This document shows positions 1 to 64,000 of a stretch of DNA of 64,000 bases, one piece after another (within the stretch, counting starts at the first letter, position 1; each line of letters opens with the position of its first letter). The notes below the pieces were generated by a model that did no database searches, was not told the origin of the DNA, and worked only from the letters and a program-made list of their open reading frames with translations. The translations under genes and the position numbers were made by a program. The stretch is from Podarcis melisellensis. Its lineage: Eukaryota. The DNA lies in NCBI GenBank assembly GCA_964234715.1, contig OZ174289.1; one strand, 5' to 3'.

Positions 1-2404
1 TCTGCCAACAACAAACTATTATGTGTCATGGCCCAGGGCTCAAACTTGCCCTTCTTAAGGAAAGAGGACCTGGACACTGATCAGCTCTCAAACTAGGAAG
101 AGGATTTGCCTTTGGAAATGGATTCTGATGCCGCTACCTTCTCAGAGTGCCATAATCAGAAAAGACCACAAGGCCAGCCCCTCTTCAGCCCATGTTAGCA
201 GATCCTTACACTTCAAGATTTCCAGTTATGAAGCTACAGCGATGCTGCGGTTGCCTTTGTGTCACTGTAATAAAAACACATGAAACAAGCTGGGCTACTT
301 TAAAAGTGAAGGCCTCATTCACTGCATGGGGAGGAGCCAACAGCCTAAAGGAAAACAAATCCCCAATTAGATTATTGGAACAAATTAATTTATTCAGGCT
401 GCAAGCCCAGCTTGGGGGATAAGCTATGAGCCATAATAGCGGTGTTCTACTTCCACTGTTGGGGACTGTATGCCTCTGAAAACCAGTTGCTAGAAATCAG
501 AGGAGAGCAGAGTTGCTGCTGCACCCATGTTCAGCTTACAAACTTCCCACAACCTTCAGGGTGACCACTATGAGAACTGGATGCTGAATTAGATGGGCCT
601 TTGTTCTGATCTAGCAGGGCTCTTATTATGTGTTTAGGAGTAACAGTAACAGTGGACTGTTGCCATCATGCCCTGCCTGTGTGCTTTCTGGAGCCATCTG
701 GCTTGCCATTGTGACAACAGAGTGCTGGTCTATATGGACCTTTGGCCTTATCCAAAAGGAGTTCTCCAAAGTGTTACCTGCTTCCTTGTTTCCCCTTTTC
801 CAAAGATTGATTGACACTTTGCCTGACAATGTTTTTGGAAGCTCCTCCTTCCTGGCCATAATAGAGCCCAACACTTTGTTGCATCTGATCACGTATATTT
901 AAATCTACCTCCTGAATTCCATCACTGATTTATCTTGACCTCATTCATAGACCATGGATGTGCACTTAATTGCAAGTTTGCTTCTCTAGAATCAGAACCC
1001 AGCAGAAACTCTCTCTTCACAATTTGGTGTTAAGCCCAAACATCATGTTCAAACATGATCATTTTGTAAGTAGAGTGAACTAAAGACACACACAAGTTTT
1101 TCAAATAAAATACCCCCACTTTTTGGTTGACCAGCCATCATAAGCACTCTTGTTGAGCACCTCATTAATTCTGGATGGGAGTGAAAAGAAATATTCTGTT
1201 TGGCTGGGAAGAGGCTCAGTAGCCTTGTAGCACTATTATATCATGATCAAACGAACACTCACAGGCAGGTTTTCAAGGTCTGCCGGCACCGGGGCAACAT
1301 ATCTGAAAATGATTAAGTTACTCCAGTAATTATTAAATTGGATAGCACTCAGATCTGTTCTGCTCTTTATTACACACAATGATTCACCGTTTATAGGGTC
1401 ATAAATCCATTTGGAAGAGGAGTAGTGACTCCCTGCAGGGGACAGGCTGTGACCGTTTGGAAACAGAGCCAAATCTCAGATGTCTCATGCTTCTTGTTGA
1501 GGTGGGGGAAGGATGAAAAAATGATGGCTCTTGACCTCTTGATGGTGGCTGATGATTTGTAATGCAACAAGACAAGTTGGAAGGGGGGGGGCACCACAGC
1601 TGGCAAATGTGCCTTGAGGAAGGGAGATGTTAAGCAAAGGGAAAGTAAAAGGCTTCCGTCTGAGGCTGGATCAGCCACTTAGTAGGCACTGCAATGCTAC
1701 AACTGTATACAGTGTGGAGTGTACCTTATAGCAGCATAGCTACAACTACTTGCTATAAAGCTCAGACATAATGCCGCCTCCCATTTCTCCACTGTTTGTA
1801 AGTTGAAAAGTAAGAAGATAAAAATAGCAATAAGTAGCAGGACCTGTTTCCCCAGCTGCCAGAGGGTCCCCCTTCTGTACCCCTATGATTCTAGAGCAGG
1901 GGTGGGAATTTCATCTCACATGCCCAATTAACCTCCCAATTTGTCTCAAGGACATTTCAGCCAAGCTGCACCCTCCTGCTCTGTACCTGATGTCATATGT
2001 GGCTGATTAACATCCTTTATCATTTTAAATTTGTTTGTGGGAGTGGGGAATAATTGGTTTGTTTTTGTTTTTATTATTTTATGTTTTTATCTTATATTTT
2101 TATGCTGTGAACCACACTGAGATTTTCAGATGAAGGGCAGTATACAAATTTAATAAATATATATATCAAATGTGGGGCAGGTAAAGAGCTGGCTCAGCTT
2201 AAGTAAAGCTGTAAAGTACAGATGTGGCTCAGATTAGCTAATCAACTGATTGTTGGGTCTTGTGGAACACTTTGAAAGTCACTTTGCAGATTGCACATTT
2301 GCCCACATTGACATCTAGTTCCCCAACCTTTCTTTACAGTAAGAGCAGGAAATATTCCAGTGTGTGGACAGGAAGCATGACGGACTGCTCTACTATGAAA
2401 CCAA

Positions 2405-2650
2405 ATCAGAAGAAGAAGAAGAAGAGTTTGGATTTGATAACCCGCTTTATCACTACCCGAAGGAGTCTCAAAGAGGCTAACAATCTCCTTTCCTTCCTCC
2501 CCCACAACAAACACTCTGTGAGGTGAGTGGGACTGAGAGACTTCAAAGAAGTGTGACTAGCCCAAGGTCACCCAGCAGCTACATGTGGAGGAGCAGGGAA
2601 TCGAACCCGGTTCACCAGATTGCAAGTCCACCGCTCTTAACCACTACACC
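2405..2650 (-). mobile_element. tRNA-derived squamate SINE (CORE/MIR-like body) with (TTC)n tail
   Basis: Minus strand starts GGTGTAGTGGTTAAGAGCGG (A box) ... GGTTCGATTCCC (B box) and ends in a TTC repeat. Confidence 0.75.
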
Positions 2651-3589
2651 TATTGCATCCTAAGGAAGAAGTTCCCACAGGAGGTAAATAATGCAGTAAG
2701 CACTCCTAGGAAAGTGGATTGAATAGGAACTGGCAAGGCAGGCAGAGCCCATCTACATTCCAGGTTCCAGAGAAGAGATGCAGAAGCCACAAGATGCAAT
2801 TCTACAAGCAAGCACAGACAAATACAGTGTTTTCAGGACCCTGGACAACCTCCCTCACCACTGGTTACCCCACTCATTTGCAAAAAGGAGGGAGTGTCAT
2901 AGTCCTGGGCTGCCAGCCACTGCAGAGTTCAGTGGAGGGAGAAGACAGCCATCCAGCCAAGCTCCAGGGGAGTACTTGCCTGGAGGCAGAGTCCATACAC
3001 AAGGTCCAATTCAATCCTAAAGTCAGGAATATCTCAGTTAATGTAGTCAGATGATCCAGAGGTCAAGAAAGCCAAGTGTCCAAGGTCTCAAGAAGCAGCA
3101 GGGTCTGGCCAGGAACAACGAATGTAGTTTTCAGCAACTGACTGAGGCTGGAAACCCTGCTTAAGAAAGCTGGAGCCAGCTGGTTCTCCTCAGGAGCAAG
3201 AAGGCTGATCAGAAGCAGGTGGAGTCACTTTGCATTCTATTCCTTCAGGCTGCTGCTCAGCAGGTGAAGCTGACACCTGGCCCATGGCAGGGAGCAGTGA
3301 TTGCATAGGGCAGAGGAACCAAATTGCAAAGCCTGCTTAATTAAAACATTTCTTTTTACAAAAGTAAGGGGTTTTCTTTGCAGAGGACTCCTTGCAAATC
3401 TAGTCCAGGGAGCCATGGTGTAGCTACTCCTCCTTTCTTTGCAATAGGAAGTGGGGACTGTTTTCAAGTTAGTATTAGACAGTATTAGACAGGAAAGCTT
3501 GCAAAACCTATATGGTCTTTTCAGGCAAGCTGGGCCACAAGTGTGTGTTTGCATATCATGAATGCAAAGCAATTACTTGTACTTTTTCC

Positions 3590-4050
3590 ACTGGTGCCAA
3601 CGCCAGGTAGCCTTGGGGCCCAAGCACCCACAATTTTTTTCTTGTGAGTGCCTGGCCTCTGCCCCCCCCCCACTGCTGCCACCACCACCTGACCTCCATC
3701 CCCCCAACCATGCACCACCAACATGCACTGCTGCTGCCTCCCAACCTTCGTCTTACCTCTGATGCTCAGCCGCCCCAGTGCTGACTAGACTGGGGCCTGT
3801 GCCTCTGCCATGAGGCCTTTATTGGCTCAGCAGCCATGGACAGAGACTGTGCAGTGGACAGAGATCCCATGGCAGAGGTGCAGGCCCCAGTCCATGCGCC
3901 ACTGCAGCATGCATGCATGCGGCATACTATGCTGGCATCATATCACAGTGATGTGATGTCATGCAATCATGTGACTGCGATGTCATCGTGTCACAGTGTG
4001 GTGTGTGCATGCTTAGCACCCACAGTGGGGGACCCAGGTCAGTATCGCTG
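3590..4050. mobile_element. Degenerate non-autonomous DNA transposon (hAT-like), related to 9927-10414
   Basis: Shares ggggccc..cacccacaattttt, tgatgtca and gcacccacagt..ggcccaag segments with 9927-10414; degenerate TIR-like ends. Confidence 0.45.
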
Positions 4051-4201
4051 ACCTTGTCGGTGGCGTAATGCAATGCTTAGAATCTCTTCTCAGCCCTCAG
4101 ATGCTTGTTTTCCCCTGGGTTTCTCCAGAGATCTTCAGAGTGATTGGGACTGGTCAGGGCATGAACTCCACATCAGGAATAAAGTTTGCCTCCAGAAAAG
4201 A

Positions 4202-4202
<1 letters not shown>

Positions 4203-4284
<82 letters not shown>

Positions 4285-4285
4285 T
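4203..4285. repeat. (TTTC)n microsatellite
   Basis: Direct reading. Confidence 0.98.
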
Positions 4286-5827
4286 TCTCACTGTTTCCAT
4301 GTTCCAAATGCTGCACATTTAAGGCATTGTTGCCACCCATGTAGAAGCCCACGCCAAAACCACTACACATTTCTTATTTAAAAAAGAAAGTCACTAGAAT
4401 GAAAGCAATTTGCCTTTCACCACAAGAATATGCATTAGTAGCTGGTTATTATGTCCGTATTTTAAATAGCTCATTTTCTGCAAATGGGTTGGACCCACAG
4501 AAGCACTGGGGTTCAAGTTCTCCTGAGTCATTCTTTTAAGCCCCGTCCCCCCTCCTTTGCCACCTATTTTCGTTCCCCCTGCCCACAAGCTCCATCCTCC
4601 CACTAATTGAACAAAGTGGACTTAATTTGAATTAAACTGTCAAGAAATCTTCCACTTAAATTGATTTATCTGCTTCTTCAGCTGGAATGGATTCATTTCA
4701 GCACAATGTATAAGAAGCCTGTGTTGATGGATTACATCTCGTGGAATGGAAACATTTTTTAATGCAACTCCATTAAATTCTACTCAGGTATGAAAAGGAA
4801 CAAGAAGAAAGGGAGGATATGAACATGTAGGGAACAGAACATTGGGGGGGGGGGTGTCAGGGGGGAAAAAAGCCTGACAGTATATGAAGAACATTCAGAC
4901 GTAGATTCTCACTGTCAATAAATCATTATTTTTTGATTAGCAAACCCAAGACATCCAGAGCTTCCTTAAATTATTCTCCTCATTTCTAGCATGACTCATA
5001 TGCTTCTAATAAAAGTGATGTCCTCATTATGACCCTCCTAAGTACTTTACCTTATAATGGTGCTGCACTATTTTGCCTTGATCAGACCTCTGGGCACCAT
5101 GGTTTAAGAAGGATATTGACAAACTGGAATGTGTCCAGAAATGGGTGACAAATAGGTGTCTGGAGGGTAAGCTAAAAGATGGAAAATGTTGGTTATGTTT
5201 AACCTGGAGATGAAACCCATGGGAGGTAATACATCAGCCATATTCAAATATTGAAAGGCTGTACCACAGCTGATGAAGAAAATATGCTGCCTGTGGCACC
5301 AAGATATAGGGCCCAAAACAATGGCTTCAAGGTGGGGAGGGGGATTTTGATGAAAAGATAAGATGAACTCCCTCACAGTATGAGGTAGTGTGTGATCAAT
5401 CAACTCCCACCTGGGAACCAATGTCCCCACTGTGGAAGGACGTGTGGGTCCAGAATTGGCCTCCACAGTCACTCACAGACTCATTGTTAAAACCTTGTTT
5501 ATGGAAGACACTCTTACTCGGCTATGAGTGATCACCAAAGAAGAAGAAATGAGGTAGTCTTCACTGGGACATACTATACTTTGAGAAGCTCTGAAGAGGC
5601 TGGATAGTCACCCATCAGTGGCAGATTTCTTGAATCAAAGGGAAGCTGAAATTTGCCATTATGGCTGGGGCTGATAGGAGATGAGTCCAACAATATCTGC
5701 TTGGGCAGAAAAACAAAGCAAAAAAGCTTAACTATCAGTCAAAGACAAAACCTATAAACTAGGGCTCCTCGCAGATGACCAGATGGTCACAACACCAGAC
5801 TCCATAAAGACAGCAATCACTCTAACT

Positions 5828-6282
5828 CAGAGGTTTTCAAACTTTTTGAGTCCATGGCTCCCTTAACCAAGTACATTCTTTCTGTAGCACCCCTGTGGGG
5901 CTCAGGAGCCCAGTTATGTCCCCCTTGCTTGCAGAACTGGCAGCCTCTCGTTCTTTTTGAACACCCTCCCTTGTGGATTGTTGCCTCAGTCTCCTCTCCC
6001 CTCTCCTTGGGAGTCCTCCAGGCAGCTGCTGCTGCTGCCCCTGGTCTCTGAGCTTCACCACCCCAAAGAGAGGTGCCTCCCAGAAGCACCATTCACCTGC
6101 AAAGCTTATGGCCAGGGCTGCTGCAATAAACAGCTGCACAAGCCTTTGGGAGGCAGAGACCTGAGAGGGAATCAGAGAAGGGAGGGAAAGAAAAAAGGAC
6201 AGGGGCCAGTGTTGCCTGTGATACCCCTGATCATCATTTGAGGCACCCCAGGGTGCCCCAGGAAACTGGTTGAAAACCACTG
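5828..6282. mobile_element. hAT-like non-autonomous element
   Basis: Ends CAGAGGTTTTCAAAC...GTTGAAAACCACTG; degenerate 8-bp flanks ctctaact/ccctaacc. Confidence 0.6.
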
Positions 6283-6329
6283 CCCTAACCAAATAACTCA
6301 ATACATTCACAATGGTGTCGGACCTAGAG

Positions 6330-7607
6330 GTGAATCTTTGTGAAATCTGAGACTATGTGTTTCAACAACACGCCCCTCCTCCCATATTCAAAAAGTATTT
6401 CCCAACACCACGAAGATAAAACTTTGCTGCACCAAATTCAGATACTTAGGGGCGCAAACAAACTATACTTCCACAGCTACAACCTCCTTTGGCAAGAAAT
6501 TAACAAAGACTTGAAGAAATGGAACAAATTCATTTCACCCTCCATAAAAGGCAGAAAAAACCTAAATTTGATTGATTGATTGAATTTTTGATTTATATAC
6601 CACCCTATACCCACAGGTCTCAGAACGGTTCACAGAATAAAATGAAAATATAAAACCACAAAATACATAATTCAAATAAAAGTAACAGCAACGTGCGCAC
6701 ACACCCCAACAAAAAACCCCACATTTTAAAAGGGCATAGGATGTCAATCAAATCAACCAAAGGCCTGGTTAAAAAGGAATATCCCTGCCACAACATACCC
6801 ATTCCATCAAAACAAACTAAGGAAAATCCCCACAACACTAAACAGCTTCACACAGCCCATGCTTAAAGCATAGAAGGAAAAAGTAGGAAAACTGTCCCCA
6901 ACTGCATCCCCATTAACCCCCACTGGCCCACCATCCACTATTCCATCACGTAGCCCAAAACTTCCAAATAAAAAGTTGGCAAGCCAAAGGCTTACACCAC
7001 CTAGCAGATTTCTACAAATATAACAAAACCATACTGACACAAGAAATACAAGGCAAACTAGGGGACACCCAAACACCCTGGCTAACACACCAACAATTAC
7101 ACACCTTCTTAAACACCCCAGCAGTAAAAGAGTAAAAGCAGCAGCCAGTAGGCCCTTGACCACCTTCGGAAACCTTCTCCTGACAGCAAGGGGATAGTAT
7201 CCCAATATACTAAATTCTATTTCAGATCCCACAAATCCCTTCATCTCAATCAAAAAGACAATGGGAGCACAGGATAGGTTACAAAATAAACCAATGGACT
7301 AAACTGTGGTCAAAATCACCCTTTAAACCCATCTCAGACAAAAGAAGAGAACTCACCTTGAAACCTATCTCTAATGGTACCTAACACCATGGTAACTGGC
7401 AATGATACATCCAGGAACCTTGCCAAAATGCAGGAGAGGTTGCACCTCTACAGGCACATACTTCCACATGTGATGGGACTGTTCCAAAATCCAACCATTT
7501 GGGACATCATTCCCATCATACATATTTTACTGTATTTCTGGTTTTTATGGAAACCGCCCAGCGTGGCTGGGGAGGCCCAGCCAGATGGGCGGGGTATAAA
7601 TAAATAA

Positions 7608-7645
<38 letters not shown>

Positions 7646-8345
7646 AAGAAATATGCAAAGTAACTAAACAGGTCTTAGAAGCCACCCAAGAACTGGCCTT
7701 ATTGAATATTTTCCAAGACTAAAACACACATTCACACTACAAAGAGGTCATAAGCCACCTACTCTCAGCAGCCAGGAACATCATAGCTAGACACTGTGCC
7801 AGGAGTGAACATGGACCACTGGTGCCAAACTGGGAAATAGCCCTACTAGGAAAGCTAACCAACAAACAAACTGAACTAGCACGGGAACCAATAAGAGAGG
7901 ATGTCTTTGCCCTGGTATGGCTCAACAAGGCAACAATACGAACACACCGACAGCATATGAATCAATAAGGCTAACTTGTCCTGACAACCCCTCCCCATCA
8001 CTCACACAAACAAAACTCACTGCAGTCAACTGAAAGTAACCAATCAGACCTTGAACCCCACAACCTCTTTCACTGCCAAGGAAAACTAATAAATGAATAG
8101 AAAGAGAACCTACCCATTTGATGCGGACTCAAAAACCTTGCACATACACTGTGTGAGAGAATGAAAATTTACTACCTCCCTCTCTCCCCTCGCTTTTTCT
8201 CCCCACCTCTCTTCTCCCTCAATCTTATGCAATCTTATTCAACAGTAATGCCTCACATCAAATATAACTGATCTGTACAAAGGCCTTTATGATATGAAAA
8301 CAGAGACAATTTTTGTAACCCAAACATCTTTAATAAAAACAATTT
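6330..8345 (+). mobile_element. Decayed L1-like LINE 3' part with nested L2-like ends
   Basis: A-rich strand; remnants IQILRG (KYLG-like) and WYLTP; ends AATAAAA. L2-type 3' fragments nested at ~6568-6780 (-) and ~7520-7643 (+, (TTA)n tail). Confidence 0.55.
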
Positions 8346-9926
8346 GCCTGTTGGAATATTTGTAAATATGCTGTTTGTGGTACATTTCAACTGCTACCTA
8401 GAGTGGGAATTACAAGAAGACAACAAATGGCAACTAATCTTTAACCATTATATTCCACGATCATGTAACAGAGTAAACTGCAGCACAATCCAGGCTATCG
8501 GAAATTTATGCTACCACTCTGAAGCCTCCATTGCAAAATGGAGGAGGTTTGAACAAATGCAGTAAGCAATTTTGTTTACGGAAACAAGAGGATCAAAATT
8601 TAGAAGAAACCAACTTATTGCTATAGACAATCTCTTTTTATAGATTATTTGCTTTGTTTGTCTACATAATGAAGCCATCTGTGCCAAGTGAGGGAGAAAC
8701 AGAGGAATATCTATATCTATAGCCTTTACAATATATGAAAACATAACAGGAATATCAGAGCTGACTTTGAAGATTTTACAACCATGAGCAAAATTACTAT
8801 AAAAACCAGTGCATTCACACTTGGAATTCCAACTGGTAAAAATATGATAAGTACCGTAATTGCTTAGAAACCGTTGCTCAAATCCTATCACATAAGCTTA
8901 AAAAGCAATGTTTTGGTTTCCTGATTCCAGTAAAATTATTTAAAGGATGCTGCATATGACTCCAAGGACTAAGAGCACGTTCTCTCCCCCACCCTACACC
9001 CAGCTATTCTCCATCAATAATGTGAAAAGAATTTGCATTTGAAAACTATTAAAGGAGAGAGGAAAAGGTGAAATTCTCTAGGGTGGGATGTTGGTTGTTA
9101 TTATTGTGCTTACATTGCCTTGGAGGTGGTCGGTGGTTTTTGTGAATGCTGTTGCTCTCATTCAACACATTGTCACTCCATTTCCTTTAGCTCCTCAGGT
9201 GCCTGCACTTTGTGAAAAACCTAGGTCATCCTTGGCTGGATTTTCCTATACGTGTGGGAAGGGGTGGAGGCTGCCTACCATGCCCCTAGCAACTGTTCAT
9301 TTTAAAAAATGATGTCTTTTTGCTTTTAAAGAAATAAATAAAAAAATCCAAACTACTAACCCACTCAGTGGGACTTTGTAGAATGGTAAGGCTACTGCTG
9401 GATCTGATGCCCTTCTGCTCATAAATGCCATGATTGGGGGCTCAGGGGACAGGACAGTCAGACCCATAGTTGGGCCAATGACTAAGTCATATAACAGCAA
9501 TGAGACTACTCAGGATCCAGTGGATCCACAAATGATATGTAATTATGTTTTTCCTCCTTATTTGCATATTGATTCCCTTGCATTGAAATGAATGGGGTAG
9601 AATTATGTCATAACAATGGTAATTTAAGTAATTAATTACAAAACTTACAAAAGTGTGCCTCTGTGGACAGTGAGAGAAATGGCATTGTTTTGTGGAAGGC
9701 GAACTTCAGTGGAATGGGACCAGTGCTGTGTGTGACAAATACAGGGTGGGACAGAAAAAGATGCCTTCTTAAATCCCTTACACCCCAGGGGAGATACTAC
9801 TGGCTGAAACTCTGCAGAGCTGCTTCCAGTCAGAGTAGACAAATACTGAGCTAGATGTACCAATGGTCTTTCTCAGTATAATACAGCTTACTATGCTGAA
9901 ATCAGTTGGGACTTTTGTCCAAACCC

Positions 9927-10414
9927 AATGGCACTAATTCCAAGGGGTGCTGGGGGCCTGGTCACCCACAAATTTTCACTGTGGGGGCCTGACCTCTGCC
10001 CACCACCTGCTTTACCTCTTTATCTGTGGTGGTGACTGGGCCAGGGCCTCCGTATTCACTATGGGGCCCCTGTTGAGGCCCACCTCGGACATGCATCTGG
10101 GGGTGTCTGTGGCCACAGCAGGCCTTGGTGGAGGCCTCACAGCGGAGGCCTTGGCCTGGTCACCGTGGTGGCAGCAGGAGTGGGGCAACAGAGCACCATT
10201 TCCATGGGGCTGTGGGCACCCACACTCTGCTGCCTCACCCCTGCCGCCACTACAGAGGCATGTCTGTGGTAACAGAGGACCAGCAGCAGAGGTGGAGGCC
10301 CCGGTGCCGGAGAGCGGTGGTGGTCAGCTGTGACATGACCTGACATTGTGATGTCACATCGCGCATGTGAGCTGCTGGGCACCCACAGTCTGGGGCCCAA
10401 GTTGGCTCCTATGT
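9927..10414. mobile_element. Degenerate non-autonomous DNA transposon, same family as 3590-4050
   Basis: Same internal motifs; ends caatggcactaa...gttggctcctatg. Confidence 0.45.
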
Positions 10415-11579
10415 CCAAACCTGAGTAGTCACATATAGGATTGTGTGGTTTTTAACATTAAGTCCTGACCCTGAGCTCCTCTTTAATTTGCTCTCTGCTT
10501 TTCCATGTTGTGCTTCTATATAAATGCCTGCTATGCCTCCGCTGGTGGTTGTTCTCCTCACAAACAAATGTTGAACACAGACTGTGCCAATGTTGTCAAG
10601 CTGCCTCTGATCTGTCATTCAGTGCAGAAGCTTCTCCGTAGCTGCCTATGCAAATATTTCCTCAAAATTACAAATATTCAAAACGTCAGAAGCGTAGGAG
10701 AACCTTTGTTAAAGCACCTTGTTTTATGGGATTAACAACAGCCTAGGATGTGTGGTGATGCTGACATGCTATTTGTACAAGGCTAAGGGGAAACAATGGA
10801 CCAGCCCGGGGGGGGGAGGGGGAGATAGAACGATTGCAATAGTAACGCAACAAAGCTTCAGTGGAAGCCATAAATACAGTATAAGGCCTAAATATATAGA
10901 CATGGATATTTAAGTGCAGCACTGAAAACAGGGAGGAAAGTAACTATTTTTCAAGAGGGTAGTGCCTGCCTCTATCTGTTTCCTTTGCAGGTGGGTGGGA
11001 AGAGGTGGAATTAATTCTGAGGTGCAGAGACCGGATTGGCACATTTGGAAACAAAATGTACCTCAGTATCTAAAAATCAAAGCACCATGAATATTTAACA
11101 GGGGAAAAGAAAAGAATGATTTTTGTCATCTGGTAAAAGCATCTCTGAGAGGCTTACGCCCTGCTTGCCTCCTGTAAAATGGCTTTCTTTGTACACAGTG
11201 TGCCAGAGATGAGATTGAAGCCCTTAATTTTGAGCTAGGGAATGACAGTATCAGGACCCCAGAAGTTGCTGCTTCAGAAATAGACACAAGGCTCTGGATT
11301 CCTCATTATACCTCTGGCAAATATATATAATGACAGAATCATAGAGCTGGAAAGGGGCTTAGAGGCCACCCAGTCCAACTCTCTGCTCAAGGTAGAATCT
11401 GCAATGTAGCCTGCAGTGACAGCATCCCTGACATCTGGCTTCACAGCAAGGGTGGGGAGCCCCCAAGTGACTTTGCCTGGACCCTGGGACTCTGCCAAGG
11501 CGACACACCACAGGCCTCATCTCTCCCTGGCCCTGCTTGTTGTGGGAGATTTATGAGGTCAAACTCTGATTAGTAATTG

Positions 11580-11717
11580 TAGATTCAGGTAGGTAGCTGT
11601 GTTGGTCTGACACAGTCGAAATAAATTTTAAAAATTAAAAAATTGTCCAGTAGCACCTTAGAGACCAACTAAGTTTGTTCTGAGTATAAGCTTTCGTGTG
11701 CATGCACACTTCTTCTG
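11580..11717 (-). mobile_element. Penelope-like element terminal fragment with hammerhead ribozyme remnant
   Basis: Minus strand reads CAGAAGA-A-GTGTGCATGCACAC-GAAAGCTTA followed by ...TTAGTTGGTCTCTAAGGTGCTACTGGAC, which I recognise as a squamate PLE end. Confidence 0.7.
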
Positions 11718-14700
11718 CATGCAAGGGAGGTCGTTAATTCACAACAGTTTTGAAACCCATTGGCTACCCTCACCTGGTTTAGTCGGCCAGTCAAAGCTGT
11801 TTCCTGGGGTGCTGCTGCATGCTGACAGCTTCTAGAAGCCACAGGCAAGAGCTGAGTGCAGGGTGGGGACCAAAAGTGGACAAAGTAGGTTTTTGGCTAT
11901 GTCACGAACTCAATGGCAGTAGCTCCTCGCTGCCCTCTGCAGGCAGTGAGGAGGTTCAGGCTGGGGAAGGCCAGGATTTAAGAGGCAAAAATCCTTGCAA
12001 TGTTCCCCAATGGGGTCTGGGGAGCTCACTGCATCCTGCTGAGACGCTCAAGCCCGTGTCTGCCAACTTGAAAGGCAGAGCAGGTGTGAGACTGTCCCTG
12101 GGAGTGTGCCCCTGCCATGGGCAAGCCTCTGTCTCCAGCATGATTTGTGGTTGGTTCCTCTATAATTTGGACAATTGGCATTAATAAAGAGGCACTCCTG
12201 GACCGACACATGCTAATAGGCTGCAAACAGTCAGCTACCGAAAGGACTGGGCTTGGCGCTTTGAAGGTATCAGAATGTTTTCTTTAAAACTTGAGAACCC
12301 CTACAAAAGCCAGGAAAGGAAGGGGGAGGACAAGGTGCTTTGTGCTTCCATATGATTTTAAATGGTCTCCTTTCTTCTTGTCCTCCCCTGCAAAATGAAA
12401 GAGACATGTGTAGCCTCTGTTATGTTATTCTGTCTAGTGGACTCTGAATAAGAAATAATGCAGCTATGTGAGGAAATGATGGTGATCGTATGTTTGGAAC
12501 AGGAGCAGGAAACTGGTTTTAAGAAATTTGATTTGTAATAATTTGGAAAATTAATAAAAATAATTTGAAAAAAGTGGACAAACTACCCCAGAAGAAGCAT
12601 AATGTGTACCCCCACCAGAGGTGGTACCACTCCTCTAATATCCCATACACTCGAAGTACTCGCATTGAAATTAATAGTTAGTAATGTTTAATCATTTCCA
12701 TGGATCTACTCTATGACTACCATTGGATGCAAGCCAGCATTAGTTCCATTCATAGTATACCTATTGAAAATAATGGACATGACATCTCTGCTTATTAAGT
12801 ATAAATTAATTTGATACAACCCTATGCATCTGAGCAAGTATAGCTAATTTTCATGTGCATTTTTTTAATACCTAAAAGTTTGTCCTTACCCATTGTATAA
12901 CCAACTGATCACTGCAGGAGAGGGCTGCTGCAAATGCCATCCCATCAGGAGGGATGTTTCTTATGATATAGGTATGAAACCCCCAATGTGGTGGCACCTA
13001 CTCTTTGAAACTCCCTCCCATTACATACCATGCACCCACCATTTCTAGTGTCTGTCTCCTGCTGGACTCTCCTTTCCCAATAAGCCTTTTAAGTAGCAGT
13101 TCTTCTCTCTGTCTGTATTTGTATTGAATCTGGAATAGATTTTAATATTAGTTTTTATTATTAATCATTTCCTGAAGTTTCATGGGAAGCAATTTGTCAA
13201 AATTGTGCTCCTTAGGGTTCCCAGGACCCTGGTTATCTCTTTCTATCTGGTGGGTCCTTTTTCTTCTGGGCTTAGGTATTCTTTTCATTTCAGGATACAT
13301 TTCAGGACAGCCTTACTTGCTTCCTTGTGGGACAGCTTCAGGAGAAGAAAAGGCTAAGGTGTGAACCCTACACAAATCCAGAGCACAGTGGTTGCATGGC
13401 ATCTTATATGCCTCCTTCTGACAACTCCTGCAGCAAAGCTGGTGCCAAATTTATTGCTTTCCTTTGCACTGGACCACATCAGCGATGCTGGGCGGGGGAG
13501 GCTTGTTGTCTGGGCAGCCCAGGACCTCCATACACACTGTCCAGGCTTGTGCCACAGAGATGTCACTTGGTGCTGCAAATGCAGCAAAAACAACATGGGA
13601 GGTAGCCGTTGTGAGTTACAGGTGCTGTGATTCTCTACCAGTTTGACTTCACCCTCGGAGGTGCCATCTATTGTCTCTTGAGACAGATGAATGCAAACAA
13701 AACTAGCCTATTTTCAATAGACCCACACTCCCTACCTACAGCCCCATAGATTTTATTTATTTATTTTTTTGTAGCTTAGTGGTTCCCTTCTTCCATTATG
13801 TTGAATGGCTCACTGCTGGGTGTACTAACCTAGATATGCTTCCTTACCTTCACTGTACCAAAATCCAGCCATCTAATTGAGCTCCTTTCTCTTCTAGTTA
13901 CTCTGGCTCAGTTTACTTGCTCTGAAACCCATAGCGTGGTCTGTAAACCCTTCAGATTCTCTCTGTCTTTCTCTTTCTTTCTATACCCCTGAGGGTTCTC
14001 TCTGCTGCTGCCAAGTCCAGCCTTATATTCTGATGCTGGGAGCACCTGGAGAGTTTACAAGCATTTCTGCCATCCTGTCTCATCACTTCTGGCCCACCCT
14101 CACCTTTATCTGGTCAGCCCAGAATGTAAGCAACTTGGAAAGGAAAAACAACAACCACTCCATCCTCCCAATATGATTCATAAATGAAATGAAATGAATA
14201 AACAGCAGTTGCAGATTAATGTCAAAAGGGTTGTTACAGATTTACAAGCAAACATGTGTGTAAGTGACAGGAAACAATTATACAGAGTCATCTATCTCTA
14301 TTGTGTTGAAGGAAAGGCAGTTTAGTTGCCATTTGACAGTCTTCTTCTTGGATACTGCTTCATGTTTTTCTAGTTCAAAGAGGTTCCAGGGCTCAGCTTC
14401 AGAGACATTGGCCCAAATTATGCCCTTCATGCCATTGCTGGGAATATTTTTCTCTTCATGAACCTGGTGGCTAGAGATAAGAGTGCCTCTGAGCACATGG
14501 AGAGTGGACCTTCTTCCTTCCTTCTAGGGGTGAGCAGGTTTCTCCTTGCTTACATTATTTGCTGCCCCTGAATTCCTATTTTAGGAGAATTTGGACAAAA
14601 AAACCCTTCTGTCTAAGGGTTTTATGTCTATATGAAATCCATTATGCTGAGTTAGCTTTGTGAAAGAGGAGCCTATTGCTCCTGTACACTGCTAATATAT

Positions 14701-15201
14701 TCTGGGAAGACCCTGTCCTTCCCCTTTGCAAAGAGAGCTGTATTAGAATAAACAAACAGTTGACAGTTCTTCTCCATTGACAAGTTCCCTTCCGCTTTGA
14801 AGAGGTTGAGACCTTAAAGACTTTTTGGGCTGAAACCCAGAGAAGTGTGTGTGAAACCTGCAGAGGGAATGTCATTTTGAAAGCTATTTTCCTGGCTGTG
14901 ATCCGGATTTCCAGGGGAAATGGGCCAGCCTGTCATTGGCTTCAGATGCCTTATTTAAACATTAACATATGCTATTCTCACATATGTGTCCTGAACAAGT
15001 TTGTGCATGCATTCCTTCATCGTAGTCACACTGCATCTTGGGGCTATTTAAGCAGTACCCCTTCACAATTCACTTATGGTGAACTGAAGCACTGCCAAGC
15101 AGAAACTGACCTAAGAGCCATGACTTTACATAAATATTATAAAAAGATAAAGAAATGACAAAGAGATAATTTGATTACATAACTGTAAACATATACAACT
15201 A

Positions 15202-15427
15202 CAGTGGTACCTCGGGTTAAGAACTTAATTTGTTCCGGAGGTCCGTTCTTAACCTGAAACTGTTCTTAACCTGAGGCACCACTTTAACTAATGGGGCCTC
15301 CTGCTGCTGCCGTGCTGCTGCTGCATGATTTCTGTTGTCATCCTGAAGCAAAGTTATTAACCCGAGGTACTATTTCTGGGTTAGCGGAGTCTGTAACCTG
15401 AAGCATATGTAACCCGAGGTACCACTG
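15202..15427 (+). mobile_element. Tc1/mariner (pogo/Tigger-like) MITE
   Basis: TIR CAGTGGTACCTCGGGTTA...TAACCCGAGGTACCACTG; TA target duplication. Confidence 0.9.
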
Positions 15428-15896
15428 TATCTGTATTTAGATGTGTGGCTACATGTCATGTACAACAGCCAGTGAAGACATCATTCCTCAAAACAGAGTT
15501 GATGCCCGGGATGAAATAATTTTAGAGTTCCTCCCAATATGTGTGAGTGGCAGTTCCACAGGTTAATGAACAGAGATGGGAAGTGAATGATCTTTTTAAA
15601 AAAGAATAAACTATGTTTGTGTGTGTTTCCCAGCTGCATTTTATCATACCATATAAATAAACCAGAGTAGCTCTGAAGTAGCTCTTGCTAGTTATTAGAG
15701 AAGATTGATGAATAATAGTAATAGGGCCAAGCTAAGAGAGGCCAACTGATTGCTGTGGGGTGGGGAGGGGTAAATGCATGTAACTTAAGAACAAAAAAGC
15801 CTGTCATTATCAAGAAGTAGTCATTCTTCAGCAGAAAAGGGCAGCAGGGCAACTCATATTTGCTCCCTCCAAAAGCCATCACCATCAGACTTTCCC

Positions 15897-17075
15897 TTAA
15901 GTGTCATGAAACAGCAGCCCTTCCAGCAGGCTGCCACAGAGGGAGAGGAAAGAAGGTAGGTTGTTGGCATCCATCTGCCTCAGGAGACAATGGGGGGGAC
16001 CTTTGAGGATGAAGTTAAACTGTTGGAAAGTTGCAGTGTCTGCTGTGGCTGTAGAGGCTGATGCGGGAGAGACATGTTTTGTTGAAGCTGGAGCAGATGA
16101 AGGTGTCCAGTTGTGCTGCTGCAGATGTACCATGGCTCTTCTTCTCTCTGTTCCCCTCCCAATGATTACCTTTTCTGGTAACTGCTGTGGATATATGTCC
16201 TGACTTTCTCCAGGCACTGCAGTCTTCTGCAAGGTATTCCCACACGGTGGGGTTAATGTTGCTAGCCTTCATGTCATGTTTGCAGACATCTCTGTAACAC
16301 AGAGTTGATCTGCCAATGGGCCTGGTGCCTAAAGCCAGCTCCCCGTAGAGCACATCCTCAGGGATCCTGCCATCTTCCATTCTGTGGACATGACCAAGTC
16401 AGCATAAACACCACTGAGAGAAGAGTGTGAACATGCTGGGAAGGTGAGCTTTGCTTGAAACTCTGTCCTGCCATGTGATACCCCAAATCCTCCTGTGGAA
16501 GACATCGGACATCATACCTAATGGTTGTTAGTTTTCCACAACACTTTCATAAAAAGTAAAGGTAAGGGACCCCTGGGTGGTTAAGTCCAGTCAAAGGCGA
16601 CTATGGGGTGCAGCTCTCATCTCGCTTTCAGGCCAAGGGAGTCGGTGTTTGTCCACAGACAGCTTTCCAGGTCATGTGGCCAGCAGAACTAAACCACTTT
16701 TGGAGCAACAGGACACCGTGACAAGTGCCAGAGCACTTAGAAACACCATTTACCTTCCCACCGCAGTGGTACCTATTTATGTACTTGCACTAGTATGCTT
16801 TCGAACTGCTAGATTGGCAGAAGCTGGGACAGAGCAACGGAGCTCACTCCATCATGCAGATTCGAACTGCTGACCTTCTGATCAACAAGCCCAAGAGGCT
16901 CAGTGGTTTAGACCACAGAGCCACCTGTTCCATAAAGCAGAGTGGTCAACACACAAGCCTGGTAGACCTTCATCTTGGTTGTAGACATTAGCATCACATT
17001 CTGCTCTGCTGAAGTCTTCACCATCACACTTTCCCTCTCCCTCAACTATTATTCAGCAATTGTCATCCTATCAAA
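15897..17075 (-). mobile_element. RTE-clade LINE 3' fragment interrupted by a Sauria SINE
   Basis: Minus-strand peptides TTKMKVYQACVLTTLLYG (~16930-16985) and MEDGRIPEDVLYGEL..G.RP.GR; C-terminal Cys/His finger remnant. Confidence 0.8.
16553..16928 (-). mobile_element. Sauria SINE
   Basis: tRNA-like head, CATGACCTGGAAAGCTG core and ACCTTT-type tail; homologous to 41503 and 62230. Confidence 0.85.
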
Positions 17076-17214
17076 TTTCACTAGAAGGAAAGAAGGAGGG
17101 CAGCGCTACTCCATTGACTCTGCTGAAGGATTAACAAACTTTAGCTGCTCCCCTCCAACTTTTTCTGTTTGGTTGGTCATTCTAAGGACTTTGTAACTAT
17201 GAAGTAGTGCCTGT

Positions 17215-17400
17215 GGGTAAAGTTATAGTTCAGTGGTAGAACATCTGTTATGCATGCTTAAGATCCCAGGTTCAATCCCCAACATCTCCAGATAGTGCTC
17301 AGAGAGACCCCTGCCTGAAACCCTGGAGAGCTTCTGCCAATGTACATAACACTGAGCTAGATCGACCAATGGTCTGACTCAGTGTAAAGCAAGATCCTAC
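17215..17400 (+). mobile_element. tRNA-derived SINE (relatives at ~27205-27385 -, 27450-27630 -, 38395-38590 +, 58177-58360 +, 59420-59605 +)
   Basis: A box TAGTTCAGTGGTAGA and B box GGTTCAATCCC, followed by a shared body (ctgaaaccctggagag...gagctagat..accaatggtctgactcagt). Confidence 0.75.
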
Positions 17401-17960
17401 ATACCTTTCCCAGTTCTGTCTACACAAACTATACAAATTCTGCCTTGGGGAAGAAGGTTACAAGGCTACCATGTTCCATACTTCGCTATGCATTATTGAC
17501 ATTGACACTCACTATGTGCAGAATAGCATGGAAAAATTCCTCCTCGTATTCATAAAACATCAGATGTGTTTTGAGACCATTATTTTCCACATGACACTTT
17601 GCCAGAAACGAAGGCAGGCAAAGCACCAGTGAAATGACTCAAGAGCAGCACAGAGGAGGGAGAAAGGAGATAGCTGTCAAGTAAGATGGGAACTCCGGGG
17701 TGTGCTAAACCAAGTAAAAGGTGTGTCAGCCTTCCAAGCATCTGCATATGGGAAGGGGTGTTATGCATGAGTACATGGCAGCTTCTTTTCCCTCCCTCTC
17801 AGTTAATTAACCTCCTTCACCTTTATGCTGTTAGACACTGTCCTTAGTCCTATATCAAGGTCATGATTAGCACAGGCCAAGCAAGTCTTGCAAGCTGAGT
17901 AATTTCAGGATGAACAAAGGCTATAGCAATGAGGACCCCACAGCTTTAGGGAGACTTAGG

Positions 17961-18310
17961 CCAGGGGTGGGAACCATTTTTCAACCAAAGGGCCACATTC
18001 AATTCTGGGAGACCTTTCAAGGGTCGTGAATCAGTACTGGGTGAGGCCAGAGGCAAAACTGGACAAAGCAACAAATGACCATATAACATTTGTACAGTAG
18101 GCTAGTTTTTATACAACACAGCCATCTTTATCTTCCATCCAGGTAAGCAAGAGGCATTTATCAGAGTTGAAGAATGCATTCTAACCAGGTAAAAGCACCA
18201 GGAACAGTATAGGGTGTGGTTTATGGAAAGGGTTCACCTAGGGAGAATTTTGAGGGCCAGATAGAAATGAGACATTCAGCCTCTGAACCTGAGGTTTCTG
18301 ACCTCTAGTT
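17961..18310. mobile_element. hAT-like MITE remnant
   Basis: Starts CAGGGGTGGGAAC; ends gaggtttctgacctct; internal gggccacattc motif. Confidence 0.5.
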
Positions 18311-18566
18311 TAGACAATGGGTTAGCAACAAGATCAAATGAGGTGGGCTGTGCCTCAATTCCTTCACCAGTACTTTGTATGCAGCAAGTAGGTGTTACTC
18401 AGAGTAGACCAATCAAAATCAATGGACCCAAGTTAGTCATGCCCATTATCTTTAGTGAGTCTACTCTGAATAGGATTAGCAATGAACATAATCCAATGGA
18501 TGAAATCCACTCAAACGCTGAAATCTGAATGGGTCAGTCCAGTGTCCCCAAGCAGCTGGTGACTCA

Positions 18567-18992
18567 TTGCGTGTTGAGTTCCACAGTGCCACCCCCCAAA
18601 TAATTACACACTTCACACATCAATTTTGTTTAAGGTTTTTGGCATAATTTTGGCCACAACTTTTTTATTCAAAATACAAAAATTGTGAGTGGTTGCTTAG
18701 GCATTGGTTATGACTATCTGTCCTGGCCCTCAAGGACAGAGCTGGTTCTTCCGGACTCCCCCAGAAGCCAGCGTGGGAAACAAGTATTGGATGAGAAGCG
18801 AGGCTGGGAAACAGACCCTCGCTTCACACCCTCATGTTCCGGTGGGGCTTGCACGGCCCAAGTCCGGCTCCCCGGACAAGGACGAAAGAATGGCAAGCCC
18901 CTGGATTCCTTTAACGGAATTCCCTTTCCGCATCATTTGGAGGGATAGGCACTTACCCCTCCAAGCACCAATTAACCAATGCCTAACCGCCA
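18567..18992 (-). repeat. Split direct repeat B2 (426 bp, 3' terminus)
   Basis: Copy of 19385-19810; contains AATAAA on the element strand. Confidence 0.95.
18664..18669 (-). terminator. Polyadenylation signal AATAAA in B2 (also in B1 at 19482-19487)
   Basis: AATAAA on the element strand, followed by GU-rich TGATGTGTGAAGTGTGT about 40 nt downstream. Confidence 0.6.
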
Positions 18993-19175
18993 ACCTTACA
19001 AGTTGTGACGATTTGCTACGCAGTAGGCAAAAACCAAATGGCACCAGCCAATCTGCCAGATGGCCAAATTCCTACCGGGCCCCCGCTCCAAGGCGAACGA
19101 CCCCATGACAGGCATAGCAAGGTCAAGCAATCAACTTAAATAACAAACCCCCCTATTAAAGGGAGGGAGGGCGGG

Positions 19176-19387
19176 TGATCCGATGCAAAACGGCCAAGAA
19201 GGACGTCCCTACGTCCGGCTCATCTATTTATATCTTCTGACTCCACCTACAAATTGGTAACTATCAAATTCCCCCAGCAACCCAATTAACCCTTAAGACC
19301 AGGGTTGCTGCTAATTTGCCTAGTCATAGGAGGTCGGCCTGTTCCCCAACCGCAACACGTGCTCTCTGCTAGGGAGAACACGCTTTG
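19176..19387 (-). repeat. Split direct repeat A2 (212 bp)
   Basis: Copy of 26118-26329; abuts B1 with a 3-nt TTG overlap. Confidence 0.95.
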
Positions 19388-19810
19388 CGTGTTGAGTTCC
19401 ACAGTGCCACCCCCCAAATAATTACACACTTCACACATCAATTTTGTTTAAGGTTTTTGGCATAATTTTGGCCACAACTTTTTTATTCAAAATACAAAAA
19501 TTGTGAGTGGTTGCTTAGGCATTGGTTATGACTATCTGTCCTGGCCCTCAAGGACAGAGCTGGTTCTTCCGGACTCCCCCGGAAGCCAGCGTGGGAAACA
19601 AGTATTGGATGAGAAGCGAGGCTGGGAAACAGACCCTCGCTTCACACCCTCATGTTCCGGTGGGGCTTGCACGGCCCAAGTCCGGCTCCCCGGACAAGGA
19701 CGAAAGAATGGCAAGCCCCTGGATTCCTTTAACGGAATTCCCTTTCCGCATCATTTGGAGGGATAGGCACTTACCCCTCCAAGCACCAATTAACCAATGC
19801 CTAACCGCCA
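19385..19810 (-). repeat. Split direct repeat B1 (426 bp)
   Basis: Copy of 18567-18992 at offset 818; one mismatch seen (19581 G vs 18763 A). Confidence 0.95.
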
Positions 19811-19844
19811 TGGAGCCTCCCGCTCACCGCCAAACCACTCACTA

Positions 19845-20330
19845 CCCCGCACCTATCTTAAGCCTCATTCCCTGAAGCAGAAAGGTGCCCGCCATCATCT
19901 CGGAAAAAGGATGGCATCTCAAAAAGAATCGCAGGGTGATTTCACCACCCGCGCCAAGACCTCAGCTTGGCCACCATCGCACCTATCCAAGCTTCATTCC
20001 CTGAAGCAGAAAGGTGCCCGCCATCAACTCGGAAAAAGGATGGCATCTCAAAAAGAATCGCAGGGTGATTTCACCACCCGCGCCAAAACCTCAGCTTGGC
20101 CACCATTGCACCTATCCAAGCTTCATTCCCTGAAGCAGAAAGGTGCCCGCCATCAACTCGGAAAAAGGATGGCATCTCAAAAAGAATCGCAGGGTGAGAA
20201 ATCACCTCACGCACCAAGACTTCAGCTTGGCCACCACCGCACCTATCCAAGCCTCATTTCCTGAAGCAGAAAGGTGCACACCATCAGCTCGGAAAAAGGA
20301 TGGCTTCTTAAAAAGAATCGCAGGGTGGGA
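19845..20330 (-). repeat. Tandem array, ~129-bp unit, ~3.7 copies, derived from the hydrolase 3' end
   Basis: Anchor cctgaagcagaaaggtgc at 19871, 20000, 20129, 20260 (periods 129, 129, 131). Confidence 0.93.
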
Positions 20331-20777
20331 GATCACCTCACCACCCAGCTCACCAATACGAACAGCCACAGCTGAATTGATGCGTTTTCTGGCCCTTTCA
20401 GTGGCCACTGGGCAGCGACTACCTCTCCAAACGCATCGTTGCAAGAGCTGAGACCAAAATATTTTTGCCGCGGGCACCATTGCCCGCAAAGTGTCCAAGT
20501 CCGTTAAAATTGCAGCACGCAGGGCAAAACAGCCCATATCCACCAGGTCATTCTCTCCCAGCTGTATAACAATGGCTGATGGCGGCCCCTCTCGAAGTAA
20601 CTGCCCCCCGGATTCGTGGCAGGAGCTCCGACCAAAGCATTCCACGTCTAGACAACCAGGACAGCTGCACATGGGGAGGAAGGCCGAGACCTAGACCAAT
20701 ACCAGCCTGCCGTGCCGCGACACCAGCCCAATGGACGATGCTGTGCCCCACCATCCACACACGGACCGGTGCCAGAC
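20202..20777 (-). pseudogene. SGNH/GDSL-family hydrolase (~190 aa), interrupted by a 1-nt frameshift
   Basis: Block I VWMVGHS and block II SRRG lie in one frame; block III IVIQLGENDL and block V ADGVHLS lie in the next. The frames join if one G is removed from the G6 run at 20604-20609. Confidence 0.85.
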
Positions 20778-20810
20778 CTGGTACAACATAAACAGACAGA
20801 AAACAACATG

Positions 20811-21781
20811 TTAGCGAACGTAACTTCTGAACGCATTTGACTTCCAACGGCCCAATTCCTTTATCCTGGCCGCTGACAAACCCCAGTGGGCTGCCGTCGT
20901 GGCAGCCCCAATCCGAAATGAATGGGGGGCAAAATCTCCAGCTGTGTCGCCACAAGCCCGAATCACTTTTCGCATCACTCCTGCAAATTGTTGCCTAGAT
21001 AGAGGCAACCCATCCTCGTGCCGAAGCAGAGGCCCATCCCCTTGGGTACGCACGGCCAGGTATTTACTAACGTCTTTCACAGGGCAAGGGCCTGCCTCCC
21101 CCGTGGCAGGGAGACGAATAAGCGCACCCTTACCCTTCTGATCCGTCTTAGAATGCCTAATCGTGATCCTCAATTCGTTAGGGGATAACTGAATGTCTTG
21201 GAGGAAGAGGCCCCAAGAGCGACCATCCCGATGATCCTCCACAACCAATTCACCCACTCTCAACGCACCAAAAAAGGCTATGGAAAAGGCAGCCGAGAAT
21301 AGGCGTGCCTCATACGCTGACCAACATACCACCCGCAGCTTTTTTCGCATATTGCTCAGCAAGTCAAAAGAGATGGGGCGCCTAGATACCGGCCGGTGAG
21401 GACACAACCTGCCCCAGCCCTCAAGGGCCTTGCGGACAATAAATTTCGCGCAAGGATCCTTATCATAAAATGTTTTGCAGAAAAATGAGATGGCCGCTGC
21501 TTGCATCCTAATTGTCTTCCCTGCCCGCCCCAATTGAAACAATTGTGCCAAGTACTCTAAGACCTGCGAAGGGGTGGGTAGGGCCCCCTTTACTCTGCTG
21601 GTAGACTGAGACACAAATGTCATAAATTTTTCCCAAACTTTTGTATAAGATCGCAGAGTAGAAGGGGAAACCGATGCTGCTACTCCCTGCAAAACTAATT
21701 GTTGCCAAGGTTCCAGAGATGATCCGGGAAATATTCCGGAAGTATCCGTGCCTCTGGAACCAGGAGTCTGAATCGCTCCAT
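20811..21781 (-). CDS. Tyrosine recombinase (YR)
   Basis: Catalytic set present: ALRVGEL (R), HSKTDQ (K), HSFRIGAA (HxxR), GRWKS (W), SYVR (Y). The frame stays open upstream of the track's TTG start, overlapping the RNase H end. No ATG near the start; the start given is the predicted splice acceptor. Confidence 0.93.
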
Positions 21782-23446
21782 CTGAAAACGGGACAGAGCA
21801 TCAGCAATTTCGTTAGACACCCCAGGAATAAAACGAGCAGAAAAAACTATATTACAACGCAAATAGTGCAACACAAACGTTCGCAAGAGGGCCGACACCC
21901 GAGGGGAGCGTGACGACAGCTTGGCTAGCACCGTCACCACCACCTGGTTGTCAGTCCAGAAGCAGACACGACGGTTCCTGAACTCCTCGACCCACAAATG
22001 CACTGCCACTGCAATGGGAAAAAACTCGAGAAAAGTTAGGTCCCGCGTAATCTCTCCTCCCCTCCATTCATGCGGCCAACGCTTTGCGCACCAACGGCCC
22101 TTCCAATACAGACCAAAACCCAGCGAACCCGCAGCATCCGACTGCACCTGGAAGTCGTTGTGCAAATTTAACGTGTCTTGCCACAACGAAACCCCGTTGA
22201 ATTCCTCCAGGAATTCCAACCACATGGACAGATCAGCCCTCACCTCATTAGAAAGTCGCACCCGATGGTGAGGCGCCTTCAAACCTACTGTAAGGCGAGC
22301 CACGCGAGAACAGAAAGGGCGCCCCGGAGCCACCACTTTACAAGCGAAATTAAGATGTCCCAAAAGCGACTGAAGTTGTCTAAGAGACACTTTCCGCAAA
22401 GGTAACACTTCCTCTATAATCTTTTTTAAGGCAACCAGCTTATCACTTGGCAAGCTAGAGGTTTGAGCCACCGTATCTAAAAGAATACCCAAGTAAGTTA
22501 GCTGGGTCGAAGGACCTTCAGTCTTGTCTGCGGCAAGGGGAACCCCAAGTTCCCGCGTAATGTCAGCAAACGCACTCAGGAGCAATAAGCAATCGCCTGT
22601 ATCAGCCGCAGAGGCCAGTAAAAAATCATCCAAATAATGAGTGACTCCGCCCCTTCCTGTCTTAGATTTAAGGGCCCATTCTAAAAATGTGCTAAAAGAT
22701 TCAAAAGCCGCACATGCGATTGAGCACCCCATGGGCATAGCTTTATCAAAGTAGAAATTGCCCTCAAACTGAAAACCCAGAAGCCAAAAATCCTCCGGAT
22801 GAATTGGCAAAAGGCGAAAGGCCGATTCAATGTCACATTTTGCCAATAAAGCGGCTTGCCCGAATTTCCGAATCATCCTGATCGCCTGATCAAGAGAAGC
22901 ATACTTTACGGAGCATAGCTCAGGAGGAATCACATCATTAACTGACGTACCCTTGGGATGTGACAAATTATGAATTAGACGAAATTCACCAGGGGCCTTT
23001 TTTGGCACGATACCCAAAGGGGATATGTGCAAATTATTAAACGGAGGGTCACTAAAAGGACCAGCCATGCGTCGCATGGCCACCTCTTTTTCAATCTTCT
23101 TACGGGCAACCTGAGGTAGCTCGCGAACTGATTTTTGGTTAGCAGGATTACGTGCCACGGGAGACGTGGCTACTGGAATCCGGAAACCAATTGAAAAACC
23201 ATTACTCAAATAACATGCGGCCTCCCTATTAGGGTAAGATCTCAGCCAATTTTGCAATACCTGCAGGCGAACAGGTGTAAAAGCCAATGAAGTCAACGCA
23301 TCATTTTCCTGGTCCCGGGGTCGAGGCGGGGAGAGCTGCCTTGGGGGTTTGCTGAGAACCCCCTTTTCCCCCGCAAAAGGGCCGCCGACCCACAAAACAA
23401 GAGGAAGCTGGGTGCAAACCATTACACTTATCACACATGTGAGCAA
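21695..23446 (-). CDS. pol: Reverse transcriptase-RNase H ORF2 (~580 aa), overlapping the gag 3' end in the +1 frame
   Basis: RT motifs ISPLGIVPKK, FRLIHNLS, AKCDIESAFR, MPMG, YLDDFL. RNase H motifs SDA, LEFFPI, TDN, NEIADALSR. No internal stops; true start uncertain. Confidence 0.95.
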   Translation of the reverse strand: MLTCVISVMVCTQLPLVLWVGGPFAGEKGVLSKPPRQLSPPRPRDQENDALTSLAFTPVRLQVLQNWLRSYPNREAACYLSNGFSIGFRIPVATSPVARNPANQKSVRELPQVARKKIEKEVAMRRMAGPFSDPPFNNLHISPLGIVPKKAPGEFRLIHNLSHPKGTSVNDVIPPELCSVKYASLDQAIRMIRKFGQAALLAKCDIESAFRLLPIHPEDFWLLGFQFEGNFYFDKAMPMGCSIACAAFESFSTFLEWALKSKTGRGGVTHYLDDFLLASAADTGDCLLLLSAFADITRELGVPLAADKTEGPSTQLTYLGILLDTVAQTSSLPSDKLVALKKIIEEVLPLRKVSLRQLQSLLGHLNFACKVVAPGRPFCSRVARLTVGLKAPHHRVRLSNEVRADLSMWLEFLEEFNGVSLWQDTLNLHNDFQVQSDAAGSLGFGLYWKGRWCAKRWPHEWRGGEITRDLTFLEFFPIAVAVHLWVEEFRNRRVCFWTDNQVVVTVLAKLSSRSPRVSALLRTFVLHYLRCNIVFSARFIPGVSNEIADALSRFQMERFRLLVPEARILPEYFPDHLWNLGNN

Positions 23447-24824
23447 ATTTGCACCCTTGACGTTGACATGAACCCTTGTTAAATTCCCAGCATAACAGGC
23501 GACGGCTGGTTTTAAAGGCCCCTGGTCTCATCCTCTGTTGTTCCGGCCCCTTTTTATCAATGGATGGGGCCACGTAAGTGGTCCAAACATCAAGATCTTT
23601 TCGATCCCATCGGGCCGAGGGAATCTTAGCAGCCCTGCGCCTAAAGTTCTCATCGTATTTTATCGCGGCTTTTTCACCAGCTTTGGTGAAAGCGGAGCGA
23701 ACAATAGATAAATAAATTAACAAATGAAGAGATCTACGCGGATAAGCCGCCATGACCACTCCAGCAAAAACTTGGAAACAATCTAACCAATGCTCGAATG
23801 TCCTGTCTGCATTGGACACACCAGAGCGCTTCCTCGAAGAGCTCACCCTCTCTTGTTCATCTGAAGGAGGGGCCAACTTAAACAAGTCAACATAACGGCC
23901 ATCTAAAATCCTAGAACGCAGCTTTGTCGACAAATGTGAACCAGGAATGACATCCCTGGCGGAATTGGTAGAGACCTTAACGTCAGGTACCAAGACGCCA
24001 TCCTTACATTCCTGTACTGCCCCATACCTTGCCCGGTGTGTGTTGGACCTACGTTCCCAAGCCCACCTTGGAAGTCCTGATGCCTCTTCTCCATGGCCCC
24101 AGTACAGCTCCAAGGCACTACCTGACTCACCATCGGAACTAGAAGAAGACATACCAGAATAAGAAGACGACGATTCGTCCCTCCTGCGTTTTGCATGCCT
24201 CCGCGAAGATCTCTTGCGGCGCCGCTTTCCGCCTGAAGACCTTCTGGCAGGCACTGGCAGGCTATCTTCAATGGAGGATTCGGAGTCAGGATCCTGCCGT
24301 GAAGGACCTGGGACTGATGGAGAAGAGACAACACGTGAAAGACCAGAAACCTGTGCTTCCTCAACCTGAGGCTGGGCACGCTCGCTACGGCGAGTAGCAG
24401 GTGCTGCACGGTTCCCCCGTCTTGAGGCCCTCCGTGAGGAATGACCCGATCTTCTGGAAGAAACACGAGTAGGAGGTAGGTGAGGAGACTGGGTTGGCTG
24501 GGGATTAACCCTTGAGCCCCCAGATGATGATCCCTCTCTCCCATTCTCACTAGATGATGACACCAATGGAGACGACGCCCCCACTGGAGGAGGCGGTCTC
24601 GCTGACGTGGAAGGCTGACTGGAACACTGCTGAAGAAAGCCGTCCATTTCAGCCACAAAGCGAGATAAAGCTGCTGGGTCACCGGCCATGCTCGATACCA
24701 GAGACTGCATCCGTCCCTTCGGTTGACTATGAGGAGCTGAACGCAGAGCCTGAGATGGGCCTCTGATCGGCCGTTTTGCCGAGGTCGATGAGCCAGGGCG
24801 AGCCGCAGCCTTCTTTGGAGCCAT
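23301..24824 (-). CDS. gag: Gag-like ORF1 (507 aa)
   Basis: ATG-initiated 507-aa ORF upstream of RT. Ser/Arg-rich N-half with basic KRRRKR cluster. C-terminal Cys/His finger CWEFNKGSCQRQGCKFAHMCDKCNGLHPASSC. Confidence 0.88.
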   Translation of the reverse strand: MAPKKAAARPGSSTSAKRPIRGPSQALRSAPHSQPKGRMQSLVSSMAGDPAALSRFVAEMDGFLQQCSSQPSTSARPPPPVGASSPLVSSSSENGREGSSSGGSRVNPQPTQSPHLPPTRVSSRRSGHSSRRASRRGNRAAPATRRSERAQPQVEEAQVSGLSRVVSSPSVPGPSRQDPDSESSIEDSLPVPARRSSGGKRRRKRSSRRHAKRRRDESSSSYSGMSSSSSDGESGSALELYWGHGEEASGLPRWAWERRSNTHRARYGAVQECKDGVLVPDVKVSTNSARDVIPGSHLSTKLRSRILDGRYVDLFKLAPPSDEQERVSSSRKRSGVSNADRTFEHWLDCFQVFAGVVMAAYPRRSLHLLIYLSIVRSAFTKAGEKAAIKYDENFRRRAAKIPSARWDRKDLDVWTTYVAPSIDKKGPEQQRMRPGAFKTSRRLLCWEFNKGSCQRQGCKFAHMCDKCNGLHPASSCFVGRRPFCGGKGGSQQTPKAALPASTPGPGK

Positions 24825-25047
24825 ACCTACTTGTGAGAATTAGAATAAAATAAAATAAAATAAAATAAATAAAATTAACCAATTTAGTTAAAAGTAAATT
24901 AAATTAAATTTAAAGAATTAAATTAAATCAAAGTAATGAAATCGCCAGGAAGCAAAATGCGATAACACGAATAAGCTGGAAATAAAATTCAAAGCAACAA
25001 CAAAAAATATTAAAATGTTTGAGAATGTGAGGTTATAGCCAAGGCAG

Positions 25048-25164
25048 CCAGCAGGGGGTGCCAGCCAGCCCAAAATCCAAGCAGGGTGCAACGCTGCCCT
25101 GAGCCACCAGGGGGAGCCTGCCCACACCAAGCTGCAATAGCTCCCTCCTGCCGCTAGAGGGCGA
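25048..25164 (+). promoter_or_regulatory. Three tandem CTCF-like motifs
   Basis: CCAGCAGGGGGTGC (25048), CCACCAGGGGGAGC (25104), CCGCTAGAGGGCGA (25151). The last two are preceded by TGCAA 17-18 bp upstream. Confidence 0.6.
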
Positions 25165-25249
25165 CAGCCAAAGGAAATAACCAGGATGACTCAGGGCTAA
25201 ATGAATAAAATGGAGGGCCCCCAGTGAATTATGGAGCAATTTAATACAG

Positions 25250-25950
25250 CCACCCAGGCCGAGGGCTGCAGGCCCGCGTAGGCCGCGAAAGGCTGCCGCG
25301 TCCTGCAGGCAACGCCTACTCCTCCAAAATACCCCCGCGCAAGGGGGGAAGGCCCTTGGAGCGCGAAATAAATTTTTTAGGGGCAGGGGATGGTGGGAGG
25401 ATGGCGGAAACCCCCCCCAACGGGGAGCCCGCGACCGCCGGGCCCAAGGCGGAGCCGCCGCCTGCCCGCGGCCGCTAATCCCCGATTCCAAAGGAAGCCC
25501 AGGCACCAAACAGTAAGGCGGACGGGGGGGCGCTGCGGCAGCGCCGCCGGCCACCGACGCGAGGCCTCAGCTCCTCACCCGGGTAGGCTCTGCTTGGTGA
25601 AGCAGGCCGATGGGGAGAGAGCGCCTCCCCGCCGCCCAGGCCACCGGCAGATGGGGGGGCTCGGCCGCGCCCCGCTACGGCCGCGTCCGCGGCTAGGCCC
25701 CGCCTGGGAGAAGCGTGCCGGTGAGGAGGGGGCGCCTCCCTGCCGCCCGGGCCGCCGGCGGATGGGGGGGGGCTCGGCCGCGCTCCGCTACGGCAGCGCT
25801 GCCGGCCACCGGCACAAGGCCTCTGCCCTTCCCCCGTCTAGGATCCGCCTGAGAAGCGGGCCGCCGAAAAGCGGGGAGGGGAAAAAAAAACGAACCGGGG
25901 GGGCGAAGCCTCCCCTGGCTGGGGGGGGTATCCCACCCTCAGCCAAACAC
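25250..25950. other. CpG-island-like GC-rich 5' leader of the retrotransposon with imperfect internal duplications
   Basis: Very high GC/CpG. Imperfect repeats 25621~25733 (gcgcctccc...gctacgg) and 25537~25791 (ggcagcgc..gccggccaccg). Confidence 0.75.
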
Positions 25951-26117
25951 CGGGACCAAACCAACACAAATAAACAAGGAAGGAAGATAAAGGTAATGGG
26001 AATTGCAGAATGGAAGAAGGGAAGGGAAGGAGAAGCTGAACGGGGGAAAAGGAAAAGGGGTAGAAATTAAGATATTCAGATTAAGGTCAATACAACCGTC
26101 TCCAAATAGCAGCTCCT

Positions 26118-26329
26118 TGATCCGATGCAAAACGGCCAAGAAGGACGTCCCTACGTCCGGCTCATCTATTTATATCTTCTGACTCCACCTACAAATTGGT
26201 AACTATCAAATTCCCCCAGCAACCCAATTAACCCTTAAGACCAGGGTTGCTGCTAATTTGCCTAGTCATAGGAGGTCGGCCTGTTCCCCAACCGCAACAC
26301 GTGCTCTCTGCTAGGGAGAACACGCTTTG
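26118..26329 (-). repeat. Split direct repeat A1 (212 bp, 5' terminus)
   Basis: Identical by eye to 19176-19387. Confidence 0.95.
26167..26199 (-). promoter_or_regulatory. Putative Pol II promoter in A1 (CCAAT + TATAAATA)
   Basis: On the element strand: CCAAT at 26199-26195 and TATAAATA at 26174-26167, followed by a pyrimidine-rich Inr-like CCTTCTT about 25-30 nt downstream. Confidence 0.6.
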
Positions 26330-29300
26330 TGTGTTTGTATTGCACTGAGACATATCACCAATGTCATATCTGCTGTCAGCCCCAAAGCCTTACTTTTCAG
26401 CTCTTGTTAAACATTTGCAAGCCATCACATCCCCTCTCCATCTCAACACATACCGGTATCTGTTTCTGACTAGCCTTTTCATAACTCTTCCACTCCTAAG
26501 TCCTTTCCAGTTTTGTTAGCATTCTCCCTAGACCACAACAAACAGGACTAAGCTCAGTAATCTAGATGTGGCTGTGCCAGTGGAATTTATCCCTTTGCTG
26601 CCGATTCAACAACTGGGCGTCAATTTTATTATAATGTTTGTTTAGGATTTTATTTTTAATTGCATATGCTTTTACATCATGTTTAAGCAATCTCATGGCT
26701 CTCATGGGTAGAAATATGGATGCAAATGGCTTCAATAAATAAATGACATCTAGTACTGCCTGCAAGTCATAACACCAGTCAGTGCCTGCCTCCAACCACT
26801 CCCCTCATTATATATATTTCATTGTTTTAAATGCTATAGTTTCTGAGAAAAAGCTGCGGACACTCTAGCTGCAAGCAGTAAATCATCCAGTCCTTTTCTC
26901 CTGGATGTGTGCTGAGGAAGGGAAGCTGATGATGAATGGGGCTGTCCGTATTTACATTGAGAGCGAAACAGCTGTGAGAATCTCCCCGCACCACGAGTAT
27001 CCCTTGCAAACACCCCCCTTTCTTTCCCTCTCCGCTACTGCTTGCTGACAGTGATGGATTGTCTACTTCTGTGCAGATATACCCAGTTGCATAAACTCCC
27101 TACCAATGCTTGATATGATTGGGAACAAATTCCATTCCTTCTGGGTGCCATGGAATTCTTTTAGAAGATACTGGTATATGCCATGGCTTGGGCAACAAAG
27201 GCTAGAACATAGGAAGCTGCTTTATACTAAGTCAGACAACTGGTCCACCTAGCTTTGTATTGCCTGCACTGACTGGCAGGGTTACAGGCAGGGGACACTG
27301 CCAGCCCTACTTTAAGATGCCAGGGATGGAACCTGAGACCTTCTTGCAAAACAAACACTCTACCACCAAGCCATCGCTGCTCCCCTAACTAAGATTCTGA
27401 TCCTCATGGTTCTGAATAAAGGACTGATTGAAATAAAAACATACGACAGAGGTGCCAAATACCGTCAGACCATTTTCATCTAGCCCAATATTTTCTGCAA
27501 TAATTGGCAGTGGCTCCCCATGATTTCAAACATGGGACATCCTTAGCTCTGCCTGGAGATTCTGTGAATTGAAGCTGGGACCTTCTGCACTCAAAGCAGG
27601 TGCTCCACCACTGAGCTATGGCCCTTCCCTAAGACAAATATGGCAACCCTAACATAGAGCAGTCAAGTCCAACATTCCTTGTTTTCCTAGAATGGATGCA
27701 CAGAGGAATGTGGCTCCAAACTTCCTGTCATACCTGTTGGGAGCCACCTCTCCCTGAGTGTGACCAGGTAGCTGGGCATGACTCAAGTAAAGCCTTAATA
27801 AAAGGGTTGTGCACACAGTCATCTTCCTCGCTTGCTCTCTTGCTCCTTTTGGATATATTGATCCTGCTGTTCATATGCAGCCTCATCCATAACAAAGGAT
27901 GTAGGCAGGGGCGTAGGAACAATAACAAAAAATAACAATACACAAAACACAAAAACGCGCATGCAAAAAACCCCCACAAATCCAATTCTTACAAGTTAAT
28001 AATATAAACACTAAAAAGAAAAACGAACATTGACTTCCACCAATCCCACAGCACCTCCTTTACCTCTCATTGTATCTTCCTGTATTCCTTATCATCTCTA
28101 TCCTAACATCTAGATATAAATCCCTCTTTCTTATCCTTTCACTTCACAAGGTTCTTCCAGACTCAGCCAGATTTAAAAAGATTGCCTTATCTTATTATTA
28201 TTTTCAGCGGGAAATAAAAGGGAAATTACCAGGAAGAACCCATAATTACCAGGAAGAATCCCGGATTGCTTAATTAGAAGGTTGACACAAGCCATCAAGA
28301 GTTTCCTGCTACTATTTGCTGCAAGGAATGTGCTCTGCTCTATGTGCTTACTAACATGAATGAGGAAGGGTTATATATAATTAATAGATCTCTAATCTTC
28401 CTCAACATTCCTACAAGATCCCCTTTAATCAGCTTGATTCAATTTGAAAATATAGCTTTAATTGAATCTGGGCCACAGCCCTAATATTCATGGTTCTTGC
28501 CCTCCCTGTTCATCACACTATGCACTCTTCCATGTATCCCAAAGGAAGGTTGTATATAAATGGATTGGTGGATGGATTGAAAGAATGGCTGCTAAGTGTA
28601 TAACAGTACCCCAACTCTATCAGATGTAGGGCTTAATCTCTTTTACTGTGTGTATTTTAAAGCCCACCCTCCCTCTAAATGGGGTTTTGAGCACTAATTA
28701 CATCAAAGGCAAGAAGGGGATTTAACAAGGTCACCTTAGCCAACAAGTATGTGGGGGGAGGGAAAGCAGAGATAGCACTGGCTCTGATCAGAGTCATGGG
28801 AAGCTAGGAGAAGGCCCTAGCAAGTTTTGATAACCCAAACATGGTTAGGATAGAATCTGCAACCCCCTCAAAGAGGATCAAATATCCCATCAGTTAGGAC
28901 ATTTTATATCCTTCTGAGGAGAGAATTGGGTGAGATGCTTGAAGTCAATCAACCCTACCAACCTCAATTTCATGACTGTCTTTGGGGGTGCTTGAACATT
29001 CTTGACATCTCTAAGTCTTCTCCTCTGCCTTCAGAATTCAACCTTCCTTGCTTCTGTTGTCACTGTTTCTTTGAAAATACAATCTCCTGCGCTCCTCCAT
29101 CATTCCTCTCTCTTCATTGTTTCCCTTCTTGTCTCCATTCTTTCTCCATTTCATGAAACCGTTGACATCTTGTTTACCTCTGATGTCGAAATAAAGAAAT
29201 TTCATTTCTGAAGCACATTTTCTTCTGCTGTCAATGTAGCTGGGGAGGTGGGGGAAACAAGATATGATGCTTCAAAGGCACCAATCAACTTAAAAACAGC

Positions 29301-32300
29301 AACAAAAACTAGACAAAAGGAAGTTCAAAGTAGATGCCTCCTCCCTTCTTCTAGCAAATATGAGACTGCTATGCCAGTTTCATGATTGCCAGGCTGTTTA
29401 GCTTAGTAAAAGCATCTCCAGCAAATCTTAGAGCTCGTATTCCATACACAAAGAAAAAATGCATTTACATTATGTCCCAAATAGCTGACAGACTATTTCA
29501 TATAGACCTAGCCAGAAGTTAATATTATAGAGGGGATTCTTTTTGTAGTTCAGCGCCCTCCAAAGTTTTTTGGAGAAGTGGAAGCCTGGGAGAGGCCATT
29601 TTCTGTGTAAGCCCCTAAGCTTTGGGATGCTCACCTCACAGATGCGTGTCTGCCACCTTCATTATACAACTTTCATCATATGCTGAAGACTGCCTTTGCA
29701 CCCTTGCCATGGAAGAGAGATATCCCTCCCTAGCCTTCTGATTTAAAACTGTTCTAACTAATTTTAGTTTTGCATTTTTATATTGCTGAACCTTCCCTGT
29801 GTCCTTACGGTGAAGGGCAGGTAAGAAATGCACAGCCCTTATATATGCCACATTGACCTCCTGAGGAAAGGTGGGGTATAAATGAATGCATTCATGTATA
29901 AATGAACAAATAAATGCAAAAATTACTACTGGGAGTGTAAAAGGAGTCCTGCTAGATCAGACCTAAGGCCAATCTCTTTCAATGGGCCTAAGGCTTGTGG
30001 ATTACAAACAAAACTATACACTCTTACATCATATTCCATTGCATTCCTCTCTCTCCTACTGTTCCATTCCAGCCCCTCGTGTTTTCCTCCTGAGTGTCTC
30101 CTCCTCTTCCTCCTTCATGTGTGTACATCATCAAACCTTGGGGTGCTCCTGACCTGGTGACAGCTCGCTTTTATGGGTAGATGGTGTTTCGTTGGCTGCA
30201 TAAGGATTGGCACTCAGAGAATTGTGTTTCCTATTAGTGGTGATGGTGATGAGAGGATGAAGCTAAGTGGCCTTTTTTAGGGTCAGACATGCTTCTCTTG
30301 AAGTGTAACACTGACATCTTTTCCAACAGTACACCGACCCCAACCCTCATTTCTGAATGGAGACAGAAGGAATAAATGAAAACCCAAGGGATGGGATGGC
30401 ATCACCCTTTGAAGTTTCCTCTCTTTTCTCCTTTTGCCTTGCTGAGTGATCAAGGAGCCCTCTCTCTCTTTCCTTTCCCCTTTCCAGTCACACACAAACA
30501 TTTCCTGGGTTAATTCTCTCCTTGCTGAGACTGGAAATTAGATAGATCGGAGATTTATAGGTAGTGAAAACAACAACAACAATATACTCCTATCAAGGAT
30601 TCAAATGATTAAATATCACACCCAGGAAATACTTTTAACTTCACTTACAGTACAATCCCAGTACAGTACAGTCAGTTCAGTACAATCTCACTTACACACC
30701 AAGGCAAGCAACAGAAAATCAACCTGTGTAATAAGGATCTGGAGAGGGAAGGAGGGTGAGGGCAATCGGGGTGGGGAGAGATAGAGATGAGGAAAAAAGA
30801 TGGAAGGGACAAAGAGAGAAATGAAGAGATAACCTAGAAAGAGAAGTGACCCCCCCTCCCCAGTTGCAGCTTGAAAGACTATTAAGACCATCTCAATGCA
30901 TTGATGGGAATTAATTGTCTTTGGGCACACACATTTTGGGCTGCTGGTTCTCCAAGAAAGAAATCCTAGGCAGATGTGAACAGCCAATAAAGGGTCAGTA
31001 TGTGTAACAAACTTTACGTCAGGGATGGAGAAGCTGTGGTTCTCTGTTTCTGTTTGGATAAAAACTCTCATCAGTCCCAGCCAGCATGACCAATGTCAGG
31101 GATGATGGGTGCTGATATCCAATGGTATCTGAGGAATCAATTCCCCCTCAGTGGACCAGTCTCCATTGTACAGACAACTAACTAAAATACTGAGATTTAT
31201 ACCTGGACAATGCTGCTTGCTATTTTCTAGGTCTGTGAACACTCCTCTAACCAGAGGAACACTTGACCAGCATCCAGCACTGAATCAATTCAGGGACGAA
31301 TTAGGAATTTTAAAAGCATGTACAGTTGTGAGGGGAGAAGAATCTGTGTCTTCTTCCCTGCTTCCAACTACACTGGAAGGTTGCCCAGATGGGAATGTGA
31401 CTCTCAGGCTAAAAAATGTTCCCTAGTCCTGCACTATCATAATCACTCAAGAAAGTCAAGGTTTCTCAGCATGCCAGCCTCTCCTCACCACACGAAGCCA
31501 CGTGTTCTAATCTAAATTTCCTCTAAAGAAACTACTCTTGGTAATGGTGGTTACAGACAGTCTCAGTGGCTTTCATTATGAAGTTTGATGCTGCATAAAA
31601 TCACCATTGTATAAGACAAGAGAAAAACAGGTGTATAAATAATTCATGGAAGCAAGGAGCAGGGCATAATAGAGGGCCCCATTCCTTCTCCTTCCCCATC
31701 TCTCCATCCCTCTCGTTAACATGGGGCAGCATGTGCCACAATTAAGATCTAGAGTCGAAGCCCATACATCAGGCTTGCTAACTTTACCTCCACAAAGACA
31801 CTTGACAGAAAAATGCTGCTCACTTTTCACCTCCTGCACAGCACCTTGCCAAGGCAACTACCCAATCGTGGTCAAATTGGCACTGCATTATTAACAGTAC
31901 ATTTGCATGCTGTCTTATGCCTCCTGGAAGCAGCCCAATCCAGAGCAACTCCTGTGAGAAAAGTGTTGGAAAGCAAGACTGTACAGATGAGGGATGGGAA
32001 CTTCTGGGGGTTGAATGCAACCTTCTAGGCCTCTTTATCTGGTCACAATAATTCTTCCAGGCCACACATCCTCCCCAGTCACATCCCATACTAGCTCTGA
32101 GTCATACTTTGAGTGCTTTTACCTGGCTGGAACAACTCATTCAGCTCTGATGTTTGAATGGAGGAGAAAGAAGGGTACATGTGTGTGTAGATACTAGTCA
32201 ACTGTATAAAAGCTAAATGTTATGCTAGTTGTTCTGCCCACCTTTGCTTCTGACTCTCTGGAGCATTATCCAGAAGAGAACGTGTCCCTCAGGGTGAAAA

Positions 32301-35300
32301 AAAGGGATCCATACAGCAGGTGTAGCAGCTGCAGAGATGCAAACACATGCATGACTTGGAAGCATAACCTTAAGCAAGCCTACCCTTCATAACAGCTACC
32401 TAGTTTTACATGCCCAGGATGTTCTGTGCAGCCTACAAAAATAGCCCCGCAATCTTATTTCCCACCTTGGCTTGCTTGGTCTTCTGTCACGTGAAGCTTC
32501 TTGCAGGTTCTTTCACATGTGATTTTGGCTATGCATGTGCACTGTTAATACAGCCTTTTATTCTTATAGGAGCTGCTCAAATAAGGTGTGGCTATTATTT
32601 GTAATTTTCTGATAGATTAAAAAAAAATACCCTACTCTCTCCAAGTAAAAACCTATTGTAGAAGACAGTGGGAATAGGCTAGCACCTGCATCTGAGAAGC
32701 ACTAGGGCAAGGGGTGCCAGCCCTTTTAGGCTTCTGGGTACATCTGGAATGTTGAGAAATTGTTGTAGGCACCATTGGAGTGTTGTATAACAAAAATGAT
32801 TGCCTCATGCAAAATAGTTTTTCATTAAAAAAACCAAAACCAAACAGCAGAGAAGCTCAATATAGTGGAGGCGGGTTTTCCATCAGTCCCACATCAATGG
32901 GAAAAGGCACCTACTCAGCCACCACTGTATTCACTCACAGAGAGAGTCTCCTAGCAGCTCCTCTGTTCAGAATGGATGGGAGGGTGGGGTCTAGTCCTGA
33001 CATCCAATGAAATGTGGGCATGATTAAGAGGACATGCTCAATATAGGAAAAGTGAGGTCAGTGCAAACAGGAACTGAGCAGGAATAGCAAGCATTATATT
33101 GTGCACAATACATTTAAAGTCCCTTCATACTATTATATCTTGAGAACCATAGTTTGTTAAAGATGGTGAGATTCATTAGGATACCCCCTATTCCCCTCAC
33201 AGCTACAATTCCCAGGGGTCTCATAACAGTTCTCAGCACGCTTAGCAAAATACAGCTCCCAGTGTCCTGACCCTCACTGCTGGATAAATAACTCAAGCTC
33301 AGGTTTCAGTTTCTGCCAAAATCTTTACTGTGTAGACATAGTGGTATATAGGCTAGGAGAGGGTTAAAGGTTCAGCAGGTGAACTACATGGCTGAGAGCA
33401 AACTGATACATTTATCCAACAAGTGGCATGCCCCTGCCACTTCCTTTGGGAGAGTAGTGTGGGCATGGGCATCTCAGGACTGGGCAAGCAAATGGGCACT
33501 CCCGTGAGTGAGTTGGACCTCTGAGGTTTCTTCGCACTGGTATCTTCATGTCATTGGAGACAGAGGTGGAGTATTTGCTGGCTCAGTATCCAACTTACTA
33601 TCAGGCAGTTCCCCAGAAGGAGGAAGTTCCTTATTGACAGGAGGGGAAGGAAGCAGTGCTTGACTAGAAGCATCCAATAACAAAGAGCATCCAATAACAA
33701 ATAACATCTCTTTGTCAACCCACTTTGACCCTTCCTGGTATCCAGCTCCTGACTCTCTTGAATACTGGCCCCCTCTCCCAACTCAGATGTTTCTTGGGAC
33801 TCTAATTTTGACTCGTCCATCCCACTATAACCTTCCCTTGGGTTGTCTCACTCCAACTCCCTAACCCCCTGTCACTCGTCCTCAGGATGTGACCATCCAC
33901 TCCATGGCATCTCCATGGGGCTTCTGACACCCATGACCCTTTGGGGGAAATCCAGGACTGTTTATCGTCACATGATACTGCTTTAGATGCATTGTGTAGC
34001 TGGGGCCTAACTGCTATCTTGAGTTAGTGGGCCTGCCATCCATCCCTGCAAGGGCCCACCTCTTCCCAAGCTTCCGAGTATCTCCATCTCCCGACTATGA
34101 CAAGAAGCATTGTACAGGAATTGACAATATCTTTTAGCCCCAAGATCACAGCTTGCTACTAATTACAGAAATAAATAACCAGTGACTCAAGCCATCTGTT
34201 CATTACTTGGCAGTGTGTCGGCTTCTCCATAAAATTTCTGCCACCTGCACAAGGCCCTCTGAGAGACGGTCACTCTGCCCTCTAAATTCACAGATGTGTC
34301 ATACAAGCACCGTCTGCAGGGGCAGCCCCAGGAGCTCTTTCCCCGTTCATCCCTCTCATTTCTCCATCCCAGTGGGGAAATAATTAATGCAGTCAATTTA
34401 CTTTCATTTGTTATTCAGGTTGAAGGGGGAAATGGCAGATAGGAAAATGGTTATTACAGAACATGACTTTATGCTCTCATATTACCAATTTGGATTGGTA
34501 TACTGCATCCAAACAATGCATCTAAAGTCATCCAGCCCCCCTCCTCTTCCACCTGCCCTTTATCCTTAAGACCCTGACTCCTCTACCCTCCTCTGGGTGT
34601 GGGGAAGAGGGCATGGTCTGGGGAGGAGTCATGGACTGGGGAGAGTCCTGGGGAATGAATCAAAGCACTTAAAAGAGTTGCTTTTGGCTCCCGAATGTGA
34701 AATTTCCCACCTCTGCTTTAAATCTAAGTTTTGTTGGCCACCATCACACTTTCATCCAGCTCTGATCTTACTTCCTGTTAGGATGGCCCTGTCTGGTTCT
34801 ACTTTTTTTTCTTTCCTCCTCTCTTTGAAGGTGTCTTCCAAGTCCACTTTGAAGATAAAGAATCATTGGACCTTGATGTTGTCCATGTGTAGTCATCATC
34901 TAGCATATAGCAGGATGAGCAGGCAAGCAGGTCACCTGATAACAGGCTTCCCAACTATGGTGAGCTGCATTGCAATTTTATTTAAATTGCACTAATTAAT
35001 TCTAAAATTTCTAATGGCAAGCAGAGCCAACTACTTCTAATTTTCTCCCCATCTTCCCCCCTGCTGAGTTCTATAAGGGCAACACTGAGAGGAGGAGGAA
35101 ACTGACAACCAGTGACACCCTGTGGCCTGGTTGTAAATAAGAAAGGCAGGTGGAGGCTGGCTGAGGACAGACTGAAGTTGGAGGGGGAGTGTCCCACTGG
35201 TTCATCTTCCACTGATTTATTGACTTGCAGGCTCACCTGGAAATATGGCTCACCTACCTAGAGACAAAGGCTGGCTCAAAATCTGGGTGGAAATTTGACC

Positions 35301-36388
35301 CCAGTGCTGACCCACAAGGATCTATCACTGGGTGTCCTCCTCTAGCTCTTTCCCACCATCAGAAAGAACCAGGCTGTTTCAAGAGAGATTTGATGCCCTG
35401 GGTTGCCTCATCATTTCCCTATCTAGTTTTTAATGAAAAGAAATTGGATTTATGACCAGTTAAAGAACCAGGCATGGTGGGGAGATCTCTAATGAGGGGA
35501 GAGAGAGAGAGAGAGAGCCCTGCAGCAGAGATGGTTTGTTCAGTGGCACTAACTAAAATATTTACTAATGAGAAGAAGTAAAGTAATTTAAGGATTTAAA
35601 ATACTTGTGTTGCCATCCCCCCATGCCTTGTTGCCCCCCACTTCCCCTCTGCCTGCTGACTTCCCCTTTCATTGTGCATTTCAATATTTGACTATCTTTG
35701 TGGAGAGAGATTTATTTTGAGTGTCTACAATTTGTTTTAGCGTGTGGCTAAAGAAAATAGTCTCATTATTGCTCTAAAGACCTCCAAATATTTTGCAGCT
35801 TAAGCTAAAAGTCAAATGTATTGGAATCAAGGTTGTGGGAGTAATAATCTTGTTTAAATTCATCAGTATGCCTGCAAGCAAATGAGAAGGTTTATGCAAG
35901 GGAGAGGTGTGTGTTTTGTTTTTTTAAGAATACAAAGATTGTTCCCTCACTGCATGTAAAAACAAACAAACACTTCCTTGCCTATGAATAGCCAGAATGA
36001 CTGAGAAAGGAATTCTTCCAGGGGTCATTGTTAGAGAATGGCACAGTGGCCTGAACCTCAGATCTTTTATCCTTTTCCTTGCTTAAAACACACAAACACA
36101 CACTTCCTTTTTACTTTTCTTACAGGGCAGTTGGGCACACTGCAAAGTGAGGTAATGCAGGCACTGTCTTGATTTGAACATAGGCATCTCTACATGAGGA
36201 ATGAGGGAGAAATTTGATTCAGTTTGTATTGAAAGGTGAACCAGCCTCATTGGTGTTTTCCAAAATTCTCACATCTCTGAATTTTGCAATTTTTGAAAAC
36301 TCTCCAGCCAACCAATGTTTACAAAAAACACATATATTCACGTTTGCTCCATCTTCCATGGGACAACCTTCTAGATATTTGAAGATGG

Positions 36389-36669
36389 CTATCATATCTG
36401 GAAGGACAGATCCTGAAGCTGAGGCTCCAATATTTTGGCCACCTCACAAGAAGAGAAAACTCCCTGGAAAAGACCCTGATGTTGGGAAAGATTGAGAGCA
36501 CAAGGAGAAGGGGATGACAGAGGACAAGATGGTTGGACAGTTCTCGAAGCTACCAGCATGAGTTTGACCAAACTGCAGGAGGCAGTGGAAGACAGGAGTG
36601 CCTGGTGTGCTCTGGTCCATGGGGTCACGAAGAGTCGGACTTGACTAAACGACTAAACAACAACAACAA
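36389..36669 (+). mobile_element. Bov-B (RTE) LINE 3' end
   Basis: LKLRLQYFGH..R.NSLEKTLMLGKIE; (CAA)n tail. Confidence 0.9.
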
Positions 36670-36935
36670 ATCATATCTCTTCTCAGTCCCCTCTTTCCTA
36701 GGCTAAACATACTCAGTTCCCTCAAATGTTCCTCATAAGGCTTGGTTTCCAGACCCTTGATCATCTTGGTTGTTCTCCTCTGCACATGTTCCAGCTTGTC
36801 AACATCCTTCTCAAACTGTGGTGCCCAGAACTGGACACAGTATTCAAGGTGTGGTCTGAACAAGGCAGAACAGAGTGGTACTATTTCTTCCATTTACCTG
36901 AACACTATACTGCTGTTGATGCAGCCTAGAATAGC
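36670..36935 (-). mobile_element. CR1 LINE ORF2 fragment
   Basis: [42 protein letters not shown], typical CR1 C-terminus. Confidence 0.9.
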
Positions 36936-37633
36936 ATATTTATATTCCTCTTTTTTTCTCCAAGGAGTTCAAAGTGGCCTACCTTGTTCTTCCCTTCCTC
37001 ATTTAATCTCTACAACAACCCTGTTAAGTAGTTTAGGCTGAAAGGCAGTGACTGCCCTATGTCTGCCATGAATCAAAAGCCCATCAATTTAATTGGGTGA
37101 CCCCAACTGATGATGCAGCAGGGAGGGGGATGAGCGTGGGGCATGCTGGTGGACACAGTGAACTGAGCTGAGCTTTTGATGATCCCCTGGGGGAGTAGTT
37201 CCTTGGACAGTGCTAAGTCAACAAGTGATGCCTAAGGCTGCACAACCCTCTCTCATAAAAAAAAAAATATGAGAATGCAGCTGTGTGGCAGAGGTAAATT
37301 CAGCAGGCATCCCTTGCATGAGAATCAGAGTAGCATAAGCCTAATCCGCCCTTCTATGGAAATATTAAAGCTGTATGAGACCTATCCTCTCTTTCAACTT
37401 GGCACCCTAGACCACATATCTATTGGCTAGTCCAGCATCCTGGGGACCAACCAGAAAGGCATTTTCTCTAATCTAAGTGCAGGTGAGAGGAACCGTGAGA
37501 CGTAGAGCACATCTTTAAAACTGTATTTTCAGGTAAGGATCATTCCCCTCTTTTCAGAAAAGACTCATGAGAAAAGAGAAATATGGAATAATTTCCCCAT
37601 GACAGAGTGGTAACCAGAGAATTCAATTTACAA

Positions 37634-37634
37634 A

Positions 37635-37696
<62 letters not shown>
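37634..37696. repeat. Compound (CAT)n(TAT)n microsatellite
   Basis: Direct reading. Confidence 0.97.
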
Positions 37697-37697
<1 letters not shown>

Positions 37698-39857
37698 GCT
37701 CTCTGAGGCTGCCTTCTCTTACAAATAGTGAAGACACATTTCATTCTGGTGCAAGTAGATAAGGGAAATGCCAGAAGTTATTTGAAATTAAAAATACTGG
37801 GTTGAGTAGTGGGGTGCTTTTTTTAAGCTTCTCCCCTCCCCCCCAGCTCTCCCTACTTTGATTGTACTGAAAGCAGAGTTCTGTGAGCTCAGGTAAGAAG
37901 GGGGGGGCACCAAAGCTACAAAAACCTGCTACATAAAGGCAGAATATGCCATCCTGACCATCCCCATTCTCCTCCCAAAAAATGCTCAGCTTTTTGCGTT
38001 TCAAATATTGTTTCTAGTCCTTATGGGAATATTAATGACTACATGGAAACAGCTCTGGCTCTGTACTGTGGAGGGAGGGGGGCATTGTGCAAACCGCTCT
38101 CTCAGGGAGCCCTCAGTGAATCTTCCTCTTCATTGTCATTCTCGAGAGCTGCTACCCTTTCCTTGATAACTAGCAGGTCAATGAACAAGCCGGCAGTGGC
38201 ATCTACTGCTTTTCATTCTTACTAGCACTACTGGCTGGGCCTGAAGCTCCCCCTATCTCTTTCCCACCCCATCTCTGTCAGCCATAAGCCACAGGTTCCC
38301 CACCCTGAGCTAAAGGAGCTAACAGTTCTACTTCATCTAGTTGCAGAATTAATTTTGAGAAATCAGTTTAAATCAAAATTTGGGCCAACTGGGATATAGG
38401 GCATAGTGAGCTCATCGAGAAAGGCACCTGCTTTCCATGCAGCAGGTTACAGGTTCAAATTCTGGCATCTCTAGTTGTGGCTGGGAGAGAACATATCTAA
38501 AATCATAGAGAGCCACTGCTTTTCAGTGAATACAGTGAATATTGAGCCAAGTAGAGAAATTGGCTCAGTATAATGAAGCTTTTTGTGTCCCTATAGCAAT
38601 AAAGGAACATCACTGGGGATAACTGTTTGTTGCTGTGTTTGTCCACTTTTTTCCCAGCAAGGGGTCTCCTTCAACATCAGCAGCAGAGGCCTTGTTCTGG
38701 CACTATGTGACCTCCCCCCCTTCTGCCATGTGTACATGAACTAGCCATTTGGAAGTCAATTCTAGGGAATTCCCATCTTCTGCAAAGCAAGATCCTTCTC
38801 CCACTTCCCTAGACCCTTCTCACCCCAACATATTGGGGGCAGAATTTTTCTACTAGCTTCAACCAGGAAACTGTCAGTTCCATAGGTGCACTGAGGAAAT
38901 AGCTTCATTCAGTGATATTTATTTATTGTTCCTCACACCCTGACCTTTTCAGAAATAATCCTTCTGTCAAAAGGAAGGGGGGCCCAGAAATTCTTTCTCT
39001 GCTTCTCTGAGATATTCTGCTACTCCACTTTAAAGGTTTATTGGATACACGGATAATCATATCAAGTTGATATTCTGCACCATATCTGGAGTGAACCGTC
39101 TCCCTCACACTGCAATGAGTGCCTACTAATAGGGTTCAGGCAGGAATTCAGTTCGTGGGTGCATGCTGATTAAGTAGCAGCAGCAGCCCAGGGAGAATTG
39201 GGCAAAACTCCAGAGAGAACATTTATGATATCAGTGTAGCAAACCACTATTGTTGTCCCCAAACTTTCAAACCTATCTCCAAATCCCTCATTAAAGCTCA
39301 CATTTTCCTTAAATATCTTTGGTACTGTACAGCTCTGTAATCTATAGCCATCCAGATGTTGGTGGGTGCCAGCTCCCGTCAATTCTGACTTTTGGCCATC
39401 CTGTATGAGCAGTGGAGGTAAACAGTGCTAATGGGGCACTGCCCCATCATAGCTGTCAATGTTTCCCTTTTTTAAAGGGAAATTCCCTTATTCCGAATAG
39501 GATTCCTCGCAAGAAAAGGGGAAAGGTGACAGCTATGTGCCCCATCAACCTCAGTCTACCCTTAACCAGCTCCCAACTGCCTGTCTTCTCATTTGTGTCT
39601 AGTCCAGGGGAGAGCTGCACCTGTCAGCTGTCTTCTTAGTCTATCATTGGCTCAGGCTCCACTGTTTCCCTGCCTTTTGAATCACCAGTCCCAATGAACC
39701 ACAGCTACCACTGGGGCTGGGGCTGTTGAGAGTTGTAATCCAACTATGTCTAGAAGGCCACTGGTTCCCCATCCCTTGTCTCAACCAGTGCTATTCAGCC
39801 TTGAATAGTTCCTCACCATTGGCCATGTGAGCTGGGGCTGATGGGAGTTGTACTACA

Positions 39858-40003
39858 ACTGGACAGTGTTCTCGAAGCTACGAACATGAGTTTGACCAAA
39901 CTGTGGGAGGCAGTGGAAGTTAGGAGTGCCTGGCGTGCTCTGGTCCAGGGGGTCATGAAGAGTCAGACACAACTAAATGACTAAACAACAACAGCAACGA
40001 CAA
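39858..40003 (+). mobile_element. Bov-B short 3' fragment
   Basis: tggacagtgttctcgaagctac...ctaaacaacaac, matching 36533-36669. Confidence 0.85.
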
Positions 40004-41502
40004 CATCTGGAGGACAGCAGGTTCTCCATCCCTGCCCAACAAGTAGAACGCTAAAACTTCAGTAAGAAGGCTGGAATATGCTTCTCATTGATATGCTAGT
40101 TTTCTGTTTGCAGGGTAATTTTTGATCATTTGAATGTAGGAGGGTTTCATTGTGTGTATCTCCAATTAAAAACAAAAACAAAAAGAGAAGGGGGGAGGAA
40201 GAAAGAAAAAAAAAGAAATTGAAATAGAAAAGAGATTAAAAGCGAGAGAGAGAAAAATAAATTCAGAAAGTAAGGGACTTCCAATTCGCTACATAAAACA
40301 ATATTCATTTCATCCACTCCAATATAACACCCAACAAAGCCACTTTCTATAAACAAACATTATCTTCAGTCCTCAAATCCAGACGTCATTATTTCTGTTT
40401 CTTTTTCATGTGTCATGCAAAATCTATGAGTGGTTTCCAATCCTTAACAAATGTAAACAATGACTTTTCTTTGATTAAACTTGTCAATTTTGCCATCTCA
40501 TCTCTTAGTTTTAACAGCATTCTTCCATTGTTGGTAATAATGGATCCTTCCATCATTGTGCATATAAATGTCTCCCAGCCACAATCATATAATGTAACAA
40601 AGTTCCTTACTCCTTTTCTAACTGTATATCCAGAAGTACAGCAGGAAGAGCTCTGTCTTAGGCTGAAAGTCAGTATTCAATATTCTCTGTATCAATGTAT
40701 ATATTTGTATCCAATTTCCGCCCCCCCCCCACTTTTTTAGATGTCCACCAAACATAATGAAATGTCCCTTCATGTTCATTACATTTCTAACACATATTTG
40801 GAACATTGTTATTTGGAACTATTATTTGGAACTATTCTAAATAGTTTCTCAGGAGTTAAGTACCAACAATACACCATTTTATTAAAAAATTACTTAAAGT
40901 CACAACTCAGTGTATATTTTAACCCTTTAATCCACATATGTTCCCACCATGCCATCTGTATAATATTCTCTAAATTTCTTGCCCATTTATTCATGCATTC
41001 TTTAATTTGTTCATGCATTTCACAATTCAGCAGTAATTTATACATTTTTTTCAATAATATGTTCATTATATATAACTTTACTTTAAAATGTGTCTTTTTT
41101 ATTCTATACCAAAGTCTTCATCCACAGTTAGTTGTAAACGAGCAAACACTGGGGACTGTAACCTTTTCTTGTTAGTTGTTCCCTTATTTTAATTTTACCG
41201 TCTCTTTGGCTTCACTCTAATAATTCCTGATAAGTTAACCATTTCTCATTACCTATCATATCTCTTCTATGAAACACTTCTTGTGTTGAAATCCATAAAG
41301 GTATCTACATATATAACCTAGGTTTATATCTGTTCCAGACTCTCAGTCTTGTATGTCTAACAAAATGATTTTTAAATTCCACAGATTATCTGCAGACTTA
41401 ATATACCACATATGTCCATGCCATCCAAACCTTAAATCATGACCTTCTAATTCCAAAATCCTCCTATTTTTTAGGGTCACCCACTCCTGCTAAGGGTGCT
41501 AA

Positions 41503-41859
41503 GGGATGTGGGTGCTGCTGTGGTCTAAACCACAGAGCCTAGGGCTTGCTGATCAGAAGGTCAGCAGTTTGAATCCCTGCAACGGGGTGAGCTCCCGTTG
41601 CTCGGTCCCAGCTCCTGGCAACCTAGCAGTTCGAAAGCACAAAGTGCAAGTAGATAATAGGTACCGCTCCGGCATGAAGGGCAGGAAGGTAAATGGCGTT
41701 TCCGTGTGCTGCTCTGGTTCGCCAGAAGCGGCTTAGTCATGCTGGCCACATGACCCAGAAGCTGTACACCGGCTCCCTCGGCCAGTAAAGAGAGATCAGC
41801 GCCACAACCCCAAAGTCGTCCACGACTGGACCTAACAGTCAGGGTTCCCTTTACCTTAC
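41503..41859 (+). mobile_element. Sauria SINE
   Basis: Homologous to 62230-62580; ACCTT tail; actcctgc duplicated at the flanks. Confidence 0.88.
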
Positions 41860-43831
41860 TCCTGCATCCAAACAGACTGCAAAATATAATTTGAAATCAG
41901 GCAGTCCCAATCCTACCCTTTCCTTCAGATCTTGCAATACTTTCATTTTAACTAGTGGTTTTGTTTTTTTACCTTGCTAGGAAAACTTACGGTAGATAAA
42001 TCTTTTTGCCAGTATTTCAAAAAACAACTATTGTAAATAATGCCTTACTGTTTAAATACATTATTCACAATAGGTATTGTTTGAAATAAAAACATCATTC
42101 TCGGCAAAACATTCCTTTTTATCACTGAAATTCTACCAAGCAATGATAGTTTTAGCTTCTCCCATCCTGACATATATTCATTACTTCAGCCCATGTTTAA
42201 ACAGTTATTTTCAAACAATGTATATATTTGTCATAGTGATACCCAAGTAACTTTTTTAAAAATTTGAAACCCGGTTTTCTCCATCAAATCCTTCTGACCA
42301 TCTGTTGTCATGTTCTTTGTTAACTTTTTTGTTTCCTGATGATTATTCTTAAAACCTGCTAACATACCAAACTCATTTAGTTTGCTCATTAAGTACTCCT
42401 ACTTCATGCAGTGGGTTTTCTAAAGTTATCATCAATTCTCCACTTTTTTGTTTTCAAATGCTCTTAGTTAATACGCTTCTTTTTAAATATTTATTCCCAT
42501 AATTCTCTGATTTTGTCTAATGTCTCCAAGCAACACTTAGAGACCAAGTGCTTAGATACTTAAAACAATGTGAAAAGTAATGGGGATAATGGGCATCCTT
42601 GTCTTGTCTTCTTTTGTATATCACAGGGTTTAGTCAAATCTGCATTTACCACTAGCCATGCTGTCTGTGATGTATAAATTCATTTTACCCATTTAGTAAA
42701 ATTGTTTGCAAAGTTCATTTCTTGCAGTACTTTAAACAGAAATACCTAATTTAGGTTGTCAAAAGCCTTTTCTTCATCCAGTAAGATCAGGACAGCTTGC
42801 TTTTCATTATGATGATGCAAATATTCCAAAATATCTAATGCATTACTAACATTGTCTCTTAACTGTTTTTTAGGCAAAAATCCACATTGATCATAGTAAA
42901 TAACATCCTGTAGAATCGTCGATTTTGTTGTTGTTGATGATGTTGTCTTTCTGCCAATATCAATGTAAATAGTTTATAGTCATTATTCAGCAATGAGATT
43001 GGTTATTAATCTTTTGCTAAAATCACATCTTGAGTCTCTTTTTGTATAAGTGCAATATAAGGCCCCTCTCCATCTGGTATTTTAGCACTGTAGAATATCA
43101 TTTATTTTAAAACTGGCAATGAGAATCTAGCCTCTTTCCTTAACATCCAATAGTATTTTAAATTTGATCCTTGGTCTTTCCCCCTGATAGATGATTTTTG
43201 ATAATTCTTTTTTCCATTGCTTGCTTGAAGCAGCCCATATTACCTTTTACCAGAATTGTCTGGAAGAAATGACATCTTAGGCAAAATATTCATTTCTCTC
43301 ACTGAGTTTTTTCCCAAAAGAGAAAAATTCATTCTACATCTCTCCATATCTTGTTTAATATTACTCCATACATTTAGATAATTATTTAGAAACAAATTTG
43401 CATTATTTTTTGTTATCTAGTTACTCAGATATTCCACCTTCTTCTCCACCTTAATACAAGTTATTTTTTGCAGTTATTTCTTGCAGTTTCACAATTCAGC
43501 AGTAATTTCTACATCTTCACAATAATATGTTCATCATTATATATAACTGGACTTCATTTTCTTTCTTTCCTTGTTCTATACCAAATGTCTTTTTATTCAA
43601 CTTAAGTGAGCAAACATTGGAGACTGTAACTATGCCCATCCATATTTTTTTGTTATCATTTTAGTTTTATTATTATTCATGTAAAATCCTGCTAAATCAC
43701 CAAATTGCTTTATTACTTTCAGTACCTTAACCACATTTTCCATCGGGTTTTCCAGGAACTCTATCACATCACCTGCAAATGCCCTCAGTTTGTAACTTTG
43801 AAGGTTTACTTGTAGGCCTCGTATACCATTA

Positions 43832-44073
43832 CAGTGGTACCTCAGGTTAAGTACTTAATTCGTTCCGGAGGTCCGTTCTTAACCTGAAACTGTTCTTAAC
43901 CTGAAGCACCACTTTAGCTAATGGGGCCTCCCGCTGCCGCCGCACTGCCGGAGCACGATTTCTGTTCTCATCCTGAAGCAAAGTTCTTAACCCGAGGTAC
44001 TATTTCTGGGTTAGAGGAGTCTGTAACCTGAAGTGTCTGTAACCTGAAGCATATGTAACCCAAGGCACCACTG
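43832..44073 (+). mobile_element. Tc1/mariner MITE (family of 15202)
   Basis: Same TIRs, TA flanks. Confidence 0.9.
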
Positions 44074-44524
44074 TATTTTATCTAAAATCCCTGCACAACA
44101 CTTCTAAAACCAGAATAAACAATAGCAGTGAAAGTGGGCAATGTTGTCTTGTTCCCTTAGCAATAAAACATTTTTCTGATTGAACACCGCTTACTATTAT
44201 ATTTGCGAATTGTTCTATATATAATGCCTTTATTCCTCATTCAAATCTCTCCCCAAACCCCATTAAATTCGGTAGTTCCCCCCAAAAAAACCTTCCAAGA
44301 AACATTATCAAATGCTTTCTCCATGTCTAAAAGATATATATAGCTAATTTCTTATCACTTTTTGAAATGTATTCAAGAGCATTCAATGCAATTCTCACGT
44401 TTTAACTGTCTAGTTGGCAAAAATCCTGTCTGACTTTTATGTATTAAGTTTCTTAACACTTGTTTAAGTCTTCTTGCTAATATTGCTGCAAACTATTTGT
44501 AAGCACATTTAAACAGATAGATAG

Positions 44525-44883
44525 TGTCAGGGATCTGTTGGCTGAGAAGGGGGGAGAGATCGGAATGTACAGGGAGCCGCCTCCTTTAATGAGCAGCTGC
44601 ACTTCATTAAGAGAGAGAAGAGGAGGAGGGAAACATGGAAACAGAGAGAAAGGAACAGCCTACAAAGCTTCAGTTTTTACGTAGGGACAGGAGGAAACTC
44701 AGGAAGTTTCTATGCTGGAAAGGGAGGAGACAGGAGCCATTTCCGGCAACTGATAGCAACTGAGGAAGACATGCTTTTAAGAGCTCCAGACTGTACATAG
44801 TTTTTGGACTTAATAAATCTTGTTAAAGCTGGCTGGAGACCCGGGTTGTTATCTCAGCTAGCTCCCACATATCATCCCTGACA
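44525..44883 (+). mobile_element. Solo LTR (Gypsy-like) inserted in L1
   Basis: TGTCAGGGAT...ATCCCTGACA inverted ends, 5-bp TSD GATAG, internal AATAAA. Confidence 0.8.
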
Positions 44884-45040
44884 GATAGGTCTATAGTTCT
44901 TAACTTGGGTTGGGACTTGATCTTGTTTTGCTATCAATGTAAATACTTTCAAGTGTTCTGTATCAAAGCATTGTCCATTATCGTTTATAAGCATTGGATT
45001 AAACGGTCCTGAAATACTTTCTAATAATAAGCAGTTAGGC

Positions 45041-45288
45041 CATGGGTAGGCAAATTAAGGCCCGGGGACCGAATGCGGCCCAATCACCTTCTAAATCCAG
45101 CTGCGGACGGTCCAGGAATCTGCATGTTTTTACATGAGTAGAATGTGTCCTTTTATTTAAAATGCATCTCTGGGTTATTTGTGGGGCATAGGAATTTGTT
45201 CTCCCCCCTCAAAAAAATATAGTCCAGCCCCCACAAGGTCTGAGGGACAGTGGACCAGCCCCCTGGTGAAAAAGTTTGCTGACCCTTG
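45041..45288. mobile_element. hAT-like MITE
   Basis: CATGGGTAGGCAAA...TTTGCTGACCCTTG ends; ggcccg..gaatgcggccc motif. Confidence 0.65.
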
Positions 45289-45794
45289 TCCAGCCCTGGC
45301 ACTTTATTAATCTTTGCTTCACTTATTGCCTATTCTGCTTCCATTGTTGAAACAGGGGTCTCCAACATTGCAATTTATTCTCTTCTCTAGATTTGTAGCT
45401 TTTGTCCATTTAAATATCTACAGTATATATTCCATAGTTGTTGGTTTTTTCTTTATACGTTATTTCTCCATCTGTATTATAGTCTATAACATTAAGTCTA
45501 TAACATTAGACTTCCTATCTTTTTTTTCAGTTGCCAAGGTATCAGTCTACCTGGCATATTTGCAAATCCAAAATGTTTCTGCTTGAGAAATTTTAACTTT
45601 TGTTTCATATATTGACTGATCAACATAGAAAGTTGAACTTGTAGCATTTCAGATTATTGTCACCGGCTTATCAATTGGGGACTTTTCATACAGTGCTTTC
45701 TCCTATAATATCTCTTGCTTTTTTGCTCTTTAACATTTTTGAAAAGCACTTTGTTGTATTAAAAACCTCTTATGACAGCTTTCTCAGTATCCCA

Positions 45795-46806
45795 AACTAT
45801 ATTGTAGAGGGAGAGGGAGAGTACAAAGCAGAACACATTCTAGACTCCAGGATGCAAAGAAAGAAGTTGCAATACCTGATTGCATGGAAGGGGTTTGGCC
45901 CTGAAGAAAAACCATGGGGATACGCAGAACATGTCCATGCATGAGACTTGCAAAGGACGTTCCATACACACCATCCCAACCAACTAAAACCACCTGGCTG
46001 GGGGGAGGAGGAGGGGGGTGATGTCAGGGACTGGGCAGAAAAGGAGGAAGAATGGTGGAGGCTGCCTCCCCATCCTGACCCTTCTAAGGAGGAAGAAGAG
46101 GAAGACAGTATAGATTTACAACAGGGGGTTGTGGGAGGTTACAGCTCAGAGGCAGATGAGGGAAAAGATGGAAAATAATGGGAAAACAAACAACAAAATG
46201 ATCTGGACTCCTTGGCAGGTTTTGAATAAACATCCACAAATTTATTAGTTGAACACATGATAGATAAAGCAAGGATATGTACAATTTTATAATATGCAGA
46301 GAACAATATGTGCAAAGACATCAGAGAGGCAAGCTGAGGGATATCTTTGGTGGGGGGAGGGATGGGGAAAGGGGGGGAAATAACGTGGTTGATTATGTGG
46401 ATTGATATTTTGTTATGCTGAAATTGTTTAATAAAAATACTTTAAAAAGAAGAAAAAAGAGAAAATAATGGGAGAGCCAGAGCAACAGCCGACTGACACA
46501 TTGTCATTTGAAAGTATTCCAGACCCACCATCTCCTAGAACCCAGCGAGCCTTAAAAGTAGGAGAGCAAAGAGCTCGAAGACAAAGGGCACTTAACAGCA
46601 CCTGTAGAGGAGGTGATGATGATGACAAATGAAGAAGTGGGAGAAATGGGGGTTGGAGATTCATTCGGGATGGCACCATTATCCAAGAGGCTAGGTTCTA
46701 TAGCCTCTTTCTATAAAATCTGAAATAAAAAAAGGCTGTAAGAAACTTTTCTTTGTCTTTACATTTCCTGGGCAACCAGCCAGGAGCCGCTGACAGCATC
46801 CTGACA
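45795..46806 (+). mobile_element. Chromoviral Gypsy 3' remnant: integrase chromodomain, polypurine tract, 3' LTR
   Basis: EGEYKAEHILDSR..RKKLQYLIAWKGFGPEEKPW chromodomain; PPT at ~46000-46021; LTR TGTCAGG (46022)...CCTGACA (46806). Confidence 0.82.
46184..46460 (+). mobile_element. 5'-truncated LINE (L1-like) 3' end inserted into the LTR
   Basis: 13-bp TSD GAAAATAATGGGA (46171-46183 / 46461-46473), AATAAA and A-rich tail. Confidence 0.75.
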
Positions 46807-47452
46807 TTAGCTTGGAAAAAAGGAGACTGAGAGGAGATATGAGAGCCATCTTCAAATATCTCAAGGGCTGTCACATGAAAGAGAGAGCATGCTTGTTTCT
46901 CTTGCTCTGGAGGGTAGGACTCGAGACAATGGCTTCAAGTTACAAGAAAGGAGATTCCAACTAAACATTTGGAAAATCTTTGTGACAGTATGAGCTGTTT
47001 GGCAGTAGAACAGACTCCCCTGAGAGGTGGTGGACTCTCCTTCCTTGGAGGTTTTTAAGCAGATGTTAGATGGCCATCTGTCATGGATGCTTTTATGTAC
47101 TGAGCTGATTGGTCCGCAGGACCCACCCAATCCAGCTCCAGGTGAAAGTGAATCAGCGGCCTGCAGGAGCAGCCAATCAGGCTCCTGGATGAAGTGAATC
47201 CACAACCTGATTGGCCTACAGGAGCAGCCTGGAATTAGCCAATCACGTGGGACCCATTGTGCAAATAATGTCTATATAGCTAGATGTTTTGGGGAAAGTT
47301 TCATTCATTGCTACTATGAGCTGAATAAAGAGCATGAAATTCACACTCGACTCTGAGTATATGTCAGATGCTTTAGCTGGGACTCCAGCACTGCAGGGGG
47401 TTGGACTAGATGACCCTTGGGTCTCCTCCAACTCTAAGATTATACAATTCTA
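46807..47452 (+). mobile_element. CR1 3' end, split by an LTR-like insertion
   Basis: ttcaagttacaagaaaggagattccaactaaacatt ... ggactagatgacccttgggtctcctccaactc, CR1 3' UTR. Confidence 0.85.
47096..47366 (+). mobile_element. Solo-LTR-like element (271 bp)
   Basis: TG...CA ends, several CCAAT/ATTGG boxes, TATATA, AATAAA; flanked by gatgcttt(t)a duplication. Confidence 0.7.
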
Positions 47453-47757
47453 TAAAAAGAAACTGGAAGCTTTTCTCTTAGAGGTTATAGGGACAGCGGT
47501 TCCAAAAAAGATGTTTGAGTTGTTTATGTATGTAACAACAGTGGCTAGGATTCTATACACAAAAAATGGAAGAAGTTTCCACCAAAGAAGAATGGATAAG
47601 TAAGGTGATGGACTCAAAACTGGCAAAGATAACAGCTAAAATAAGATAATCTGAGTGGAGAGAAAAAAAATATAAGCCACCCCTCCAAGCGGAATTCCCA
47701 GTAAGGATTCCATCCACCTCAGACAGATGAGCTACATGCTTTACATTGTGCAACATG

Positions 47758-48510
47758 CTGTTGTTGTTTAGTCGTTTAGTCATGTCCATCTCTTCGTGAC
47801 CCCATGGACCAGAGCACCCCAGGCACTCCTGTCTTCCACTGCCTCTCACAGTTTGGTCAAACTCATGTTAGTAGCTTCAAGAACACTGTCCAACCATCTC
47901 ATCCTCTGTCGTTCCCTTCTCCCTGTGCTCTCAATCTTTCCCAACATCAGGGTCTTCTCCAGGGAGTCTTCTCTTCTCATGAGGTGGCCAAAGTATTGGA
48001 GCCTCATCTTCACGATCTGTCCTTCTAGTGAGCGCTCAAGGCTGATTTCCTTAAGAATGGATAGGTTTGATCTTCTTGCAGTCCATGGGACTCTCAGGAG
48101 TCTCCTCCAGCACCATAATTCAAAAGCATCAATTCTTCGGTGATCAGCCTTCTTTATGGTCCAGCTCTCACTTCCATACATCAGTACTAGGAAAACCATA
48201 GCTTTAACTATACAGACTTTTGTTGGCAAGGTGATGTATCTGCTTTTTAAGATACTGTCTAGGTTTGCCATCGCTTTTCTCCCAAGAAGCAGGCGTCTTT
48301 TAATTTCGTGGCTGCTGTCACCATCTGCAGTGATCATGGAGCCCAAGAAAGTAAAATCTCTCACTGCCTCCATTTCTTCCCCTTCTATTTGCCAGGAGGT
48401 GATGGGACCAGTGGCCATGATCTTCGATTTTTTGATGTTGAGCTTCAGACCATATTTAGAGCTCTCCTCTTTCACCCTCAATAAAAGGTTCTTTAATTCC
48501 TCCTCATTCC
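47758..48510 (-). mobile_element. Bov-B LINE 3' portion (RT C-terminus, open frame)
   Basis: ORF 47846-48565: EELKNLLLRVKEES..GLKLNIKKSKIMATGPITSWQIEGE..FTFLGS..YGSESWT..IDAFELWCWRRLLRVPWTARRSN. Confidence 0.95.
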
Positions 48511-49010
48511 TCCTCATTGTGCAACATGCACTTTGGATAATTGAAGATGTGGCAGAGACTGTCATGGCTTTTAAAAATATGGTTTATTCACCTATTTACA
48601 CCTTCAATCTGCAAGGAGGGAGTCCTTATCTTTCTGCATGGTCATTTCGAGAGGAGTTTGTATCCCACAGCAGCACAGCCCTGGAGCCAGCCTCCCCCAA
48701 TGATGGATCTCAGCTCCTCTTCCTGTTTTTTCCTCCTAGCAACCCTTGCTCCCAGACTCACCTTTCCTGTCACCTAAAGCACACAGTTACTCTGGTAATC
48801 TTTCAAACCCCTGTCTCTGTTCACACCTCAGGGCAAGGGGGAAGGAGTTCTCTTGTATTGTTAATGGCCCTCGGTTGTTCTTTTGATAGCAGTAGCTCAG
48901 CCAGGTTGGTTTGCATAAGCCAGCCCAGGAACTCCCTGTCTGGTACAGCTTAGCAGCTTGTACTGTACTTTAATCCACATCCCAATTTATCAAAATCCTA
49001 GCATTTATTA

Positions 49011-49520
49011 CCATATTTTTTGCCCTATAGGACGCTCTTTTTCCCCTCCAAAAATGAAGGGGAAATGTGTGTGCATCCTATGGGGCGAATGCAGGCTTTC
49101 GCTGAAGCCTGGAGAGCGAGAGGGGTCGGTGCGCACCGACCCCTCTCACTCTCCAGGCTTCAGGAAGCTCTGCGCAACCCTCGGGAGACTGGCTCCGAGG
49201 GTTGCACAGAGCTGCCTGCAGTCTCGGGCTCAGCGCAGCTCTGCGCAGCCGTCGGGAGTGGGGTGCAAAGTCCCGCCCGGCTCCCGATAGCTGCGCAGAG
49301 CTGCCTCCAGTCCCGGGCTCAGCACACTTCTCCCCATCGCCAGCCCCACAAGCTCGGGGGACAGCGGGGAGGCGGAGCGCGCCTTCCCACTGTTCCCCGA
49401 CCTGGTTTTTCCAGCCCCACACCTGGGGGGAGGGAAATATTTTTTTTTCTTTATTCCCCCCCCAAAAAAAAACTAGGTGCGTCCTATGGGCCGGTGCTTC
49501 CTATGGGGCGCAAAATACGG
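49011..49520. mobile_element. Tc1/mariner-superfamily non-autonomous element (pogo/Tc2-like TIRs)
   Basis: CCATATTTTTTGCCCTATAGG...CCTATGGGGCGCAAAATACGG; TA on both flanks; GC-rich interior with inverted repeats. Confidence 0.8.
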
Positions 49521-51593
49521 TAATTTCTAGGGTTTAGGGAGGTCCCCCCTAAATCTGTAACAATATGGACCGTGAATGCTGATCTATTTAAAGACTAGAA
49601 ATGCTGATTAATTTTATTAGGGCTTTTAAAAAAATCAAACTTATATTGAAATATTAATAACTGAATTTAAGATTGGAAATATGAGAAGCTGAAATTGACA
49701 GTATAGTCCATCCCTGGTACTAAGATTAGACAATACTGGGCTGGAAGGATTATCATTGTCTAACTCTCTCTCTCTCTATATATATGTAATTTCACTTGTT
49801 CTTCCAATGAAATGAACAGAACTACAAAGTATATGCCTAAGGCATCATTGTACACACAATACTTAAGTGCAAACATTTAAAGTTGGATTTCTACTTCCAA
49901 ATTTGATTTTGGCTGGGCTGGCCCGTTCACTGGTGAATCTGAGAAGGAACAGCCCCTTCAAAATTCATGTCACCTCTAAGGGGAGGGAGGAGATCTGCTT
50001 AACAAACTGCCAAGTCATTATTTTGGAAGGCTGGTTCATGGCTTTTCACATCTTGGATTTACAATACGAGGAACACTGTGTTGGAGGATGGGTTCATTCA
50101 CCAGCTGTTGCTTGGCACTGTCCACTTCCGTGAGAGCACAATTCTAATTAAAGGCACCACACACATCCACTGTGTGCAAATTAGCTGCGGTCCTGTGCTG
50201 TTCTCTGAAGCACTCCCCTGGGTGACCCTTGCTGTGCAACAAGCTGGCCCTCTGCTAGATCAAAACAAAACTTTGGCCTAGCAACATTGTAATAATAAAA
50301 ACAGAGTATATTTCCTTTTCCCAGCCTATGTTTGTAAAAAAAGGGAAGCAATAACCGAACCATTGAAGTGCTCGGGGAACTGAAATTCACTCACAGCATC
50401 TGGGCCACTTTGCATGTGCATGTGGGTGTGTGTTTTAAAAATTAGCTTTCCCTTTAAATACATGTTCCAGCAAGCCACATAATTGGATTTTCTTTTCTTA
50501 AAAGAAGGGAACATAAATTACTCCTGTTGGGTGCAGATTAGGTTACTGGATTTCTTTTCTTCTGTCATCGTCGATGCCCCGGTGTCAGAGAGCTTTAATA
50601 TTTAATGCATTCCTAATTAGTCTCTCTTGGTTTAAGGCACTTAGCAAAACCTGACACCAGCCGTAGAGTCAAGTTCATTTAGGGAAGCAAAATTAGCCAG
50701 ACATCATTTCCACATCACAGCCAGCACACACCCACAAAGGTCTCTCTTGCCCCCTCCCTCTCTCAAAGACACATGTGCTTGACAACCATAAAGTAATGCT
50801 TGGCTGAGAGGCGAGTGGCTTGATTTACAGCGACAGTTGCCCCAAATTACCTCCTGTACCCAGGGCACTGGCATTTTTGAATTCCCTTTAATTGCTATGA
50901 AAGCACATCATTTTCAACCATGTTTGCCAAAGAAATTTGTCCCTGGTGTTGTTTGGCCAGGAGACCCATGTTTCATGCTCGGGAAACTGAAGGTTCTCAC
51001 TCTCTCAGAAATGCAAGCTTTGCTGGGTCAATCTGCAACCCAAACCTGTGGCTGTGTTTACTCATAAGTAAACCCTCCCTAACTTTTCTGCTGCAAGAGA
51101 AAGCCTTTTAGATATTTGAAGATGGCTATAATATTTCCTCTCCATCACCTCTTCTCCAGGATAAACATGCCCAACTCCCTCAACCATTCCTCATAAGGCT
51201 TGGTTTCCAGATCCTTGGTCATCTTGGTCTTCCCTCTAAACACCTTCCAGCTTGTCAGTATCCTTCATGAATGCCCTCTCAACACCCCTGCTTACAAGTC
51301 ATGGTCACAGGACTGCTGGATATCTTCCTGTAGTGATTTCAGCCTTCACTGATGGATAAAGGTGGTATTACTGCATCTGCTCATGATAGAAGTTTATAAA
51401 ATTAAACATGGCGGAAAGAAAGTGGGAGGAAAAAAACTTTTCCTTCCTCTTTTAGGACCATAGAACTCATGGACATACAATGAAGCTGAATTTTGGAATA
51501 TTCAGGGCAGGCACATAGTTAAACTATGGAACTTGCTCTCAGAGTAGGCAGTGATGGTCACCAGTGTAGATGTCTTTAAAAGAGGATTGGACA

Positions 51594-52918
51594 CCCTGCC
51601 AGATTTGAAAATTTATTTTGAAGCAGCTGTGCTCTGCTGGATTAAAGAGTGGATACAATTAGAAGATACCAATGTCTTAGACCTGGAGGAATTCGACAAT
51701 GTGTTTGGATGGCACACATATTTATAGTATGATAAAGTAAAGGCCCATAATACATTTAAAAATCATGTAATTAGGAAATCTTTGTACAACGTTTGGACAA
51801 AATATAAAGATCTTTTAGAAAGGAAGATGCCCAGGTGGCTTTCACCAATGGAGGCGAAGGCCCAGAAAAAGTTAAACATGAAAACCAAATGGTTGAGATA
51901 TTCAGATTTATTATTGGAGGATAAAGAAGGATACAAACTAAAACCATTTGATCAAGTTAAAGATAAGTTAAATTGGTTACATTACCACCAGATTAATGAA
52001 TTGTATAAACTAGATAAAAAAAATGGTTTTGCTTCTGAAAAATCTAAGTTGGAGGCGGAGTTGTTGGATTCTAAAGTTAAAAATCTGTCTAAAATGTATA
52101 AGTTACTGTTGGAGTGGCATACAAAGGATGAACAAGTTAAATCAGTGATGATAGATTGGGCAAGAGATGTAGGACATAACATAACGTTCGAGGATTGAGA
52201 AAGATTGTGGAAGAAAGGGGTTAAGTTCACTGCATGTACAATGTTAAAGGAAAATATAATGAAAATGATGTATAGATCGTATTTGACCCATGTCAAACTA
52301 GCAAAGATTTATCATAACTGTGATAATCTTTGTTGGAAATGTAAAGAAAAAGAAGGTACTTTCTATCACATGTGGTGAACCTGCCCCAAGGTGAAAGACT
52401 TCTGGGAAAAGATTTATAATGAATTGAAAAAACAGTTGAAATATACATTTATAAATAAACCAGAGGCCTTTCTTCTTGGAATAACAGGTTTTGAATTGCC
52501 CAAGAAATATGTTAAATTATTTTTGTATGCCACAACTGCTGCTCGAATTTTACTAGCTAAGAAGTGGAAAATGCAAAAAGTACCAACTGTGGAAGAATGG
52601 CAGATGAAGATGATGGATTTTTTGGAGCTAGCTGACCTGATGGGAAGAGTCTGCGACCAGAAGGAGGAGGAGTATCAGGAAAAATGGACAAAATTTAATG
52701 ATTATTTAGTTAAATATGCTAAGTTAAATTAACAGGAAAAAGCTTGCAATTACCAGATAGGCTTAGGATTTGCATTGAAATTCAACTCGGGGGATACGAG
52801 GAAGTCACTTAACAATGTTAATAAGATTAGTTTTAATAACGTTATGATTTATGTTTGTTTGTTTATTTGTTTGTGTGTTTATAATTTTGTGAAAATCAAT
52901 TTAAAAAATGGGGGGGGG
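51594..52918 (+). mobile_element. 5'-truncated L1 (ORF2 C-terminus) inserted into a CR1 fragment
   Basis: ORF remnants 51782-52198 and 52391-52732; Zn-knuckle CWKCKEKEGTFYHMW*TC; 13-bp TSD AGAGGATTGGACA (51581-51593 / 52919-52931). Confidence 0.88.
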
Positions 52919-53391
52919 AGAGGATTGGACAAATTCATGGAGGAAAAGCCATAATGTCTGTGCTCTGCCTCCATTGTCAGAGGCAGTAATGCTTCTAATA
53001 CAAAGTGATGGAAGCCACAGAGGGGGGAGGTGCTCTTGCATTTGGTTCCTGGTTGCAGGTTTCCCATAGGCATCTGTTTGGCCACCAAGAGAACAGCATA
53101 CTGGCCATTGGCCTTATCTAGGATGCTCTTGTTATGTTTGTATACTGCTTCCATCTGCCCTTCTCTGCCTTCAGAACCTACAGCTTGAACTCATTTCACA
53201 CTAGAGCATGGAATTGCTATGACACATTTCAGATAGCCCTGACTTCATCGGCACAGTTCATGCAGAGTAAGTGACCAAAGTCAGCCCATATTGCAAACCA
53301 TCTTTTTCCATTTCTGATATCATCCCCTCCAGTGTGACAGTCAACAGAGGGTTAATTCCAATTCTTACACCATGCCCCAGGGCAATGTTGA

Positions 53392-53539
53392 NNNNNNNNN
53401 NNNNNNNNNNNNNNNNNNNNNNNNNNNNNNNNNNNNNNNNNNNNNNNNNNNNNNNNNNNNNNNNNNNNNNNNNNNNNNNNNNNNNNNNNNNNNNNNNNNN
53501 NNNNNNNNNNNNNNNNNNNNNNNNNNNNNNNNNNNNNNN
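53392..53539. other. Assembly gap (148 N)
   Basis: Run of N. Confidence 1.
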
Positions 53540-53834
53540 TGTTTTATAGATGCTGCAGAACAAGGAAAAAAAAATCTCTTCCTGAAGAGATATTTTCAGG
53601 GGCCTATTTGTCTTCACTGGGCCACATTTTAAGTGTATGAGACAACAGCAGCAAATACATATGGTGTGTGAGATGCTTAGAGACTAAATTTAGACTCTGT
53701 GCTGGCAAGAAGGGACCACCCACTTCCAAGTTTCATATCTCCATCCAGGCCCCATGTCACTCTTAAACTCCAGAGAAATGCCAGAACTTAAGAAATGCTT
53801 TCAGATTCCATTTTTGATTTGGGATCCATTGTAA

Positions 53835-54240
53835 ATCTAGAAACCAAGCCATACAAGGAACAGTTGAAGGAGCTGGGTATGTGTAGCCTGGAGAAAAGAA
53901 AACTGAGAGGTAATATGATAGCCACCTTCAAATATCACATGGAAGTCGGAGCAAACTTGTTTTCTGTTGCTCGAGAGGGCTGGACCTGAACCAATGAATT
54001 CAAATTACAAGAAATGAGATTCCAGCTTAACATTGGGAAGAACTTCCTAATGGTGAGAGTTATTAGAAAGTAGAATGGGCTACCGCGGAGGGTGATAGAC
54101 ACTCCTTCATTGGATGATTTTAAAGAGAGGTAGGTTGGCCATCTGCCAGGGATTCTTTAGCTGTGATTCTTGCATTGCAAGGGGGGTTGGACTAGATGAC
54201 ACATTGGTTCCCTTCCAACTTTATGATTCTCTAATTCTTA
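53835..54240 (+). mobile_element. CR1 3' end (second partial copy at ~54590-54735)
   Basis: [33 protein letters not shown] plus 3' UTR ggactagatgac...ttccaact..atgattct. Confidence 0.88.
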
Positions 54241-54964
54241 AGCAGAATTGCAGCTAGTGAGTGAAATTCAAGGAGGCTGAGCTAAATCACTTCAAAACTG
54301 GGAAATTGGTTTGCCCCACACCTGGAATGAAAACTCAACATCAGGCCTTGGTAGTACGATTGGAAAAAACCCTACTCCGAAGGCCAGCCAAGAAGTCCCC
54401 CCCCCCAAAAAAAGTTATATCCAGAGGCCAATCAAGATGCAACCCCTGCCCCAATCCTACTCAGTCAAGTATGGTGCTGAAGCTGCTGAAGGAAATGCTC
54501 AAGCTGTATTTTAAAGAATACCTGCTCCTCCAAGCCTATTGGCTACTCAAGCACCGTGGGGTGAGTCTGTCACCACCCAACCTCAGAAGTCATGTGGAGC
54601 AAACTTGTTTTCTCCTGCTCCAGAGGGTAGGACCTGAACCAATGGATTCAAGTTACAAGAAAGAAGATTCCGACTAAACATGAGGAAGAACTTTCTGATG
54701 GCAAGATCAGTTTGACAATGCAACAGACTCCCATGCCACCAAGGCCTGTTTTTGACATTTTATAGTCATTGGAGTAGAGTAGCAACTGGCTTACAATTTT
54801 CCATGTCATTGGACTCCAGCAGAGCTTGGATTTTACCGCTTTGGCTGATCAGAAAGGAGCCTGATTCTTCTCTATTTGCATACCTAGTAATTTTTCATTG
54901 CTCCTCAATCTTTAATTTCAAAATGTGTTTTCAAACTTCCCTCAAACTTGTTTTTCTGTTTGTT

Positions 54965-55545
54965 TGAATCAAATACCAGCCGAAGATCATTAACATACAC
55001 CACCAAACAATTCCATTGTCATCATTAACAGTATACAATGATCAGCTTTGCTTTACTCAAATCCAAGATTTCTTAATATGGTAATTTCTTGTTCCAACAT
55101 CTAGCTGCCTGTTTCAAACTATAAATGGACCTTTTTAGTTTGCATACTAAACTTGGATCTTCCACAAAACCCTGTGGTTGAACCATGTATATCTCTTCTT
55201 CTAGTGCACCATATAGAAATGCAGTTTTGATGTCAAAATGTGAAACCTTCACTTTCTTTTCTGCTGCTACTTTCAACAACAGTCTACCACTGGAATATTT
55301 TTTTATAGGTGCAAAAACTGATTCATAGTCCACATTGTATTTTTGTGCATAACTCCTTGCAACTAATCGAGTTCTGAATCTCTCTACTTGACCTTGTTCA
55401 TTTCACTTAATCTTAAACACCTATTTGGAATTGATGGGTTTTCTCCCTTTAGGTAAAGGCACAAGATCCCAAGTTCCATTTTATGCATTGCTTCCATCTC
55501 TTCTGACATAGCATCAAACCAGCATTTTGCTAATTCTGGCTCCAT
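54965..55545 (-). mobile_element. Ty1/copia reverse transcriptase fragment (decayed)
   Basis: TRLVARSYAQKYNVDYESVFAP, HFDIKTAFLYGALEEEIYMVQPQGF and VCKLKRSIYSLKQAARCWN. Confidence 0.9.
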
Positions 55546-55629
55546 ACTATTCATTTACAGCAAGTAGGACAGGAAAATGTTAACAGAGAGTCCTGACACT
55601 TAATAAATCCAATCTGTGTGGTGAAAAGA

Positions 55630-55691
55630 GAAGAAGAAGAAGAAGAAGAAGAAGAAGAAGAAGAAGAAGAAGAAGAAGAAGAAGAAGAAGA
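55630..55691. repeat. (GAA)n microsatellite
   Basis: Direct reading. Confidence 0.97.
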
Positions 55692-56169
55692 GAAAAACAA
55701 CATTTTTTTCTAGCTCTGAGCTGTTCTAGCTCCTAAGGTTTTCTATGGGACTTTCAAACCGCTAAGCAGTCTTCTGAAGGCAAACACCAGGACTTAAACC
55801 CCTACTTGCCTGCTCAATGCAGGCAAAACCACTCCTTTCATATGGAGAGGTCCTATAACACTGTCTTTTGCATTTATTAGTTATCACTGATTTTTTCCTC
55901 CTCTGATGGATAGAGCTAAGCTGAGATAACAGACCAGCATAATACATTTCTTCTGAACAATTGGTTAGTTTTAATTTAAATTTTAGGTATAGCAATTGAA
56001 TGTGTGTGTGTGTGAATGTGTTTTAACTGTTAACTGACACTTAAATCAAATGGGCTCCAGAAAGTTATCTCGAAACAATTCCAACCATGCCTCCCTCCAT
56101 CCCCACCCCAATACTAAACAGCTGAAAATTGATGAGCTTTTAGGCCCGATAGGATAATACCAGATGATA

Positions 56170-56470
56170 GTAATAATTTAATAATTTATTATTTATACCC
56201 CACCCATCTGGCTGGACCTCCCCAGCCACTCTGGGCGGCTTCCATAAAAACCAAAAATACAGTAAAATCACACGTTAAAAACTTCCCTGAACAGGGCTGC
56301 CTTAAGATGTCTTCTGAATGTCAGGTAGTTGTTTATCGCTTTGACATCTGCTGGAAGGGCGTTCCACAGGGTGGGCGCCACTACCGAGAAGGCCCTCTGC
56401 CTGGTTCCCTGTAGCTTTGCTTCTCGCAATGAGGGAACCGCCAGAAGGCCCTCAGCGCTGGACCTCAGCG
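56170..56470 (-). mobile_element. L2-like LINE 3' end
   Basis: Reverse complement of ggaagccgcccagagtggctggggag...ccagatgggtggggtataaataataaatt; same family as ~7550. Confidence 0.7.
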
Positions 56471-57105
56471 TAAACCTACAATTCCTATCTTTAATAGATT
56501 TGGTGTTTTAGAAATGGAAAGTCTAGAGCCCCAACAATTATATGATGGGAGTACTAATAACACTAATAATAAAATCAATCATACAAGTGTAAGTGGACAG
56601 GAAGATTTATTTTTTTAAAAAAAACAACAACCCACAACCCACCTCTTCTCCAAGTTATAGGGTACTTATTGCCGAACAATGTAATTTGGTGGCTGCAACA
56701 GTCAAAAATATTTTTAAAGAACTCAGAAACATCTCAAATAATGTAAACAGCCTGCTATCTGTGATAAAAAGGATAAGCTCTACATTCCCTCCCAATTACT
56801 GAGAAGTGGGATAGTACTGAAGCATCAAATATTAATGCAGTTGATCAAACTTCCCAACTCCCATTAGTCAATAATTTTTCATTGGATCCAAACCTACTTT
56901 TCCAGGCTAACAAAGTAGCGCCAACCATTTACCGTCACAGGAAATACACCTTCCAGAGCAATACGATGCCTTGAAACATCTTAGCACTTTATTACCAATG
57001 AGGGAGATTGAGCTATCATTCATCAAAGACCCTCCTTTAATACAAAAAATGCATTATAACATTCTGATAGGATAGAATCCCATCTCTGCTTTTAAAAAAG
57101 AAATA

Positions 57106-57184
57106 CAGGGTGAGTCTTTTAAAAGAGGCCCTGTGGGACATGTGTACTCTGTATCCACAGGGCCTTTTTTAAAGGACTCACCCG
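57106..57184. mobile_element. ~80-bp foldback mariner-like MITE
   Basis: CAGGGTGAGTCTTTTAAAAGAGGCCCTGTGG...CCACAGGGCCTTTTTTAAAGGACTCACCCG; TA on the left flank. Confidence 0.7.
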
Positions 57185-57230
57185 GGATCAGGTGTGCTAC
57201 TCAACAGAGGGTTTTGTTTTGGTTTTGATA

Positions 57231-57466
57231 CAGTGGTACCTCTGATTACGAACTTATTTCATTCTGGAGGTCCGTTCTTAACCTGAAACTGTTCATTTAA
57301 CCTGAGGTACCACTTTAGTTAATAGGGCCTCCCACTGCTGCCATCACCTGATTTCGGTTCTCACCCTGAAGCAAAGTTCTTGACCCAAGGTATTGTTTCT
57401 GGGTTAGTGGAGTCTGTAACCTGAAGTGTCTGTAAACTGAAGTATCTGCAACCCAAGGTACCACTG
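57231..57466 (+). mobile_element. Tc1/mariner MITE (family of 15202)
   Basis: Same TIRs, TA flanks. Confidence 0.88.
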
Positions 57467-58748
57467 TACAGTGAATAAACCTCTCCTGATCCTAAAGAAC
57501 TCCCAGGTCCTGGAAGAATTATACTCAGGGCCACCCCCCACGACTGAAAGTCAAATTTTAAAAGAAATGCCCTTGAAATCCTTCAGCAATGAACATCAAT
57601 GTTCCAAGTCACATCACAAACTTGTGAATACTCCTATGAAGGACTGCTTTCAAGACCTGTCTAGCTGAGGAGGGCTCTTCTTGTGCTCCTAAGTTCTTAG
57701 GAATCATTTTGTCATGCTCTTCTCCTCCAGTCTTTAGCTCCCCCCAAGGCTTTAGCTTCCCTTTCTGTCAAATAGGGAGGTGTGTGTGTGTGTTTACTGT
57801 TTCACAGGAGCAAAATTCAGCTAAGTTCATTAATGCCTATCACCTAACAGCATGACAAAGCACAGATAAAAGTTTATAAAAAAAAATAATGTGACAAATT
57901 TTATTAGACTCATTTCTAAACAAGATTTCATGCCTATGCTTGTAAATATTTGAATGGTTGGGTCCCTTCAGCAAGCATGGTCCCGGAAGGCAAAGATGAA
58001 CAGATCTATATCAGGCAAGATATATTTCACGTGGAATGAAAAACTGGGTTTAAACAGCTGGAAAGCAAGTTTGGGTGAGCAGTGAGAGCAAAACATATGG
58101 GAAAAAGTCAGGTCATAAATAGAGATGCCACAGTTGTGATGGGCATCTGCCTAGTGCATTGAAGGGGGTGGGAACGGGGGCATATCCTAGCTCAGTCGTA
58201 CAGCACATGTTCTGCATGCAGAAGGGTCCACGTTCCAACTCTAGCATCTCCACTTGAAAGGAACAGGAGGCAGGTGATGGAAAAGATAAAGGATAATGAC
58301 TGCCAGAGCCGAACAAAATGGACTGATAACCTGACTGGGTATAAGGGAATTTCCTATGATCACAAGTTATACCTGCAGTGGATGTTTTCATTCTGGCAAT
58401 AATAGGTCCAAACTACATGAAATGAGAGAGAGGCATGATTGCTTCTCCCACAACCGTTGTTGTTGTTGTTGTTGCTTTAAAGTCATAGGCTGCAACAATG
58501 TACATACAACAAACTAGCATTTTTGACAGCCAGCCAGACAACTATATATGAAAGAAAACAGAAAAATAATGCTCCTCTCATGTAAATCACTGATGACAAT
58601 AAGCTAGAAACACATTAAAATACAATATATCAGAAGCACATTTCAATCCCACCCCAAATATTATTATTATTTTACTTATGGGCAGAGCCAGAGACAAAAG
58701 TGGTCAGAGCAATATATGTAAATGTTGTCTTCGTACAGTAGGCTAGTT

Positions 58749-58751
<3 letters not shown>

Positions 58752-58784
<33 letters not shown>
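58752..58784. repeat. (CA)n microsatellite
   Basis: Direct reading. Confidence 0.95.
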
Positions 58785-58787
<3 letters not shown>

Positions 58788-61700
58788 TATGCTCCTTCTA
58801 AGCAGACTGAGTTCAAGGGCACATTCCAACTATGCTATCCCTTGGCCCAGTGTTCATACTATTAACAGGGTTCACTATCAATTATGCAACATTTATTAAA
58901 GAACATGGGGCCAATTTAAAATCATAAACTCCCCATCCTTTCTCTGCCTCTCATTTGCCTTCCTAAAGCTAATTTGGGGGTAAATGGCTTTTCCTTCCCC
59001 CACTTTCTGTTGAGGCTGGTTGTCAGCTTTCTTCAGAAGTGAGTTGCAAGGTGCGCTAAATGCAGCAAGGGGCTCTATCGGCAATGACTTCAAAAAGCTC
59101 ATTTCACACGCTTTTGTTCCTTTCATCCTTTATTGTCCCTTGTTATGTTAGACTCCCACCGCTAACTGGCCTTATCTGCTCAAATTCCTGACAAGGATTT
59201 TGGAGCCAGCACAGACAAAAAAGAACACACACACACACACACACACACTTGCGATACCCACCATCGAGAACTGCTGCTTTCAAGCCTGCAGATTTCAGCA
59301 TGTATAGTGAAAGGCACCTTGTCTGCATAGGCACACCTGAGGAAACAGCAGGTCGAGGATGACATGCTTTGCTTTCACATGCAGAACTAGTTCTGCATCT
59401 CAGATAGCACACTGCTGCAGGGAAGGGCCTTAATTCAGTGGTAAGAGCAACTGTTTTTCATGCAGAAGGTCCCAGGTTTAATCCCTGCTATAGGTCTGGG
59501 GAAATGTTCCATCTGAAACCCTGGAGAAATACTGCCAGTTAGAGTGGTAGACAATATGAAGCTAGATGGAGGAATGGTCTGACTCAGTAAAAGGCAACTT
59601 TCTATGTATGGACCAGCTCTGCCTTTATGCAGAGATAGAAGGGCAGTAACCTCAGGCAGATGATTCTGGGTGTCATGGAAAAGCAGCAGATTGTTTATGT
59701 TTATTACACTTTTGCTATCATAGACAGAGAGGAGCACTTGTGGGATTTTCTGCCTCACATCCAAAATCTAGCATTGGGTACTATAAACCTGAAGGGACAC
59801 CATCTGCTCTCCTGCCACAGAGAGCAAGATGCTTTCATATTTAGGAACCCTTAGACTCTGTACCAAAAGATAGTTGCCAGCACACCAGGAAGAAGAGTCA
59901 AGACAACCAAACGTGGACAAATAGGTTATATTGATTAAATATAATGACTTGGAGATTGGCAAAGCAAACTAATTAGTCATATTTAACCAATGTTACCCAT
60001 TTGAATTAAGTCCAGGCAGGTCTCATTAATTTCTAATCCAATCCCCTGGGCAAGTTAACAGCCACGCACTGTGTGCACATAGAAAGGTTTCCTAAGATTC
60101 CTCCTTCTCCACTGCATGGACTTTGGTGTAAGAGCCCAACAGGCACATTGTGCCCCCGTTGGCCAACATTCACCCTGATGTGTCCATCAGGTACACCAGT
60201 TCACCAGCCAAACATAATCCAACAGTGTGGAGTAGGTGAAAAAGAGAAGACCAGAACCAATTAGGGCCTGCAAAAATTAACAACAACAACAACAACAATA
60301 ATAATAATATCCTACTCGGGCTCTGGAAAATAGTCTGTAGGTCCACAGTGCAAAAGGGCAGGAGGGGGTGCCAAATAAAGAAGAGGGGAGACTGTGGGAT
60401 GGAACACGCTTAAATAGCCTGTCATCACCTCTCCCCATTGGGCAATACCACCCTCAGGCCATAATATTCTCCCCCAGGGAGGCACCACCCTTCCTCTTCT
60501 TGGGAAGGAGGGGTGGGACAAATTTGTGCCCCTCCCATAAATGGGGGGAATGGCATAATCAGAATCAGAAATCCAAAATAGTCCACATTCTGCACCAAGA
60601 TGAGCTAGATTCTGCAACCTATATCTATTATGCATATTGAATTTTTTTTTATGTATTCTATAGGCACACACCCATAACTTTCCCCTGTTGGCTGGGAACA
60701 GTCTTTGAAACACCGCCCCACTTTTTTTACTTTTGGGGATTTGTTATTAAATGGTTGGTATGAATAATTCAGTGTGCTGTTCTTCAGGGTTTAGCACCCT
60801 CTCTCAATCCCTTAGAGCAGTTTCCTCCAAGTCTGAGTCTCCATATATTGTTGAACTTCATTTCCCACCATCCCTTACTACTGATTGGCCAGGATGGCTG
60901 GTGATGATGGCGAATGTAGTCCAACAATATTTGAGATCTAAGCTTAGGGAAGGCTACCAACTTGGATCATTTTAATAGAGGATTAGACAGATTCATTGAG
61001 GAGAAGGCTATCAGTTTGGTACTAGTCATGATAGCTATGTTCTAGCTCCAGGACTGAAGACAGCACATATCTGAACTCCAGTTACTGGGGATCATGAATG
61101 GGAGTGGGCTGTTGCCTTCATGTCGTGCTTGTGGGGTTGTCATAGGCCTATAACTGGTCACTGTGAGAATAGAATGCTGGACTAGATAGGACCTTGCTCA
61201 GATCTAGCAGGGCTCTGCTTATGTTGTTCTGAGGTGCTTCCCCTCTAGCATGCATATAGCTGAATTCACGCACATGGTTGCTAAGGCAGCGTGTGACAAT
61301 GAGCTTGCCATTTCACACACTGCAGCGGCTGGTATATATATTTTGAGCAGTTGAGAATGATAACATTGTAAGGCAATTATGCTTTTCTAATGCAGCTTTA
61401 ATCAAAATGAAATGAAACGAAACGAAACACTGCCTTAGCTTTTAAATTAGTATGGGGCAGGTGATGGCAGGGTAAATGGATACAGCAACTGGGGGAGAAG
61501 TGTTCAGCAATGTGAAACAGTTTACTTGTGGGGTGCATAGTGTGTCATACAATGCTCCTTTGTGCCAGAATAGGAGCGGTGAATGTAGGTAAGTATGAGC
61601 AAATCTGTTTTGGTTTCTATCAGTTTCTTGCTTTTACAATATTAATTTCTACAATCTTAAATTCAGTTCTCAATATTTCCATGTCAGTTTCCAAATTGCT

Positions 61701-62229
61701 TTTCAAAAAGCCTCCATCCATGTACATCAGCATCTTAGTGGGGATCTGTTTAATATATGCATTTTTGCATGCAATTTTCTCCAATACACACATTTCTGCA
61801 AGCACTTTTCACTCATGCATTGTATTTTGGTATGCAGCTTTTACTTTTAAAAAATCATTTGTTAATGCAAACGTCCTAATATATCATTTTTTTACACAAA
61901 CAACATTGCAAAACTCAGAGAAGTGTGAATTTCGAAGGATGGCTGTGTTTCAGCTCATGTACAATTTTAGAAAGTTAAAATTAGATAGGTTCACATTTTA
62001 ATGTGAATTGGATCCAATCCCACCCACCCATCCAGTCCCTAGGTGCATTCCTGATTTCCACCTCTGAAAATTAAATTATGGTGACATTCCCTTTCCACAA
62101 TTTAGCCTTCATCACTCCAGGCCCCTGAATCCCTATTCTTTGGTGACAATAATATGCTTTTCTGAGCTCTTACCTCACCCCAAATCAGGGGCAGATCTGA
62201 TATGAAATTAATGAAGCCTAAGCTTCAGG

Positions 62230-62580
62230 GGGGACGTGGGGGTGCTGTGGGTTAAACCACAGAGCCTAGGACTTGCCGATCAGAAGGTAGGTGGTTTGAA
62301 TCCCTGTGACAGGGTGAGCTCCCGTTGCTTGGTCCCTGCTCCTGCCAACCTAACAGTTTGAAAGCATGTCAAAGTGCAAGTAGATAAATAGGTACCACTC
62401 TGGCGGGAAGGTAAATAGTTTTTCCGTGTGCTGCTGTGGTTCGCCAGAAACGGCTTAGTCATGCTGGCCACATGACCCGGAAGCTGTACGCCGGCTCCCT
62501 TGGCCAATAAAGCAAGATGAGCACCGCAACCCCAGAGTCGGCCACGACTGGACCTAATGGTCAGGGGTCCCTTTACTTTT
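62230..62580 (+). mobile_element. Sauria SINE, full length
   Basis: tRNA-like head, Bov-B-like tail; TSD TAAGCTTCAGGG. Confidence 0.9.
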
Positions 62581-62738
62581 AAGCTTCAGGGACTCAATTC
62601 TCAGAGGAGCCCCAGAAGTGACTTTAATCCACATTGCTTAAATTTTATTTATTATGAATTTTGCAGCACAATACTCCAGCCGAGCAATGTGCACAAAAAT
62701 GTGCACAGTAGGGTAAAGTGTACATAAAAATGCACTTT

Positions 62739-62953
62739 CAGTGGTACCTTGGGTTAAGAACTTAATTTGTTCTGGAGGTTCGTTCTTAACCTGAAACTGT
62801 TCTTAACCTCCCACTGCCACCATGCTGTCACCGCACGATTTCTGTTCTCATCCTGAAGCAAAGTTCTTAACCCGAGGTACTATTTCTGGGTTAGCGGAGT
62901 CTGTAACTTTAAGTGTCTGTAACCTGAAGCGTCTGTAACCTGAGGTACCACTG
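62739..62953 (+). mobile_element. Tc1/mariner MITE (family of 15202)
   Basis: Same TIRs; small internal deletion. Confidence 0.88.
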
Positions 62954-63574
62954 TACTATGTTCTGCAAAAGTGGGAATATTAGGAGAAATCTGAACAATA
63001 GTGCTGTTGAATGTTCATGAGGACCCTTTTTTAAAAAAGAATTCACAAAGCATTGAGGAAATGTGGAGACCTGAAGATTGAAAAAATGGGAAGCTGCACG
63101 AAACTGAAATGGATAGAATCAAACCATCCCTAATTAGTGTTCATCAAAATGCAGGGATTTGAACTACCACGGCCTGATGCTATCTTGGCTGTGCTCCATG
63201 CTCAGAACCAGCAGCTCAGAACCTCTTGCATAATGCACACCTCACTCAGAGTTAGCCACCCACACATCTTCTCCTCTAAGAGGCTGCTTTTAAAATCCTT
63301 TATTCAACTCCATCTGCTCACACACGGACACAGGGAAGTGCCGCACGCACAAGGAGCCATTTAACTATCCCTTTTTCTTTTGACTCACATAATTCAGTTC
63401 CAAATTGTTTTGATTTGCACCGATCTACGCTGTGCTTCAGACTGATTCCCTCCCTCTCCCTCTCTGTAGGCACCATGAGGCATTTATGCAGGATTCAGAT
63501 ATAAGCCTTACATGGCAACGATATGGTGTGAAACCTGCAGCCTCTTTTCCAGATGGCATGTGCGTAGGCCCATA

Positions 63575-63800
63575 TAGTGGTACCTCAGGTTACAGACGCT
63601 TCAGGTTACAGACTCCACTAACTCAGAAATAGTACCTCGGGTTAATAACTTTGCTTCAGGATGAGAACAGAAATCGTGCTCCGGCGGTGCGGCGGCAGTG
63701 GGAGGCCCCATTAGCTAAAGTGGTGCCTCAAGTTAAGAACAGTTTCAGGTTAAGAACAGACCTCCAGAATGAATTAAGTTCTTAACCCGAGGTACCACTG
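63575..63800 (-). mobile_element. Tc1/mariner MITE (family of 15202), inverted
   Basis: Same TIRs, TA flanks; reverse-complement interior. Confidence 0.88.
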
Positions 63801-64000
63801 TACTCAGATTCTCCCACCATACCTCATTAGCATATTGGTAACCTTTTCAAACAAATATATAAATATATAACTCATTGTTTCATAGATCAAATTCCCTGTA
63901 CACTGTGAAAACAGGATGCACATAGCCCAAATGCATTGAATGAATACATGCACTAAAAGTTTAAATCTGAAATTTTCTTCAGGAAGATCTCGTAACAACA

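Follow-up and report, generated by a model that had tools for sequence, protein, structure and literature searches.

The Ngaro group of tyrosine-recombinase (YR) retrotransposons, which belong to the DIRS order, includes amphibian families that carry an ORF encoding an SGNH hydrolase, such as DIRS-53_XT and DIRS-54_XT (PMC9210276). The descriptions found give the overlapping ORFs of Ngaro elements but not their expression mechanism, and leave open how DIRS and Ngaro elements express downstream ORFs that overlap and often lack an ATG. The literature searched contains no account of Ngaro or DIRS elements being spliced natively. By contrast, a common donor and two acceptors are defined in the element analysed here, which makes the expression question directly testable. 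This element is carried by a window of 64,000 nucleotides from Podarcis melisellensis (contig OZ174289.1).

The element extends on the minus strand from about 26335 to 18562 and is a full-length, young Ngaro-type YR retrotransposon, as indicated by its direct repeats and its ORF content. The split direct repeats, with an identity of 99-100%, follow the order A1...B1-A2-B2 expected for Ngaro: A1 (26335-26118) and A2 (19393-19176) are two 218-nt sequences with 100% identity, and B1 (19679-19380) and B2 (18861-18562) two 300-nt sequences with 99% identity. Each of the Ngaro features tested was found, i.e. a YR ORF, an RT/RNase H (RT/RH) ORF, split repeats, an SGNH ORF after the YR and the absence of a methyltransferase, since RVT_1, Phage_integrase and Lipase_GDSL are the only Pfam domains hit. 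The element thus resembles the Ngaro group in its overlapping gag, RT/RH, YR and SGNH ORFs, in its repeats and in the lack of a methyltransferase. An element from P. muralis (L002) is colinear with it and shares 78% nucleotide identity.

The gag ORF (23301..24824, minus strand like all features below) encodes 507 aa and matches gag proteins of 505-510 aa from Podarcis and Zootoca. Its N-half combines a short helical hairpin with a long disordered linker rich in Ser and Arg and a basic cluster (aa 198-217, 24233-24174) located directly before the donor, and its C-half carries a CCCH-type knuckle (aa 445-462, 23492-23439). The N-half, 223 codons plus one base, is the predicted common coding exon 1 (24155..24824), whose length of 670 nt is that of exon 1 in the P. 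muralis model P0008 on L002. Donor 1 (CTG|GTATGT, 24149..24157, phase 1) is homologous to the donor of the public models and has its final exon base at 24155, 670 nt from the gag ATG at 24824. Donor 2 (ATG|GTGAGT, 24125..24133, phase 1) lies 24 nt downstream, with its final exon base at 24131, 694 nt from this ATG; in L002, too, the donor used is followed by another one in phase 1, 33 nt further downstream. Scoring all 372 GT sites of the element by their matches to MAG|GTRAGT gives 8/9 for donor 2, the single best match, and 7/9 for donor 1. The GGTA of the donor is invariant in 7/7 lizard elements (alignment A3). An AAGTAG found before the gag ATG (24832-24827) is a putative leader acceptor.

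The RT/RH frame (21695..23527; PF00078, E 2e-13) is open at +1 relative to gag, has its own ATG at 23422 and, apart from its final 84 nt, lies inside both introns. The predicted 3' splice site of the YR (21782..21816) combines a branch-like CTAAC (21816-21812), a pyrimidine tract and a CAG (21784-21782), and lies within the codons of the RNase H motif ADALSRFQ; an identical site is used by the models P0031, P0051, P0050 and P0072. The YR exon (20811..21781) comprises 2 bases, 322 codons and a TAA, within a frame that is open over 21800..20814 and therefore opens just 19 nt upstream of the acceptor. Its product carries the motifs RVGE, SKTDQ, HSFRIGAAT and RSY and is 35-68% identical to proteins named 'integrase/recombinase xerD homolog' and to Ngaro YR proteins; PF00589 matches it with an E value of 2.4e-5 and 24.6 bits, below the Pfam cutoff of 27.1.

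The predicted 3' splice site of the hydrolase (20778..20814) consists of a CTAAC (20814-20810) that overlaps the YR stop codon TAA (20813-20811), a T-rich tract and a CAG (20780-20778), and P0008, P0043, P0044, P0042 and about 15 more models splice to the homologous acceptor. Read from the exon start at 20777, the hydrolase exon (20548..20777) continues for 75 codons, among them those of the GHS nucleophile motif, to a stop at 20550-20548. The remainder of the SGNH hydrolase (20202..20690; PF13472, E 7e-5), with the GxND and DGVH blocks, is in a different frame: the frame of the N-part is open over 20994..20551 and the change of frame in this copy falls between 20690 and 20551, so that its Gag-hydrolase would end at about 299 aa. 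The S, G, N, D and H columns are invariant in the hydrolase alignments A2 and A4. In the relative P0008, the hydrolase part is predicted by AlphaFold2 to fold as a confident SGNH domain, the junction (residue 224) being four residues before the first strand. Its best PDB matches are a sialate O-acetylesterase and TesA, with a sequence identity of only 12-20% to the structure matches.

A sequence-only reading of the window had proposed two phase-1 donors, after 223 and 231 codons of gag, and two phase-1 acceptors, one within RNase H coding sequence and the other with its CTAAC on the YR stop; all of them are present, each donor leaving one base of a codon and each acceptor providing the other two, one in the YR frame and the other in the frame of the hydrolase N-part. 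The size of about 550 aa that it gave for Gag-YR agrees with the intact 546- or 554-aa frame obtained with one donor or the other. Its figure of about 420 aa for Gag-hydrolase fits intact relatives (413-416 aa) but not the window copy with its frame shift. Of the 3' sites that it described as textbook, that of the hydrolase has only 14/20 pyrimidines, and that of the YR has a CTAAC which is not kept in other families. The statement that neither downstream ORF has a usable ATG was nearly right: the first ATG of the YR frame (21623) is within the conserved N-domain, and the only ATG before the nucleophile in the hydrolase frame (20754) is within the first strand.

A first line of evidence comes from gene models annotated on related elements. 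Searches with the Gag N-half retrieved three length classes, namely the gag proteins of 505-510 aa, proteins of 413-416 aa and one protein of 499 aa, the second part of which maps from window position 20778 for the 413-416 aa class and from 21785 for the 499-aa protein. Exact exon mapping revealed two-exon GT-AG models at homologous sites of elements from P. muralis (L001, L002, L008), P. raffonei (L006, L010), Zootoca (L004), X. laevis (L005) and Mixophyes (L009), with an intron in phase 1 in every case. For example, P0031 on L001 joins a 667-nt exon 1 to the YR acceptor ...CGTTTTCAG|AT, and P0008 on L002 joins a 670-nt exon 1 to the hydrolase acceptor. In Zootoca vivipara, LOC118082278 (L004) has isoforms X1 (GagN-YR) and X2 (GagN-hydrolase), spliced from a common donor. 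Annotated models of this architecture also occur in Anolis, Elgaria, Rhineura, Hemicordylus, Eublepharis, Sphaerodactylus and a caecilian. These models match exactly what had been put forward as the core of the splicing circuit, one mid-gag phase-1 donor joined alternatively to a YR or a hydrolase acceptor, with the reservation that some public models may be based on aligned proteins from earlier models and are then not fully independent of each other. Other annotated joins enter the same acceptors from donors internal to RT and to YR; not all of the models need be real.

The 1677-nt Logan contig L011 (SRR6291285) carries this architecture without the intron, in a library that may be RNA or DNA, and the Logan contigs with hydrolase or YR among those inspected are unspliced (e.g., P0037 on L003). 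The sequencing contigs over the window come from three DNA-like runs, uninformative on RNA, and contain no joint from 24155 or 24131 to 21781 or 20777; the joints seen in the short DNA-like contigs of this multi-copy family have sides of 20-50 nt and none is GT-AG.

A second line of evidence, independent of any gene predictor, is genomic DNA. The P. muralis locus L007, which belongs to a related family and not to that of the window element, is an old, intron-less GagN-YR with a single ORF of 520 codons. Its junction ...TCAG|ATGAAC... corresponds to the end of exon 1 and the start of exon 2 in L004 and L006, the RT/RH is absent, a hydrolase remnant is present and the 3' repeats are kept, with B1 and B2 about 94% alike. 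The exact junction, the absence of RT/RH and the retained 3' repeats identify L007 as a retrotransposed copy of a spliced RNA. L007 also adjoins a host gene.

The third line is the conservation of phase. The donor and both acceptors are in phase 1 in 7 elements (lizards and two frogs), and this includes sites that no model uses, i.e. the hydrolase acceptor in L005, L006 and L009 and the YR acceptor in L002 and L008. The pyrimidine tract and phase-1 YAG of the hydrolase acceptor are found in 7/7 elements. Among the elements compared, the donor GT, the phase and the CAG of the YR acceptor (7/8 elements) are kept but the CTAAC is not, being replaced by ATAAC, ATAAT or CCAAT in other families; moreover, the YR acceptor encodes a conserved RNase H motif, which confounds its conservation. 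Some Ngaro families, in Lacerta and Eublepharis, begin their YR ORF with an ATG, hence splicing may not be universal.

Taken together, these data make it probable, at roughly 0.8, that the element splices the Gag N-half in frame to the YR or to the hydrolase and thereby expresses ORFs devoid of a start codon. This reading is supported by three independent lines of sequence evidence, the gene models on homologous elements, the retrocopy L007 and the conserved phase. Among the relatives, the junctions and their phases are established, and spliced Gag-YR RNA did exist and was reverse-transcribed; from its sequence, we infer that the window copy would splice as they do. The element would be transcribed as a single long RNA serving both as genome and as Gag mRNA. 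The host spliceosome would cut a fraction of it at the mid-gag phase-1 5' site (24155, or the second site at 24131) and join it either to the acceptor at 21781, 84 nt before the end of RNase H coding, or to that at 20777, located within the short spacer around the YR stop codon. Both subgenomic mRNAs would start at the gag ATG, one encoding Gag(1-223)-YR of 546 or 554 aa and the other Gag(1-223)-SGNH hydrolase, of 413-416 aa in intact relatives and shortened in the window copy. Thus, the in-frame splice would provide the YR and hydrolase ORFs with a start codon, and the common Gag N-half might allow both enzymes to be imported into the nucleus or to co-assemble with Gag. No third in-phase acceptor, for a Gag-RT/RH, occurs in the RT frame near the RT start, and no GagN-RT model was found among the matches of the Gag N-half search.

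It is unlikely that this splicing, though real, is a by-product or a loss imposed by the host, the fusions having no role and the YR and hydrolase being made otherwise. A long GC-poor RNA in a vertebrate nucleus may be spliced at cryptic sites, the additional annotated joins reach the same acceptors, and L007 is in decay, with a substituted catalytic His and a truncated C-terminus. However, phase 1 is kept at the donor and at both acceptors although the length of exon 1 varies between 586 and 721 nt, and exon and domain share a boundary. The hydrolase has no conserved start codon: in 4/7 hydrolase ORFs the GHS motif is not preceded by any Met, and the distance from the start of the exon to this motif is always 8-14 aa. 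YR-frame stops lie directly upstream of the acceptor, the frame opening just 19-31 nt before it in the six elements relying on the ADALSRFQ acceptor. Furthermore, in Mixophyes, where the CAG is lost (RFH), the model takes another in-phase acceptor 72 nt downstream.

Still less probable is that predictors maximising ORF length joined chance motifs, the downstream ORFs being reached by frameshifting, reinitiation or non-AUG starts. G|GT donors easily arise from Gly codons and 15/372 GT sites score 7/9; all ORFs of the window element overlap, as frameshifting would need, the YR frame being -1 of RT and the hydrolase frame -1 of YR; a GGGTTTG is in frame within the YR/hydrolase overlap, and the YR has a TTG at 21692 where other families carry an ATG. 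Against this, L007 is not a prediction and bears an exact exon-exon join, two isoforms of a single Zootoca gene use a common donor, and acceptors unused by models are still in phase. A -1 frameshift into the YR was rejected, as the RT/YR overlap (21810..21690) contains no -1 slippery heptamer (X XXY YYZ, zero frame). A G GGA AAA is present at 23370 in the gag frame, where a -1 slip misses the RT frame. Least probable is that the two fusions are host genes domesticated from Ngaro and not products of active elements. They are annotated as ordinary LOC genes, and L007 is a single-exon ORF beside a host gene, but the models sit on full-length multi-copy elements with the gag C-half and RT/RH within the 'intron', there are many paralogous loci per genome, and L007 has lost catalytic residues.

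The splicing model explains dozens of isoforms annotated as 'uncharacterized protein' in reptiles and amphibians, and predicts a Gag-tagged recombinase and a Gag-tagged form of the enigmatic SGNH esterase. Intron-less copies such as L007 mark in the genome that splicing has taken place, and non-autonomous Ngaro derivatives might arise in this way. On balance, we lean towards the view that tetrapod Ngaro elements independently evolved a retrovirus-like 'complex' expression, in which a single donor inside gag and alternative in-phase acceptors equip the recombinase and the esterase with one Gag N-terminal module, and that spliced RNAs with terminal repeats were retrotransposed, seeding RT-less copies of this kind.

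Several known systems share parts of this organization. The esterase of the zebrafish LINE ZfL2-1 (PDB 4c1b) is among the structural matches of the P0008 SGNH domain; it is part of ORF1, whereas the Ngaro esterase would be a separately spliced exon. Splicing is also known from LTR elements and pararetroviruses, for the gag mRNA of copia, the env mRNA of gypsy and the intron of Ogre, and rice tungro bacilliform virus expresses its ORF IV through an in-frame splice that starts in a leader ORF. In these cases too the host spliceosome gives access to internal ORFs, and the in-frame fusion of the latter virus supplies a start codon; the window element differs in belonging to another order of elements and in having two in-phase acceptors for one N-terminal module.

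In retroviruses, subgenomic mRNAs arise when one major 5' splice site is joined to alternative 3' sites. In avian leukosis/sarcoma viruses, gag contributes the ATG and the first codons of the env mRNA, and the Pol of foamy viruses is translated from a spliced mRNA. The window element is comparable to retroviruses in that the genomic RNA would be the Gag mRNA, a donor in or near gag would be joined to alternative acceptors and the gag start would be borrowed. However, about 223 Gag codons would be fused rather than a handful, the downstream partners are a tyrosine recombinase and an esterase instead of Env or accessory genes, and the RT/RH is intronic. As the element belongs to a class unrelated to LTR/integrase elements, subgenomic splicing with a borrowed Gag N-terminus would not be limited to retroviruses and LTR elements.

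The region under study sits within a full-length Ngaro-type tyrosine recombinase (YR) retrotransposon on the minus strand, flanked by split direct repeats: A1 (26335-26118) is 100% identical to A2 (19393-19176) and B1 (19679-19380) is 99% identical to B2 (18861-18562), all on the minus strand. Frame analysis of this strand shows a gag ORF of 507 aa that begins with the ATG at 24824 and ends at 23304. RT/RNase H is open over 23527-21698, in the +1 frame with respect to gag; the YR is open over 21800-20814, in the -1 frame with respect to RT; and the SGNH hydrolase occupies two frames, 20994-20551 and 20690-20205. Since its ORF is divided in this way, the hydrolase is frame-shifted in the window copy; the change of frame lies within 20551-20690, where related proteins continue in one frame. 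Pfam supports the RT (E 2e-13) and, more weakly, the YR (E 2.4e-5) and the GDSL hydrolase (E 7e-5). At 19860-20377, four tandem units of 129 nt repeat codons of the hydrolase C-terminus, with identities to the reference copy of 67-100%. Upstream of gag, related-copy contigs show a joint from 25118 to 26106, which is not GT-AG and lacks about 987 nt of GC-rich leader (window 25119-26105); this suggests that the segment is variable or was inserted in the window copy.

The sequence-only reading had proposed that alternative splicing joins the N-terminal half of Gag to the YR or to the hydrolase, and all its motifs are found in the window where it placed them. The two donors (a slash marks the exon end), CTG/GTATGT at 24155 and ATG/GTGAGT at 24131, are both phase 1 and end first exons of 670 and 694 nt, and the acceptor exons starting at 21781 in the YR frame and at 20777 in the hydrolase frame are phase 1 too. 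The element has 372 GT sites, of which only the 24131 donor matches MAG/GTRAGT at 8/9 positions and fifteen, the 24155 donor included, match it at 7/9. By themselves, these window motifs are suggestive and would not exceed chance expectation. The CTAAC motifs are not conserved among related copies; the phase is, phase 1 being kept across exon-1 lengths of 586-721 nt.

The YR ORF contains a consensus donor, AAGG/GTAAGG (21140-21128, last exon base 21134), also in phase 1, and two public models (P0034 and P0040), beginning at internal Mets, join its homologue to the hydrolase acceptor; this could reflect minor alternative splicing or an error of annotation. The candidate acceptor immediately before the gag ATG occurs only in the closest subfamily and is supported by no model. 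A pyrimidine- or AT-rich tract with an AG lies directly 5' of this ATG in the window (24827-24860) and at L001, L002 and L010, a feature of the window subfamily only, and several models of 369-370 aa begin at the second in-frame ATG, even though L010 has an intact first one. Taken together, such features are a hint of a leader intron or of transcription starting further downstream.

Public proteins provide gene models of both fusions. A search with the gag protein, limited to its first 231 residues, recovered unfused gag proteins (505-510 aa), Podarcis muralis proteins of 413-416 aa and one protein of 499 aa. Placed on the window by tblastn, the 413-416 aa class matches the Gag N-half (ending near 24174) and then the hydrolase from exactly 20778, and the 499-aa protein matches the Gag N-half and then the YR from 21785. 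Each protein was mapped to its own locus by prefix and suffix matching with a split-codon check, no joined sequences being built, and all mapped models have two exons and a phase-1 GT-AG intron. The YR acceptor is used in P. muralis P0031 (L001; exon 1 of 667 nt, donor CAG/GTACGT, acceptor within the codons of the RNase H motif ADALSRFQ), in P. raffonei P0050 (L006; 721 nt, CAG/GTACCT) and, at the ADALSRFQ site, in Xenopus laevis P0072 (L005; 700 nt, TTG/GTAACT). The hydrolase acceptor is used in P. muralis P0008 (L002; 670 nt, CTG/GTACGT) and P0044 (L008; 706 nt, CAG/GTACGT) and in P. raffonei P0042 (L010; 538 nt from an internal ATG, CCG/GTACGT). In Mixophyes fleayi P0068 (L009; 586 nt, TCG/GTGAGT), the usual acceptor AG is missing because the motif (L009:5906-6001) reads ADALSRFH (CAC), and the model instead takes an in-phase acceptor lying 72 nt further downstream. 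The proposed circuit, with one gag donor leading to either acceptor, is annotated as such in Zootoca vivipara LOC118082278 (L004), whose isoforms X1 (P0051, 533 aa, YR acceptor) and X2 (P0043, 397 aa, hydrolase acceptor) share the donor of a 622-nt exon 1.

The Gag-hydrolase join recurs, identical, in P0035 from P. lilfordi, a separate annotation effort. When the hydrolase part was used for an exhaustive HMMER search, 30 cluster representatives had a C-terminal hydrolase preceded by 150 aa or more of N-terminal extension; those looked up include Anolis sagrei (isoforms X2-X4), Elgaria, Rhineura, Hemicordylus, Eublepharis, Sphaerodactylus, Zootoca and the caecilian Rhinatrema. Another of these fusions is on the Logan contig SRR6291285_43862 (1677 nt), which holds a contiguous intron-less ORF of 394 aa (L011:449-1633) with a Gag-like N-terminus and the hydrolase, and would be a direct spliced transcript if its library is RNA. 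All direct support for splicing comes from related elements, 45-78% identical; the sequencing-run contigs carrying the region itself, which are DNA-like, lack the relevant joints.

One rival explanation holds that the motifs are due to chance and the models to predictor artefacts, frameshifting being the true mechanism; some public models may be linked through cross-species protein alignment. Against chance stand the phase matches at acceptors that no model selected. At L005, L006 and L009, which have only a Gag-YR model, the pyrimidine tract and YAG before the hydrolase are nonetheless phase 1, and the same is true of the YR acceptor at L002 and L008, which have only a Gag-hydrolase model. 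The YR frame opens just 19-31 nt upstream of the acceptor in all six elements with an ADALSRFQ acceptor, the hydrolase exon always starts 8-14 residues before the GHS nucleophile, and the donor GGTA is invariant in lizard elements (n=7), its upstream flank varying among families. Against frameshifting, the RT/YR overlap has no slippery site.

An intron-less copy, L007, also argues against this rival and is independent of gene predictors. In the P. muralis genome (OZ076957.1, about 11.10 Mb), P0063 (520 aa) is encoded without interruption by one ORF at L007:3001-4563. Residues 1-209 of this protein align with the L004 and L008 gag ORFs as far as the donor codons, and from residue 210 it aligns with their YR-frame ORFs, beginning at the acceptor codon. 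The DNA join ...TCAG/ATGAAC... is the exact exon-exon junction: in L004 and L006, exon 1 ends in ...TCAG and exon 2 opens with ATGGAC.... The gag C-half and RT/RNase H are absent from the locus, which retains a decayed hydrolase (4404-5143) and B repeats (5230-5345 and 5850-5969, about 94% alike); neither the HxxR histidine nor the C-terminus of its YR is preserved. From its sequence, L007 looks like an old retrotransposed copy of a spliced Gag-YR RNA, so this may be a route to RT-less Ngaro derivatives.

Splicing may also occur yet be non-productive, though this fits poorly with a phase maintained over such different exon-1 lengths and with the missing start codons (4 of the 7 hydrolase ORFs have no Met before GHS). 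Domestication of the fusions as host genes does not fit elements that are multi-copy and full-length.

Most likely, the full-length RNA would serve as both genome and Gag mRNA, and alternative splicing would yield two subgenomic mRNAs that both start translation at the gag ATG and have 223 codons of Gag in common. The Gag-YR protein, expected at about 550 aa, is predicted at 546 aa (donor 1, 24155) or 554 aa (donor 2, 24131) and looks intact in the window copy. The expected Gag-hydrolase of about 420 aa has its counterpart in the 413-416 aa proteins of P. muralis but not in the window copy, where the frame shift would end it after 75 codons of hydrolase; related copies keep one hydrolase frame throughout this region. 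RT/RNase H lies inside both introns and has its own ATG (23422); no in-phase acceptor was found for it. A G GGA AAA heptamer occurs in the gag frame at 23370, where a -1 slip would miss the RT frame.

The Gag N-half carries a basic cluster (aa 198-217) immediately before the donor, and the AlphaFold2 model of P0008 has helices at 36-68 (pLDDT about 80) followed by disorder at 70-223. The N-half may plausibly serve nuclear import, or let the fusions assemble together with Gag by way of the helical hairpin. The same model has a confident SGNH domain whose first strand starts at residue 228, four residues past the junction, and its PDB neighbours are SGNH esterases. One of them is the ORF1 esterase domain of ZfL2-1, a zebrafish LINE (4c1b), so that two unrelated classes of retrotransposon have acquired SGNH esterases.

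The literature on Ngaro elements describes the overlapping ORFs and the hydrolase; no report of splicing was found in the literature searched, to which the original 2004 description did not belong, so that an earlier mention is possible. The fusion splicing proposed here belongs with the known subgenomic splicing of retroelements, from which it differs in taking place in a YR retrotransposon and in the large Gag module common to its products.
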